A stretch of DNA of 55,402 bases from a virus (IMGVR_UViG_3300029448_000052:1-55402); one strand, 5' to 3'. Shown: positions 1 through 55,402, counted from the first letter of the stretch. Numbers and translations are program-made. The notes: generated by a model not told the origin, from the sequence alone.

Positions 1-1
1 T

Positions 2-442
2 AACACCACAACTATAGTGCCTAGAATTGGCTATACTGGTTCATCTGTTGATAGTGTTAATAAGTCTGGTGAAGATTATGTAGCATGGGTATTTGCACAA
101 GTTGAAGGATTTAGTGCGATTGGTTCATTTATAGGAAATGGGGATGATAACGGAATATTTGTCTACACAGGCTTCAGACCAGCTTGGGTTATGATAAAAC
201 GTGTAGATGCTGCAAATGATTGGCACATAATGGATGACCATAGAAACCCTATCAATGTAATGGATGGTCTTTTGTTTGCTAACCTTACTAATGGTGAAAC
301 CTCTGACGCTGCATACAATCGTGACTTCTTGAGCAATGGATTCAAGATTAGAGGGTCAGAAGCATATGTAAATGCTAGTGGTGGAACATTTGTTTATATG
401 GCCTTTGCTCATAGCCCATTTAAATTTGCTAATGCCTTTTAG
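2..442 (+). CDS. tail fibre / receptor-binding protein, C-terminal part (5' truncated by the window)
   Basis: Frame open from position 2; motifs GFRPAWVMIKR, DFLSNGFKIRG and YMAFA are typical of marine phage tail-fibre C-termini. Confidence 0.7.
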   Translation, partial: NTTTIVPRIGYTGSSVDSVNKSGEDYVAWVFAQVEGFSAIGSFIGNGDDNGIFVYTGFRPAWVMIKRVDAANDWHIMDDHRNPINVMDGLLFANLTNGETSDAAYNRDFLSNGFKIRGSEAYVNASGGTFVYMAFAHSPFKFANAF

Positions 443-453
443 GAGAATATAAA

Positions 454-1023
454 ATGCCGTGGAAATATAATGGGGCAACCCTTAAAGTAGGACGAGAGTT
501 TACTGGTACGGATGGTACGCAGTATCCTAAAGTCTGGATGCGTTATAGCGATAGCCAGAAGTCTGCGATTGGTATTACATGGGAAGACCCACCAGCAAGT
601 GAAGCTGCATTTGATAACAGGTTTTATCTTGGCAGACAGGCTGATGGCACACTTATCCCTAAAAGCCTAACAGATGTTAACGAAGTGGATGCAGATGGTA
701 ATGCTATAAACGGTATTGATGGCAATCAAATTGTTACACTTGGCCTCAAATCTGTGTGGGTAGCACAAACAAAAAGAATAGCGGCAGGTAAACTTGCAGT
801 GCATGACTGGTACGTTACTCGCAATGCTGAAAAGTCTACAGCCATACCTAGTTCAGTCACTACATACAGGGATGCGGTTCGTACTAAATGTGCAGAGATA
901 GAGACAGCGTTGAATGGCGCAGCTAATCTCACAGCATTTATGGCTTTGTTTGAAAATGAAATGAACTCAGACGGTACAATAAAAACTATTGCTAAGATTA
1001 ACGACTGGCCTGATGAGATTTAA
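454..1023 (+). CDS. tail fibre assembly/chaperone-like protein
   Basis: Follows the fibre gene; AGGAGA RBS; DWYVTR...YRDAVR...WP pattern. Confidence 0.55.
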   Translation: MPWKYNGATLKVGREFTGTDGTQYPKVWMRYSDSQKSAIGITWEDPPASEAAFDNRFYLGRQADGTLIPKSLTDVNEVDADGNAINGIDGNQIVTLGLKSVWVAQTKRIAAGKLAVHDWYVTRNAEKSTAIPSSVTTYRDAVRTKCAEIETALNGAANLTAFMALFENEMNSDGTIKTIAKINDWPDEI

Positions 1024-1034
1024 AGGAGAACTTC

Positions 1035-2921
1035 GTGCCTTTAACCAAGCTACAGTTTAGACCTGGAATCAACCGTGATATAACATCTTATTCAAACGAA
1101 GGTGGTTGGGTTGATTGCGACAAAGTGCGTTTTCGTCTTGGCTACCCTGAAGTTATTGGTGGTTGGGAGAAATATTCACAAAATACTTATATCGGCACGG
1201 CTAGAGGATTATTTAATTGGGTAGCTCTTGATGGCTCTGATTTTCTTGGGGTTGGTACAGAGTCTAAATACTATATTGAGCAAGGCCAAGCGTTTTACGA
1301 TATTACTCCTATAAGAGCTACTACCACTAACGGTATTACGTTTGCTGCGACTAATGGTTCTTCTGTAATTACTGCAACAGACTCTAGTCATGGCGCGGTG
1401 CAGGGGGATTTTGTTACTTTATCTGGCGCGGTATCTTTAGGTGGTCTTATAACAGCGGCAGTCTTAAACCAAGAGTATGAAATAGCCTCTGTCCCTACTG
1501 GAAATACCTACACTTTTACCGCTAAAGATACTACTGGTGCAACCGTAACAGCAAATGCCAGTGATAGTGGTAATGGTGGCGCAGGAGTTGATGGGGCGTA
1601 TCAGATAAATGCTGGCCTTAATACAGGTGTCGGAGGCAACGGTTGGGGTGCAGGAACTTGGGGCAGAGGTACATGGGGATCTGGAGCTACTATTAGTGTT
1701 ACAACATCTCTTAGAGTCTGGAGCCAAGATAACTTTGGCGAGGACTTGTTAATCAATGCTAGGGATGGCTCAATATTCTATTGGGATAAAAGTGATGGAG
1801 TCACATCTCGTGCAGTAGAAATAGGCACCGTGTCAGGTGCAGATGAAACACCTGTTATTGCAAAACAAATTATGGTTTCAGATGTTGATCGCCATGTAAT
1901 TGCATTTGGCACAAATCCAGTAGGAAGCACAACACAAGACCCTTTGCTTATACGTTTTTCCGACCAAGAATCTTTAACTGATTGGAATCCTAAAGCAACT
2001 AATACAGCAGGGGATTTGCGTATAGGTTCTGGCTCTGAGTTTGTAAAAGCCATTGAAACTAAACGTGAGATTATAATCTTTACAGATAGCTCTATACATT
2101 CTATGCAATTTATTGGGTCACCTTTTACATTTGGTATCCAGCCTCTAGCTTCTAATACCACTATCATGGGTCCTAATGCAGCGATTGCAGTAGAAGATGC
2201 AGTGTTTTGGATGGGTAGGCAGAACTTCTATCTATATGATGGTAAAACTCAACAGATGCCTTGCACAGTAAAAGAGCGTGTCTTTTTTGATTTTGATTAC
2301 GACCAAGCAGATAAAGTTTACGCTGCTGTAATTTCTGAATTTAGTGAAGTAATCTGGTTCTATTGTTCCGAAACAAATTCACTTGGCAACGGTGGTACAG
2401 GTGAGAACGACCGTTACGTTATTTTTAATTATGCAGAGAACACATGGTATTATGGAAATTTAGGGCGGTCGGCTTTTTTAGACAGAGGAATCCGCACTTT
2501 TCCCATAGGCTCAGAAGGTAATTACTTATATAACCATGAATCAGGGTACACGGACGATGGTTCTGCTATGACTTCTACAATAGAGTCTAGCCCAATTGAT
2601 ATGGGAGAAGGTGATCAATTTGCGTTTATACGCAGAGTTATACCTGATTTTACTTTTAATGGTTCTACAACTAATGACCCTACTGTAAATGTTACTTTAC
2701 AATCTAATAACTTTCCTGCTGGTAATTACTTACAGTCTGAGATTGCAAAAATAGATAGAACGGCTACTTCTACAACAGTGCCTTTTGAACAATACACAAA
2801 TAAAGCAGATATACGTTTAAGGGGCAGGGCTTTTTCAATTAAAGTAGATTGTTCTACTGCTGGGGTACGTTGGCGGTTAGGTAGTCCTCGTGTAGAAGTT
2901 AGAACAGATGGGAGGCGTTAA
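1035..2921 (+). CDS. tail tube / phage stabilisation (nozzle-like) virion protein
   Basis: 628 aa, beta-rich; start PLTKLQFRPGINR...GGW and end WRLG...DGRR resemble podovirus-type stabilisation proteins. Confidence 0.65.
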   Translation: MPLTKLQFRPGINRDITSYSNEGGWVDCDKVRFRLGYPEVIGGWEKYSQNTYIGTARGLFNWVALDGSDFLGVGTESKYYIEQGQAFYDITPIRATTTNGITFAATNGSSVITATDSSHGAVQGDFVTLSGAVSLGGLITAAVLNQEYEIASVPTGNTYTFTAKDTTGATVTANASDSGNGGAGVDGAYQINAGLNTGVGGNGWGAGTWGRGTWGSGATISVTTSLRVWSQDNFGEDLLINARDGSIFYWDKSDGVTSRAVEIGTVSGADETPVIAKQIMVSDVDRHVIAFGTNPVGSTTQDPLLIRFSDQESLTDWNPKATNTAGDLRIGSGSEFVKAIETKREIIIFTDSSIHSMQFIGSPFTFGIQPLASNTTIMGPNAAIAVEDAVFWMGRQNFYLYDGKTQQMPCTVKERVFFDFDYDQADKVYAAVISEFSEVIWFYCSETNSLGNGGTGENDRYVIFNYAENTWYYGNLGRSAFLDRGIRTFPIGSEGNYLYNHESGYTDDGSAMTSTIESSPIDMGEGDQFAFIRRVIPDFTFNGSTTNDPTVNVTLQSNNFPAGNYLQSEIAKIDRTATSTTVPFEQYTNKADIRLRGRAFSIKVDCSTAGVRWRLGSPRVEVRTDGRR

Positions 2922-3211
2922 TGGCTACTAATGTAACTCCTTTTCCAAGATTACCTACCCCACCCCAACAAATAGATACTCAATATTTAACTGATTTAGT
3001 AAGAGCATTAGAAATATTTCTACGTCAGGCACAAAACCCTCAGTTAAATTTTCAAGAAGTGCCTACTAGCGGCAATAATAATTTACTTCAACAAGGTGAT
3101 ATATATATTGCAGATGGCGGTTTTTTAAAAGTAATCGGTAAAACAGAGATTTTTAGTGGAAGTGTATCGGCAACTGGTGCGGTTGGTACTGTAACAATAT
3201 CAGTTTCATGA
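2921..3211 (+). CDS. hypothetical virion-associated protein
   Basis: Translationally coupled to the previous gene (TAATG). Confidence 0.5.
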   Translation: MATNVTPFPRLPTPPQQIDTQYLTDLVRALEIFLRQAQNPQLNFQEVPTSGNNNLLQQGDIYIADGGFLKVIGKTEIFSGSVSATGAVGTVTISVS

Positions 3212-3298
3212 GGTTGCATACAGTTTGATTTCTGTTTATGATGCAAGTAGCTACTATCAGGTATAGCTCCCTGCATCTCGTTTTATAAGGAAAGTAAG

Positions 3299-4828
3299 AT
3301 GCAAGGTATAGCGGCACTCCCATACGAAGTTTATGAACTCCCAATGATTCCAGAAGGGGGTATTCAACAGTACGAGCAAGCCGCAGATATGTTGGCTGAG
3401 TTTGGGCGTAATGGTGATACTTACATTGTTCATGCCGCTGAAGGCGAAACAATGGTTCCAATGGAAGTATTGGATAATAACCCACGTCTTAAAAAGATGT
3501 TATTCACCCAAATGGAAGAAATGGGTATTGAACCAGACCGTTATATTGTTGGTAATGAGCTTAACAGTATTAACCCTGTAACTGGTCAGCCTGAGTTTTT
3601 CCTTAAAAAAGCATTTAGGAAACTTAAAAGAGGCGTTAAAAAAGCTGGTAAATCTATTGCTAAAGTCGCTAAAAAAGTAGCACCGATAATATTACCTATA
3701 GCAGCTCCTTTCTTATTACCAGCTATGCCGCTTGCTTTTGCTAGTGGTATCGGTAGTTTAGCTGGTGGGTTAATAGCTGGACAAGATTTTAGTACAGCAC
3801 TTAAAGGTGCTGTGATTACAGGTGGTTTAGCTGGCCTTGGTAATATGGCTTTTGGCGGCAGTGGAGGATTTGGTAGTGGTAAGTTTTTTGGTAGTTATGC
3901 AGACCCTACAGCGGGATTAGGCAACTTTAGTTTCAAACAAGCCTTTACCCCTGTAAATCCATTTAGTCAAGCAGGGCAAGCACAACTTGCAGCATTAAGA
4001 GCACAATCAGCCGCACAAAATGCTAGATTTCCAGTTTCTGAGCAAGCTCAACTAAAAGCATTAGGACAAGATGTTACCTATCCTGAAGGACAAAACTTTA
4101 GCCAAAAACTTGTTCAACCATCAGATAGTCTTGCTGATCCAAGTCCTTTTGCAAAAGGTGGGGCAGATACACCAATAACTGATTTACTCAAAACACCAGA
4201 ACCACCAAGCACTTATGATAAAGCTGTTGAGTTTTACCAACAAAATATTAGCCCAAGTGGTAGAGCAGCAAATCTTGATAATGCTAAAGTTTTAGCTGAT
4301 GCTAAACAGATTAAAGCACAAACGATCCTTCAACAAGAAGCATTAGGTATACCTGTTAATGAAGCTGAGATAGCAAAAGCAGCATTAGAAAAAGCCACTG
4401 TACAAAATACTCCTGGAGTAATATCGCAATATGCACCTGTTACTGCACTTGGCACAGCAGGAGCAGTTGCCGCTGATTATGCTACAGATGGTGCAATACT
4501 AGGTATATTTACAGATGATGATGATGATGGGTTAGATGATGATACAGGTATGACTATGGAAGAGTACAAATCAGCATACCCAGAAAAGTTTTTTGATCCA
4601 AATAAATTTTATGGCACTAACCCCTCTTATCAAGGGTTTGCAACAGTTGCTCAGGGTGGAGAAATTGTTGGTCCTGGAACACCAACCAGTGATTCTATAC
4701 CAGCTTTATTAAGTGATGGCGAGTTTGTCATGAATGCTGCTGCTGTCCGTGGCGCAGGGGGTGGTGATAGAAAAGAGGGTGCAAAGAAAATGTATGCTAT
4801 GATGCGCCAGTTTGAGGGGAGAGCGTAA
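3299..4828 (+). CDS. putative internal virion / DNA ejection protein
   Basis: Gly/Ala-rich; INPVTGQPEFF and GPGTPTSDSIPALLSDGEFV motifs common in phage ejection proteins. Confidence 0.6.
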   Translation: MQGIAALPYEVYELPMIPEGGIQQYEQAADMLAEFGRNGDTYIVHAAEGETMVPMEVLDNNPRLKKMLFTQMEEMGIEPDRYIVGNELNSINPVTGQPEFFLKKAFRKLKRGVKKAGKSIAKVAKKVAPIILPIAAPFLLPAMPLAFASGIGSLAGGLIAGQDFSTALKGAVITGGLAGLGNMAFGGSGGFGSGKFFGSYADPTAGLGNFSFKQAFTPVNPFSQAGQAQLAALRAQSAAQNARFPVSEQAQLKALGQDVTYPEGQNFSQKLVQPSDSLADPSPFAKGGADTPITDLLKTPEPPSTYDKAVEFYQQNISPSGRAANLDNAKVLADAKQIKAQTILQQEALGIPVNEAEIAKAALEKATVQNTPGVISQYAPVTALGTAGAVAADYATDGAILGIFTDDDDDGLDDDTGMTMEEYKSAYPEKFFDPNKFYGTNPSYQGFATVAQGGEIVGPGTPTSDSIPALLSDGEFVMNAAAVRGAGGGDRKEGAKKMYAMMRQFEGRA

Positions 4829-5775
4829 TGGCAACAGAAACTATAATTACCAAAGAATCCCCTGAAGTAGAAGCCTATAAACTTGGTTTACTGGAGCAAG
4901 CTAAAAATTTAGTAGATGCCCCTCCTGCTGGTGGTTTACCAACTATACAACAGGCAGGTTTAGATCCATTACAAACTCAAGCAGCGGGGTTAGCTTCACA
5001 GGGTGTTGGTGCATTTCAACCTTTTTTAACTCAAGCTGGCTTAACTCAAGCAGCAGCAGGAACACAGTTTGGAGCAGGGCAACAAGCATTAACTGATGCA
5101 GCCACTCAATATGGTATGGGGGTAGGCGCACCTAGTCAGGCACAAATGAGTGCCTATATGAACCCTTATCAGCAAGCAGTGCAAGCTGAAATTACTCGTG
5201 CTTTTGACCAACAGAGATCACAAATGGGTCAGCAAGCAGCACAAGCTGGTGCATTTGGAGGGAGCCGTGCGGCTGTTCAACAAGCTGAAATAGGTCGTAA
5301 TGAAGCAGCAGCATTAGCCAAAGCACAAGCTGATAATTTTCTACAAGCACAAGCAGCCGCACAAAATGAACTTAATAGAGCATTACAGGCTGGTCAAGGT
5401 TTAACTCAAATTGGTCAAGTAGGTGGGGCATTAGGTAAAGGTATTGGTTCATTAGGTATGGAGCAAGCGGCTCTTGGTGAATTAGGCCAACAATTAAATT
5501 TACAAGATGTAAATATTTTAAGTCAGTTAGGCCAGATAGGACAAGCTCAATCACAAGCAGAACTTGAAGCTGCTAGACAAACACAAATGCAAAATATTTA
5601 TGAGCCTTATCAACGTCTTGGTTTTTACGGTGATATATTAGCTGGCGCACCAACTAGTCAACAACAAATTAGTCAAAGTGCAGCACCTAACCCTAGTTTA
5701 TTAAATCAAATTGTAGGCGGTGCAGCTACAGGAATAGGATTATATGGAGCAGGAAAAGGCACGGGGTTAATCTAA
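4828..5775 (+). CDS. putative DNA transfer (pilot) protein
   Basis: Gln/Ala/Gly-rich; YMNPYQQAV and AGAFGGSR motifs. Confidence 0.6.
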   Translation: MATETIITKESPEVEAYKLGLLEQAKNLVDAPPAGGLPTIQQAGLDPLQTQAAGLASQGVGAFQPFLTQAGLTQAAAGTQFGAGQQALTDAATQYGMGVGAPSQAQMSAYMNPYQQAVQAEITRAFDQQRSQMGQQAAQAGAFGGSRAAVQQAEIGRNEAAALAKAQADNFLQAQAAAQNELNRALQAGQGLTQIGQVGGALGKGIGSLGMEQAALGELGQQLNLQDVNILSQLGQIGQAQSQAELEAARQTQMQNIYEPYQRLGFYGDILAGAPTSQQQISQSAAPNPSLLNQIVGGAATGIGLYGAGKGTGLI

Positions 5776-8330
5776 TGAATGTATTGCAGAGAAAAATGTT
5801 TGCAAATGGGGGTATGGCACAAGCTCAACCACCTATGATGCAACAGCCAATGGCTCCACCGCCAATGGCTCCACCTACTTCAGTGGGTAAAGGTATTACC
5901 TCAGGGTTGGTTGATCCTGCACAAGAGCAAATGATCGCCGAACAAGGGTTTGCTGAGATGGCTGGTGGTATGCAGAATATGTTAAGTAATATAGATTCTG
6001 CAGGTTCTACTGAAGAAGTTATAAATGCAATGCGCGGTGATGAAGCAAGTTTGCAAGAAAGATACAGTGAGTTAGCTGATATTGTTGGCGAAGGAGATGC
6101 AAAGAAAACACCAGAATCAGTTCTGGCGTTAGTACAACCCACATTTACAATGATGGATCTTGTACAAGAAGAAGCTCCTGCTGGTGGTATAGCTGATGCA
6201 ATGCCAAAGGCAGGAGGTGGACTCCTCGCCGGAAATATAGATGCAGCCTCACCTGTGCAAGCTCCAGGAATGGGTGAGGCTATGGCACGTATGCAAGCTG
6301 GAGAAACTCCTGTTAAAGCTAAATTTGGTGGGTCACAAAACGATTTAATAGCTAGACCAGATATTCGCATACCCCCTAGAGTTACACAAAATATTCAACC
6401 TATAAGTATGAGTTTGCCTAACCTTGGGGGACAAGCCCTTCCTGGATTACAAAGTATGGATCAATCCAGAGTACAGCGATATGCTGGGGATTATATGGGT
6501 GCGATGAAACCATATTTAGACCAGCTAACAGGCGGTAGTGGTCCTGATGTGAAGCAAAGCATGGAAATATTAGAGCCATATATGCCTAAACAAAGATCGT
6601 CTGCTGAAGTGTTACAAGAATATCAAGATTTACTTGGCTCAGGAGATATGGATGCTGCTAAAACACAAGCCTATCTAGCTTTAGTACAAGCAGGTCAATC
6701 TATATCTGAGTCTGGGAAACCTTTATTGGGTGCAGCAATTGATGCTGCTGGGGAAGCCGCGCCAACATTAAGTAAGATAGCTTCTGAAAAAGCAGCACAA
6801 GATAGGGCAATTAAATTAGCTTCTAGACAAGAACAGGTGCAACGTGAAGATGCAATAAGATCTGCTCAATTAGGTGTAGCACAAAATGCTATAGCCAGAA
6901 CAGCAGGAGCTAGTGCAAGTATAGAAAATGCAATACTCAGCGCACAACAAAAAGCTATTGATTATGGGTTAAAAATGGAGGGTGATGCAGTAAAAGTTGT
7001 AAATGATACAGCTATTAGGAATTGGTCAGCCGCTAATCAGTATGGTGTAACAGCTACTGAAACATGGGGTAGATATAACGAAGCAACTAAAAAAGTTGAC
7101 ATTCTTGGTGTAAGGCGCACTGCTGATGGCGTTAAATATATTGATGATAATAATGGAACATTAGTAGATGTGCCAAAAGGTTACGCTCCATACAATAAAG
7201 ATGCATTTGCCGCTGCTCATGGCACAGGCGCAATAGATTTCTCTAAAGCTAAAAAAGTAAACTTACTTATACCTGATATTACAGTAACAGATGCTGAGGG
7301 TAATGTAACTGAAGCTAGAGGATCTAAATCTGGGTTTAACCAATTTGCTGGATTTTTTGTAGGTGGTAATTATTATTACTCCCCAACAGGAGATGTTAAA
7401 GATGCTGTTAAAGCACCTCAAGGATTTATTGAAGGTGCTGAAAAAGATGTGTTAGAAATTTCTCAACCTGATGGTGCTGGAAGAATTAAAGTTACAGTTA
7501 AAGCTGGTCCAAATGCTGGTGATAGCTTTATCTCTACTATCAATGGCAAAGTATTTCCTGGAGTAGCTTATGAGTTAGATCCAGCAGTAAGAGATGATTC
7601 TGGTGCATATCAATCAGGTAATCCTCTTGTAACTACTGTTCCAAATCCAGGGGTATCGGTTGATAGGATGTCAGCCGCTAGGGTAAATAGTTTACAAGAT
7701 AAAGTAATCGCACAAACTCAAGCTATCACAGCAGCTAATTCAGTTCTTTCTGCTATCGGTGATGCAGTTGGTCCTCTAAATACTGTTAAAGCATTTACTT
7801 CTAATTTTGTTGCTCCATTAGCACCAGACTTTATGTCTGGTGCTTTAGAGTTTTCTGCTACAGAAAGAGGTAGGAGAGAAATGGAGTTATTTGGTCGTAA
7901 CCTAGCTCGTGCTTTAGCTTTGTCTGATAGATATGCGGTAAGGGAACAAGAACTTATTGCTCAATTAAATGAAGATCCAGTAGGTTTCTTTAAGAACCCT
8001 GATATGTCTACTGTAAGATTCCAAGAACTTATGCGATATCTACAAAATGACCTTACATTTAATAGAGGTATTCTTGATGATAAAAATGAAATAGGGTTTT
8101 TAAATAGAGTGCCTACAGGCACAGCTAATGACCCAATTATATTTGAAGCTCCTGGACAGTTTGATTATTTAAGTATTACCGCACAGAATGCTGGTGGAGC
8201 TGATAAATTAAATGGTATGTTTATTAGGATGACAGCAGCAGAAGCACGTAGGCAAGGTATTGATCAAAACTTAATTCCAGCAAACGGATCAGACTTAATG
8301 CTAGAAATAGGTAAAGATATCAACTTCTAA
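5775..8330 (+). CDS. putative internal virion protein
   Basis: 851 aa, coupled within the ejection-protein cluster. Confidence 0.5.
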   Translation: MNVLQRKMFANGGMAQAQPPMMQQPMAPPPMAPPTSVGKGITSGLVDPAQEQMIAEQGFAEMAGGMQNMLSNIDSAGSTEEVINAMRGDEASLQERYSELADIVGEGDAKKTPESVLALVQPTFTMMDLVQEEAPAGGIADAMPKAGGGLLAGNIDAASPVQAPGMGEAMARMQAGETPVKAKFGGSQNDLIARPDIRIPPRVTQNIQPISMSLPNLGGQALPGLQSMDQSRVQRYAGDYMGAMKPYLDQLTGGSGPDVKQSMEILEPYMPKQRSSAEVLQEYQDLLGSGDMDAAKTQAYLALVQAGQSISESGKPLLGAAIDAAGEAAPTLSKIASEKAAQDRAIKLASRQEQVQREDAIRSAQLGVAQNAIARTAGASASIENAILSAQQKAIDYGLKMEGDAVKVVNDTAIRNWSAANQYGVTATETWGRYNEATKKVDILGVRRTADGVKYIDDNNGTLVDVPKGYAPYNKDAFAAAHGTGAIDFSKAKKVNLLIPDITVTDAEGNVTEARGSKSGFNQFAGFFVGGNYYYSPTGDVKDAVKAPQGFIEGAEKDVLEISQPDGAGRIKVTVKAGPNAGDSFISTINGKVFPGVAYELDPAVRDDSGAYQSGNPLVTTVPNPGVSVDRMSAARVNSLQDKVIAQTQAITAANSVLSAIGDAVGPLNTVKAFTSNFVAPLAPDFMSGALEFSATERGRREMELFGRNLARALALSDRYAVREQELIAQLNEDPVGFFKNPDMSTVRFQELMRYLQNDLTFNRGILDDKNEIGFLNRVPTGTANDPIIFEAPGQFDYLSITAQNAGGADKLNGMFIRMTAAEARRQGIDQNLIPANGSDLMLEIGKDINF

Positions 8331-8344
8331 GGATAGGGGCAAAT

Positions 8345-11300
8345 ATGGCGACTACAATAGGCGCACCCACACAGCAAGGACTTACTGATTATCAACAAGG
8401 GGGTGTTGTTAATCCTGCTGATCCACGAGTAAATGTACCTCCTGGAACTACTGCACCTATGGGTGAAGTCACAGCAACTACTGATATATTGCCTAGCCGT
8501 GTAACGGGTAAACGTGATGAAGGTGTTGCTGAAGATTACACTGGTTTAGATTTAGGATACATTGGTGATTTTGCTCGTGGTGCAAATGATCTAATACTTG
8601 CTTTACCTGATGCTGCTATCAATGCTGTGGCAGAAGGATTAGAAGCTGTAGGAATAGTAGAGCCTAATACAGTAGATAGGCGTTATTTAGCACGGATATT
8701 TAACAGTTCTGATTTTGAGAGCCAGAAAGTTATTATCCCATATTTATTGCATTACGGTACTGGTGAGTTTGGTGGGCAAGCAGATCAAGAAGGAACAGTT
8801 TCAAAAGTAGTTAGAGGTGCTGGTCAGGCTGCTATTGCTTCATTACCTATTGTTGGCATGCAAATGAGAGCTGCTGCTGCACCAACTATAGCTAGTTCAA
8901 CAGCCTTACAAACACCATCATCATCCACCACTACACAAAGAGTTGTAGAGGGTATGATAGCACCATTTAGAACAAGTCCTGGAACTGCTGCTGCTGTAGA
9001 AACTGGACTTGGCGCAGCTAGTGGAGCTGGTGCGGTTACTGAACAAGAATTATTTGGCACAAGTGGTATGGTCGGTGCATTAGCACCCATTCTCCCTGCT
9101 GCCGCAGCTAGTGCTTTAGGTAAAACTCCCGGAATAAACCTAGCTAAAAAAGGTTTTAATTGGACTAAATCTTTTGCTAAAGGTAAAATTGATGATACTA
9201 AAGTATTAACTGGTAAAGTAAAACCAGGAGAAGGAGCAGAGGGAGAAGCTGCATTAGCTAAATTAGGAAGTGAAGTCCAAGAAGCAGCCGCCACACCACA
9301 AGCACAAGTAAATCTACAAAAAGCGGCTGAAATAGAGGCTAAATTAAGTGGTTATGCAGATGAACCTATTACACTTAGCCCAGCAGAAGCTACGTTAGAT
9401 GCACCCTTACTAGCCACTCAAACTAGAATGGAAGGTACTGGTGATGCTGCATTTACTCGTGCAAATAATCAACGTAAGACAAATGTATTAACTGCTGCCC
9501 AAAGATTTATAGATGGTGACCTTACAGCAAGCCCTGTGGATGATGCACCAATGTTCGTTTATAATCAAGCTGAAGGTACATATGCCGCAACTGTTGGTAG
9601 AATAAATGCTGATAGTGATGAGTTAGCGGCTAATTGGAGTATAGTTACAGATGCCGATACAGGTGTCTATCCTACATTAGGTAGCCGTGCTGAAACAGGG
9701 GCTAATATAAGAAAAGCTATTGTAGATGCAGAACAAGCCGCAAAAGATGATGCTGCAAAATTAGCAGCTAAACTTAAAATAAATGATGCTGATCCAGTAG
9801 GTGATGCTAATACCACAGCAGCCGCTCAAACAGCGGTAAGAGATAGTCTTACAAGTAGGGCTGGTGAAGACGCAATCAGCTACCAAGGATTACCACCTTT
9901 AGTAAGAAAATTTGTTGAATTTAAATTCAAAGATAACAGGATGTCTTTCCAAGATTGGAAGTCTTTCCGTGATCAAGTAGGTAGTGCTATTGGTAAAGCA
10001 TCAGCGATTGGTGATAAGGCTTCAATCAGGCCTCTTGCCGTATTAAGCGATCAACTTGATAATATGGCTGCTTCGTATGGTAAAACAAATGAGAAATTTG
10101 ATGACTTCCGCATTATGTATGATGCTAATGTTGTTACCCCTTTTCAACGTAGTGGTGTAACCAGAGTTACTGCAAAAGGTCAAGGAAGTACAAAAGAAAG
10201 ACCACAATATTATGTAGCAGATGAAAAAGTAGCAGATGCTTTTTTACAAGATACAAATACAGCTAAACAATTTATGAAATTATTTGCTGATAAACCAGCC
10301 GATATGCGAGCTATGAAAAATGTAGTTCTTGATAAATTACGCACTACAGCTTTTAATCAAAGCAAAGGTATATTTGAGCCAGATAAAGTAAATAAATACA
10401 TAAATACTAATAGAGAAGTTCTTACTGAGCTTGGTATAGTTGATGATCTGTTAGATACAGAAACTATGTTACGTGAAATGGTAACACGTAACGCTGAGTT
10501 AGAGGTTCGTCGCAGAACTATCAATGGTAATTTACTCATGGGTTCTGTAGCAAGAGCAACAAAAAATGAAAGCCCTGATCAACTTTTCACAGAGGCTTTA
10601 CGTAACCCAGCTAAAATGAGAGAGCTGAGACAAGTAGCTTCACAAGCTACTGACGACCTTACAGAAGAAGAAGCTAGTCAGGCTTTCCGCGCTGCTATAA
10701 CTCAAAAAATGTTAGATAGAGCAAAAACAGCTTTAAGTGACCCCACTGCATTTAAACAGTGGATGGTTAGAAATGAAGAAGTTTTAGATGCAGCTTTTGA
10801 CAAAAGTCATGTAGATAATTTATATTTAATGGCCGATGCTGCGGAGCGTGTACTAATTACAGGAATTGGTAGAGGTAAAGGTATAACTGATGAAGATATA
10901 GTTACTCGGTTTACAGGTGCTTTAGGCACAACCCCTGCTGGTATATCAAACCGTTTTATAGCTGTGCAAGAAGGACGCCTTGGTTCTAAAGCTATGGTTG
11001 GCTATATACTTAGCCGCGCGATTAGGCAACAATCTGGTGTGCGTTCTGATGCCCTTTTCCGTGAGGCTATGTTTGACCCTAATATTGCTAAATTACTTAC
11101 CACAGAAGGTGGCGAGTCAGTTCCACCATTAGGTATAAGTGAGCCACTTAAACGTAGACTTAACGCCTTCTTATTTAATATAGGTGTAGATTATGGTGAT
11201 GGTATAACAGGTGAAGGTGCCAAAGAAACACTTATACTTGAGCCTAATATTACTGATCAGCCTATATTACAAACACCCCCACCAGTGCCAGATCCAGTGC

Positions 11301-11488
11301 CAGATCCAAAACCGTTTGTGTATCCTCCTACGCCAACTATACCAAATAGAACTTCTGCCACTCCCCCCTCTGCACCTCCGCTAAATACGGCACAGGTTGG
11401 TATTGAAACATTGTTCCCTAATGACCCCACTTCTATAGCGATTGCTAAACGCAGAGGTGCTAGTCAGGGAGTGATGGGTATAACCTAA
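8345..11488 (+). CDS. putative large internal virion protein
   Basis: 1047 aa, Ala-rich and helical; last gene of the cluster; LFPND C-terminal motif. Confidence 0.5.
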   Translation: MATTIGAPTQQGLTDYQQGGVVNPADPRVNVPPGTTAPMGEVTATTDILPSRVTGKRDEGVAEDYTGLDLGYIGDFARGANDLILALPDAAINAVAEGLEAVGIVEPNTVDRRYLARIFNSSDFESQKVIIPYLLHYGTGEFGGQADQEGTVSKVVRGAGQAAIASLPIVGMQMRAAAAPTIASSTALQTPSSSTTTQRVVEGMIAPFRTSPGTAAAVETGLGAASGAGAVTEQELFGTSGMVGALAPILPAAAASALGKTPGINLAKKGFNWTKSFAKGKIDDTKVLTGKVKPGEGAEGEAALAKLGSEVQEAAATPQAQVNLQKAAEIEAKLSGYADEPITLSPAEATLDAPLLATQTRMEGTGDAAFTRANNQRKTNVLTAAQRFIDGDLTASPVDDAPMFVYNQAEGTYAATVGRINADSDELAANWSIVTDADTGVYPTLGSRAETGANIRKAIVDAEQAAKDDAAKLAAKLKINDADPVGDANTTAAAQTAVRDSLTSRAGEDAISYQGLPPLVRKFVEFKFKDNRMSFQDWKSFRDQVGSAIGKASAIGDKASIRPLAVLSDQLDNMAASYGKTNEKFDDFRIMYDANVVTPFQRSGVTRVTAKGQGSTKERPQYYVADEKVADAFLQDTNTAKQFMKLFADKPADMRAMKNVVLDKLRTTAFNQSKGIFEPDKVNKYINTNREVLTELGIVDDLLDTETMLREMVTRNAELEVRRRTINGNLLMGSVARATKNESPDQLFTEALRNPAKMRELRQVASQATDDLTEEEASQAFRAAITQKMLDRAKTALSDPTAFKQWMVRNEEVLDAAFDKSHVDNLYLMADAAERVLITGIGRGKGITDEDIVTRFTGALGTTPAGISNRFIAVQEGRLGSKAMVGYILSRAIRQQSGVRSDALFREAMFDPNIAKLLTTEGGESVPPLGISEPLKRRLNAFLFNIGVDYGDGITGEGAKETLILEPNITDQPILQTPPPVPDPVPDPKPFVYPPTPTIPNRTSATPPSAPPLNTAQVGIETLFPNDPTSIAIAKRRGASQGVMGIT

Positions 11489-12051
11489 TGGAACCCATAT
11501 CCACAGCTTTAGCTGGTATCGCATTATTTAAAAGTGCCGTTGATGGTATTAAAGGTGCTATCGGCACAGCAAAAGATGTGGGTGAGATAGCTGGTTTTAT
11601 CGACCACCTTTTTGAAGGTGAGAAACAAGTACAGCAAAAACGTAACCAAAAATCAACTCAAACAGTTGGTGATCAATTTGGTATAAAATCAGTAGCACAA
11701 GAAATCATAGATGCAAAATTAGCTAAAGAACAAATGCAAGAGATAGCAACTATGGTAGATATGCGCTTTGGTCATGGAACATGGCGCAGTATTGTAGATG
11801 AAAGGGCTAAACGTATACGTGAAGCTAAAGAAGCTGAAGCATTAGCTCGTAGAGAAGCAGCTAGAAAACACAAAGAGTTACAAGAAAACATAAAACAAGC
11901 GATGATGATAATATCAGTTATCCTTGTAATGGTGGGATTTTTTGTAATCATGATAATTTGGGTTGCAAAAGCATCCTTAAATGATCCACTCTTTATACCC
12001 CTCAGCCAACACTCTGCTACTAATATCAATTTTACTTCGCAAAGCCTTTAA
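11488..12051 (+). CDS. hypothetical membrane protein (coiled coil plus C-terminal TM helix)
   Basis: Coupled start; hydrophobic MMIISVILVMVGFFVIMIIWV; overlaps the convergent helicase gene by 75 nt. Confidence 0.6.
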   Translation: MEPISTALAGIALFKSAVDGIKGAIGTAKDVGEIAGFIDHLFEGEKQVQQKRNQKSTQTVGDQFGIKSVAQEIIDAKLAKEQMQEIATMVDMRFGHGTWRSIVDERAKRIREAKEAEALARREAARKHKELQENIKQAMMIISVILVMVGFFVIMIIWVAKASLNDPLFIPLSQHSATNINFTSQSL

Positions 12052-13422
12052 TACTTTTTCATCTACTGTTTTTTCTGTAACAATATCTACATAGGTTACT
12101 TTATTAGTTTGTCCTATACGGTGTGCTCTATCTTCACTTTGCAACCTAACTTCAAGATCGTATCCATTACTGTAATATATGACTGTTTTAGCCTCAGTAA
12201 GAGTTAGACCATACCCACCTGTTCTTGGTTGTCCCACAAAAAATCGTAGAGGGTTAGCAGGGTCTTGGAAGCGTTCTACAATAATCTGGCGTTCCTCTGC
12301 TGGGGTAGCACCGTAGAATAATTCTACGCTATCCTCACCATATTCTTTGGCAAGAGCTTTTTGTATTATCTGTAGATCATGTGTAAAGTTACCCCATATA
12401 ATAACTTTACCATCTGTTTCTTCAAGAACAGACATTAGTTCAGGTAACTTATTACTTGGAACTTCAACCATTCTGCCATCTTCAAATTTAGCAAACCCAG
12501 AGCATACTTGTTGTAATCTAAGTATTTGAGTTAGCACAGTAGGCGCAGATATAAGCCCACCATCATCCCCTTCTACAATAGCAAGAGCCATAGTTTTCAT
12601 TTGCTCGTACAGTTTCTTTTGCTCGGTAGTGAGCTCTACTGTTCTGCGAGTGTAGACTTTATCTGGTAGATCTAAACAATCTTCTTTACGTACTCTGTAA
12701 CTGAAGGTTTCTATCATACCATTTAATTCATCTAAATTTTGGTACCCAACAATTTGGTTGAAGCTGTGCGCTCCCATTGTACGACGCATCATTTTAGCGT
12801 ACCTGTTTTGGAATGTCCAAAAGCTGCCTTGCCCAAGGATATAATGCTCTAAAAACTCACACTGAGTGTATAAATCAAGAGGCGATTTAGTTACTGGCGA
12901 ACCTGTAAGTATCCTACGATACGGCGCATTTTTACCTATTCTTATCAAGTTTTTAGTGCGTTGGGCTGTCCTACTTTTTATAGTAGTGCTTTCATCTACT
13001 GCAAGCATAGCCCTATGCGTAAGTAGAAATTTATCTGCTGCTTCTAAACCACGTTTAGTGCTAAGAGCTTCTACATTCATAAGGAATATTTGTAAGTCTT
13101 CAGTAACTTGCCTGAGTGTATCTAACTCTTTTCTTTTCTTTTGAGTTTGCTCAGGTGACCATGTAACAATGTTCATGTTTATATGGTCAGGCATATGGGT
13201 TGGTAATTCTTTACGTTCCCAGTTTCTATATACACCTTTAGGTGCAATAATTAGAGCACTATCAAGTTCACCTTTATCGTACAACATAGCTATTGTATCG
13301 ATAAGAACTTTAGATTTGCCTGTACCCATATCCATAAACAGAGCGTAATACGGTTTATTCCATGATTTTATTAAAGCCTCGAGCTGATGCTCATAGGGCT
13401 TATGCTTAAACTTGTACCTCAT
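11977..13422 (-). CDS. SNF2-family (SF2) helicase
   Basis: DMGTGKS (motif I), VDES (II), ILTGSP (III), GGYGLTL (V), QSEDRAHRIGQ (VI). Confidence 0.92.
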   Translation of the reverse strand: MRYKFKHKPYEHQLEALIKSWNKPYYALFMDMGTGKSKVLIDTIAMLYDKGELDSALIIAPKGVYRNWERKELPTHMPDHINMNIVTWSPEQTQKKRKELDTLRQVTEDLQIFLMNVEALSTKRGLEAADKFLLTHRAMLAVDESTTIKSRTAQRTKNLIRIGKNAPYRRILTGSPVTKSPLDLYTQCEFLEHYILGQGSFWTFQNRYAKMMRRTMGAHSFNQIVGYQNLDELNGMIETFSYRVRKEDCLDLPDKVYTRRTVELTTEQKKLYEQMKTMALAIVEGDDGGLISAPTVLTQILRLQQVCSGFAKFEDGRMVEVPSNKLPELMSVLEETDGKVIIWGNFTHDLQIIQKALAKEYGEDSVELFYGATPAEERQIIVERFQDPANPLRFFVGQPRTGGYGLTLTEAKTVIYYSNGYDLEVRLQSEDRAHRIGQTNKVTYVDIVTEKTVDEKVLKALRSKIDISSRVLAEGYKEWII

Positions 13423-13500
13423 AACTTCCTCTTTCTACTGGAATATTTTTATTCTACTGTTTTTACATATAGGGTGCAAGTTTCATTTTATCCACTTTAC

Positions 13501-13740
13501 TATATAGGATGGAAACGACAACGAGTGAAAATTTGTTTTTTAACATTTTCCGATATCACCAAAAAATATATATAACTTTCTCTGTCCGCGCGATAATTTT
13601 TGAAAACTTTTTTGTTTTGTTTCAATGCGTTTTACCCCCTATTATAAAAAGTGCGGATATAGCGGATATATTTGTTTTTTACCAGAGCAAACTTGACAGG
13701 CATATTTTGCCAATATATGTTAAACCTTAATAATAATGCG
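13501..13740. promoter_or_regulatory. divergent intergenic control region, possible replication origin
   Basis: AT-rich gap between divergent genes; TTGACA at about 13693; shares motifs with 31503-31652. Confidence 0.45.
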
Positions 13741-13766
13741 TAACCATGTGGAGAAAGGCATGAACA

Positions 13767-14096
13767 ATGACAGTATATATAACACAGGAGATGCGGGGTC
13801 GTGATATTACGGATGCCACAAGTTTCGGAGATATCGAAATATTACTTCCCGCAGGAGAGCAAGCCAGCTACTCTACTCAACCTACTATTAGAAAACTGGG
13901 TAGAAAGCTCGGCAAGTTTACCGACGAAGATTACTTACTTCTTGCAGGAGATCCCGCAGCTATTGCTTTAGCTGCCGCTGTAGCTGCTAGAGCTAATGGC
14001 GGTAGGTTTAAGATGTTGAAGTGGGATAGGCAAGAGGGTAAATACTTCCCTCTCATAGCAGACCTTAACTTTCGTCCAGGAGATAACGATGGTTGA
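13767..14096 (+). CDS. hypothetical protein (replication module)
   Basis: ORF with RBS; DYLLLAGDP...LKWDR. Confidence 0.65.
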   Translation: MTVYITQEMRGRDITDATSFGDIEILLPAGEQASYSTQPTIRKLGRKLGKFTDEDYLLLAGDPAAIALAAAVAARANGGRFKMLKWDRQEGKYFPLIADLNFRPGDNDG

Positions 14097-14640
14097 TTTT
14101 GAAAGTGTGGCAGCTAAACTCAGCACAATTGATGAGTCTGGTTTAAGCCAAGTAAGTAAACTGGCTCAGTTACAATTACAACTTGAGCAGCGTGTTTACG
14201 ATTTAGAAGCTGATCTGAAGCAAGCAAAAATAGATTTAAAACAAGTAGCCGAAGACCAACTTCCAGCAGCAATGGCTGAGCATAACGTAACTGAGTTTAA
14301 ACTAGCTGATGGTTCTAGTATTAGCGTGGCTAAATTCTATAGTGCAAGCATCCCAAAAGATAGATCGGATGAGGCGTTTACTTGGTTAGTGCAAAACGAC
14401 CACGGTGATTTAATTAAAAACCAAGTCGCTACTAATTTTGTACGTGGTCAAGAAGAGCAAGCTGAAAAGTTTGCAAGTGAGTTGGCTGGCCGAGGTATGC
14501 CTGTCAACACAAAAAAGTGGGTGGAACCTATGACTCTTAAGGCTTGGGTTAGGGAAAAAACCGAAGATGGAACAAACATACCACATGATTTGTTTGGTGT
14601 GTTTGTTGGTGAAAAATCTAAAATCACAAGGAGTAAGTAA
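14089..14640 (+). CDS. hypothetical protein (coiled-coil N-terminus, replication module)
   Basis: AFTWL...GDLIKN...TLKAWVRE pattern typical of genes preceding phage SSBs. Confidence 0.65.
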   Translation: MVDFESVAAKLSTIDESGLSQVSKLAQLQLQLEQRVYDLEADLKQAKIDLKQVAEDQLPAAMAEHNVTEFKLADGSSISVAKFYSASIPKDRSDEAFTWLVQNDHGDLIKNQVATNFVRGQEEQAEKFASELAGRGMPVNTKKWVEPMTLKAWVREKTEDGTNIPHDLFGVFVGEKSKITRSK

Positions 14641-15461
14641 TGAGTGAAGGAAAACAAGAAATAGTGCGCGGTGCGTTGGCTGCTAAGAGTAGCACTGATC
14701 TAGCTGTGGCGGCACAGTTTGAAGAGTATAGCAGTGCAGGATTCAGTGAGGTTACTGCTGAAGATTTATCTATACCTTTTATCAGGGTATTGGCACAGCT
14801 AAGTCCACAGGTAAATAAGCGTGATGGTGCCTATGTAGAAGGTGCCGAGGCAGGAATGCTTTTTAATACCGTTTTAAACGAAGTTTACGACGGTGTAGAG
14901 GGTATCCAAGTAGTGCCGTGCCATTATAACCGTAGATTCGTCGAGTGGAAGCCACGTGAGCAGGGTGGGGGTTATGTACAATCGTATGAAACTACCGATC
15001 CGATTGTAAATACTACAACTAAAAATGATGTAGGGCAGGATGTATTACCAGATGGTAATTTACTGAGTAATACAGCGCAGTTTTTTGTTCTATTGATGCA
15101 TCCTGAGTTAGGAGCGCAACGTGCTTTAATAACTATGTCTTCCACACAGTTGAAGAAGGCTAGAAAGTGGATGACACAAGCACAATCTATGACTGGTCAG
15201 GGTAAAAACGGTGTGTACACTCTGCCACTAATGTCACAGGTTTATAAGGTAGGTACAGTTCAAGAGCAGAATGATAAAGGTACATGGTTCGGGTTTGATA
15301 TTACTCGGGTGCGTGGCCTTGACCTTGCAAGCGAGGACGATAAACAACTGTTCGCTACTGCTCTACAGTTTGCAGAATCTATTAAAGCTGGTGATGTGCA
15401 AGTAAAAGAAGACAAATCCGCTAACACAGAAAAAGACGGTGACGACGACATACCGTTTTAG
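14640..15461 (+). CDS. putative single-stranded DNA-binding protein
   Basis: Acidic C-terminal tip DGDDDIPF, the SSB-Ct motif; lies upstream of primase and helicase. Confidence 0.7.
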   Translation: MSEGKQEIVRGALAAKSSTDLAVAAQFEEYSSAGFSEVTAEDLSIPFIRVLAQLSPQVNKRDGAYVEGAEAGMLFNTVLNEVYDGVEGIQVVPCHYNRRFVEWKPREQGGGYVQSYETTDPIVNTTTKNDVGQDVLPDGNLLSNTAQFFVLLMHPELGAQRALITMSSTQLKKARKWMTQAQSMTGQGKNGVYTLPLMSQVYKVGTVQEQNDKGTWFGFDITRVRGLDLASEDDKQLFATALQFAESIKAGDVQVKEDKSANTEKDGDDDIPF

Positions 15462-15572
15462 TTCAACGAGGGGGGTTGATCGCCCTTTCGTTGCGAGAGA
15501 GTAGTTGGCAAAGTTCCAGAAGAAGAGGGTTCACCCCTTCTACTCTCTCACCCTATTTAGCAGGAGGATACG

Positions 15573-17096
15573 ATGTCACTTGCACAAAGATTTTATGATT
15601 TATTTAAAGGCAGCGATATTGCTCACGGCACATATGTCGTAAAGAGCAGTCGTAGCACTGATGGCAAAAAGCAGGGTCAGGCTACAGTTTTGCGTGAGCC
15701 AACTACTGTAGATATGTGGGAAGAACATTTAAAAGGTGGCACAGGATTAGGCATAATACCTATCCGCAGTGATAACCTTTGCCAGTGGGGTGCAATAGAT
15801 ATAGACCAATATGATGTTAGCCATAAAGATTTAGTAACAGTATTAAAAGATAATAAGATACCAGCCGTTGTTGGTAGGACTAAATCAGGTGGAGCGCATA
15901 TCTGGGTATTTTTAACTGAGCCAATTGAAGCTGAAGATGTACAAAGGCGTATGACAGAATTAAGTGCGGCTCTTGGTTATTCGGGTAGTGAAATATTCCC
16001 CAAACAAACGACCATATTAAAAGACCGTGGTGATACAGGTAACTTCTTAAATATGCCTTATCATGGTGGTGATAATTCCACACGTTATGCTTTTAATAAT
16101 GAAGGTGAGGCATTGGGTGCAGAACAATTTTTAGATTACGCACAATCATTTATTCTTACACCAAATAAATTCTTAAAACTTGTTATGAGTTTTGGAACTA
16201 AAGATGGTGTGCTAGAAGAAGGTCCCCCATGTTTGCAGCACCTATGTAGTAAAGGATTTGGCGAAGGCTCACGTAACAATGCTTTATTTAATCTTGGTGT
16301 GTATGCACGAATGTTTGATGAAGAAAATTGGGAAGTGTTAGTTCAGCGATACAATATGGATTACTTACACCCACCCCTCAGTCATAATGAGGTAGGTGTG
16401 GTTATTCGCCAGCTTAAAAAGAAAGATTACTTTTATAAATGCGACGATCAGCCAATAAAGCCCTTCTGCGATAAAGAAATATGTAAGGGCAGGAAGTATG
16501 GTGTTGGTCCAACAGGTATAGGCAATGATATGTCTAGCCTTACAAAAATTGATGGTGACCCACCTATATGGATATTAGATGTAGATGGTGAACGGTTAGA
16601 GCTTTCCACTAATGGGTTAACTAGCCAAGCACAGTTTCAAAAAGAATGTGTTTCACAAATAAATAAATTCCCTGTAGTTGTAAACCAGAGGGCATGGCAG
16701 ACAAGAATACAACTGTTATTGGATAATTTAACTATTATAGAAGTGCCGCCCGATGCCACAATAAAGGGTGAGTTTGAAGATTTACTTCATGCCTTTTGCT
16801 GTGAGAGAGCTAAAGGTGAAGACCGTGAAGATATATTACAAGGTGTTGCTGTTTGGGTAGAGGGCAGGGTGTTTTTCCAAGTAAAAGATATTAAAAAGCA
16901 CTTGTCTGTAAATGATTTTACACATTACAGTTCTAATAAGATCACACTGCGATTACAGAATATAGAAGCAGAAAAGATGTTCTGGCGTGTGAGAAATAAA
17001 GGTGTACATGTTTGGTCGTTACCCCAAGAGTTTTTTCAAGGGGAGGATGTTGATATTCCACTGCCAGACTTACCAGTAGCAGATGGGATTATATAG
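15573..17096 (+). CDS. primase (AEP-like prim-pol with PriCT-like domain)
   Basis: AIDID, TKSGGAHIW and EIFPKQ motifs; GEGSRNNALF. Confidence 0.8.
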   Translation: MSLAQRFYDLFKGSDIAHGTYVVKSSRSTDGKKQGQATVLREPTTVDMWEEHLKGGTGLGIIPIRSDNLCQWGAIDIDQYDVSHKDLVTVLKDNKIPAVVGRTKSGGAHIWVFLTEPIEAEDVQRRMTELSAALGYSGSEIFPKQTTILKDRGDTGNFLNMPYHGGDNSTRYAFNNEGEALGAEQFLDYAQSFILTPNKFLKLVMSFGTKDGVLEEGPPCLQHLCSKGFGEGSRNNALFNLGVYARMFDEENWEVLVQRYNMDYLHPPLSHNEVGVVIRQLKKKDYFYKCDDQPIKPFCDKEICKGRKYGVGPTGIGNDMSSLTKIDGDPPIWILDVDGERLELSTNGLTSQAQFQKECVSQINKFPVVVNQRAWQTRIQLLLDNLTIIEVPPDATIKGEFEDLLHAFCCERAKGEDREDILQGVAVWVEGRVFFQVKDIKKHLSVNDFTHYSSNKITLRLQNIEAEKMFWRVRNKGVHVWSLPQEFFQGEDVDIPLPDLPVADGII

Positions 17097-18613
17097 TGCA
17101 TATTGTACTCGGACCTCCAGGAACAGGTAAGACAACTAAGCTCTTGGATTTAGTTGAACAATACATGCAATCGGGAGTACCGCCAGACCGTATTGGTTAT
17201 TTTGCTTTTACTCGTAGGGCAGCAATAGAAGCTATAGATCGCGCTTGTATTAAGTTCAATTTAACAAAAAAAGAGTTACCGTACTTTCGCACCCTACATA
17301 GTTTAGCTTTTTTCATGTCAGGTATGAAACACTCACAAGTTATGACTGGTGAGAAATACCAAGAAGTTGCTGAATGGTTAAAAATAGGTAAGTTTTTTGG
17401 TGGAGGGGTAGTTGACCAAGGACCATACAAAGATTTCGGGTATGGTGATAAATTCCTTGAAATAATTAACGTATCTCGTATTTTGCGTCAACCATTACGC
17501 CAAGTTTATAATGAAAGTATTGTCCCCTTAAAAACAGATTGGGCAAGAGTAGAATATGTTAGCCGAGGATTGCAGCATTGGAAAAAAGCATACGGCTTAC
17601 AAGATTATGCGGGAATGTTAGAAACTTTTGTAGACCAAGAATTATGCCCACGATTAGAAGTAGTTTTTATTGATGAAGCACAAGATTTATCCCCCCTTCA
17701 GTGGGAGATGGTAAGATTACTAGAGCGAAATAGCCAGATGTGCTATGTCGCTGGAGATGACGACCAAGCCATTTTTCGTTATGCTGGAGCAGACGTAGAT
17801 CATTTTGTAGGACTCCAAGGAGAAGTCACCCTCTTGAATAAGTCCTATCGTATTCCCTCCTTGCACCATGCACTTAGTCACAAAGTTATAAAGCGCATCG
17901 TAGGAAGGCGGGACAAAATCTTTGAACCCAAAGAAGGTGATGGTGGTATGTTCTGGCATAGGCACTCCGAAGAAGTGGATTTAAGTTCGGGTGATTGGCT
18001 GTTACTTAGTCGCACTACTCGTGGCGCACAGCAAATAGAGGAAGAAGTACGCCGAAGAGGACACCTCTATATTTACAATGGTTCAACAAGTATAGATAGT
18101 AAAGTGTTAGAGGCAGTACGCTATTGGGAACATTTACGCGAAGGTAATCGTTTAAATGCAGAACAGGTCAAACTTGTTTACAAACACATGCTTTTGAATA
18201 CTCAGGTGGCTTATGGTTATAAGACTATGCCTGATGGTGATGATTCTAGTTTTTATAGCCTTGAAGAATTACAAAGGGATCATGGTTTAATGCACAGTCA
18301 GCCTTGGGATGTGGGGCTAGGTAAAATAAATGAACGTGATCGCACATATATAAAAGCCTGTTTACGTAAAGGTGAAAGCCTAACTGATACGCCACGTTTA
18401 CGAATATCTACTATTCACTCCTCCAAAGGAGCTCAAGCTACGAATGTTATGCTGTTGACTGATACTATGCGTAGACCCTACAGTATGTGGAGGAAAATAA
18501 ATAACCACGTAGAAGATGAAGCTAGGGTATTTTATGTAGGTTTAACAAGAGCTACAGATAACCTACATTTGATTCACCCGATGTTTAGTCAAGGATACGC
18601 TCTTCCCAGCTGA
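17096..18613 (+). CDS. UvrD/Rep-like SF1 helicase
   Basis: GPPGTGKT, IDEAQD, GDDDQAIF, STIHSSKG, YVGLTRA. Confidence 0.92.
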   Translation: MHIVLGPPGTGKTTKLLDLVEQYMQSGVPPDRIGYFAFTRRAAIEAIDRACIKFNLTKKELPYFRTLHSLAFFMSGMKHSQVMTGEKYQEVAEWLKIGKFFGGGVVDQGPYKDFGYGDKFLEIINVSRILRQPLRQVYNESIVPLKTDWARVEYVSRGLQHWKKAYGLQDYAGMLETFVDQELCPRLEVVFIDEAQDLSPLQWEMVRLLERNSQMCYVAGDDDQAIFRYAGADVDHFVGLQGEVTLLNKSYRIPSLHHALSHKVIKRIVGRRDKIFEPKEGDGGMFWHRHSEEVDLSSGDWLLLSRTTRGAQQIEEEVRRRGHLYIYNGSTSIDSKVLEAVRYWEHLREGNRLNAEQVKLVYKHMLLNTQVAYGYKTMPDGDDSSFYSLEELQRDHGLMHSQPWDVGLGKINERDRTYIKACLRKGESLTDTPRLRISTIHSSKGAQATNVMLLTDTMRRPYSMWRKINNHVEDEARVFYVGLTRATDNLHLIHPMFSQGYALPS

Positions 18614-18686
18614 AAACAAAAGAGTTATCATTTGTTATGGCTTAGTGCATTGTTAGGTTGCTGGTAACAAACAGAAAGGAGCTGCC

Positions 18687-18947
18687 ATGCAAGTGAAGTA
18701 TTTTAATAAAGCGTCTCTACTTGATGCAAACAATGAAGCTATAATATCTGAGCGCAACCGTTCTTTGCGTAACGAAAGCATTGTTGATACTGAAGATGAC
18801 ACTTTATTCCCCATCGTTTTTAGTATGCCACATAACGATGTGGAAATGCGGGTTCAACTTATGCTTGACCCAACAACAAGGGTTTGGTTAGATATGCCTT
18901 TTAAGGCATATGAAGCCTTACCTTCAATAGAATATCCAACACAATAA
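18687..18947 (+). CDS. hypothetical protein
   Basis: Promoter-like motif and AGAAAGGAG RBS upstream. Confidence 0.6.
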   Translation: MQVKYFNKASLLDANNEAIISERNRSLRNESIVDTEDDTLFPIVFSMPHNDVEMRVQLMLDPTTRVWLDMPFKAYEALPSIEYPTQ

Positions 18948-18971
18948 TACTCTAGAAAGGAGTAATTTATA

Positions 18972-20000
18972 ATGGCACATTTAGTTGAGACTATGGCGTA
19001 TGCAGGACAAGTCCCTTGGCACGGTTTAGGAACCGCTGTTGATGGTAATATGTCACCCCAAGAAATGCTGGTTGCGGCTGGTATTGATTGGACAGTTAGT
19101 AAGCGTCCTGCTTATACAGTTGACAAACCCAACTGTTGGAATATTATCGACCCAACTGGTGAGGCTGGTTTTATCCGCGCACCAGATAGCCACTTTCTTG
19201 TGCGGGATAGCGATAACAAAGTGCTTTCGCATTGTGGCGAGGGATATGTACCTTTTCAAAATGCTGAAGTTATGGACTTCTTTAAAAAGTTTACCGATGC
19301 AGGGCATATGACTATGGAAACTGCTGGCAGTTTGAAAGAAGGTAAAGATATATGGGGGTTAGCAAAGTTAACTGATAAGTTCAGCCTTAGTGGTGATGAT
19401 GAAGTTAAGGGTTACTTGCTTTTGAATAATAGCCACCAAGTAGGTAAAGCGATGACTATTATGTTCACACCTATTCGTGTTGTGTGTAACAATACTCTTA
19501 CACAGGCTATGAGTATGGAGGGCAACCGCTTCCGTGTATTACATTTGCAGATGTTCGATGAAGAAATACAGAAAGCCGCTGAAGAGGCTTTGGGTATTAG
19601 TGGTCAACAAATGACCAAGTTCAAAGAGCAGTCTGAGTTCTTGGCAAATAAACGTGCAAAAGAGTTTGATGTTGATAACTTTATTGCAGAGTTGTTCCAA
19701 CCCCACTTACTAATTGAGCGAGCCAAGGCTTCTATAAAAGATGACCTACCACCTCTGCGTGATGAGTTCAAACGTACTGCTGAACTTGTTGAAGAAGCAT
19801 TACACACGAGTCCTGGTGCGAGTATGAAGTCTGCCAAGGGTACTTGGTGGGGTGCGCTCAATGCAGTAACTTATGTTGTAGATCACCAAAAGCGTTCACA
19901 GGCTGAGGGTAATGCTTTGCATTCAGCTTGGTTTGGCTCTGGTGCTAATACTAAACGTAAAGCACTGACTAAGGCTTTGGAGTATGCCGAAGCTGCATAA
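18972..20000 (+). CDS. DUF932-family phage/plasmid protein
   Basis: MAH.VETMAY...PWHGLG, TPIRVVCNNTL, GTWWGALNAVT. Confidence 0.85.
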   Translation: MAHLVETMAYAGQVPWHGLGTAVDGNMSPQEMLVAAGIDWTVSKRPAYTVDKPNCWNIIDPTGEAGFIRAPDSHFLVRDSDNKVLSHCGEGYVPFQNAEVMDFFKKFTDAGHMTMETAGSLKEGKDIWGLAKLTDKFSLSGDDEVKGYLLLNNSHQVGKAMTIMFTPIRVVCNNTLTQAMSMEGNRFRVLHLQMFDEEIQKAAEEALGISGQQMTKFKEQSEFLANKRAKEFDVDNFIAELFQPHLLIERAKASIKDDLPPLRDEFKRTAELVEEALHTSPGASMKSAKGTWWGALNAVTYVVDHQKRSQAEGNALHSAWFGSGANTKRKALTKALEYAEAA

Positions 20001-20080
20001 ATTGACAAAGTAGTTCTTGTCGTAGCATGGTTCGTTAAGTAAAATGAACCATGCTATTTTCCATAGAAAGGGAGATGTAA

Positions 20081-20698
20081 ATGTTCTATGCAATATGTGA
20101 AGGTTTTCCAGGAAGTTCTGGTCCAGCCTACATTGTTTATAAGTTTCCTACGCTAGAATCTATGAAGCCGTGTGAAGCTGTAAATGAATATAGTATTATT
20201 TACAATGGCGATTCGCATAGGCAGCTAATTGATTTCTGCTCTTTAGAAGAGCTAATTGAGATAGCTACCTGTTTGTGTATTGCGTTTACTGGCACGGAAG
20301 AAGTTAAATTTGTTTCTCTCCAACAAGCGGCTGACTATGTCCACTCAGTAGTGGTAAAGAAAGCTAAATTATGGAAACCCGAAAAGGAGTCTGATATGTC
20401 TACTGTTCATGTAGATCAATTTAATAATAAAGCACAGAAGCATGAAGCAGAGGTAAAAGAAACTAAAAAACCTCGCACTCGTTTTAGGAATGATGCTCGT
20501 ATCATTCTGTTAAAAGATACACCTACTGTGCGTGAAGGCACTAATCGTTTTCGTAATATGAAAGTTATTATGGAAAGTGCTACAGTTGGTGAAGCAATAG
20601 CTAAACTTCGCGCACTTACTCCTGCTCCAGGATCTGGGGTGGATATTAAGATAGCATGCGACGCAGGTGTTATAAAACTAGACTGGCAAGAGGAATAG
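20081..20698 (+). CDS. hypothetical protein, with a possible in-frame internal start at 20396
   Basis: RBS hairpin upstream; internal AAGGAG-N6-ATG at 20396. Confidence 0.6.
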   Translation: MFYAICEGFPGSSGPAYIVYKFPTLESMKPCEAVNEYSIIYNGDSHRQLIDFCSLEELIEIATCLCIAFTGTEEVKFVSLQQAADYVHSVVVKKAKLWKPEKESDMSTVHVDQFNNKAQKHEAEVKETKKPRTRFRNDARIILLKDTPTVREGTNRFRNMKVIMESATVGEAIAKLRALTPAPGSGVDIKIACDAGVIKLDWQEE

Positions 20699-20700
20699 CT

Positions 20701-21597
20701 ATGTTACCCGAAGCTGTAGAAAGTTACTTCGGCTGGATAAATGAGCGGCACTCAATATATCAACGCAGATTATTGGGTGCGCCACCACCTTGGACTAATG
20801 ATTCTATCCTGCAAGAATATAAGTTTACAAACCCTTTCCGTGAAAACGATAGGGTAACTGTATGGATGCGTGATAAATGGACAAAGCCAAATGATAACCG
20901 CCCACATGGTGAGATGATATTTAACTGTTGTATGTTTCGTATGGTTGGCACAAGTGAGTTTGCTGAAGAACATGGGTGGGTGGAAGATTTTAACCCACAA
21001 AAAACCAAACACCTTATTGAGTCAAGACTTTCTCTTGGTAAAAGAACATTTACTGGTGCATATATAATCACTAACCAAGGACTCAAAGCACCAAAATCTG
21101 AGGTAGTAGTTGACCACTTCCTTACGCCAATCTGGGAAAATAAAGAAACGCTGGCGAAGATTGCCCAAAAAACGCAGTCGCTCCAAGCGTTACATGAAGC
21201 GATGGGTGCGTATAAAGGGTGGGGAGGAGGAGGTTTTATGTCATACGAGGTGGTTACCGACCTCAACTACACACCTGTACTGGACAAGGCAAAAGACCGT
21301 TTTACTTGGGCTAACGCAGGTCCGGGAGCTATACGAGGAATTAACCGTATCCTCGGAAGAGATTTAAAAAAGGGTATGACCCAGCCTACAGCTAATGAGA
21401 ATATGGTTAGATTATTAAAACATGCACCCTATCATGTTTTAGGACATATCCCACTTAAACAAATAGATATGCGTACTATTGAGCATAGCTTATGTGAGTG
21501 GGATAAATATGAGCGTGTAAGGTTAGGGCAAGGTAGACCAAGAAGTGTTTATCGCCCTACTTTATTAACAGATACACCAAAAGGAGCTGTAGAATGA
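20701..21597 (+). CDS. aGPT-Pplase1 family (amino-acid:DNA transferase-like) thymidine hypermodification enzyme
   Basis: WINERHSIY...PPPWTNDSILQEYKFTNPFRENDRVT, FMSYEVVTDL, GPGAIRG, IEHSLCEWDKY; adjacent to a TS homolog. Confidence 0.85.
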   Translation: MLPEAVESYFGWINERHSIYQRRLLGAPPPWTNDSILQEYKFTNPFRENDRVTVWMRDKWTKPNDNRPHGEMIFNCCMFRMVGTSEFAEEHGWVEDFNPQKTKHLIESRLSLGKRTFTGAYIITNQGLKAPKSEVVVDHFLTPIWENKETLAKIAQKTQSLQALHEAMGAYKGWGGGGFMSYEVVTDLNYTPVLDKAKDRFTWANAGPGAIRGINRILGRDLKKGMTQPTANENMVRLLKHAPYHVLGHIPLKQIDMRTIEHSLCEWDKYERVRLGQGRPRSVYRPTLLTDTPKGAVE

Positions 21598-22868
21598 AGT
21601 TTCTAATGACAATGTTTCAAATACAAGATTACGGTGGAATCATTAACCATGCTGAGTATCTTGCTAAAGGTTTAAAAGAGTTAGGCCATGAAGTTGATTT
21701 TACTATGCTCGTGCCTAAACATAAAGTAGCCGCTAAAAGTCCCCCACCAAAAAACTTTGACCAATATCGTAAGGTTGGCACAGGATATCTACACCATCAA
21801 GCTAGGGGGTGGGCTGGTTTACCTAAGATCCCTTATCTTTCTAAATACCAAAGGGATTTGTTTAAACAGAAGTGTAGCAAGTATGATGCTGTTTTATGGC
21901 ATATCCCTGTACCCACCATGAGTAAGGAAAATAAAGGTATTACCGATTGGTTAGATTTGTATGACCACGGTACTAAAAACATAGCTATCATACATGATGG
22001 CAATTTGCCTGAGTTATACCCACACCTAATCCATGTACGCGAGATGTTCCATTCTGCTGTATGTGTACATGAGTCAGCTATGATTTCTGGTAGTATGTTA
22101 CCCATACCCCGCAAGCTGATAGTAAATCCGTTTGATGTTGGTATGGCAGATGGTTGGACTGACTTTGAAAAACGTGATGGTTTTGCAGCGGTGCAAGTTT
22201 TTAAAGCATGGAAACGTGTAGATACTTTAGTCCGCGCGATTAGATACATGACCCACAAAGAACAAAAGCTAATCGGTGGTGAAGGTATAGAATACAGATA
22301 CATGACAAGCCGTGATAAATGTAAGCCTAAATATTTTGACGAGCTAGGCGAACGCATTTGGGATAGAGCCAAGCGTTATGGTATGGAGCATTTAGGAACT
22401 GTGCCAAATGATAAAGTGTTTGAAATACTAAAACAGGTAAAGCTACAGATTGACCCGAGCTACAGTAAAAAGTATTCTAATTTTGGCGCACATTTTAATA
22501 GGACAACAGTAGAAGCAATACTCTGTGGTGCTGTGCCTGTGGCTACTGATTGGGGTATGCGGGATAGTGAAATATTTAAAGCAGGACAAAACTATATACA
22601 AATCCCAGCAGAGTGTGAACCGTTTAAGTTTGCTGACATTATAGATAATGCCATACATGATAAAGATCAATGGCTTCGTATAAAAGAAAACAATCTAAAA
22701 TTACTAGAGTTGTTTGATATGCGTAATGTAGCTCAAAGCTATGTTGATCTGGTAAACAATACACAAGAACTACTTATCGGCACTCCAGATGCTAAAGCCA
22801 TGCAAAAATGCCATAAAAACCTAGAGTTCTTCGGTATTAGCTCTTCAGACACTGCTCGAGTGGTTTAG
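21594..22868 (+). CDS. GT-B fold glycosyltransferase, putative DNA-modifying
   Basis: GGIINH...LAKGLKELGHEVD N-terminus, KAWKRVD, EAILCGAVPV; coupled to the aGPT-Pplase gene. Confidence 0.8.
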   Translation: MKFLMTMFQIQDYGGIINHAEYLAKGLKELGHEVDFTMLVPKHKVAAKSPPPKNFDQYRKVGTGYLHHQARGWAGLPKIPYLSKYQRDLFKQKCSKYDAVLWHIPVPTMSKENKGITDWLDLYDHGTKNIAIIHDGNLPELYPHLIHVREMFHSAVCVHESAMISGSMLPIPRKLIVNPFDVGMADGWTDFEKRDGFAAVQVFKAWKRVDTLVRAIRYMTHKEQKLIGGEGIEYRYMTSRDKCKPKYFDELGERIWDRAKRYGMEHLGTVPNDKVFEILKQVKLQIDPSYSKKYSNFGAHFNRTTVEAILCGAVPVATDWGMRDSEIFKAGQNYIQIPAECEPFKFADIIDNAIHDKDQWLRIKENNLKLLELFDMRNVAQSYVDLVNNTQELLIGTPDAKAMQKCHKNLEFFGISSSDTARVV

Positions 22869-22927
22869 TATTGTTTAGGCCACACACCTACTACCCCTAA
22901 CCTTTAACCACGTCGAGGAGGCGTTGT

Positions 22928-23905
22928 ATGCAGTCAATTTATGCAAGAGGAGTAAGCGAAGCTCTGTTTTTAGGTCAACAAGCCTTATTTTCGTCAGGTA
23001 AGGAAGTAAACACCCGAAATGGTTTAGCACTTGAGTTTCCTACCCCTGTTATGACAACTTATACCCATAGCAGGGAACGAGTTTTGTTTTACCCAGAACG
23101 TGATGCTAACCCTTATTTCCATTTAATGGAAAGTTTATGGATGTTAGCAGGACGAAATGATGTGCCTTGGATTTTAGGTTTTAACGGTCGCATGAATACA
23201 TATAGTGATGATGGTAAAACTTTCCACGGTGCTTATGGTTACAGATGGAGGGAATGGTTTGGTAAAGATCAGTTAAAGATTATTCTGTTTAGATTAGGCA
23301 CTTACCATAACGACCGTAGAGCTGTTTTAGGAATATGGGATCCTCACCAAGATTTAGTTGAAACTAATGATGGGAAAGATTACCCCTGTAATACCCAGAT
23401 ATATTTTTGGGAGCGTAAGGGTGAACTAAATATGACTGTAACTAACCGCAGTAATGATATGATCTGGGGTGCGTATGGTGCTAATGCTGTTCACATGTCT
23501 GTGCTGTTAGAGTATATGGCTGGGATGCTTGGATATGTTGTAGGCACATATTATCAATTTAGTAATAATCTTCATGCATATACAGATGTCTTAGAAAAGT
23601 TAGAAGGTATGCAAGCAGATTATGAACCTTACCTTACATTAGGTGATGATGGGTTGAGTTATAACCCACCAGCTTTAATTGATGATCCTGATACATTTGA
23701 CCAAGAGCTACAAAAATGGTTTTTAGATGAAGCAAGAGTGACTTACAATAATAGTTATTTAGGATCTACTTGTGGAAATATGCGTAAGTCATGGAGATTC
23801 TGGAAAAATAAAAGTTACGATAATGCTTTTCATTGTGCCAATGCAATAGAAGATCGTGCATGGCGTAGAGCCTGTGTGGATTGGTTGCAAAGGAGAATTA
23901 AGTGA
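22928..23905 (+). CDS. thymidylate synthase homolog, probably dUMP hydroxymethylase
   Basis: GAYGYRWR, catalytic YPCN, RSNDMIWGAYGAN (Asn indicates dUMP-type specificity), NLHAY. Confidence 0.85.
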   Translation: MQSIYARGVSEALFLGQQALFSSGKEVNTRNGLALEFPTPVMTTYTHSRERVLFYPERDANPYFHLMESLWMLAGRNDVPWILGFNGRMNTYSDDGKTFHGAYGYRWREWFGKDQLKIILFRLGTYHNDRRAVLGIWDPHQDLVETNDGKDYPCNTQIYFWERKGELNMTVTNRSNDMIWGAYGANAVHMSVLLEYMAGMLGYVVGTYYQFSNNLHAYTDVLEKLEGMQADYEPYLTLGDDGLSYNPPALIDDPDTFDQELQKWFLDEARVTYNNSYLGSTCGNMRKSWRFWKNKSYDNAFHCANAIEDRAWRRACVDWLQRRIK

Positions 23906-24261
23906 ATAGGGAAAAATATGAGGATTACATGAAGCGTAAATTAAAAGAAGAAGAAGTAAGCTCTGTTATTAAACAGGTTGGTAAGCTCAGTGTTTTAGAC
24001 CATGTTAAGTTGGAAGAAGCTGAACAATCTTATGGTGATAGTTGGAAGCAGCGCGGTGGTGTTGGTGCTTTTATGATGTTAGCTCGTAAATGGGATAGGC
24101 TTGAAAAACAAGTCACAGAACATAATTATGATGTGTTTAAAGCTATACAAGAAGATAACAGGCAGGAAGGTATAATAGATGATATACGTGATCTGCGTAG
24201 GTATTTATTTCTTGTAGAAGCGGAGATGATTTTACGCGGCAATGTCAGAAAACAAAAGTAA
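23902..24261 (+). CDS. nucleotide-modification-associated helical protein (Nmad1/DUF1599-like)
   Basis: SYGDSW...RKWDRLE...DDIRDLRRY; position within the modification cluster. Confidence 0.6.
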   Translation: MNREKYEDYMKRKLKEEEVSSVIKQVGKLSVLDHVKLEEAEQSYGDSWKQRGGVGAFMMLARKWDRLEKQVTEHNYDVFKAIQEDNRQEGIIDDIRDLRRYLFLVEAEMILRGNVRKQK

Positions 24262-24418
24262 TTTAGATAAAGAAGTATTAGCCGAGTGCGAGTGCGGAAG
24301 AGAAACGAAGATTGTTACTTTCCGTAATCTTAAAAATAGATGGCCGATATGCAGTAAGTGCAAAAGGCCGATGAAAGTAAAAGGTAATGCAATACCCATT
24401 ATTTCAACCACCGACTGA
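24242..24418 (+). CDS. 58-aa zinc-ribbon protein (not in the ORF track)
   Basis: MSENKSNLDKEVLAECECGR...PICSKCKRPM; fills the gap before polA; GGAG upstream. Confidence 0.55.
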   Translation: MSENKSNLDKEVLAECECGRETKIVTFRNLKNRWPICSKCKRPMKVKGNAIPIISTTD

Positions 24419-26315
24419 GTGGGTTATGCCTGATGGCTACCCCGATATTTCTAGTGCTAAAGAAGTTGCTATTGATTTAGAAACACGCGATCCTAACCTT
24501 ACGACGATGGGAAGTGGCTGGCCTAGAAAAGATGGTCACATTATTGGGATAGCTGTGGCAACAGAAGGTGACCAATGGTACTTCCCCATCAGGCACGAGA
24601 TTGGTCCTAACTTTGATGTAAAAAGAACTTTAGGATGGTTAGCAGATGTTTGTAAAATTGATAGGACTTACGTTTTTCATAATGCTCCTTACGATGTCGG
24701 CTGGATGCTCGCAGAAGGTGTGCGTGTACAAGGAAAAATCATTGACACAATGGTCGTTGCGCCACTGTTAGATGAAAACAGATTCAGTTATGCTTTAAAT
24801 GCTATTGGTAGAGATTACCTGCAAGAGCGTAAAAGTGAAGTTGAGTTAAGGGAAGCAGCCGAGGCTTTTGGCGTAAATGCTAAAAGTGAGATGTATAAAC
24901 TTCCTGCTCATCATGTGGGAAAATATGCTGAACAAGATGCTGCGTTAACATTGAAACTCTGGCAGCATTTTAAAACACTAATAATAAAAGAAGATATTAA
25001 AGATATCTTTGAACTTGAAATCAATGTTCTTAAAACAATTATACCAATGCGCGAGCGTGGTGTCAGGGTTGATTTAGATAAATGTGAGCGTATAAAGAAA
25101 GAGTTGCTACAAAAAGAACAACAACTGTTAGGGTTGATAAAAAGACAAACAGGGGTAGAAGTAGAGATATGGGCGGCTGAAAGTGTATCTAAGGCTTTTG
25201 ATGCGTTAGACCTACCTTACAGTAAAACAGAAAAGACTGGTGCTCCTAGTTTTACTAAAGGGTTCTTAAGTAATCACCCTCACGAAGTCCCACAAATGAT
25301 TGTACAAGCTAGAGAATATCAAAAAGCACGTAGCACATTTGTAGATACTATACTTAAACACCAAATAAACGGACGTATACATGCTGAGCTGCACCCTTTA
25401 CGTAATGATGGGGGAGGCACGGTTACTGGTAGATTTAGCTATAGCAACCCTAATCTTCAACAAATACCAGCAAGGCATGGCGAAATAGGTCCAATGATAC
25501 GCAGTTTGTTTATACCAGAACAAGACTGTTTATGGGGCGCATTCGATTACTCCAGCCAAGAACCACGTATTGTTGTGCATTATGCTAAACTCATGGGCTT
25601 CAGAGGGGCTTCTGACTTTGCTGAACAATACAATGCTGACCCACGTACAGATTTCCACCAAATGGCGGCTGATATTGTGGGTGTCCCGCGTAAACAGGCA
25701 AAAGATATCAACCTTGGTTTATTCTATGGGATGGGTAGTAAAAAGTTAGCAGCGAGCCTTGGTTTAGAGTTTGAAGATGCTCAAGAACTGTTCGCCACAT
25801 ACCATGATAAAGTACCCTTTGTGCGTGAGCTTAGTGATTATAGCACTAATCGAGCTAACTCTCGTGGTGTTATCCGCACATTATTAGGGCGTAGGTGTAG
25901 ATTCGATAAATGGGAGCCTAATAAGTATGGGACTTGGAAGCCTATGACTTACCAAGAAGCCTACGCAGAACATGGTCCTGGAATCAAAAGAGCGTTTACA
26001 TACAAAGCTCTTAATAAACTCATACAAGGCAGCGCGGCAGATCAAACAAAAGCAGCGATGGTTGCTCTAGCTGATGAAGGCATACTACCCATGATTCAAG
26101 TACATGATGAGCTGGATGTATCTGTTGAGTCAGAAGAACAAGCAAAAAAGATAACTGAAATAATGCAAGATTGTGTTAAATTAGAAGTCCCTTCTATAGT
26201 GGATGCTGAGTTTGGTCCAAACTGGGGGGAAGCAAAACAAACTTTCACGGAAAAACCGTGGGTAAGAGGATTAAAAGATGGCAGCACAGAAATGCAGCAT
26301 AACATCACAAATTAA
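24387..26315 (+). CDS. polA: DNA polymerase family A with 3'-5' exonuclease domain
   Basis: IDLET (Exo I), TVTGRFS..NPNLQQIP, DYSSQEPR (motif A), KDINLGLFYGMG (motif B, Leu762), QVHDEL (motif C). Confidence 0.95.
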   Translation: MQYPLFQPPTEWVMPDGYPDISSAKEVAIDLETRDPNLTTMGSGWPRKDGHIIGIAVATEGDQWYFPIRHEIGPNFDVKRTLGWLADVCKIDRTYVFHNAPYDVGWMLAEGVRVQGKIIDTMVVAPLLDENRFSYALNAIGRDYLQERKSEVELREAAEAFGVNAKSEMYKLPAHHVGKYAEQDAALTLKLWQHFKTLIIKEDIKDIFELEINVLKTIIPMRERGVRVDLDKCERIKKELLQKEQQLLGLIKRQTGVEVEIWAAESVSKAFDALDLPYSKTEKTGAPSFTKGFLSNHPHEVPQMIVQAREYQKARSTFVDTILKHQINGRIHAELHPLRNDGGGTVTGRFSYSNPNLQQIPARHGEIGPMIRSLFIPEQDCLWGAFDYSSQEPRIVVHYAKLMGFRGASDFAEQYNADPRTDFHQMAADIVGVPRKQAKDINLGLFYGMGSKKLAASLGLEFEDAQELFATYHDKVPFVRELSDYSTNRANSRGVIRTLLGRRCRFDKWEPNKYGTWKPMTYQEAYAEHGPGIKRAFTYKALNKLIQGSAADQTKAAMVALADEGILPMIQVHDELDVSVESEEQAKKITEIMQDCVKLEVPSIVDAEFGPNWGEAKQTFTEKPWVRGLKDGSTEMQHNITN

Positions 26316-26811
26316 AACACTCACAACGGTCTGGGATGCCCAGTTTTTACTGAGGTACCACACTGTTGCGAATCAATCAGAAAGGCAAACCGTGGGAGCA
26401 CATTCATATGCAGTAAGTGTTTTGATAGATCAATTATGGCCTGATAGCACTAAACAACTGATAATGGCGGCACTATACCATGATGTGCCAGAAATAATTT
26501 TAGGTGATATTCCAGCTACAGCTAAATGGGCTTATCCAGAAATACAACAAGCCTTTGAAAAAGCTGAGAAAAAAGTATTTGATGACCTTGGTTTAATATT
26601 TGTACTTACCCCAGAAGAAAAATCACGACTCAAAATGGCAGATATGCTTGAGTTAGTTTTATATACTCATCGTCACTCACAGGGCAGTGATCAAATGAAA
26701 ATGATCATGCACTCAGGTATAAATTATTTATATGAAAAGTTTTCTTCACAAAAAGATTTTCAACCAATAAAAAAGGTTTTAGCTCACTACAATCTAGGAG
26801 GTGTACCGTGA
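26278..26811 (+). CDS. HD-domain 5'-deoxynucleotidase (YfbR-like)
   Basis: RYH...QTVGAHS...ALYHDVPE...GDIP...KMADMLE. Confidence 0.85.
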   Translation: MAAQKCSITSQIKTLTTVWDAQFLLRYHTVANQSERQTVGAHSYAVSVLIDQLWPDSTKQLIMAALYHDVPEIILGDIPATAKWAYPEIQQAFEKAEKKVFDDLGLIFVLTPEEKSRLKMADMLELVLYTHRHSQGSDQMKMIMHSGINYLYEKFSSQKDFQPIKKVLAHYNLGGVP

Positions 26812-27092
26812 ACTGCATCAAGTGTGGGAAAAAAAGTAAAGTTTATAACAGCCGACCTCATCAAAACACTATTAAAAGACATAGAAAGTGTTTGAAGTGT
26901 GGTCATAAATACGCCACATTAGAAGTTATATTTATTGTAGAAGAGTTACCTAAACCTAAACCAAAACCAACTAAATTGAAATTAGTTAAAAAACCTGTAA
27001 GAAAACAAAAAATGAAATTTGAAGACCTAGATCTAGCAAGCATGACAGATGAAGAGATAGAAATAGCTATATCTAGTGGTAATTATCTATAA
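26808..27092 (+). CDS. NrdR-like N-terminal zinc-ribbon protein
   Basis: MNCIKCG..SKVYNSR...IKRHRKCLKCGHKYATLE; no ATP-cone. Confidence 0.7.
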   Translation: MNCIKCGKKSKVYNSRPHQNTIKRHRKCLKCGHKYATLEVIFIVEELPKPKPKPTKLKLVKKPVRKQKMKFEDLDLASMTDEEIEIAISSGNYL

Positions 27093-27139
27093 GAGCAAAA
27101 AAGAACAGTCTTTGTTGCGCTATTATTGTAAAAATAAGT

Positions 27140-27637
27140 ATGAATATATTTATCATTGACTGGAACCACACGATCTGCGCTCAATGGCATTGCGATAAGC
27201 ATGTTGTAAAAATGCCACTTGAGACTACCCAAATGCTCAGCACTGTACACCATAGGCATAGTAATGATGGACCATACTTACCTGTTCATCAAAAACACCC
27301 TTGCACATTATGGGCTGGTCAAACAGTAGAAAACTACCGATGGCTTTGGCAGTTGGGTATCGCATTATGCAAAGAATATACTTATCGGTTTGATAAGACA
27401 CATGCTTGTGAGCGTATTCTTGCAATGTTACGCTGTCCACCAGTAGAATTGACTGCGAGGGGGTTTACAAAACCAGCTCAGGCAATGCCCGATGAGTATA
27501 AGCATTCTGACACGATAATTGCATACCAAGATTATTATATAAACGAAAAAGCGAGGATATGCTCATGGCGCAAAAGACCAATACCGCCCTTCATGGAAGA
27601 GATAATGTCATCCCCTTCATACCGAGAGACAGGTTAA
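27140..27637 (+). CDS. pyrimidine-dimer DNA glycosylase (DenV/endonuclease V-like)
   Basis: MNIF...HCDKHVVKMPLETTQMLST, HPCTLW, QAMPDEY. Confidence 0.8.
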   Translation: MNIFIIDWNHTICAQWHCDKHVVKMPLETTQMLSTVHHRHSNDGPYLPVHQKHPCTLWAGQTVENYRWLWQLGIALCKEYTYRFDKTHACERILAMLRCPPVELTARGFTKPAQAMPDEYKHSDTIIAYQDYYINEKARICSWRKRPIPPFMEEIMSSPSYRETG

Positions 27638-27810
27638 CCCATCATAGAGGAGAGAGCCAAATTGTCACAGAACATGAAGTAGAAATTCTACTCTGCTCGC
27701 TCTGTGGCTCCAAATCTTTCCACCTCATATCTGGTATGGATGGACAGATAGGATGCGGAGAGTGCGGATATCTAGTTGGAGCTAAATGGACATCTAATAC
27801 AGAAGAGTAA
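27559..27810 (+). CDS. hypothetical zinc-finger protein
   Basis: CSLCG...CGECG. Confidence 0.5.
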   Translation: MLMAQKTNTALHGRDNVIPFIPRDRLTHHRGESQIVTEHEVEILLCSLCGSKSFHLISGMDGQIGCGECGYLVGAKWTSNTEE

Positions 27811-27950
27811 AGAAGATGCGTAAAGAGTTGTTTTTGATAATCTTTTTAGGCATAGTATAATTATAAGTATGGCGGCCTTCTCCATTTTCACATATCTCTC
27901 GGCCGTCATACTTATGTTTTTGTAACAGTTGTCATAGAAAGGACAATGTC

Positions 27951-28196
27951 ATGCAGATCAAAAAACAATTACTCCACACTTATCACATCCTTGATGATGA
28001 AGGTATCGTGATGGAAACTCACACACATGAGGATAAAGCTAAATTGTATCGGTTAGTCCAAGATATTCAAAACCAAACTCATTGGACATATGTGTATGCA
28101 GGGCGTCAATATCATGCAACACATTGGGATCAACCTAATGATGAAGCTCGCGAACTGTTACTTAAATTGCGCGATGCCGAGGTTGTTTACGCTTGA
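27951..28196 (+). CDS. hypothetical early protein
   Basis: Preceded by a promoter and an AGAAAG hairpin RBS. Confidence 0.6.
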   Translation: MQIKKQLLHTYHILDDEGIVMETHTHEDKAKLYRLVQDIQNQTHWTYVYAGRQYHATHWDQPNDEARELLLKLRDAEVVYA

Positions 28197-28287
28197 TACA
28201 ACAAGATATTATAGGTATGGTCTATCAATAAGTCCATACCTATATTTAAAAATGTAGTTAAACAACGCTCGTAGAAAGGAGCATGAT

Positions 28288-28668
28288 ATGCAAACTATTG
28301 ATTTATCTGGGTTTACTGGTACTACTGATAAGTATGTCCATCGCCTACCAATGACCCCCGACCTGTTACTTACGGAGGGAGTTAAATACTTTGCCGAAGA
28401 AGCTGGAGCTTACTGGCTTATGGATATTGTGGCTACTGAGTTTGTTCCTAAACTCAGTGACGAAGATTATATTATCTTTATCCAAGTAACTGTTGATAGC
28501 GATAATGGTGCTGTTATTATAGGTAGCGATGGTGATAAGGGTGATGGTCCAAGAATACTGCATACTCGCACTATTCAGTTTACTGACCTACCCACTAACT
28601 CTACTTTCAATTTTATATTGATGGTAGACTACCAAGGTAATACGCTGATGTTACCGAGTGAGTACTAA
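28288..28668 (+). CDS. DUF6876-like protein
   Basis: FTGT..Y...LTEGVKYFAE.AGAYWLMD...LMLPSEY. Confidence 0.7.
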   Translation: MQTIDLSGFTGTTDKYVHRLPMTPDLLLTEGVKYFAEEAGAYWLMDIVATEFVPKLSDEDYIIFIQVTVDSDNGAVIIGSDGDKGDGPRILHTRTIQFTDLPTNSTFNFILMVDYQGNTLMLPSEY

Positions 28669-28882
28669 AATGGTTATCGGTGGTTACTCCATGGAAGATA
28701 AGCAGTTTAACGGTGAGCGTTGTATCACCGTTAAACAGCATGAGTCTGGGTGGTCTTTCTTTTTGCAAGGTGAGGCCGCACAGGATTTTTGTCGTGAATG
28801 GGAAATTTTTAAGTTGACCACGTGTGGTCTTAGCTTTGAAGATTTCTTATACGAAAACGACTATAACCTTTGGCTCCAGTAG
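28658..28882 (+). CDS. hypothetical protein
   Basis: Overlapping ORF in the operon; FFLQGEAA. Confidence 0.55.
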   Translation: MSTKMVIGGYSMEDKQFNGERCITVKQHESGWSFFLQGEAAQDFCREWEIFKLTTCGLSFEDFLYENDYNLWLQ

Positions 28883-28892
28883 GAGGTGCAGT

Positions 28893-29162
28893 ATGTACTC
28901 AGCTCAGGTTTATTATAAATCGCGTGAGGGGCATTCTCTCACGCCTATATATCCTAAAATAGGATTGTTAGAAACTTATCTACATTATACTGGTTTAGTT
29001 GATAATGTTGATGACATCAAAGAAATTGTAATCTTAAAAGGTGGGCGTCGCAAGATGCCCACTATCCACGGTTATTATGACTGGGTTAAAGGTAAACTCA
29101 AATTAGATAAGAGTAAGCCAGTTATGATCCATAACATTTTGTATGGATTAGGCAATGAATGA
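28893..29162 (+). CDS. hypothetical protein
   Basis: AGGAGGT RBS before the ATG at 28893. Confidence 0.55.
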   Translation: MYSAQVYYKSREGHSLTPIYPKIGLLETYLHYTGLVDNVDDIKEIVILKGGRRKMPTIHGYYDWVKGKLKLDKSKPVMIHNILYGLGNE

Positions 29163-29319
29163 AGTCCTTACTATTGCCTACGATTTAAAGCATCAGGTAG
29201 AATGTCTGCCTGATGCTTTATCGCGTTGCTCTAAAGTTGATAAGTACAATACTGATTTAACAATGTTAGAGCGCATTGAAACAATAATAAAAGTTCTTGA
29301 AAGGGGGAGTAATGGGTAA
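29155..29319 (+). CDS. hypothetical 54-aa protein (not in the ORF track)
   Basis: MNEVLTIAYDLKHQ...; overlaps the stop and start of its neighbours. Confidence 0.4.
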   Translation: MNEVLTIAYDLKHQVECLPDALSRCSKVDKYNTDLTMLERIETIIKVLERGSNG

Positions 29320-29530
29320 AGTAAAAGAGTTGTGGATGGTATCTCTTGAAAAGTTGCAAGAAGATTATTGCGAGGCTAATATTACTGAAGAAGAATTTAG
29401 ACGTAGTATGGGTAGCCTTGGAGTAGACTGTATAGATATTGATTGTTATATAATTGAAGCAAAACTATTGAGGGCGGTTAATGAATCATTTAAACCGTTT
29501 CTAAATAAAAATGCCAAACCTGAGATGTGA
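29312..29530 (+). CDS. hypothetical protein
   Basis: GGAG RBS; MGKVKELW. Confidence 0.55.
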   Translation: MGKVKELWMVSLEKLQEDYCEANITEEEFRRSMGSLGVDCIDIDCYIIEAKLLRAVNESFKPFLNKNAKPEM

Positions 29531-29634
29531 TACATGTGGTAATAAAGTAGAAGTCAATGAAGAAGGGCTTCTATTTTGTTCTCGTTGTTGGTTAAATGAA
29601 TATATCAAGCTCTCTAGAAAGGAGACAAGATCTT

Positions 29635-29700
29635 ATGGAACTCACAGATCTAATACCAGACTTGGTTACAATCTTTGTTCTACTCGTAGCATTTTTGTAG
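29635..29700 (+). CDS. 21-aa hydrophobic peptide (not in the ORF track)
   Basis: MELTDLIPDLVTIFVLLVAFL directly after a TCTC-TAGAAAG-GAGA hairpin RBS. Confidence 0.45.
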   Translation: MELTDLIPDLVTIFVLLVAFL

Positions 29701-29709
29701 GTGCGGAAG

Positions 29710-29952
29710 ATGCCTGACCTTGTACCTGTTGGGGATGATATAACCCATATCCCTTGCCCTCAATGTGGGGGTGAGGGGCATGTTGAATATGAGCGTTCTA
29801 TTGTTGATCACGAGCGCGGTGGATATTTAGAGGGTTACTACGATGATTGTGAAGAATGTGGAGGATTTGGCGAAGTAGAGATTGATCCTGACCGCGATTG
29901 TATTGTTGATGAATATGGTAATCTGTACTGGAAAGATGAGCCGAAGTTCTAA
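29710..29952 (+). CDS. DnaJ-type zinc-finger small protein
   Basis: CPQCGGEG...CEECGGFG. Confidence 0.65.
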   Translation: MPDLVPVGDDITHIPCPQCGGEGHVEYERSIVDHERGGYLEGYYDDCEECGGFGEVEIDPDRDCIVDEYGNLYWKDEPKF

Positions 29953-30066
29953 GATAAAATAAAATGTGCCAAGAGTGCAATCTGGCATAAAACTGTGTTA
30001 CTATAATAATAGGCGAGGGGCAGTCTCTTGTCTACCACTTACAACCACTCAAGAAAGGAGTAGGTT

Positions 30067-30534
30067 ATGACTGAGAAAGTTGAAGCTAATGGTGTTGTAT
30101 CTAGTATGTCTGGTGCTGCTACTGCTGTGCCTGAAGATAGCGAGGTAGGTGCTGTATGTACAGACATTGCTGCGCGTGATGAGTTTGACCCTACTAAGCA
30201 TGTTTTACATGAGCAGATTCAAGCACAAGCCCAGCGTATGAGTGATGTGCGCTCTAGGTTTGAGAACCTTGGTGCTGATATGCAACATATCATGACTCTG
30301 CTTTATGGTTTGCAAGAAGAGGTAAAAGCTCTACGCATAGGCCAAGAGAATATGACGGCGGCTGGTAAAACAGTTGATGATGTGTATGTGCGTATAATTG
30401 AAGTTGAAGCCAAAGTTGAAGAGCTGTTTGACTCAACCATTAGCACTAATGATTACGACCCTGATGAGTGGGTGCGTGAAAGTGATATTGGCGACCGTGT
30501 ACGTGAGCTACGCTTTAATGTAGAGGTTGAGTAA
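30067..30534 (+). CDS. hypothetical coiled-coil protein
   Basis: Promoter and AGAAAG hairpin RBS upstream. Confidence 0.6.
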   Translation: MTEKVEANGVVSSMSGAATAVPEDSEVGAVCTDIAARDEFDPTKHVLHEQIQAQAQRMSDVRSRFENLGADMQHIMTLLYGLQEEVKALRIGQENMTAAGKTVDDVYVRIIEVEAKVEELFDSTISTNDYDPDEWVRESDIGDRVRELRFNVEVE

Positions 30535-30809
30535 TGACACGCTACGCTGATGTGCGGAGTGCGGTGACGTACTTTCTCACACTTGATAAGCACCAGCATC
30601 ATCTTGAAAGAGGTGATCAGGCAAATTATGGGGATGACCGCGTAAGCGGTCACCTCTCCTATACCCTAGCTACTATCTGTTTCCGCAGTCCTGAAGCTAG
30701 GTCTATATTAGAAAGTATGATAGCTACCAAAGCCAGAGAGGTAGCAATAGCCGAAGAAAGGACTAAGAAAAATGGCCGATCCAGAAAACTACAAATCGAT
30801 ATCGCTTGA
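30534..30809 (+). CDS. hypothetical protein
   Basis: Coupled start (TAATG). Confidence 0.5.
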   Translation: MTRYADVRSAVTYFLTLDKHQHHLERGDQANYGDDRVSGHLSYTLATICFRSPEARSILESMIATKAREVAIAEERTKKNGRSRKLQIDIA

Positions 30810-31248
30810 CCTTGATACCTATAGCCTGTTGAAAACTGTGGCAGAAGCTGAGTGCCGCAGTATCGGTATGCAAGTACGTTGGATGATTAAACAGGGGATG
30901 GTAAATCCACCGAGTCCTAATGTAACTGCGATGCCTACTGCCTCTGCGACTGTTAAAGCAGTAATCAAACCGCGTGGTAAAATCTTTACTAATAGTGGGA
31001 CTGCACAAATTTTGATGCGGTTTTACGAGACTAATGCTACTCTATCCGTCGCCGATTTCCAGGATATTGGTGTAGAAGATGTGTACAAAACCTTAGTCAA
31101 TATTGAACAAAAAGGCGAGCTACGCAGAATAAGTCATGGTAAACCTGGACTCTGGCATATTACTCCAAGTGGAGTAGCTAAAGCTCGTGAAATTATCAGG
31201 CGTCGTAATGAAGAAGATACTTGTAAGCAAGTATTCAAAACAGGGTGA
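30772..31248 (+). CDS. putative DNA-binding regulator (ribbon-helix-helix-like N-terminus, winged-helix-like C-terminus)
   Basis: YKSISLDLDTYSLLKTVAEAECRSIGMQVRWMI; LRRI..GKPGLWHITPSG. Confidence 0.55.
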   Translation: MADPENYKSISLDLDTYSLLKTVAEAECRSIGMQVRWMIKQGMVNPPSPNVTAMPTASATVKAVIKPRGKIFTNSGTAQILMRFYETNATLSVADFQDIGVEDVYKTLVNIEQKGELRRISHGKPGLWHITPSGVAKAREIIRRRNEEDTCKQVFKTG

Positions 31249-31340
31249 GGTTCCGTACCTCCGTTAAATTTAGTATGGTATTTCTTGATAAATGTGGTAC
31301 TGTATCATACTCATGATAAGTTCCTCCCTTATGAGAACCT

Positions 31341-31372
31341 ACCCCCAATCAGCAATGGTTGGGGGTCTTTTT
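31341..31372 (+). terminator. rho-independent terminator
   Basis: ACCCCCAATCA-GCAA-TGGTTGGGGGT followed by CTTTTT. Confidence 0.75.
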
Positions 31373-31740
31373 ACCTATAAATATGGTTTATGACCCAAAA
31401 AAGAGGCCGCTCAGACGCCGCTCGACTGTCTCTAATGTAGTGGGTAGTAGGGTAGGTACCCCTAAAATAATGACTAATTACCAAGGTTTCTGATTAGTTT
31501 GCTATATAGGAGGTAAATGCGGATAGGAGTAAATTTGTTTTTTATGATTTGATAATATACAATATCTCACTATACACATATATTCAATGAGTTAGCATAT
31601 GAATTACGAAGATTGATCCAATATCTCAGTAAAGTATTTCCGTCCGCGCGATCTCATTTGTGATAAATTTGAATTTAACATAATTCGTTTTTAGACCTAT
31701 TATGCAAAGTACCCCATCAGGTACGAGAGAGAGGAATCAA

Positions 31741-32277
31741 ATGGCTTTAGCAAAAGCAACTCATAAGCCCACGCTTGATGTCGTCGCAAATCCACGCAAA
31801 GAAAAATCCATCACCCCTAAACAAGAAGAATTTGCACGACTTTATGTTTGTGAGGATATTTCACAAACGGAGGCGGCTGTCCGTGCTGGATATTCTGTGA
31901 AATCAGCCCATGCTATTGCCTCCCAATTATTAAATGGACAAAGGTATCCCCATGTAGTAGAGAGGATCCGTGAGTTAAAGCAAGAGTTAGCTCGTAAGTA
32001 TGAGGTCAGTTTTGAGGGTCATGTCAAAAAACTTGCTGAGATCCGTGATGCTGCGATGACAGGAGGAAATTTTGCTGCTGCCGTTGCCGCTGAAAAATCA
32101 CGAGGCCAAGCCGCAGGGATCTATATTGATCGTAAAGAAATCTTGCATGGTAAAATTGATCAGATGAGTCGTGATGAAGTTATGCGAGAAATAAAAAGGA
32201 TACAAGAGGAGTTCCCCGCATTAGCAGTTGTTACTGAGGGTAATATAATGATTGATCATGATGAGGGTGACAATTAA
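31741..32277 (+). CDS. terS: terminase small subunit
   Basis: ITPKQEEFARLYV...QTEAAVRAGYS..SAH.IASQLL. Confidence 0.85.
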   Translation: MALAKATHKPTLDVVANPRKEKSITPKQEEFARLYVCEDISQTEAAVRAGYSVKSAHAIASQLLNGQRYPHVVERIRELKQELARKYEVSFEGHVKKLAEIRDAAMTGGNFAAAVAAEKSRGQAAGIYIDRKEILHGKIDQMSRDEVMREIKRIQEEFPALAVVTEGNIMIDHDEGDN

Positions 32278-32347
32278 AGACTTATCATTGTAAGTCACCT
32301 ATGGCACTATATAATTGTAGCAACAGTCATAGAAAGGACACGTTACG

Positions 32348-32620
32348 ATGAACTACTTTAAACAAACTAACGACGCCGTATTAGACGGCTGGGTTGACTA
32401 TCACGCAATACAGCCAACACACCTTGAGGTCAATGATGACAAGGTGCTATGTTGCCTTGACGATTTGAGGCAAATAACTATTGTTGGTTTTGAGCACCAA
32501 ACGCACGTCATTATTACCAATACCAATAATGATGACGATAAGGTTACTTGCGAGTACTCAACAATAGTTGCTGAGGACACACACCTGTTTGACCTTAAAA
32601 GGTTTTTGCGTGACTACTAA
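32348..32620 (+). CDS. hypothetical early protein
   Basis: Promoter motif and AGAAAG hairpin RBS. Confidence 0.55.
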   Translation: MNYFKQTNDAVLDGWVDYHAIQPTHLEVNDDKVLCCLDDLRQITIVGFEHQTHVIITNTNNDDDKVTCEYSTIVAEDTHLFDLKRFLRDY

Positions 32621-32813
32621 GCCAAAAAAGTTAGGACGTCCTAAGGGGTCAGCCCAGTATACGGACGTCCCAACTATGGTGCATATTGGTGGACGCGAGA
32701 CGCTCCAAAATTTGCACGCTATCCGTGAGGTGTTAGAGGAACAGACAGGTATGGAGGTCACCTACCCTAATGTCGTTAACTACCTTATCAACTTTTACCT
32801 CAAAGAACGGTGA
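32610..32813 (+). CDS. small putative DNA-binding protein
   Basis: KKLGRPKG motif followed by a helical region; probable GTG start. Confidence 0.45.
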   Translation: MTTKPKKLGRPKGSAQYTDVPTMVHIGGRETLQNLHAIREVLEEQTGMEVTYPNVVNYLINFYLKER

Positions 32814-32897
32814 TACAACGGGACAGTAAAAGAGTTATCATTTACTGTCCCTTAGTTTACTTTATAATTATAGCAACACTCACAGAAAGGAGCCGCT

Positions 32898-33113
32898 ATG
32901 ATTAAACCAAAAGCTGAAACCTATGAGTTCAATGATGGTAGATCTCAAACCATATTGGACTTTTCCCGCGTCAATGAAGCATGGCTCGTGTGGCGTCAGG
33001 ATCCCGGAAGTCAGGGTAATGTAAAAATCCACCCTAGTTATGATGAGGCCAAGCGCGATTACGATAACCGCGTTGATGCCATACAAATGATGGAGGCACA
33101 CAATGCTGCATGA
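32898..33113 (+). CDS. hypothetical early protein
   Basis: Promoter motif and hairpin RBS. Confidence 0.55.
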   Translation: MIKPKAETYEFNDGRSQTILDFSRVNEAWLVWRQDPGSQGNVKIHPSYDEAKRDYDNRVDAIQMMEAHNAA

Positions 33114-33291
33114 GTGGACAAAAAAGCTAGGTCAGCAACACTGGTCTATCCCTGGATCTCACACTGGTACTCTTTGTGGGATGCCGATGCTCGGTAACAA
33201 TTATGCAAAGCATATAGATGAGGAAGACAAAACACCTTGTCCGCAGTGTGCTCATCAAGCGCAGTTGTATCGGTTAGATGAGTCAGCTTGA
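33103..33291 (+). CDS. hypothetical protein with His/Cys ligands
   Basis: QH...TLCG...CPQC. Confidence 0.5.
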   Translation: MLHEWTKKLGQQHWSIPGSHTGTLCGMPMLGNNYAKHIDEEDKTPCPQCAHQAQLYRLDESA

Positions 33292-33478
33292 TTACATAGT
33301 ACAGGATACCCAGACGGGCAAAAAGTTCGTCTGGGATTTACGTCGTGTACTGAGAAAAGTTAATGCTGATAGATCAACGTGGCAGCATGAGCAAAAGTAT
33401 AACAAGACCGACTGGACAGAAGGATGGAACCAGTGGGTTGATGGTTATAGGATAGTCGGTTTTATCCGTAACAAATGA
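33278..33478 (+). CDS. hypothetical protein
   Basis: Overlapping ORF in the operon; Trp-rich. Confidence 0.5.
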   Translation: MSQLDYIVQDTQTGKKFVWDLRRVLRKVNADRSTWQHEQKYNKTDWTEGWNQWVDGYRIVGFIRNK

Positions 33479-33560
33479 TAACAAAAGAAGTGTCTTCTAT
33501 TATCTGTAGTGCTACTTTATAATTGTAAAGGCAACAATGCTCGTAGAAAGGAGCTGACTA

Positions 33561-33770
33561 ATGCAACCAGGATTTTTCAATATTGAGGTTTATCATGCCG
33601 CCAGTGATGACTGGCTGTATGAGGGTGGTTTCAAAGATGAGCAAATGGCTCATGAATATGCTGAGGCCGTTCTCTACGACCACCATGTCCGCATTACGCG
33701 TGATGGTGTTAGTGTCTGCTCGGCAAGGCCGTTAACTCGGCTAGAAAAACAACAACTCGGTTTGCGATAG
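33561..33770 (+). CDS. hypothetical early protein
   Basis: Promoter and GCTC-GTAGAAAG-GAGC RBS. Confidence 0.55.
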   Translation: MQPGFFNIEVYHAASDDWLYEGGFKDEQMAHEYAEAVLYDHHVRITRDGVSVCSARPLTRLEKQQLGLR

Positions 33771-33784
33771 AAAGGAGCAGACTA

Positions 33785-34090
33785 ATGATACAGTATGTAG
33801 ATATGAATGATGATGGTAATATGGTGGTTACTAATGAAGACCCCAGTCGCCTCATGTTGTTAACGACTTTGTGGTATACGGAGACCACTATGGTTGATGG
33901 CACTCCGTTTACACCTAACCCTGATGTATACATGGTATCCTGGACAGATGAGTTAAGGCAACGTGCCGAGTTAGCAGGTCGTATCAATGCTCATAATGAG
34001 TGGGCAAGGGAGCAGGAGGGTAGACCAGTTGTCAAGTTTGCCAAGCAACAAGTCGTGCTTATCACGCCTACCACAACGGAGCTGGTGTGA
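33785..34090 (+). CDS. hypothetical protein
   Basis: TAGAAAGGAG RBS. Confidence 0.55.
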   Translation: MIQYVDMNDDGNMVVTNEDPSRLMLLTTLWYTETTMVDGTPFTPNPDVYMVSWTDELRQRAELAGRINAHNEWAREQEGRPVVKFAKQQVVLITPTTTELV

Positions 34091-34171
34091 TGGATGGCAC
34101 GTTAATCTTTTTAATAGTCTGCGATGCAGTGCTTTTGATAGCAATCGGTTTCAAAGTAAAGGAGGAAATGA

Positions 34172-34612
34172 GTGAGTAAACCAGAGTCCACGTTGTGGAA
34201 AAATCTGCGTGAGGGAACCAAAGATCTAGGCGTGTTTTGGACACGTCTAGAGTCTTGGTCTAGTCCTGGAGTACCTGACCTGCATGGCATCTTAGATGGT
34301 CATGCTTTTTGGCTTGAACTTAAAGTCCATAGGTTAAACTCGTTAAATAAAATTGCGCTGCGTCCTCACCAAATTGCTTGGCAGATAAGATATAGCAGAT
34401 ATTCTGGAAACGTCTGGAACTTGGTTGGTCATCCTTCCTCCCGAACTATAAATATATTTCGTGGTGCGAGAGCCATGGAGCTGACAGAAAAGAGGACAAA
34501 AGATGATCCCTTGATACCTGACTGGAGTTCGGGGATTCCTTACGATTGGACGGGTGCCATCAATCATATTCTATCATCATCTCGTCCCATCATAAAGGAG
34601 GAAGAGCTCTAG
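34172..34612 (+). CDS. PD-(D/E)XK nuclease, Holliday-junction resolvase / VRR-NUC-like
   Basis: PESTLW...RLES...GVPDL...WLELK...LRPHQIAW. Confidence 0.8.
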   Translation: MSKPESTLWKNLREGTKDLGVFWTRLESWSSPGVPDLHGILDGHAFWLELKVHRLNSLNKIALRPHQIAWQIRYSRYSGNVWNLVGHPSSRTINIFRGARAMELTEKRTKDDPLIPDWSSGIPYDWTGAINHILSSSRPIIKEEEL

Positions 34613-34843
34613 TTTCGTCATCAATTATCCTCGGTCTAAAGTCAAATCATCAATCTTCCTCAATCATTTTCCATTGACGATTTACGAGGATTCGCGAGGT
34701 ACGATCTCTTGACGATGATTGATGATGACAATAATATTTAATGATATTTAATGATAATTAAAGACTTGTCAATAAAACTCGGCCATGCTATTCTAACATC
34801 ATAAGCAATGGTGCTTATGGAGATGTCGTAGAAAGGACATGTC

Positions 34844-35260
34844 ATGACTGTAAAAACTGCTAAAAAATCAACTGCTAAAACTGTCGTTAAATCTGCTGAG
34901 TTAGTGGTCACTGATAAAGAAATCACCTATCCAGAAATCTGGGCATTTATCCAGGAGCATGCTGGTGGCAATGAGGCTAACGTCAAAATTGTGCCTCTTG
35001 ACAATGTTGACTTGGCAAGCGCAACGCCTGTCCCGTTTGGCTATGGTGGCAAGACAGGAGGCGTTCGTCAGGTTATACAAGATTGGATGCTTAAAGGTGT
35101 TGATGGTGATTTGTCGCTAAAAGCCTCTCTTAATAAAGCGGCACCATTAGGACACTCGCGTAAAAAGCCTGTCTGCTTACATGCTTTGATGCATGGGGGA
35201 TACAGCCCGTCCAGCAAATACTGGATGACACCATTCGTCAAACTTGTAGTCCAAGGCTAA
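34844..35260 (+). CDS. hypothetical protein, paralog A
   Basis: Has its own promoter, hairpin RBS and terminator; colinear with 35666..36112. Confidence 0.8.
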   Translation: MTVKTAKKSTAKTVVKSAELVVTDKEITYPEIWAFIQEHAGGNEANVKIVPLDNVDLASATPVPFGYGGKTGGVRQVIQDWMLKGVDGDLSLKASLNKAAPLGHSRKKPVCLHALMHGGYSPSSKYWMTPFVKLVVQG

Positions 35261-35266
35261 CATAGA

Positions 35267-35293
35267 GGGGGACGTCGGTTGGCGTCCCCTTTT
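35267..35293 (+). terminator. rho-independent terminator
   Basis: GGGGACGTC-GGTT-GGCGTCCCC followed by TTTT. Confidence 0.7.
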
Positions 35294-35554
35294 ACCGAGG
35301 AACCATGCTTGAGGAAGAGGGATGATGATTCCCTTTGCCCGAGGAAGACTTCCTATATAGGCATTAGTCTATATATATCATGTCATCATCAATCTTTCTC
35401 TAATAAGTTTTGATGAGTTTTGAGGATTTAACATTTTAAAATGAGCATGGTCACGAAAACTCAACTGCTACACTTTGTAAAAAACAAATAGCAAAGGGTT
35501 AAAAATGTGGTTGTTAATTTTTGCACTAATAGTGCTGGGTTTTTATGGCCTACT

Positions 35555-35611
35555 AAAAAAGTAAAAATAAATAAAAATAAGTATTGTGCGCGACGCTAAA
35601 GTGTGCATAAT
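35555..35611 (+). promoter_or_regulatory. sigma70-like promoter with A-tract UP element
   Basis: A-tracts at 35555-35580, TTGTGC, extended -10 TGTG-CATAAT. Confidence 0.5.
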
Positions 35612-35665
35612 AAAAATTGTAGCCGCTACTGGCTACCGCATTTAACCGTAGAAAGGGTTTATAAA

Positions 35666-36112
35666 ATGCAAAACACTACTAAAGGCAAGGCAGCCAAAAA
35701 TGCCACTACTACTACAGCCGTTGTACCTGTAGCCCCTACATTGCAGCATACTGGCAATGAGCTAACCTATGCTTGCCTATGGGCGTTTATTAACGGCCAA
35801 GCTGGCGGCAATTTGCACAATGTGCAGGTAGTGCCACTTAGCAATGTTAAGTTAAACGACGCACAGCCAGTACCCTTTGGTTTTAATGGTAAAGCTGGCG
35901 GTGTGCGGCACCAAATACAAACTTGGTTGTTAAACGGTGTTAAAGGTAATAACAGCCTAGCCGCAATACTGGCGGCAGCTAAACCGCTAGGCCATAGCAG
36001 CAAAAAGCCTATTTGTTTACTTGCCATGTTAAATGGCGGCTACAGCCCTAGCAGTGCAGTATGGGGTACTGGCTACGTTAAACTGGTAGTGCAGCCCCAG
36101 CCTACCAAATAA
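35666..36112 (+). CDS. hypothetical protein, paralog B (nearly TC/GA-free, Asp/Glu-depleted)
   Basis: ATG at 35666 after AACC-GTAGAAAG-GGTT; shares WAFI..AGGN, PVPFG, GGVR, PLGHS.KKP.CL.A..GGYSPSS and VKLVVQ with paralog A. Confidence 0.8.
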   Translation: MQNTTKGKAAKNATTTTAVVPVAPTLQHTGNELTYACLWAFINGQAGGNLHNVQVVPLSNVKLNDAQPVPFGFNGKAGGVRHQIQTWLLNGVKGNNSLAAILAAAKPLGHSSKKPICLLAMLNGGYSPSSAVWGTGYVKLVVQPQPTK

Positions 36113-36148
36113 CCCAGCGTTGGGGGTACTAGGGTACCCCCAGCCACT

Positions 36149-36178
36149 AACACCGCCCAGCTTGGGCGGTGTTTTTTT
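36149..36178 (+). terminator. rho-independent terminator
   Basis: AACACCGCCCA-GCT-TGGGCGGTGTT followed by a T run; a second hairpin lies at 36121-36142. Confidence 0.8.
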
Positions 36179-36395
36179 GTACCCCCGCGAGACCGTCCCC
36201 TTGGCTATAGCTCGGTCTGTAGCCATGTTTTGGACAAATCGTGTGGTCATAAAAAAGTTTTTGGATATTGACTTTTACTCGATCAAAAGCCGAGACCGCT
36301 ACCCCCCTTTACTGTAGAATCGTCATAGGTTCATTGCCCTAGAAAAATTTTCGATATATTTATAATATATTCGCATTATTGAGGAACCATGGATA

Positions 36396-37859
36396 ATGGA
36401 CATTCAGTTTGTACCAGAAGAGCAATTAAAGAAGTACGCCCATTTATTAGACCGCGCTAAAGAGATTACCCAAGCAGAGGCCAGCCAGCAGGATTTTATG
36501 GAGTATACGCAAACTGTTTGGCCTGAATTTATAAATGGACGCCACCATAAAATAATGGCAGAGAAGTTTAACCGTATAGCTAATGGAGATTTAAAGCGGT
36601 TAATTGTAAATATGCCACCGCGTCATACTAAAAGTGAGTTTGGCAGTTATTTATTACCTAGTTGGTTGATGGGTAAAAACCCCCGATTAAAGATAATGCA
36701 GACAACGCATACGGCAGAGTTAGCATTTAGATTTGGCCGAAAGGTGCGTAATTTAATGAACTCTACAGAGTATACTAGGGTTTTTCCTGGAGTAGAGTTA
36801 CGTGCGGATAGCCAAGCGGCAGGGCGTTGGGAGACAAGTAAGGGTGGAGAATATTTTGCGGCGGGAGTTGGTGGTGCGGTTACAGGGCGTGGTGCTGATT
36901 TATTGATTATTGATGACCCACATAGTGAGCAAGATGCTTTAAGCCCTACAGCATTAGAGCATGCTTATGAGTGGTATACATCTGGTCCGCGCCAGCGTTT
37001 ACAACCAGGAGGTGCGATTGTCATTATTATGACGCGTTGGGCAGATAATGATTTAACAGGCAAATTGATAAAGCAACAGGGTAGAGATATACTGGCAGAT
37101 AAATGGGAAGTGGTTGAGTTCCCAGCGTTAATGCCAGATAGTGAAGAACCCCTTTGGCCTGAGTTTTGGAAAAAGGAAGATTTGTTAAGTGTTAAGGGTA
37201 GTTTGTCAGTTGGTAAGTGGGAGGCGCAATGGCAGCAAAACCCTACTGGCGATATGGCAGCTATACTTAAACGTGAGTGGTGGAATGTGTGGAAAAAAGA
37301 TGATATACCACCATTAGAGTATGTAATGCAGAGTTATGATACAGCATACAGTAAAAAAGAGAGTGCGGATTTTAGTGCTATAACAACGTGGGGTGTTTTT
37401 TATCCAGAGGATGGAGGACCAGCAAACATTATTCTGTGTGATGCAAAACGTGGTAGGTGGGACTTTCCTGATTTAAGGAGGCGAGCACTTGAGGAGTATA
37501 AATACTGGGAGCCAGAATGTGTACTAATTGAGGCAAAAGCCAGTGGTATGCCGCTTACTCAGGAGTTACGCAATATGGGTATACCTGTGATGAATTATAC
37601 ACCTAGCAGGGGTAATGATAAATTTACAAGAGTAAACTCTATTGCGCCATTGTTTGAAAGTGGTTTAGTATGGTCGCCAGATACTCGTTGGGCAGAAGAA
37701 GTTGTAGAAGAGTGTGCAGCGTTTCCCGCAGGGGAGCATGATGATTATGTTGATACAGTTACCCAAGCTCTACGTAGATTTAGAGAAGGCGGTTTTATTC
37801 AGCACCCCGAAGATTATGAGGATGATGAAGCTGTCCCTGTACAAAGGATATATTACTAA
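36396..37859 (+). CDS. terL: terminase large subunit
   Basis: NMPPRHTKS, TGRGADLLIIDDP, SYDTA, IEAKASG, HDDYVD. Confidence 0.95.
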   Translation: MDIQFVPEEQLKKYAHLLDRAKEITQAEASQQDFMEYTQTVWPEFINGRHHKIMAEKFNRIANGDLKRLIVNMPPRHTKSEFGSYLLPSWLMGKNPRLKIMQTTHTAELAFRFGRKVRNLMNSTEYTRVFPGVELRADSQAAGRWETSKGGEYFAAGVGGAVTGRGADLLIIDDPHSEQDALSPTALEHAYEWYTSGPRQRLQPGGAIVIIMTRWADNDLTGKLIKQQGRDILADKWEVVEFPALMPDSEEPLWPEFWKKEDLLSVKGSLSVGKWEAQWQQNPTGDMAAILKREWWNVWKKDDIPPLEYVMQSYDTAYSKKESADFSAITTWGVFYPEDGGPANIILCDAKRGRWDFPDLRRRALEEYKYWEPECVLIEAKASGMPLTQELRNMGIPVMNYTPSRGNDKFTRVNSIAPLFESGLVWSPDTRWAEEVVEECAAFPAGEHDDYVDTVTQALRRFREGGFIQHPEDYEDDEAVPVQRIYY

Positions 37860-40237
37860 TGGCAATTAACCCACGTCCCAGCAATATTGACCGCAGTTTA
37901 TTACAAGCCCCTAATGATACATTTAGTGCATTAGAAGATAATTTGCTTGACCAAGAGTTAGAAGTTTTAACAGAAGAGGCCAGTGAAGATGGTGGGGCAG
38001 AAGTTATTTTTGGTGAGGATGACCAGCCATTAGGTGAAGAGCCAGCTAACTTTTACGATAATATAGCAGAATTTTTAAGTGAAGATACACTTGGTAAAGT
38101 ATCTAGCTATGTTATGGAGAGTGTTGATGATGATAAAACCAGCCGTGATGAGTGGGTAGAAACATATACAAAAGGTTTAGAATTATTGGGATTAAAGTAT
38201 GAATCCCGCACAGAACCTTTTGATGGTGCTACAGGTGTAATCCACCCGATATTAAATGAAGCTGTAACACAGTTTCAGGCTGGTGCTTATAAAGAGATGT
38301 TACCTAGCACTGGTCCAGTAAAGGGTAATATTATTGGTGAGCCTACCCCAGAAATAGAAGCACAGGCTAAACGTGTACAAGATTACATGAATTATCAGAT
38401 TATGTATGAAATGGAAGAGTATGAGCCTGAATATGATCAGATGCTCTATTACCTTGGACTCTCTGGTAGTGCGTTTAAAAAAGTTTACCGTGATGATGTG
38501 CTTGGTAGACCAGTAAGTAAGTTTGTACCAGCCGAAGATGTAGTTGCACCGTATACGGCAACTGATCTAGCTTCAGCAGAACGTATTACACATATCTTAA
38601 AAATGTCTAAAAATGAGTTACGTAAGCTACAAGTAACTGGTTTTTACCGTGATATGGATATACCCAAGGGTGAAAACACTCAATCAGATGATGTAAAAGA
38701 GGCTTATAACGAAATTGAAGGCAGAGAACCTGCTGGAGATAGTGAAGAAGTTATTTTATATGAGTGCCATTGTTATTTAGACCTTGAAGAATATCCAGAT
38801 ATGGGTCAAGATGGTGAAGAAACAGGTATAAAACTACCTTATATAGCTACAATTAGTTCAGATAATGAAGAAGTATTATCTATACGGCGAAATTATCTGC
38901 AAGATGACCCTATGAAGAAGAAAATTGGTCATTTTGTGCAATATAAATTTACTCCTGGACTTGGTTTTTATGGTTTTGGCCTGATTCATTTACTTGGTAA
39001 TTTATCTCGCACAGCTACAGCTAATTTACGGCAGTTAATTGACTCTGGGACATTGAGTAATATGCCAGCAGGGTTTAAAGCTCGTGGTTTACGTATAGCA
39101 GATGAGCAAACACCACTACATCCAGGAGAATTTAGGGATATTGATATTCCTGGAGGTGATATACGCACCAGTTTGATGTCTTTACCGTATAAAGAGCCCT
39201 CTGCTACGTTATTTCAGTTAATGGGTTTTGTAATTGAATCAGCACAACGGTTTATTGGTACTACAGATATTGGTGTAGGTGATGGCAGACAAGAAATGCC
39301 AGTGGGTACAACTATTGCTTTACTTGAGCGTGGTGCAAAAATTATTAGTGCAGTCCATAAAAGGATGCATGCGAGTTTAAAACAAGAATTAAAAATGTTG
39401 GGGCGGTTATTTGCAGAAGACCCAACCCCTTATCCTTATAATGTAAAAGCTGATGCACAAATAAAAGCTACAGATTTTGATGCAAGGGTAGATATAATCC
39501 CAGTAAGTGACCCAAATATATTTAGTATGTCACAAAGGGTGGTTTTAGCTCAAGAACAATTAAAATTAGCTACTGCTGCCCCTGAGATGCATAATTTAAG
39601 AGAAGCATACCGCAGAGTTTATGAAGCATTAGGTGTAAATAATGTTGAGCAAATTTTAAAACCAGAGCCGCAACCCCAACAAATGGATCCAGCGGCAGAA
39701 AACCAGTTTGCTAGTCAAGCGGCTGGTGGTCAGGGTAAAATGCAAGCCTTCCCAGACCAAGACCATGATGCTCATATTTCTGTGCATTTAGCTTACATGC
39801 AAAGTAGAGTAGCACAAATGCAGCCCCCTATATTGCTCACATTAGAAAAACATATTTATGAGCATATTGGTATGAAGGCGATGGTGCAGTTCCAGCAACA
39901 AATGCAGCAAGATCCTAATATGCAGCAAATGCCCCCTGAGGCTCAAGCTGCTCAGATTGCTAAAGTACAAGCACAATTGATGGCTGAGTATCAACAGCAA
40001 CAACCGCCAGCACCACCTAGTGATCCGTTAGTTGATATAAAGAAACAAGAACTTGCATTACGTGAGCAAGAAATGAAAATGGATCAACAATTAGACCAAC
40101 AAAAGTTACAAGTTGATACACAGAGTAAACAAGAAAATGCTGATATCGCCCGTGAGCGTATAGCTTCTACTGAAGATATAGCTAATATGCGAGCACAAAT
40201 TGCTTTACAAAGACAACAGCAAAATAGGGGTGGGTAA
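37859..40237 (+). CDS. portal protein
   Basis: Follows terL; GSAFKKVY, FYGFGLIH, EMPVGTTIALLE; Gln-rich C-terminal tail. Confidence 0.85.
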   Translation: MAINPRPSNIDRSLLQAPNDTFSALEDNLLDQELEVLTEEASEDGGAEVIFGEDDQPLGEEPANFYDNIAEFLSEDTLGKVSSYVMESVDDDKTSRDEWVETYTKGLELLGLKYESRTEPFDGATGVIHPILNEAVTQFQAGAYKEMLPSTGPVKGNIIGEPTPEIEAQAKRVQDYMNYQIMYEMEEYEPEYDQMLYYLGLSGSAFKKVYRDDVLGRPVSKFVPAEDVVAPYTATDLASAERITHILKMSKNELRKLQVTGFYRDMDIPKGENTQSDDVKEAYNEIEGREPAGDSEEVILYECHCYLDLEEYPDMGQDGEETGIKLPYIATISSDNEEVLSIRRNYLQDDPMKKKIGHFVQYKFTPGLGFYGFGLIHLLGNLSRTATANLRQLIDSGTLSNMPAGFKARGLRIADEQTPLHPGEFRDIDIPGGDIRTSLMSLPYKEPSATLFQLMGFVIESAQRFIGTTDIGVGDGRQEMPVGTTIALLERGAKIISAVHKRMHASLKQELKMLGRLFAEDPTPYPYNVKADAQIKATDFDARVDIIPVSDPNIFSMSQRVVLAQEQLKLATAAPEMHNLREAYRRVYEALGVNNVEQILKPEPQPQQMDPAAENQFASQAAGGQGKMQAFPDQDHDAHISVHLAYMQSRVAQMQPPILLTLEKHIYEHIGMKAMVQFQQQMQQDPNMQQMPPEAQAAQIAKVQAQLMAEYQQQQPPAPPSDPLVDIKKQELALREQEMKMDQQLDQQKLQVDTQSKQENADIARERIASTEDIANMRAQIALQRQQQNRGG

Positions 40238-41415
40238 TGCCAGAACCCGGAATGGGAGCCGCCGCAGGCTCTAAAGATTTTGGTCCATCAGGTAAATCAG
40301 GTTCTAAAAGTGGGGGTGGTCAAGACCGTTCGGGTATGAAAGATACCCAAGATAGGTATCGTGCTGAAAAAGCAGAGGCAAAAGAACAAGAGAACCAATT
40401 TGTTTCTAAGATTGATTCAGTAGTTAAAAGTGCAATATCGCAAGGTATAAATCCTTACTCGGACACTTTTAAAAATGTTTTGTCTGCTAGAATGATGAGT
40501 GGACAATTTGGTGATATCTCAGGTTTTCTAGGACCTACTTTTGGAGATCTTAAAGGTAGTAAGAAAAGTAAAACAAAAGGCGGTATTCCACAAACTGACG
40601 AAGTTCAACAATTTATATCTAAATACGCTCCCTCTACTGGGGATAAAATAAAACAAGCATTAGGTCTTACTGATTTAAAGAAAACTATAACTCCAGGACA
40701 AAAAACTCCTTTAGGTGGGCTTCCAGGACTTTTAAGTTTAACTGATATTCCTGGAAAACTCGGTGTTGGGCTGGCTAACCAACTCGCAGGGTTTTTAAAT
40801 ATAGGTGTGAATCCTGTAGATGCCGCAGTAGCAAAACAAATAGCAGCTTCTAATAAAGCCCTAGCAAAAGCTCCTGCTCCTGAAAAGCCAGTCACAAGTG
40901 TGGATATACAAAAATATACAGGTCGCCCTGATGATGCTGCTAAACAGCGCACTCCACAAGTAGGTGAAATTTTCAGTGCGGGTGGTCAAAAATACATAGC
41001 TGGTGTTAATGGTCCGATTGCATTATCGGGTGTGCCAGAACAAGAAGTTCAAACAGCGCAGCCTTTAGCTGCCGAAGGAACTTTAAGAACCCCAGATGAT
41101 ATGTATGGAATGTTGACACAGCAATTAGCACAACCCTTATCTCCCTATGGTACAGATTATGGTTTAACAGGTGCGCCTCCTGCTAATCCTTCAGGTGTAC
41201 AAAATGTAAATGTTTTTAGTGATGCTGTAAAAAATATTACAGATGGTGTTAAAAGTATTCCTGGAGGTTATCAAATAGGTGATAAACAATATACAGGCAC
41301 ATATGAAGAAAACCCTAGCGCAAGAACATACTCAACCACAGCAAAAGAGTATGTAAAGCCGTTTTCAAAAGAAATGTTGTTACAAGGTATTTCTACCCTT
41401 AACCCTTTTAATTAG
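40237..41415 (+). CDS. hypothetical protein
   Basis: 392-aa coupled ORF, low complexity. Confidence 0.55.
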   Translation: MPEPGMGAAAGSKDFGPSGKSGSKSGGGQDRSGMKDTQDRYRAEKAEAKEQENQFVSKIDSVVKSAISQGINPYSDTFKNVLSARMMSGQFGDISGFLGPTFGDLKGSKKSKTKGGIPQTDEVQQFISKYAPSTGDKIKQALGLTDLKKTITPGQKTPLGGLPGLLSLTDIPGKLGVGLANQLAGFLNIGVNPVDAAVAKQIAASNKALAKAPAPEKPVTSVDIQKYTGRPDDAAKQRTPQVGEIFSAGGQKYIAGVNGPIALSGVPEQEVQTAQPLAAEGTLRTPDDMYGMLTQQLAQPLSPYGTDYGLTGAPPANPSGVQNVNVFSDAVKNITDGVKSIPGGYQIGDKQYTGTYEENPSARTYSTTAKEYVKPFSKEMLLQGISTLNPFN

Positions 41416-41424
41416 GAGAAAAAA

Positions 41425-41739
41425 ATGTCAAGTAAAGATAGGGTTGGTCAATTAAAAGATCAATTACAAGATGCTAAAGAAAAAGGTGATGATGATAAAG
41501 TTTTGCAAATTGAAACAGAACTTTTTCAAATGAGGGATAAAAAAGCTGATGGCGGTTTCCCTGATTTAACAGGTGATGGTAAAGTCACCCGCAAAGATGT
41601 CCTTAAAGGCCGTGGTGTAAAGTTAGCCAGTGGTGGTGAGGCTGTGTTAGATGCTACTACTGATATAAATCCTAATGGTGGTATTTCCCGTGGTGGCGGC
41701 GCAGCTTTAAGAGGCACTAAATTTATAGGTATACGTTAG
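41425..41739 (+). CDS. hypothetical protein with an EF-hand-like loop
   Basis: FPDLTGDGKVTRKD; RGGGAALRG. Confidence 0.6.
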   Translation: MSSKDRVGQLKDQLQDAKEKGDDDKVLQIETELFQMRDKKADGGFPDLTGDGKVTRKDVLKGRGVKLASGGEAVLDATTDINPNGGISRGGGAALRGTKFIGIR

Positions 41740-41742
41740 CCT

Positions 41743-42057
41743 ATGGCGCAAAAGAAACTCCAAAAAGAGTCTAAGTTTGCCGAGTATGATGAAGACGGTG
41801 ATGGCGTCGTTAGCGATGATGAGTTATCACATGTAAAAGCTATAAAAGAAACAGAAACAGAGTTAAGAAAGAATTTAGCTCAATTACGCATGGCACGTTA
41901 TACTTTAATATCTATGGGGGTTTTTACAGTAGCTATGTTTTTTATCCCTTTAGATAGGGTTAAGGCTTTATCAGATATATCAAACTTGTTCTATATATCT
42001 GGAGCGGGTATCGTCGGTGCGTTTATGGGGACATCTGCTTGGATGAATAGGAAGTAA
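41743..42057 (+). CDS. EF-hand-like two-TM membrane protein, possible holin
   Basis: YDEDGDGVVSDDE plus two hydrophobic segments. Confidence 0.55.
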   Translation: MAQKKLQKESKFAEYDEDGDGVVSDDELSHVKAIKETETELRKNLAQLRMARYTLISMGVFTVAMFFIPLDRVKALSDISNLFYISGAGIVGAFMGTSAWMNRK

Positions 42058-42067
42058 AGGGAAAAAA

Positions 42068-42274
42068 ATGGAAGCGATACTTTTACTTGGCGCATTAGCT
42101 TATGGAATGCACCACTATCACCAATATGAAAATCAACAAGATACCACTATAGATGTCGGCCAGAAAGTTGTCTTCAACGAGGGCTTAGAAGAAATCGACT
42201 GGTCAAAAGCCGGTAACTTTAGGGTGTCGAGCACTAAAAACGATGTTCAATGGGTGGTTATTTCTGATGGATGA
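42068..42274 (+). CDS. hypothetical protein with N-terminal hydrophobic segment
   Basis: ORF in the lysis-region operon. Confidence 0.45.
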   Translation: MEAILLLGALAYGMHHYHQYENQQDTTIDVGQKVVFNEGLEEIDWSKAGNFRVSSTKNDVQWVVISDG

Positions 42275-42479
42275 AGAAAAGAAAAAGCCAATATCGTTAG
42301 CTGTTGGGGAGAACAGCTTTGAACTGGTCCTCCGCATATTAGGTAATGAGTTTATAGCTATACGGATAGGTTCTACTAATTTCAGCGGTAAGTTGATAGC
42401 CGGAGGAGTTTTGCTCCTGTTTTTCACGTTTATGCTTATGGAGGTGTTTGGTCTGTCACGTATAATGGGTGTTGAATAG
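42267..42479 (+). CDS. hypothetical membrane protein
   Basis: ENSFELVLRILGNEFIA plus a TM helix. Confidence 0.5.
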   Translation: MDEEKKKPISLAVGENSFELVLRILGNEFIAIRIGSTNFSGKLIAGGVLLLFFTFMLMEVFGLSRIMGVE

Positions 42480-42874
42480 TGGCCACTAAGTTAAGCGAAA
42501 ACACAGAGTTATCTATGCCAATCCGCAATTTGATTGCGATGGTGGTTGGCGCAGCAGTAGCAACGTGGGCATATTTTGGAGTTATTGAAAGGCTCAATAC
42601 GCTTGAAAATAAATTTATTATTGTCCAGACGGATTTGGGTCAAAACACAGAGTTTCGTATCAAATGGCCTAGAGGTGAGATGGGCAGTTTGCCAGCCGAT
42701 TCAGAACAGTTTATGATGATAGAGCATTTGGCTAGTGAGTTAGAAAAGCTGGCTGAAAACATAGAAAGCGGTAACGCTCCACATGATCAGCAACAAAAGC
42801 TGGTTTTAGAGTTTTATGATAGGCGGCTTACTAAGATAGAGGACAACATAGAAAAGCTGACGAACAATGATTGA
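42479..42874 (+). CDS. hypothetical membrane-anchored coiled-coil protein
   Basis: MPIRNLIAMV...WAYFG; LPADSEQFM. Confidence 0.6.
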   Translation: MATKLSENTELSMPIRNLIAMVVGAAVATWAYFGVIERLNTLENKFIIVQTDLGQNTEFRIKWPRGEMGSLPADSEQFMMIEHLASELEKLAENIESGNAPHDQQQKLVLEFYDRRLTKIEDNIEKLTNND

Positions 42875-43076
42875 AGTTACCTTTGTTTTACTATTGATGA
42901 TTGGCGATGAAAAAGTAGAATATACGCCGTATGAAAACTTGTCTCAATGTTTGACCGTGCGCCGTAAAATCAAGCGTAATACTGGACATACAATTGATTT
43001 TGATAAAAGGTGGGCATGTAAGCAGTTGAAGGTAAAAATTGAGGCAGGCGAAATAATGGAGATTATTGAGCAATGA
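42867..43076 (+). CDS. hypothetical protein
   Basis: Coupled ORF with two Cys. Confidence 0.5.
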   Translation: MIEVTFVLLLMIGDEKVEYTPYENLSQCLTVRRKIKRNTGHTIDFDKRWACKQLKVKIEAGEIMEIIEQ

Positions 43077-43450
43077 TACAAGCACTTATAGGTCCAATAG
43101 CTAATCTGGCTGGTTCTTTTATGGAATCAAAAATAGAGCAAACAAAGGCTAAAGGCAGAGTTGCACAAGCTAAAGCAGAAGCTGAAGCAGAAGTTATGAA
43201 AGTAGCTGCCACTCACGAAGCTGGCTGGGAAAAAATTATGGCTCAGTCTAGTGACAATAGCTGGAAAGATGAAGCGTGGACTATACTATTTATCGTCATA
43301 ATAGCCATGTGCTTTATACCATACACCCAGCCCTATGTTGAAAATGGATTTGCTGCTTTATCGAGAACACCAGAATGGTTTCAATGGGCAATGTATGCTT
43401 CAATAGGAGCTAGTTTTGGAATTAGAGGTATAAAAGGATTTAAAAAATGA
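43073..43450 (+). CDS. putative holin
   Basis: SWKDEAWTILF...TM...PEWFQW...ASFGIRG; upstream of the lysozyme. Confidence 0.55.
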   Translation: MIQALIGPIANLAGSFMESKIEQTKAKGRVAQAKAEAEAEVMKVAATHEAGWEKIMAQSSDNSWKDEAWTILFIVIIAMCFIPYTQPYVENGFAALSRTPEWFQWAMYASIGASFGIRGIKGFKK

Positions 43451-43599
43451 GCTTGTATGAAAACATCCATAAAAGAAGAAAAAGTGGCAAGCCTATGAGA
43501 AAACCGGGACAAAAAGGCGCACCGAGTGCTGCTGATTTCAAAGCAGCAGCTAGAACTGCTAGGAAACGTGGTGGTAGTGCGAAAAAAGGTAAAAAATGA
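43447..43599 (+). CDS. 50-aa basic protein (not in the ORF track)
   Basis: MSLYENIHKRRKSGKPMRKPGQKGAPSAADFK...; ATGA overlaps at both ends. Confidence 0.6.
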   Translation: MSLYENIHKRRKSGKPMRKPGQKGAPSAADFKAAARTARKRGGSAKKGKK

Positions 43600-44048
43600 A
43601 TAAAGATAAATTACGCGAAGAGATCGCAGAAGATGAAGGTTGTAAGTACGAGGTGTATCTCGATCATCTTGGGCTTCCGACTTGTGGTATAGGCCATCTC
43701 ATTACAGAAATTGACGAAGAGCATGGCAAAACTGTTGGCACTGTTGTTGAGCAAGAGCGTGTTAAACAGTTATTTGCTCTTGATATGGCTGTCACTGTTG
43801 AGGAGTGCCGAGTGCTGTATGATGATTTCGATGATCTGCCCGAAGAATGCCAACATATTATTGCAAATATGATGTTCAATATGGGCAGACCTAGACTGAG
43901 TAAATTCAAAGGCATGAGGGCTGGTGTTGATGCTCGTGATTGGAACGTCGCAGCAGATGAGATGGTTGATTCTCGCTGGTATACTCAAGTTCCAAATAGA
44001 GCCAGAAGACTTGTAGAACGTATGAGGGCGTTATCAGAAAATGAATGA
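43596..44048 (+). CDS. endolysin, T4-type lysozyme (GH24)
   Basis: EDEG....YLDHLGLPTCGIGHL, NMMFNMG, SRWYTQVPNRA. Confidence 0.9.
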   Translation: MNKDKLREEIAEDEGCKYEVYLDHLGLPTCGIGHLITEIDEEHGKTVGTVVEQERVKQLFALDMAVTVEECRVLYDDFDDLPEECQHIIANMMFNMGRPRLSKFKGMRAGVDARDWNVAADEMVDSRWYTQVPNRARRLVERMRALSENE

Positions 44049-44238
44049 CCTTTACATTTACGAGAATATGCTTAAGATAATTCGCGAACGGTCAAAATCA
44101 GTTCAAGAAAGCATTTTATATGGTGCTGTAGCTGATTTTGCTGCCTTCAAGGAACTCCGAGCTAAACTTGGAGAGCTTGCACAAACTGAACAGGATTTAA
44201 AAACCCTGCTAGATAAGGTATCAAAAACAGATGGCTAA
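44041..44238 (+). CDS. hypothetical protein
   Basis: Coupled ORF before GroES. Confidence 0.55.
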   Translation: MNDLYIYENMLKIIRERSKSVQESILYGAVADFAAFKELRAKLGELAQTEQDLKTLLDKVSKTDG

Positions 44239-44668
44239 GACATTACTCGTCCCAGATTACATTGTTAAACAAAAAGAAAAAGAAAAACAAACCGACCCTG
44301 AAGTACCCTCTCTTGAAAAGTTACCAAAACCTACTGGTTGGCGTATACTGATACTACCCTTTAAAGGTAAAAAACAAACAGAAGGTGGGATATTATTACC
44401 TGACCAAGCTATTGAGCGTGAGGCTCTGGCTACTGTTTGTGGGTATGTTCTTAAAATCGGACCTCTTGCTTATCAAGACCCTAACAAATTTGGCAACCCC
44501 GAAGACCCTAGCAAAAACTGGGAACCGTGGTGTAAAGAGGGTGATTGGGTGATTTTTGGCAGATATGCTGGGAGTCGTTTTAAAATTGATGGTGGTGAAG
44601 TGCGTCTTTTAAATGACGATGAGATTTTAGCTACAATCAATAATCCAGAAGATATTCTGCACATTTAA
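44231..44668 (+). CDS. groES: co-chaperonin GroES-like protein
   Basis: PTGWRILI...TEGGILLP...GDWVIFGRYAG...LLNDDEILA. Confidence 0.9.
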   Translation: MAKTLLVPDYIVKQKEKEKQTDPEVPSLEKLPKPTGWRILILPFKGKKQTEGGILLPDQAIEREALATVCGYVLKIGPLAYQDPNKFGNPEDPSKNWEPWCKEGDWVIFGRYAGSRFKIDGGEVRLLNDDEILATINNPEDILHI

Positions 44669-44682
44669 CCATGGAGTGATTC

Positions 44683-45588
44683 ATGCCTGAGAAGAAACAA
44701 GAAGAGTTGTTTGAAGAATCTGATAACCTCGAAATAGAGGTAGAAGAAGATAACGAAGCAGAAAGTGAAGAGGTTGTTACTGAAGAAAATCAACCTAAAG
44801 AGCAAACTGCAGATTCCTCGGAAGACGAGCTAGAAAATTATAGCGAGGGTGTTCAAAAAAGGATTAGTAAGCTCACAGCTAAAATGCGTGAGGCTGAAAG
44901 GCGTGAAAAAGCCGCTACAGAGTATGCTCAAGCTGTTCAAAAACAATTACAAGAAAGTAATCAAAAAAGCACTGCTTTAGATGATTCTTTTGTAAGTGAG
45001 TTTGAAACAAGGGTTACTTATCAAGAAGAGTCTTTACGTAACAAATTAAAAGAAGCTATTGATCGTGGTGACGTTGACAAACAAGTAGAGGCACAAGCTG
45101 CTTTAGCTAAGTTAGCACAAGATAATGAACGATTAGCTTATGTCAAAAAACAAAAAGAACATATTGCTAAACAAGTTGAACAAGTTCAAGCAGCCCCACA
45201 ACAAGTACCTCAACAACAAGCACCTGCTCAGCCAGATCCTAAAGCCTCTGCTTGGGCAGAGCGTAATTCTTGGTTTGGCTCAGATGAGCCTATGACGCTT
45301 ACTGCATTTAGTATCCATAAAAAACTTGTGGAAGAAGAGGGTTACGATCCTACAAGTGATGATTATTATGGAGAACTTGATAATCGTATTAGGAGAGATT
45401 TTCCTCATAAATTTGAGAGTAAAACTAATAAAAGCTCTGGTCCTGCGGTTGCAGGAGCAAATAGGGGTGGCAAAACTTCTGGGAAAAAATCTGTGAAGTT
45501 AAGTCAATCTCAAGTTGCAATAGCGAAAAAACTTGGTATAACTAATGAACAGTATGCGAAACAACTACTCGCATTACAAAATTCGTGA
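44683..45588 (+). CDS. capsid scaffolding protein
   Basis: Acidic N-terminus, coiled coil, WAERNSWFG, IAKKLGI...YAK; upstream of capsid genes. Confidence 0.7.
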   Translation: MPEKKQEELFEESDNLEIEVEEDNEAESEEVVTEENQPKEQTADSSEDELENYSEGVQKRISKLTAKMREAERREKAATEYAQAVQKQLQESNQKSTALDDSFVSEFETRVTYQEESLRNKLKEAIDRGDVDKQVEAQAALAKLAQDNERLAYVKKQKEHIAKQVEQVQAAPQQVPQQQAPAQPDPKASAWAERNSWFGSDEPMTLTAFSIHKKLVEEEGYDPTSDDYYGELDNRIRRDFPHKFESKTNKSSGPAVAGANRGGKTSGKKSVKLSQSQVAIAKKLGITNEQYAKQLLALQNS

Positions 45589-45598
45589 GGATGTCAGT

Positions 45599-46054
45599 AT
45601 GACCGATAGAAGCCCACGCACTGCCCAGTCTAGGGAAAAAGCCAGCCGCACTAAACCGTGGCAACCACCGTCTCAGTTAGACGCTCCAGATCCTCCAGAG
45701 GGATTTGTTCATCGTTGGATTCGTGAGTCAATCATGGGTGTCGATGATAAGAAAAACCTGTCTGCTCGCCTCCGCGAAGGCTTTGAATTAGTTCGCGCTG
45801 ATGAGTACCCTGATTTTGAAGCACCTACAGTCCAGGATGGAAAACATGCTGGCGTGATTGGTGTGGGAGGTCTAGTACTCGCAAGGTTCCCAAAAGAGAC
45901 CAGAAATGAACGCAACACTTATTTCCGCAATGCAACGCGGGATCAAATGACTGCGGTTGATAATGATCTTATGCGGGAGCAGCATCCATCTATGCCTATT
46001 AGTAAACCTGATAGGCAATCTCGTGTAACTTTCGGTAGTAATAATACCGAATAA
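45599..46054 (+). CDS. conserved head-module protein
   Basis: WQPPSQLDAP...HRWIR; GAGG RBS before 45599. Confidence 0.6.
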   Translation: MTDRSPRTAQSREKASRTKPWQPPSQLDAPDPPEGFVHRWIRESIMGVDDKKNLSARLREGFELVRADEYPDFEAPTVQDGKHAGVIGVGGLVLARFPKETRNERNTYFRNATRDQMTAVDNDLMREQHPSMPISKPDRQSRVTFGSNNTE

Positions 46055-46073
46055 TTGTTAGGAGACTAAAATC

Positions 46074-46688
46074 ATGGCAAACACTGATTCGCCTTTTGGT
46101 TTGCGTCCTCATAACAAACTAGGGTCAAACGCTAATTCCATGGGTTTGACGCCTTACAAAGTACAAATCGCGGGTGTAGCAGGTTCATCATCTTCAATTT
46201 TTCAAGGTGATATGGTGATACCTCTCTCTAACGGTCTTGTGGATGTAAGCGCGGCAGACGGTGGTTCAGTGGCGATTCTAGGTGTTATGGCAGGGTGTGA
46301 GTATACTGCACTCGACGGTACGCCGACTTTCTCACCAAACTATCCCGGAACTTCTTCTTTGAAGTCAGGCACAGAAGCAACTGTGTTCGTATACGATGAT
46401 CCTCATCAAGTATACGAGTGTCAAGCTGATGCAAGTTTAACTAATCTTGCAACTGCAACTGCTTTGATTCATTCGAATGCAGAAGGCACTGGATTTGGTT
46501 CTGAAACAGCAAATGGTATCTCAAGTGGAGAAATTTCGGTTTCTACTGCTGGTGCTACTACTACAACGGATAATTTCCGTATTGTTGGAATCAAAGATGT
46601 TCCCGGAATAGATTATGCTTCTGCAGGAGTTGTACTCCTCGTGAAGTTAAATCTTCCTCTCCATACTTCAACCACTGGTATAGCATAA
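46074..46688 (+). CDS. putative capsid decoration/cement protein
   Basis: MAN.DSPFGLRP...IFQGD...VYDDP; immediately before the major capsid gene. Confidence 0.6.
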   Translation: MANTDSPFGLRPHNKLGSNANSMGLTPYKVQIAGVAGSSSSIFQGDMVIPLSNGLVDVSAADGGSVAILGVMAGCEYTALDGTPTFSPNYPGTSSLKSGTEATVFVYDDPHQVYECQADASLTNLATATALIHSNAEGTGFGSETANGISSGEISVSTAGATTTTDNFRIVGIKDVPGIDYASAGVVLLVKLNLPLHTSTTGIA

Positions 46689-46700
46689 GGAGAAAATGAT

Positions 46701-47609
46701 ATGGCTATTGCAAGATCCCAACTCCTTAAAGAGCTAGAGCCAGGACTAAACGCCCTGTTCGGCATGGAGTATGACCGCTACGAGAACCAACATACTGAAA
46801 TCTTTGAAACTGAATCTTCGGATCGGGCTTTTGAAGAAGAGGTAATGTTGTCAGGATTTGGAGCCGCACCTGTAAAGGGTGAGGGTCAGGCAGTTTCATT
46901 TGATACTGCAAACGAATCATTCACTGCTCGTTACACACACGAAACAATCGCGCTTGCTTTTGCGATTACTGAAGAGGCTGTAGAGGATAATCTTTATGAC
47001 CGCTTGAGTTCTCGTTATACTCGTGCATTGGCTCGTTCAATGTCTAACACAAAGCAAGTGAAAGCTGCTTCTGTTCTCAACAATGCGTTCGATAGCGGCT
47101 TTGCTATCGGCGATGGTAAAGAGTTGTGTGCTACTGACCACCCGACTAACGGTGGTGGTACTTTCCGCAACGAACTCAGCACTGCTGCTGACCTGAACGA
47201 AACATCTTTGGAGCAGTCACTAATTGACATTGCAGCCTTCATTGATGAGCGTGGGTTGAAAATTGCTGTGCAAGGTCGCAAGTTGATCATTCCTTCTTCA
47301 CTACAATTTGTAGCTGAAAGATTGATGGCTTCCAACCTACGCCCAGCGACAGCAGACAATGATGTCAACGCTATGAGAAATATGGGTATGTTGCCTGAGG
47401 GTTATGTTGTTAACAACTTCCTCACAGATACAGACGCATTTTTCATCAAAACGGATGCACCTAACGGCTTCAAGCATTTTGAGCGAGCAGCTATTAGGAC
47501 TTCTATGGAAGGCGATTTTGACACAGGTAACGTGCGTTACAAAGCTCGTGAGCGTTATAGCTTTGGAGTTTCTGACCCACGTTGTGTGTTTGGTTCTCCT
47601 GGAGCTTAA
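46701..47609 (+). CDS. major capsid protein
   Basis: MAIARSQLLKELEPGLNALFG...ITEEAVEDNLY...GDFDTGNVRYKARERYSFG; strong RBS and downstream terminator. Confidence 0.9.
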   Translation: MAIARSQLLKELEPGLNALFGMEYDRYENQHTEIFETESSDRAFEEEVMLSGFGAAPVKGEGQAVSFDTANESFTARYTHETIALAFAITEEAVEDNLYDRLSSRYTRALARSMSNTKQVKAASVLNNAFDSGFAIGDGKELCATDHPTNGGGTFRNELSTAADLNETSLEQSLIDIAAFIDERGLKIAVQGRKLIIPSSLQFVAERLMASNLRPATADNDVNAMRNMGMLPEGYVVNNFLTDTDAFFIKTDAPNGFKHFERAAIRTSMEGDFDTGNVRYKARERYSFGVSDPRCVFGSPGA

Positions 47610-47623
47610 CTTAAAGCACAATG

Positions 47624-47654
47624 AAAAGAGCGGCTTGCGAGCCGCTCTTTTTTT
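47624..47654 (+). terminator. rho-independent terminator overlapping a sigma70-like promoter
   Basis: AAAAGAGCGGCT-TGCG-AGCCGCTCTTTTTTT; TTGCGA-N17-TATAGT. Confidence 0.8.
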
Positions 47655-47722
47655 GTATATAGTTTTTACACTTCCTGACAGTCGCATTGTGTGGCTGACA
47701 TTAGCCAAGACAGGAGACTTAA

Positions 47723-48706
47723 ATGGCTACTACTACTTTTAACGGTGCAGTCCGCTCCGAAAACGGATTTAAACAAATCACTAAAAATGCCACTACTGGT
47801 GCGATTACAGAAAACTATTCTGTAAGTTCAACAGGTCAAGTTACAGCAGCAGCTTCTACCACAATTTTTCAGTACAACTACATTACTTGTCCACCTCCAA
47901 TGACAGCGATGTTATCAAATAGTGCTGTTGGTGTTTTAGGTGATGGCGATAAATTTGGCATGATTTTTATAGGTCCTCAAGGCCAGATGTATCCCGCAGC
48001 TTGTGTTGCAGTAGGGGCATTTACCGCTGGAGGCACAGCTCCTATGCTTGATGGAACCGTGCCAGCAACTGATACGGCAACCACACATGCTGGTTTAAAC
48101 CTTTGTATGGATGGCGAGACAGCCGACAATGTAGGTTTGCAAATGATTTGTGGTGGTAATCCTCAAGGCACAGGTCCTCATACTTTTACAGTGGGTACTC
48201 ATTCAGGTGCTATTGATGCAACTTTCCAAGCTGCTGATTACACAGACTTTGATTGTATTGTAGTTGGTTTCAGAAAAACAGAGGAGTTTGCAACTGGGTT
48301 CAATGCTGCTGTAGCTGCGGCAACAGCAGGTGATTTAGTTTACACTGATGTTGTTGCTTTTGGAGCACAAGGTGACACTAATATTGAAATCCAAACTGAC
48401 TTAAATAACTCAGGCACTTCCACATCTACAGATTGTGGCGCATCAGTTCCAGTTGATACCCAGAACTTACGGTTGAAAGTTAATCTTTCTTCTGCTGGTG
48501 TGGTAACTTATGAGTTGGTTGTAAACCAAATAGCAGGTGCAGGAACTTTAGCTGCCCCAGCGTCAACAGCCGCTTTCACCTTTGATGATGGCGATGTTCT
48601 TGTCCCATATCTGGCTATCCTTAAAAATGGCACAGCAGTGGATGAAATCTTCCTAAAAGATATCACAGTCACTCGTACTCCTGGAGATTCTTTCGAGAGA
48701 CTATAA
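47723..48706 (+). CDS. putative virion structural protein
   Basis: MATTTFNGAVRSENGF N-terminus; Thr/Gly/Ala-rich. Confidence 0.6.
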   Translation: MATTTFNGAVRSENGFKQITKNATTGAITENYSVSSTGQVTAAASTTIFQYNYITCPPPMTAMLSNSAVGVLGDGDKFGMIFIGPQGQMYPAACVAVGAFTAGGTAPMLDGTVPATDTATTHAGLNLCMDGETADNVGLQMICGGNPQGTGPHTFTVGTHSGAIDATFQAADYTDFDCIVVGFRKTEEFATGFNAAVAAATAGDLVYTDVVAFGAQGDTNIEIQTDLNNSGTSTSTDCGASVPVDTQNLRLKVNLSSAGVVTYELVVNQIAGAGTLAAPASTAAFTFDDGDVLVPYLAILKNGTAVDEIFLKDITVTRTPGDSFERL

Positions 48707-48712
48707 TTAACA

Positions 48713-48739
48713 GAGAGGGGGAAACCCCTCTCCTTTCTT
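48713..48739 (+). terminator. hairpin / putative terminator
   Basis: GAGAGGGG-GAAA-CCCCTCTC followed by CTTTCTT. Confidence 0.5.
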
Positions 48740-48752
48740 GAAGGAGATTGAT

Positions 48753-49355
48753 ATGGCAGGTTCAGACGTAAAAGTTCAATTAATCAGCGATGAAGTCGCT
48801 GCAGATGATGATTTTATTGTTACAGCAGCCCGACCCAATACAGGGGCAACATTAGCAAACACTGCTTTTGCTTCTGGAGGTGCGAGGCTTCTCGGTGTCA
48901 CCACAACTGGCACTGGTGATAACGCCAAAACTAACACTATTGTTGGTACAGATGTTTTTGATAATGCGCTAACAGAAATCATAACTTCAACAGGGTCAGC
49001 CGAACAGGTTGATGGAACGAAGTTTTTTAAAACAATAACTTCCATTACAAGTTCTGCTCAATTTGCAGCAAACATTAAAATCGGCTCCCTCGCTACCGCT
49101 GCTCAGGCTGTTGGTGGTGGTGCAAGAGTTAGACTCAGGGGGTATTCAATAGTATCTGGTGGATCTGCAGGTATTATTGAGTTTATAGATGGGACACCAG
49201 AAAGTGGTACTGTTTTGTTTAAAGCAAGAACTATCGGAACAGATAATACTACTTTAGATAATACTATCCCCGATGAGGGTATCTTGTTTAAAAGTGGGTT
49301 ATCTATCAGGTATACTGTAGGCACTATTGATATGATGAATATCTTCCATGGCTAG
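48753..49355 (+). CDS. putative virion structural protein
   Basis: MAGSDVK...IPDEGILF. Confidence 0.6.
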   Translation: MAGSDVKVQLISDEVAADDDFIVTAARPNTGATLANTAFASGGARLLGVTTTGTGDNAKTNTIVGTDVFDNALTEIITSTGSAEQVDGTKFFKTITSITSSAQFAANIKIGSLATAAQAVGGGARVRLRGYSIVSGGSAGIIEFIDGTPESGTVLFKARTIGTDNTTLDNTIPDEGILFKSGLSIRYTVGTIDMMNIFHG

Positions 49356-49632
49356 TACAAAAGATGTAAAAAGAACCCCTTCGGGTAAAATATCATACCG
49401 AGGGGAGACTTTTCCTGGATTTAATAAACCAAAGCGCACTCCTGGAGCTAAGAAAAAATCAGCAGTGTTAGCTAAAAAAGGTGACCAAATAAAGTTAGTT
49501 CGTTTTGGTGACCCCAACATGAGTATTAAAAAGGATATACCAGCAAGGCGTAAATCTTTTAGAGCGCGTCATAACTGCGCTAGTGCTAAAGATAAATTTA
49601 GTGCGCGATATTGGTCATGTAAGGCTTGGTAA
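49348..49632 (+). CDS. conserved basic protein
   Basis: VRFGDPNM....P.RRKSFRARHNC...SARYWSCKAW. Confidence 0.65.
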   Translation: MASTKDVKRTPSGKISYRGETFPGFNKPKRTPGAKKKSAVLAKKGDQIKLVRFGDPNMSIKKDIPARRKSFRARHNCASAKDKFSARYWSCKAW

Positions 49633-49790
49633 TGAAAGCAGATGATGTATTAAAGTTGTTAGAAAAACACGAGGCAGATTGCAGTGCGCGATATGCCCAA
49701 ATACAAAAACAACTTGACAAATTAGATATGAGGTTATGGGGTATAGCCGTTTTAATCATAGCGGCTGCTGCAATCCCGAGGTTGTTGTAA
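49632..49790 (+). CDS. 52-aa coiled-coil plus TM protein (not in the ORF track)
   Basis: MKADDVLKLLEKHEADCSARY...LWGIAVLII; coupled at both ends. Confidence 0.6.
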   Translation: MKADDVLKLLEKHEADCSARYAQIQKQLDKLDMRLWGIAVLIIAAAAIPRLL

Positions 49791-50074
49791 TGGCTATGAA
49801 CAGAAGTAATATGGCGCAACAAATAAAGAAAGCTCCTGCCAGCCGAAAGAAAAAGAAGAAAAAACCAAAAGTGCCAGCTAAGTATTTAGCTGGTCTTAGC
49901 TCTGCTGATAGGGCTAAAAAGAAAAAAGAGATAGAACGTAATAGGAAAAAATCACCAAAGGATCCCTCTGCTTATGTTTTCCCAAGTGATTTTGATAAGC
50001 GCGGTAAAAGAAGAAAAACCAAAGAATCCGTGCATACTAAAAAATTTAAAAAAATGTTTGGTTCTAAAACGTGA
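49790..50074 (+). CDS. Lys-rich protein (DUF5824-like N-half)
   Basis: VPAKYLAGLS...TKES.HTKKFKKMFG. Confidence 0.5.
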   Translation: MAMNRSNMAQQIKKAPASRKKKKKKPKVPAKYLAGLSSADRAKKKKEIERNRKKSPKDPSAYVFPSDFDKRGKRRKTKESVHTKKFKKMFGSKT

Positions 50075-50358
50075 CAAAAGAAAAAGATCCAAAAAAAGGC
50101 ACAGGTAAAAAACCTAAAGGTTCTGGTAGGAGGTTATACACAGATGAAAATCCAAAAGATACTGTCGGGATTAAATTCGCGACTCCAGCAGATGCAAGAG
50201 CGACTGTTGCAAGAGTTAAAAAAATTAAAAAACCTTTTGCTAGGAAAATCCAAATCCTCACCGTCGGTGAACAAAGAGCCAAAGTTATGGGTAAAACCAA
50301 AGTCGTCAAAATCTTTAAAGACGGGAAAGAAAGTCTCCGCAACGAAAGGAAAAAGTGA
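50071..50358 (+). CDS. basic hypothetical protein
   Basis: GRRLYTDENPKDTV.IKF...QRAKV. Confidence 0.6.
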   Translation: MTKEKDPKKGTGKKPKGSGRRLYTDENPKDTVGIKFATPADARATVARVKKIKKPFARKIQILTVGEQRAKVMGKTKVVKIFKDGKESLRNERKK

Positions 50359-50633
50359 TGGCACTAAGCGCAGCAACAAAAAAGTCTCTAGCAAAAAAAG
50401 CGGAAGCAGCCCGAAAAAAAGGTAAAAAAGTTTCGGCTGGTCAGTTAGCTAGAGTATATAATAAAGGATTAGCTGCGTATAGAACAGGACACCGTCCTGG
50501 AACATCACCAAATCAATGGGCTATGGCACGAGTTAACAGTGTGTTGACAGGAGGCAAAGCTGCCAAGGTAGATGCTCATATATTTGGTAAAGGGAAGAAA
50601 CCAAAAAAGAAGGAAGATAAAAAGAAAACATGA
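50355..50633 (+). CDS. basic protein (DUF5824-like C-half)
   Basis: VYNKGLAAYRTGHRPG....QWAMARVNS. Confidence 0.55.
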   Translation: MMALSAATKKSLAKKAEAARKKGKKVSAGQLARVYNKGLAAYRTGHRPGTSPNQWAMARVNSVLTGGKAAKVDAHIFGKGKKPKKKEDKKKT

Positions 50634-51334
50634 GTTTTTTACAAAGTAACATACCGTATTTCAAATGTTGGGTAAGAAGAGAATATACATGCAATCATGA
50701 AAACCACCATGGAGAGTTTTTACATGCTATGGCTATAGCGGTAACAACGATGCCAAATAGGTGTTTAAGTTTTCAAGTTATATTTACAGGTTGTGAAGCA
50801 GAAATGAATGATGAGGCAAATGTACATGGTGGAGCTATGTGGGCAAGGATGCCTATAACTGCTTTAGTAGGTGATACGCCTTTTGATGAATGGGCAGAGC
50901 CTATGCCTGTGCATTCAGCTCAGCCTTGGGATTGTATGTCTCATACACATTCTGTTTATGTTTTAAACAGAGCTACGCCATGCCCTTGGATGGCAAAAAT
51001 AAATGGAGAGTTTTTCCCTGCTAAATATTATTTTACTGTAGACTATACAGATAGTGAAATAGCAGATGACCCAGCCCAACATAAACAAAGCCATGTGTTA
51101 GAGCTGCTAGATGCTGGTCGATGGACTGGTAATATTGTGGCTTTGCCTAACAATCGTGTCCGTGTCACGCACCCAGCATGGTTTGAAACTGGTGAAGGCG
51201 CACCAGATTTTAAACCGTCTCAACACATACACTATTCAAAGTCTGATTTAGACTATACAATGGATGTAAATCAGATATTCGACAATCTTTATGCTGAAGA
51301 GGAAGAAGATAATGGCAATGAAGAAAAAGGGTAA
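50630..51334 (+). CDS. conserved hypothetical phage protein
   Basis: GGAMWARMPI, QPWDC, HKQSHVL, ALPNNR. Confidence 0.65.
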   Translation: MSFLQSNIPYFKCWVRREYTCNHENHHGEFLHAMAIAVTTMPNRCLSFQVIFTGCEAEMNDEANVHGGAMWARMPITALVGDTPFDEWAEPMPVHSAQPWDCMSHTHSVYVLNRATPCPWMAKINGEFFPAKYYFTVDYTDSEIADDPAQHKQSHVLELLDAGRWTGNIVALPNNRVRVTHPAWFETGEGAPDFKPSQHIHYSKSDLDYTMDVNQIFDNLYAEEEEDNGNEEKG

Positions 51335-51521
51335 TGCTAAAGGCGGCAAGCGCATGATGAAGTCTAAAGGCGGTGCTATGGGCGGTAAAAAGCGCATGAT
51401 GAAGTCTAAAGGCGGTGCTATGGGTGGCAAGCGCATGATGAAGTCTAAAGGTGGTGCTATGGGTGGCAAGCGCAAAATGATGTCAGGTGGTGGTGCTATG
51501 ATTAAAGGTCCTTATAGCTAG
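51312..51521 (+). CDS. small Lys/Met/Gly-rich repeat protein
   Basis: (KRMMKSKGGAMGG) x3. Confidence 0.6.
   Translation: MAMKKKGNAKGGKRMMKSKGGAMGGKKRMMKSKGGAMGGKRMMKSKGGAMGGKRKMMSGGGAMIKGPYS
51348..51473 (+). repeat. tandem repeat, about 39-nt unit, 3 copies
   Basis: AAGCGCATGATGAAGTCTAAAGGYGGTGCTATGGGYGGY. Confidence 0.9.
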
Positions 51522-52208
51522 ATGGCTGTTTCAGGTTCAAATGATTTTGAGCTAGATGTAGCTGATTATGTTGAAGAGGCTTTTGAGCGTTGTGGCTTAG
51601 AGGTTCGTACAGGATATGACCTTAGAACAGCCACACGCTCGTTAAACCTTATGTTAGCTGATTGGGCTAACAGAGGTTTAAATCGTTGGACTATGACGCA
51701 AACTTCACAAAGTATAACGGCTGGCACACCTAATTATAATCTTGGTGCAGATACAATTGATATATTGAGTGCTGTTATAAGAACAGGTAGTGGTACAACT
51801 CAATCAGATATATCTTTAAGTAGAATAAGTAGAGATGCTTATTTAAGTATTACTAATAAAAACAGTACAGGCAGACCAACACAATTTTATGTTGATAGAC
51901 AAATCAACCCGATAGTAAAATTGTGGCCTACCCCTGATAGTGTTGATACATATACACTTGTTTTTGATAGATTAGTAAGAATGGATGATGCTGATAATTC
52001 AATTAACACTCTAGATGTACCTTTTAGATTTTATCCTTGTTTAGCGGCAGGGTTAGCCTACTACATAGCTTTGAAAAAAGCTCCTGATAGGATACAGATA
52101 TTAAAAGCTGTGTATGAAGAAGAGTTTGAAAGAGCAGCTTCCGAAGACCGTGATAGAGCTACATTAAGTCTAACTCCGAGTAGAGATTACTATACGTTTA
52201 TATCATGA
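51522..52208 (+). CDS. head-tail adaptor / tail tubular A-like protein
   Basis: EEAFERCG...RSLNLMLADWANRG...GRPTQFY...LWPTPD. Confidence 0.7.
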   Translation: MAVSGSNDFELDVADYVEEAFERCGLEVRTGYDLRTATRSLNLMLADWANRGLNRWTMTQTSQSITAGTPNYNLGADTIDILSAVIRTGSGTTQSDISLSRISRDAYLSITNKNSTGRPTQFYVDRQINPIVKLWPTPDSVDTYTLVFDRLVRMDDADNSINTLDVPFRFYPCLAAGLAYYIALKKAPDRIQILKAVYEEEFERAASEDRDRATLSLTPSRDYYTFIS

Positions 52209-52939
52209 GATATGCTTCTGGTAAAAGGTCTTTAGCTATATGTGATCGGTGTGGTCAAAGATACCGTTACTTAAAATTACGTAAAGAATGGACTGGTTTA
52301 AAAACATGTCCTGATTGTTTTGAACCAAAACACCCACAATTAGAACCGAGTAAAGTTCCTTTTGAGCCACAGGTTTTGCATGAGCCTAGACCAGATATTA
52401 AAGAAGTATCTGGTGTTACTGTTTCTTTTCCTGTGACCAACTCAGATACTTATGCTTTAGAACCACAGCTCCCTGTTTTACAGGTTTCAGTAGGCACGGT
52501 AACTTTGGGTGGAGATGTAGTTACCCCAGTTACCTCAACTATTACAGGTGTATCTAGCACAGGGTCTATAGGCACTGTTACAGCCTCTGGTACAGGTCTT
52601 TTGATTGCTGCAACTTACACTGTCACTGTTGCCAATCCAGGAGCGGGGAATAGGTATTATCTTAATAGCTCATTACAACTTACGGTGAACCTAACTGAAG
52701 GATCAACTTATAGATTTGATCAAAGTGATTCTTCTAATTCAGGCCACCCTCTTAGATTTTCTACAACGTCTAATGGAACACACAGTGGTGGATCAGAGTA
52801 CACCACAGGAGTATCAACAAATGGCACTCCTGGATCATCGGGTGCATATACTCAAATAACAGTAGCTTCTGGCGCACCGACGTTGTATTACTATTGTACA
52901 AATCATAGTGCTATGGGCGGTCAGGCGAACACACCATGA
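52205..52939 (+). CDS. virion protein: N-terminal Zn-ribbon plus C-terminal cupredoxin-like beta domain
   Basis: CDRCG...CPDC; TYRFDQSDSSNSGHPLRFS...LYYYCTNHSAMG. Confidence 0.65.
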   Translation: MRYASGKRSLAICDRCGQRYRYLKLRKEWTGLKTCPDCFEPKHPQLEPSKVPFEPQVLHEPRPDIKEVSGVTVSFPVTNSDTYALEPQLPVLQVSVGTVTLGGDVVTPVTSTITGVSSTGSIGTVTASGTGLLIAATYTVTVANPGAGNRYYLNSSLQLTVNLTEGSTYRFDQSDSSNSGHPLRFSTTSNGTHSGGSEYTTGVSTNGTPGSSGAYTQITVASGAPTLYYYCTNHSAMGGQANTP

Positions 52940-53790
52940 GCTATACATACACAGAATTAAAATCATCAATACAAGATTACACTGATAATAATGAATCTAG
53001 TTTTGTTTCTAATTTAGATAGATTCATAAAATCTGCAGAGCAACGCATTTTTTCTACTGTGGATTTAGAGTATTTTCGTAAAAATGTATCAGGATCAATG
53101 ACAGCTAGTAATCAATTTATGGCTGTACCAACTGATTATCTAGCTTCTTTTAGCATGTCTATAGAGAGTTCTAGCTCAAAAATCTTTTTACTGCAAAAAG
53201 ATGTAAACTTCTTACAGGAAGCTCACCCTAATTCTAGTACAACAGGAATACCTAAATACTATGCTGTGTATGATATAAACAATTTTATAATTGCTCCTAC
53301 ACCTAATGATAGTTTTTCTACAGAGCTTCATTATTATTATCGTCCTACTAGTTTAGCATCCAGCACTTTTAATTTAACTGTTAATAGTGTTTCTGGGACG
53401 TTTGCAGCAGGAGAAACTATAACAGGCGGTACGAGTGGTGAAACTACTTCTATAATCTCTGTTACTTCCACCACTGTTTTTGTTGTGGGTATACCTACTG
53501 GTTCTTTCACTGTTGGAGAAACAGTGACAGGTGGAACAAGCGGAGCTACAGGTGTTGTAGTATCTACTTCTGCAGACACCACTTTAACGTGGGTCAGTGA
53601 AAATGCACCAAATGCTTTATTATATGGCAGCTTATTTGAGGCATATACCTATATGAAGGGCGAAAAAGATATATTAGATTTGTACAATGGTAGATTTATA
53701 GAGGCAATAAGTCGAATTAAAGATTTAGCAGAAGCCCGTGAAAACTCGGATGCTTATAGAGTAGGGTTACCAACTAGAGCAAGGTCATGA
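52936..53790 (+). CDS. head-tail connector-like protein with an inserted duplicated motif
   Basis: FIKSAEQRI, PKYYA, APTP, ALLYGSL; insertion with two F..GET.TGGTSG units. Confidence 0.65.
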   Translation: MSYTYTELKSSIQDYTDNNESSFVSNLDRFIKSAEQRIFSTVDLEYFRKNVSGSMTASNQFMAVPTDYLASFSMSIESSSSKIFLLQKDVNFLQEAHPNSSTTGIPKYYAVYDINNFIIAPTPNDSFSTELHYYYRPTSLASSTFNLTVNSVSGTFAAGETITGGTSGETTSIISVTSTTVFVVGIPTGSFTVGETVTGGTSGATGVVVSTSADTTLTWVSENAPNALLYGSLFEAYTYMKGEKDILDLYNGRFIEAISRIKDLAEARENSDAYRVGLPTRARS

Positions 53791-54464
53791 AAATAGCCAT
53801 AGTAGGCCTCGGTGGTAGTTATGCTGATTACATTTCTGCCAGAGTTGCGTCACAAGAATTTGATGAAGTATGGGGTATAAATTGTATAGGAGCAATAATA
53901 CACGTTGATAAGACGTTTATGATGGATCCTGTTTCTAGATTTTTAGATACAGAAAATGCTGGTACACAAACAGGTGTAGCTAGAAATTTTTTAAAAAATA
54001 ACAAAAAACCTATCATTACTTGCCAACTTGATAAACGTATAAAACAGTTAGAGCTATTCCCTTTAAAAGAAGTCGCAACAGAACTTGGTTTTTGTTATTT
54101 TAATAATACTGTCGCTTATGCGGTAGCTTATGCTATATGGGCAAAAGCCACTCAGATTTGTTTGTACGGTATTGATTATACTTACAAAAATGTGAGTATG
54201 GCAGAATCAGGTAGAGCATGTGTTGAGTTTTGGTGTGCGATAGCTGCTAGTAAGGGTATTAAACTTGAAGTAGCCCACAGATCTACTTTATTAGATACCA
54301 ATGTTCCAGATAACGAAAAACTATATGGATATCATCGTTTAGATGATCCTTTAGTACAAACTGTAAAAGATGGGGGACTGGTTATAACAAGACAGTCTGA
54401 GGTAGAACCGCCAGAGCCAGTGGAAAACAACCCCATTATTTTTGGGAGACATGATAATGTTTGA
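53787..54464 (+). CDS. Rossmann-like protein, possibly glycosyltransferase/MptE-related
   Basis: KIAIVGLGGS, EVWGIN, NTVAYAVAYA, ICLYGID. Confidence 0.45.
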   Translation: MKIAIVGLGGSYADYISARVASQEFDEVWGINCIGAIIHVDKTFMMDPVSRFLDTENAGTQTGVARNFLKNNKKPIITCQLDKRIKQLELFPLKEVATELGFCYFNNTVAYAVAYAIWAKATQICLYGIDYTYKNVSMAESGRACVEFWCAIAASKGIKLEVAHRSTLLDTNVPDNEKLYGYHRLDDPLVQTVKDGGLVITRQSEVEPPEPVENNPIIFGRHDNV

Positions 54465-54744
54465 TTTAAATGTAGGAAGTGTGGGGGCTGTTAATATAGT
54501 GACCTCTGAAAACGGTGGTTTATCTAATGATCAAATAGCAGAAATGTTGGCTAGTAAACTTATTTATATCTCTGATGATGCTCCAGAACCTATACGTTTA
54601 CAAGCTGAGGCTTTTAGAGATAAAGTAAGGAATCTAGCGCAATACTATATAGAGTTGGCTAGAAAAGAAGAACGTGCTAGTATTTGCTCCAAGGTCCGTG
54701 AGGCTGGACAAATGGAACTAGCAAACGCTATTGGGAGACTGTAA
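54457..54744 (+). CDS. hypothetical protein
   Basis: Coupled ORF in the tail region. Confidence 0.55.
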   Translation: MFDLNVGSVGAVNIVTSENGGLSNDQIAEMLASKLIYISDDAPEPIRLQAEAFRDKVRNLAQYYIELARKEERASICSKVREAGQMELANAIGRL

Positions 54745-55196
54745 TGGCAATCGCACAAGCAATGTGTACAGCATTTAAACAAGAGTTGATGCTAGGGACA
54801 CACAATTTCGCAACAAATGGTAATGCTTTTAAGTTGGCACTTTATGCAGAGGGTGGTGGTGGCAAGTCTAGCACTACAGCTACTCTTGGTGCAGCAACGA
54901 CAGCTTATACTACCACAGGGGAAGTTGCTAACAGCGGGTCTTACACGGCTGGTGGTGGCACTCTTACTAAAGTAGCTCCAACTACTTCTGGCACGACAGC
55001 GTTAACAGATTTTGCTGACATTAGTTTTACAACAGCTACTATTACTGCAATGGGTGCGTTGATATACAATGATACCAACAGTGATAAAGCTGTAGCTGTA
55101 TTGGACTTTAGTTCTAATAAAACATCTACTTCTGGGACATTTACGATTCAATTTCCTACAGCAGATGCGAGTAATGCTATTATACGAATAGCCTGA
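54744..55196 (+). CDS. putative tail protein
   Basis: MAI.QAMCT.FKQEL...FKLALY...GALIYN...AVLDF...FTIQFP. Confidence 0.65.
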   Translation: MAIAQAMCTAFKQELMLGTHNFATNGNAFKLALYAEGGGGKSSTTATLGAATTAYTTTGEVANSGSYTAGGGTLTKVAPTTSGTTALTDFADISFTTATITAMGALIYNDTNSDKAVAVLDFSSNKTSTSGTFTIQFPTADASNAIIRIA

Positions 55197-55207
55197 TGAG
55201 GTAGCTT

Positions 55208-55402
55208 ATGTCTTTAACAGGATGGGGTAGAGGTACTTGGGGTGAGGGTGCGTGGAACCAAAGTGTTCCACTTGCTGTAACAGGAGTTGTTGGAACTACT
55301 TCTCTAGGGTCTGTTACGGTACAGAACATATTGGAAATTCCTGTAACGGGGGTTGCTGCAACTGGAGCGGTTGGAACTGTTAGCGTATCAGGTACAGCGG
55401 CT
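55208..55402 (+). CDS. putative tail protein (3' truncated by the window)
   Basis: GAGGT RBS; MSLTGWGRGTWGEGAWN...VTGV.ATGAVG; open to the window end. Confidence 0.6.
   Translation, partial: MSLTGWGRGTWGEGAWNQSVPLAVTGVVGTTSLGSVTVQNILEIPVTGVAATGAVGTVSVSGTAA

Follow-up and report, generated by a model that had tools for sequence, protein, structure and literature searches.

The genome of a marine podophage avoids the dinucleotide TC on both strands, and the plus-strand depletion in its large terminase (terL) and portal genes is a local extreme of this avoidance, which is both genome- and clade-wide. The avoidance reflects selection on the dinucleotide itself, rather than codon preference or a one-way mutation bias, and is complete in one recoded gene (gene B). 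The DNA analyzed (the window) is 55,402 nucleotides in length and is present in 20 runs, all of which are marine, seawater or aquatic metagenomes. Its phage is a member of the HTVC023P-type marine podophages, a group that PMC9599517 describes as very abundant. The features discussed here are listed in Table 1.

Table 1. Coordinates of the principal features of the window.
Feature	Coordinates	Strand	Matches and remarks
5-hmdU DNA kinase homolog	20656..21597	+	PF18723 HMUDK_hel, E 1.7e-50; candidate writer of a context-specific mark
Glycosyltransferase (group-1)	21594..22868	+	PF00534, E 4.8e-8; adjoins the kinase
Thymidylate-synthase homolog	22928..23905	+	PF00303, E 1.7e-18; candidate dUMP hydroxymethylase
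terS (small terminase)	31702..32277	+	PF03592, E 4.3e-14; TC-rich, 4.1 kb upstream of terL
Gene A, 138 aa	34844..35260	+	TC-rich twin of gene B; TC 22, ratio 1.3
Island, 735 nt	35461..36196	.	No TC and only 4 GA; promoter region to terminator
Gene B, 148 aa	35666..36112	+	Recoded paralog of gene A, 57% identity
Terminator-like hairpin	36149-36173
B-terL intergenic region (~200 nt)	36197..36395	+	Ordinary TC and GA; interrupts the TC-poor tract
terL (large terminase)	36396..37859	+	phrog_38, E 1.4e-107; most TC-poor large gene
Portal gene	37859..40237	+	phrog_1216, E 8.4e-44; second most TC-poor large gene
Major capsid gene	46701..47609	+	phrog_371, PF25209; TC-rich contrast of the sequence-only reading

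The terL gene contains 20 TC in 1461 nt, together with 112 GA. An earlier reading of the sequence by itself had put about 8 TC in positions 36421-37380; the count is exactly 8, with 70 GA, and is the minimum over all 960-nt segments (median 33, 5th percentile 20), with only four of these, stepped by 10 nt and starting at 36411-36441, falling so low. When synonymous codons are resampled from the rest of the genome the mean is 59.3 TC (ratio 0.34, z = -6.8), the lowest of 500 resamples having 41, and permuting the gene's own synonymous codons gives 38.5 (z = -5.7). The depletion is seen in each codon phase (observed and expected values of 5 and 13.0 for TC12, 3 and 13.1 for TC23, and 12 and 33.6 for TC31) and in every NTC and TCN context, and the codon choices noted previously are borne out by the counts: the 23 serines use AGT 14 times, AGC four times and TCN five times, phenylalanine is TTT in 18 cases and TTC in one, and isoleucine is ATT (13) or ATA (11) but never ATC. 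Of the 16 dinucleotides, TC ranks last in both terL and portal under codon resampling, and it alone has this regional pattern. GA, by comparison, stands at 112 against 112.4 expected, with 75 of the 112 at codon positions 1-2, i.e. in Asp and Glu codons, in agreement with the suggestion that these residues keep it abundant, and synonymously removable GA is at a ratio of 1.00. However, at codon junctions G|A is slightly low (21 against 27, z -1.9; 0.78 of the permutation mean), and T|C is far lower (12 against 31, z -5.7; 0.39), so that GA too is affected to some degree, although the bias between strands is real. The depletion is specific to TC, robust to codon-shuffled controls and, as had been proposed, biased to one strand.

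The portal gene behaves similarly, with 56 TC compared to 105.0 expected from codon-usage resampling (0.53, z -6.3) and 87.8 from permutation of its own synonymous codons (z -7.3), and with 30 junction T|C compared to 62. Within the window TC rises along these two genes, from 0.82, 1.02 and 2.25 per 100 nt in successive thirds of terL to 1.51, 3.19, 2.02 and 2.69 in successive quarters of portal, before stepping up at the portal stop codon to 5.25 and 3.57 in the first and second halves of the following gene, which is at 0.96 of expectation. The fading through the portal gene that had been described is therefore correct as a rise in TC, although the rise is stepwise.

Beyond these genes the avoidance is general. 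At codon junctions genome-wide TC is the lowest dinucleotide at 0.68 (z -16.8) and GA is at 0.79 (z -8.2), with TG and CA enriched in the window (1.09 and 1.08); the single minus-strand gene has junction values of 0.44-0.71 for T|C and 0.46-0.83 for G|A across five genomes. Genes at 15.5-22.9 kb have junction T|C values of 0.29-0.50, and the value at 30.1 kb is 0.23. Genes far from terL (0.37), among them replication genes 14-17 kb away, are equally low, with values of 0.29 for the kinase homolog, 0.36 for a DUF932 gene and 0.23 for the gene at 30067. Weaker depletion far from terL had been expected, and equal depletion had been named as evidence against a local effect; the genes at 19-22 kb and 30 kb, at 0.23-0.36, show the latter. 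At the other extreme are terS, with a TC ratio of 1.18 in the window and 0.88-1.72 in relatives, and the capsid gene, with 48 TC, a ratio of 1.3 and up to 24 TC in 360 nt, close to the figure of about 23 given previously. The capsid excess sits inside codons as TCN and NTC (TC12, 18 against 12.1; TC23, 18 against 9.0), and its junction T|C is still 0.63, such that the capsid comparison set two extremes against each other.

A within-codon TC excess is expected of highly expressed genes, and could indicate that nothing special has happened to TC, the terL-portal pattern reflecting the codon usage of weakly expressed genes, the G>C skew (which is the highest of the window in the terL region), or import of a terL-portal module from a phage of different composition. 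The observation that terL ratios in four more distant relatives (0.60-0.71) fall within the range of the replication genes would also agree with this. However, the depletion survives permutation of terL's own codons, the O/E values correct for base content, TC alone shows the regional pattern, and the per-gene TC ratio is unrelated to either C-ending codon use (NAC/NAT choice; rho -0.003) or gene conservation (rho -0.04). Codon usage or translational bias was rejected separately, from the z values of -5.7 for terL and -7.3 for portal after within-gene shuffling and from the lack of correlation with NAC/NAT choice. Import is countered by the presence of the depletion in 55 distinct terL genes reaching down to 74% protein identity, which shows that it is maintained rather than recently acquired. 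This explanation is largely refuted, and we regard it as very improbable.

The 55 clade terL genes have mean values of 0.50 for junction T|C, 0.90 for G|A and 0.39 for Ser TCN, compared to 0.87, 0.97 and 0.70 in 20 outgroup terL genes, and TC in terL is lower than in the remainder of its own locus in 47 of 53 clade loci. Per-gene TC ratios in the window correlate with those of four complete relatives (rho 0.66-0.79), and these shared gene-specific levels indicate that how strongly selection acts depends on the gene or region. The clade ranges from about 34 to 57% G+C, which argues against the enzyme or signature of a single host.

The most extreme segment is the island, whose 735 nt without TC compares with a longest TC-free gap of 318 nt in 60 Markov simulations. 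Within it, gene B has no TC and two GA, and retains a single Asp and a single Glu; its homologs in relatives lie 220-330 nt upstream of terL, and the island is purged in 34 of 45 clade loci. The TC ratio of its twin, gene A, is 0.78-1.93 in four relatives, and none of the 207 metagenomic homologs of gene A is named. Such a pair, with one member TC-rich and the other free of TC and nearly of GA over the whole unit between promoter and terminator, is compatible with a DNA that has two states. The kilobase at 34001-35000 is the richest in TC of the genome (O/E 1.36) and adjoins the poorest. Between the island and terL, positions 36189 to 36294 contain seven TC and eight GA; we note also that GAGACCG is found twice in this intergenic region.

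The clade-mean profile of TC O/E at 55 distinct loci, placed relative to terL, is 1.01 at -1500, reaches a minimum of 0.39-0.49 from -500 to +500, spanning the island and the first 500-1000 nt of terL, and is 0.57-0.66 through portal (to +3000) and 0.73-0.86 to +7000. The upstream edge is sharp and the downstream recovery slow, the mean taking 7 kb to climb from 0.39 to 0.86, with the climb interrupted by a bump at the 3' end of terL and a plateau over portal. This shape, and the juxtaposition of the richest and poorest kilobases, agree with the rightward gradient proposed in the sequence-only reading, for which a genome end or packaging start would lie near 35-36 kb and marks would be costly there, either on the strand that the terminase motor follows or on the first-entering DNA. 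Packaging motors, as known from phi29 work, grip the strand that enters 5' to 3'. Contig ends also lie at most 700 nt upstream of terL in nine of 46 truncated clade loci, compared to three of 38 at most 700 nt downstream, and contigs over ~34.0-36.4 kb have about twice the flank depth in three runs. However, the surplus of contig ends is small, the depth step is equally well explained by strains having this stretch in common, assembled contigs of three runs bridge the island (35.1-36.35 kb), and the ends of one complete relative overlap by 105 nt, closing it into a circle. Junction depletion is equally strong 14-17 kb away, the profile is stepwise with a jump at the portal stop, and relative to the outgroup, depletion is weaker in the final third of terL than in portal. 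Nor does the depletion run unbroken from the island, as had been thought: the 200-nt gap has ordinary TC, and terL depletion is independent of island purging (0.51 compared to 0.58, p = 0.23). Of the proposed gradient, the clade-mean rise from the island and terL stands, but its stepwise form and the equally depleted far genes do not support it, and no genome end is apparent from the assembled contigs. The intensity of selection does not simply scale with distance from a genome end, and we consider this model improbable.

The routes by which TC has been lost argue for selection on the dinucleotide. Junctions have an excess of CC (+5.9 in terL, +7.2 in portal), indicating that both T>C and C>T changes have been used, serine has shifted from TCN to AGY, and gene B has shed Asp and Glu. 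The footprint of a TC-specific cytidine deaminase, i.e. one-way TC>TT change with a gain of TT, was considered and rejected on the basis of the CC excess, the Ser TCN values (0.39 against 0.70) and the Asp/Glu loss in gene B. DarT-type thymidine ADP-ribosylation targets TNTC, and avoidance of this target was likewise rejected: among the TC that persist, a T at -2 occurs at 0.96 of its base frequency when the clade terL genes are pooled, and at 1.32 of it in the terL of the window.

More broadly, a TC-directed enzyme of host or phage acting on a single strand could be responsible, whether an ssDNA deaminase, a TpC endonuclease, a thymidine ADP-ribosyltransferase or a UC-cutting RNase, with the exposed strand being the plus strand of terL and portal, or its mRNA. 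TC-specific single-strand enzymes exist, including APOBEC-type deaminases, T4 endonuclease IV and DarT. The one-strand bias of terL is as expected from such an enzyme, both in the window (0.39 for T|C against 0.78 for G|A) and in the clade (0.50 against 0.90), as is the internal 5'-to-3' rise of terL, other genes having no difference between first and last thirds in four of five genomes. But in gene B both TC and GA are avoided over the entire unit between promoter and terminator, and both are depleted at junctions genome-wide, including in the lone minus-strand gene; this reverse-complement symmetry points to duplex DNA. The TNTC signature is absent, the CC excess and serine codon-family switch contradict a one-way C>T footprint, the G+C range of the avoiding relatives suggests that probably several hosts are involved, and three relatives that lack the kinase lack the avoidance. 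We therefore view a single-strand enzyme as unlikely.

In the clade and its cultured relatives the avoidance accompanies the kinase homolog, which is present in 14 of 20 records searched, including all nine clade records at least 90% complete, and in none of the three cultured relatives. Junction T|C is below 0.9 in 48 of 52 kinase-bearing loci, and the three cultured relatives without the kinase have junction TC/GA values of 1.00/1.00 (HTVC027P), 0.96/0.97 (023Pt_psg01) and 0.97/0.88. A comparison with terL genes of relatives without modification genes had been suggested previously, and these are indeed not depleted, with ratios of 1.05-1.16 in all three. A contig whose kinase is 49% identical, however, has values of 0.98/0.95. 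HTVC027P and 023Pt_psg01 are seawater phages, and their lack of depletion bears on the idea that surface-ocean phages purge TC so as to avoid sunlight damage, 5'-TC-3' being the main site of (6-4) photoproducts. Depletion of both strands genome-wide and the aquatic origin of the runs would be consistent with this, as would a weak match to a pyrimidine-dimer glycosylase (PF03013, E 5.9e-4, under the cut-off), but the gene-specific pattern, the A/B twins and the strand bias are all left unexplained, and we think it highly unlikely.

The kinase homolog matches PF18723 with 172 bits, well above the Pfam cut-off of 25, as is characteristic of the kinase of the thymidine hypermodification pathway, and shares 32-38% identity with the kinases of YuA, PaMx11 and Sonora-type phages. 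It is accompanied by the glycosyltransferase and by the thymidylate-synthase homolog, whose fold is common to hydroxymethylases and methylases and does not separate them, or their substrates, by sequence; a family A DNA polymerase and an HD nucleotidase are also encoded (Pfam). Hypermodification genes are reported in HTVC023P-type clades V, VIII and IX, and an aG/PT-PPlase1 is named in related clades, in PMC9599517. A Pplase-family (aGPT-Pplase-type) transferase has no Pfam match in the window, where the group-1 glycosyltransferase stands instead; this may be the aG/PT-PPlase1 gene under another label.

A factor intrinsic to the phage lineage would thus appear to read 5'-TC-3' in DNA, and the best candidate is the phage's own post-replicative thymidine hypermodification, specified by the putative kinase, glycosyltransferase and thymidylate-synthase homolog. 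We tentatively favor, at somewhat less than even confidence, the explanation that selection thins hypermodification of thymidine in the TC context, with fewer TC giving fewer bulky marks; that the reader is a bulky TC-linked modification is our inference. In terL and portal the plus-strand TC is thinned about two- to three-fold, minus-strand TC being retained because Asp and Glu codons (GAN) cannot be removed, such that this DNA would be marked chiefly on one strand. Several points weigh against this explanation. Other kinase-bearing phages, and the contig with the 49% identical kinase, do not avoid TC, and the window resembles those phages in its TG/CA enrichment. The link to the kinase derives from essentially one clade and so from one evolutionary event. 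The glycosyltransferase ortholog is present in only two of the four complete relatives, and one of those missing it, G004, has strong TC avoidance. Finally, the model leaves the strand bias unexplained, and removable GA in terL is not purged beyond the genome average. The notion that Asp and Glu codons make plus-strand marks redundant has weak support, with junction T|C correlating with Asp+Glu content in two of five genomes (rho -0.33 and -0.31) and not significantly in the other three.

We also speculate that TC density could act as an expression code inherent in the sequence, read by way of the mark that the phage places on its own DNA, although this seems rather improbable. Hypermodification of TC in replicated DNA would damp TC-rich units such as gene A, terS and the capsid module, and gene B, followed by terL and portal, would stay readable from fully marked DNA, i.e. 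the incoming genome or, late in infection, DNA during packaging; the strand bias of terL and portal would then show the strand to which the reading machine is sensitive. The conserved TC levels of genes, the opposite TC contents of genes A and B, and the promoter-to-terminator purge are consistent with such a code.

If TC avoidance is the shadow of a TC-specific mark, the target context of a modification could be read from sequence alone, metagenomes could be screened with a simple codon-junction statistic, gene-by-gene TC density would map where a phage can and cannot afford its own mark, and the cost side of DNA hypermodification would become testable. New questions are raised by the thinning of TC on a single strand of the packaging genes, and by the contrast with phages in which a modified context is enriched; a literature search for these two found no paper.

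Purging of short words because they are read by enzymes is familiar from phage avoidance of restriction sites and palindromes and from methylation-driven CpG depletion. The word avoided here differs in being a non-palindromic dinucleotide, in being graded by gene and strand, and in costing amino acids in one gene. TC depletion with strand asymmetry in human DNA viruses is ascribed to APOBEC3, and is likewise read as escape from a TC-directed enzyme, but that reader is a host ssDNA cytidine deaminase, and TC loss is accompanied by TT gain, whereas in the phage CC is raised at junctions, serine switches codon family, and a whole transcription unit avoids TC on both strands. A precedent for a phage enzyme that writes a thymine mark at TC is 5mYOX97, a T-dioxygenase reported to oxidize thymine with a preference for NTC (O'Toole et al., PNAS 2026, PMC13229309); it belongs to a different enzyme family, the Fe/2OG dioxygenases acting on T, and a domain search found no such domain in the window. 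Closer parallels by pathway are Pseudomonas M6, Salmonella ViI, Delftia phiW-14 and Acinetobacter SH-Ab 15599, which use the kinase route from 5-hmdU, as the PF18723 kinase would suggest for the window. These phages are described as modifying thymines only in certain dinucleotide contexts (TG, less so TC), with restriction-resistant sites enriched in TG/TC in M6, ViI and phiW-14 (PMC6449724) and dapT chiefly at TG and less at TC in SH-Ab 15599 (PMC13458397). No dinucleotide-free island of any kind was found in YuA or PhiJL001. At codon junctions, other kinase-bearing phages enrich TC and TG (1.34 and 1.28 in PhiJL001, 1.08 and 1.08 in YuA, 1.13 and 1.10 in SH-Ab 15599), and the clade of the window, in contrast, depletes TC and GA and enriches TG and CA, such that avoidance by a phage of its own motif is no general rule.

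The scarcity of TC that a sequence-only reading had noted on the coding strand of the large terminase gene (terL) is borne out, and all of its counts are correct. The segment 36421-37380 contains 8 TC and 70 GA, the lowest TC number among all 960-nt windows (median 33), whereas the capsid gene reaches up to 24 TC per 360 nt. Codon choice follows suit, with AGY in 18 of 23 Ser codons, TTT in 18 of 19 Phe codons and ATC in none of the Ile codons, and GA stays abundant (112 against 112.4 expected), 75 of these being Asp or Glu codons. The depletion withstands shuffling, as terL has 20 TC compared to 38.5 when its own synonymous codons are permuted (z -5.7), and to a mean of 59.3 when its codons are redrawn from the rest of the genome (minimum 41 in 500 draws). 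The portal gene has 56 TC where 105 are expected, and the gene after it 52 where 54 are expected.

Several patterns describe the loss. First, no other of the 16 dinucleotides is as depleted as TC in terL or in the portal gene, and in terL every NTC and TCN context is depleted to a like degree. Secondly, terL TC is low in each codon phase (5, 3 and 12, against 13.0, 13.1 and 33.6 expected), and CC is in excess at the codon junctions of terL (+5.9) and portal (+7.2); TC has thus been lost by T>C before C-initial codons and by C>T within codons. Thirdly, most Ser in terL now comes from the alternative codon family. A mutational footprint of the deaminase type was rejected, because it would not yield both the CC excess and this Ser shift. 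Between-gene TC differences correlate neither with C-ending codon use in general nor with residence time or gene conservation, and compensation through Asp and Glu is weak and inconsistent. The remaining TC show no DarT-like TNTC context. GA depletion in the portal and other genes is partly one of GGA and AGG, possibly reflecting avoidance of Shine-Dalgarno-like words.

The window is the complete extent of the virus record, with almost all genes on the + strand. Its 5' end falls within a gene, of which the C-terminal part alone is represented, so the record is slightly incomplete and its ends are assembly breaks. The closest named terL proteins, 57-65% identical, are those of Pelagibacter phages HTVC027P and HTVC023P, phage 023Pt_psg01 and lake phage DSL-LC04. 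Neither a megablast search with 35300-38000 nor a tblastn search with gene B, one of a paralogous pair (A and B) upstream of terL, found a match among GenBank phages. Hypermodification genes are reported, in a passage of PMC9599517, for clades V, VIII and IX of uncultivated HTVC023P-type phages.

Positions of the principal features in the window
Feature	Coordinates	Remarks
Ends of the record (C-terminal part of a DUF7483 protein at the 5' end)	1-442 and 55197-55402	
Replication block		AEP primase, UvrD-like helicase, family A polymerase
5-hmdU DNA kinase	20656-21597	PF18723, E 1.7e-50; inside replication block
Glycosyltransferase, thymidylate-synthase homolog, HD nucleotidase		inside replication block with the kinase
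Small terminase (terS)	31702-32277	
146-aa gene	34172-34612	between terS and gene A; phrog_2165, phrog_93 (families labelled DNA helicase, endonuclease)
TC-rich repeats	34610-34733 and 35305-35400	on both sides of gene A
Gene A	34844-35260	
TC-free island	35461-36196	
Hydrophobic reading frame, 19 codons	35505-35564	in leader 5' of gene B
Gene B	35666-36112	
GAGACCG, two copies	36189-36298	between gene B and terL
Second terminator-like hairpin	36202-36225	between the GAGACCG copies
Large terminase (terL)	36396-37859	
Portal	37859-40237	
Lysis pair	43073-44048	3-TM holin PF11351, phage lysozyme PF00959; between portal and capsid genes
GroES-like gene	44231-44668	between portal and capsid genes
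Capsid protein	46701-47609	

Eighty loci were kept from an IMG/VR scan with the terL protein, and we compared a clade of 55 distinct terL at least 74% identical (the window counted in) with an outgroup of 20 sequences at 64-69%. Observed over permuted T|C at terL codon junctions is 0.50 in the clade and 0.87 in the outgroup, G|A is 0.90 and 0.97, and the TCN fraction of Ser codons is 0.39 and 0.70. TC is lower in terL than in the remainder of its own locus at 47 of the 53 loci from the clade, and at 14 of the 20 from the outgroup. Relatives lacking modification genes also speak for the sequence-only reading, the terL of three cultured ones having TC ratios of 1.16, 1.05 and 1.14. CT is depleted too in the terL of the window (z -5.5), and this is not a clade trait (0.80 in the clade, 0.86 in the outgroup). 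We conclude that the TC depletion of terL and portal is real, conserved and selected, and is neither a codon habit nor the product of one-way mutation.

A homolog of the kinase is present in 14 of the 20 records searched and in all nine with a completeness of 90% or more; the six negative records are fragments, 33-53% complete. Two outgroup fragments without it do extend over ~19-20 kb upstream of terL, the place expected for the kinase under a conserved gene order. It is absent from all three complete cultured genomes. Pooled over all codon junctions and set against within-gene permutation, TC in the window is 0.68 (z -16.8, the lowest of the 16 dinucleotides) and GA 0.79 (z -8.2), with slight enrichment of TG and CA. 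Four complete relatives have TC of 0.64-0.88 and GA of 0.73-1.02, compared to 1.00 and 1.00 in HTVC027P, 0.96 and 0.97 in 023Pt_psg01, and 0.97 and 0.88 in DSL-LC04, all three kinase-less. Junction T|C is under 0.9 at 48 of 52 kinase-anchored loci (80 minus 28 apparent duplicates), and in each of five genomes the sole gene on the minus strand avoids TC as well as GA. Per-gene TC ratios of the window and the four complete relatives are correlated (rho 0.66-0.79, 28-36 orthologs): zero in gene B, low in terL and portal, moderately low in the replication genes, and above 1 in terS, the adjacent nuclease-like gene, gene A and the capsid module. The terL gene is the extreme case of a wider TC avoidance. 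The 146-aa gene between terS and gene A, which had no match in a Pfam search, is TC-rich in the window and four relatives (ratio 1.15-1.74).

The island that holds gene B contains no TC and just 4 GA, and reaches from a promoter-like region as far as a terminator hairpin; 60 simulations yielded TC-free gaps of up to 318. The leader with its short hydrophobic reading frame is free of TC and GA, and gene B retains a single Asp and a single Glu. Its 57%-identical twin, gene A, lies 400 nt upstream and has 22 TC and 20 GA. The same twin occurs in relatives, with gene B 220-330 nt 5' of terL, and 34 of the 45 clade loci show the purge. Metagenomic homologs of the family number 207, none of them named. 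The predicted structure of gene B is confident (model pLDDT 86) and had no Foldseek match at E <= 0.001. VIA-wide matches scored Z 5.2 at most and included numerous winged-helix DNA-binding domains at Z 3-4, scores too low for a function to be assigned. We note that a TC-rich repeat of 16-22 nt with the core TCATCAATC flanks gene A, with two direct copies and one inverted upstream and one inverted and one direct downstream, the final copy stopping exactly at the start of the island; possible roles for the copies are as operator, origin or packaging sites. GAGACCG is absent elsewhere in the window, and its two matches are not above chance.

The depletion had been read as a gradient running rightwards from a genome end, and this holds in part. 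Across the 55 clade loci mean observed over expected TC climbs, from 0.39 at terL (1.21 at -2000) to 0.49 at +500, 0.66 at +1000, 0.57-0.65 up to +3000 and 0.73-0.86 up to +7000, while the outgroup stays within 0.80-1.08. No other dinucleotide has such a profile, and a 5'-to-3' rise of TC is not a property of genes generally, being absent in four of five genomes. However, the rise is stepwise and distant genes are as depleted at their junctions: T|C is 0.29 in the kinase gene, 0.36 in a DUF932 gene and 0.50 in the primase gene of the replication block, against 0.37 in terL and 0.44 in portal. On these and further points a strand-tracking machine starting nearby is improbable, although it would account for the strand bias of terL. 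TC is ordinary in the 200 nt separating island from terL, and terL depletion is independent of the island purge (the link is not significant). The search for a terminus covered assembled contigs of four of the 24 listed runs (X1, X2, X7 and X15, the last an RNA run); these span the island and show no genome start or end. Contig k-mer depth over ~34010-36413 is about twice that of the flanks (24 against 12, 37 against 20 and 59 against ~33 in three runs, each from a separate study), an increase that a terminal repeat would explain as well as would a stretch common to co-occurring strains. Contig ends cluster weakly upstream of terL (9 of 46 within 700 nt, against 3 of 38 downstream). In the relative G006 (L095-L098) the first 1538 nt are 93-99% identical to the last ~1350 nt, a similarity that stops at the 3' end of its gene B, and G004 (L088-L091) has a terminal overlap of 105 nt; both look like wrap-around assemblies and not genome ends. 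The geography of the depletion departs from the mechanism first proposed.

The joint avoidance of TC and GA, genome-wide and complete in gene B, points to a reader acting on duplex DNA, and the spread of the clade over ~34-57% G+C points to something the phage carries along. The same reverse-complement symmetry leaves a single-strand reader of TC unlikely, despite its accounting for the strand bias of terL. Context-specific thymine hypermodification is, to our knowledge, the only known process of such a kind. Thymine hypermodification contexts TG and TC are described for kinase-pathway phages in passages of PMC6449724 and PMC13458397, and an NTC context for the dioxygenase 5mYOX97 in part of PMC13229309. 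Given the duplex symmetry, the signs of a phage-borne reader and such context-specific marks, we rank first, tentatively and from sequence comparison, that selection may be thinning the phage's own putative thymine mark in the TC context; this does not account for the strand bias of terL. The link between avoidance and kinase depends on a single clade. The chief objection is that avoidance of a phage's own mark is not a general logic, since three other kinase-bearing phages enrich these contexts, and TC avoidance is absent from a contig coding for a kinase of 49% identity. In SH-Ab 15599 (L101), YuA (L100) and PhiJL001 (L099) junction TG, CA, TC and GA are enriched, a TC/GA trend opposite to that of the window, and this enrichment may be a signature of selection for extra modified sites.
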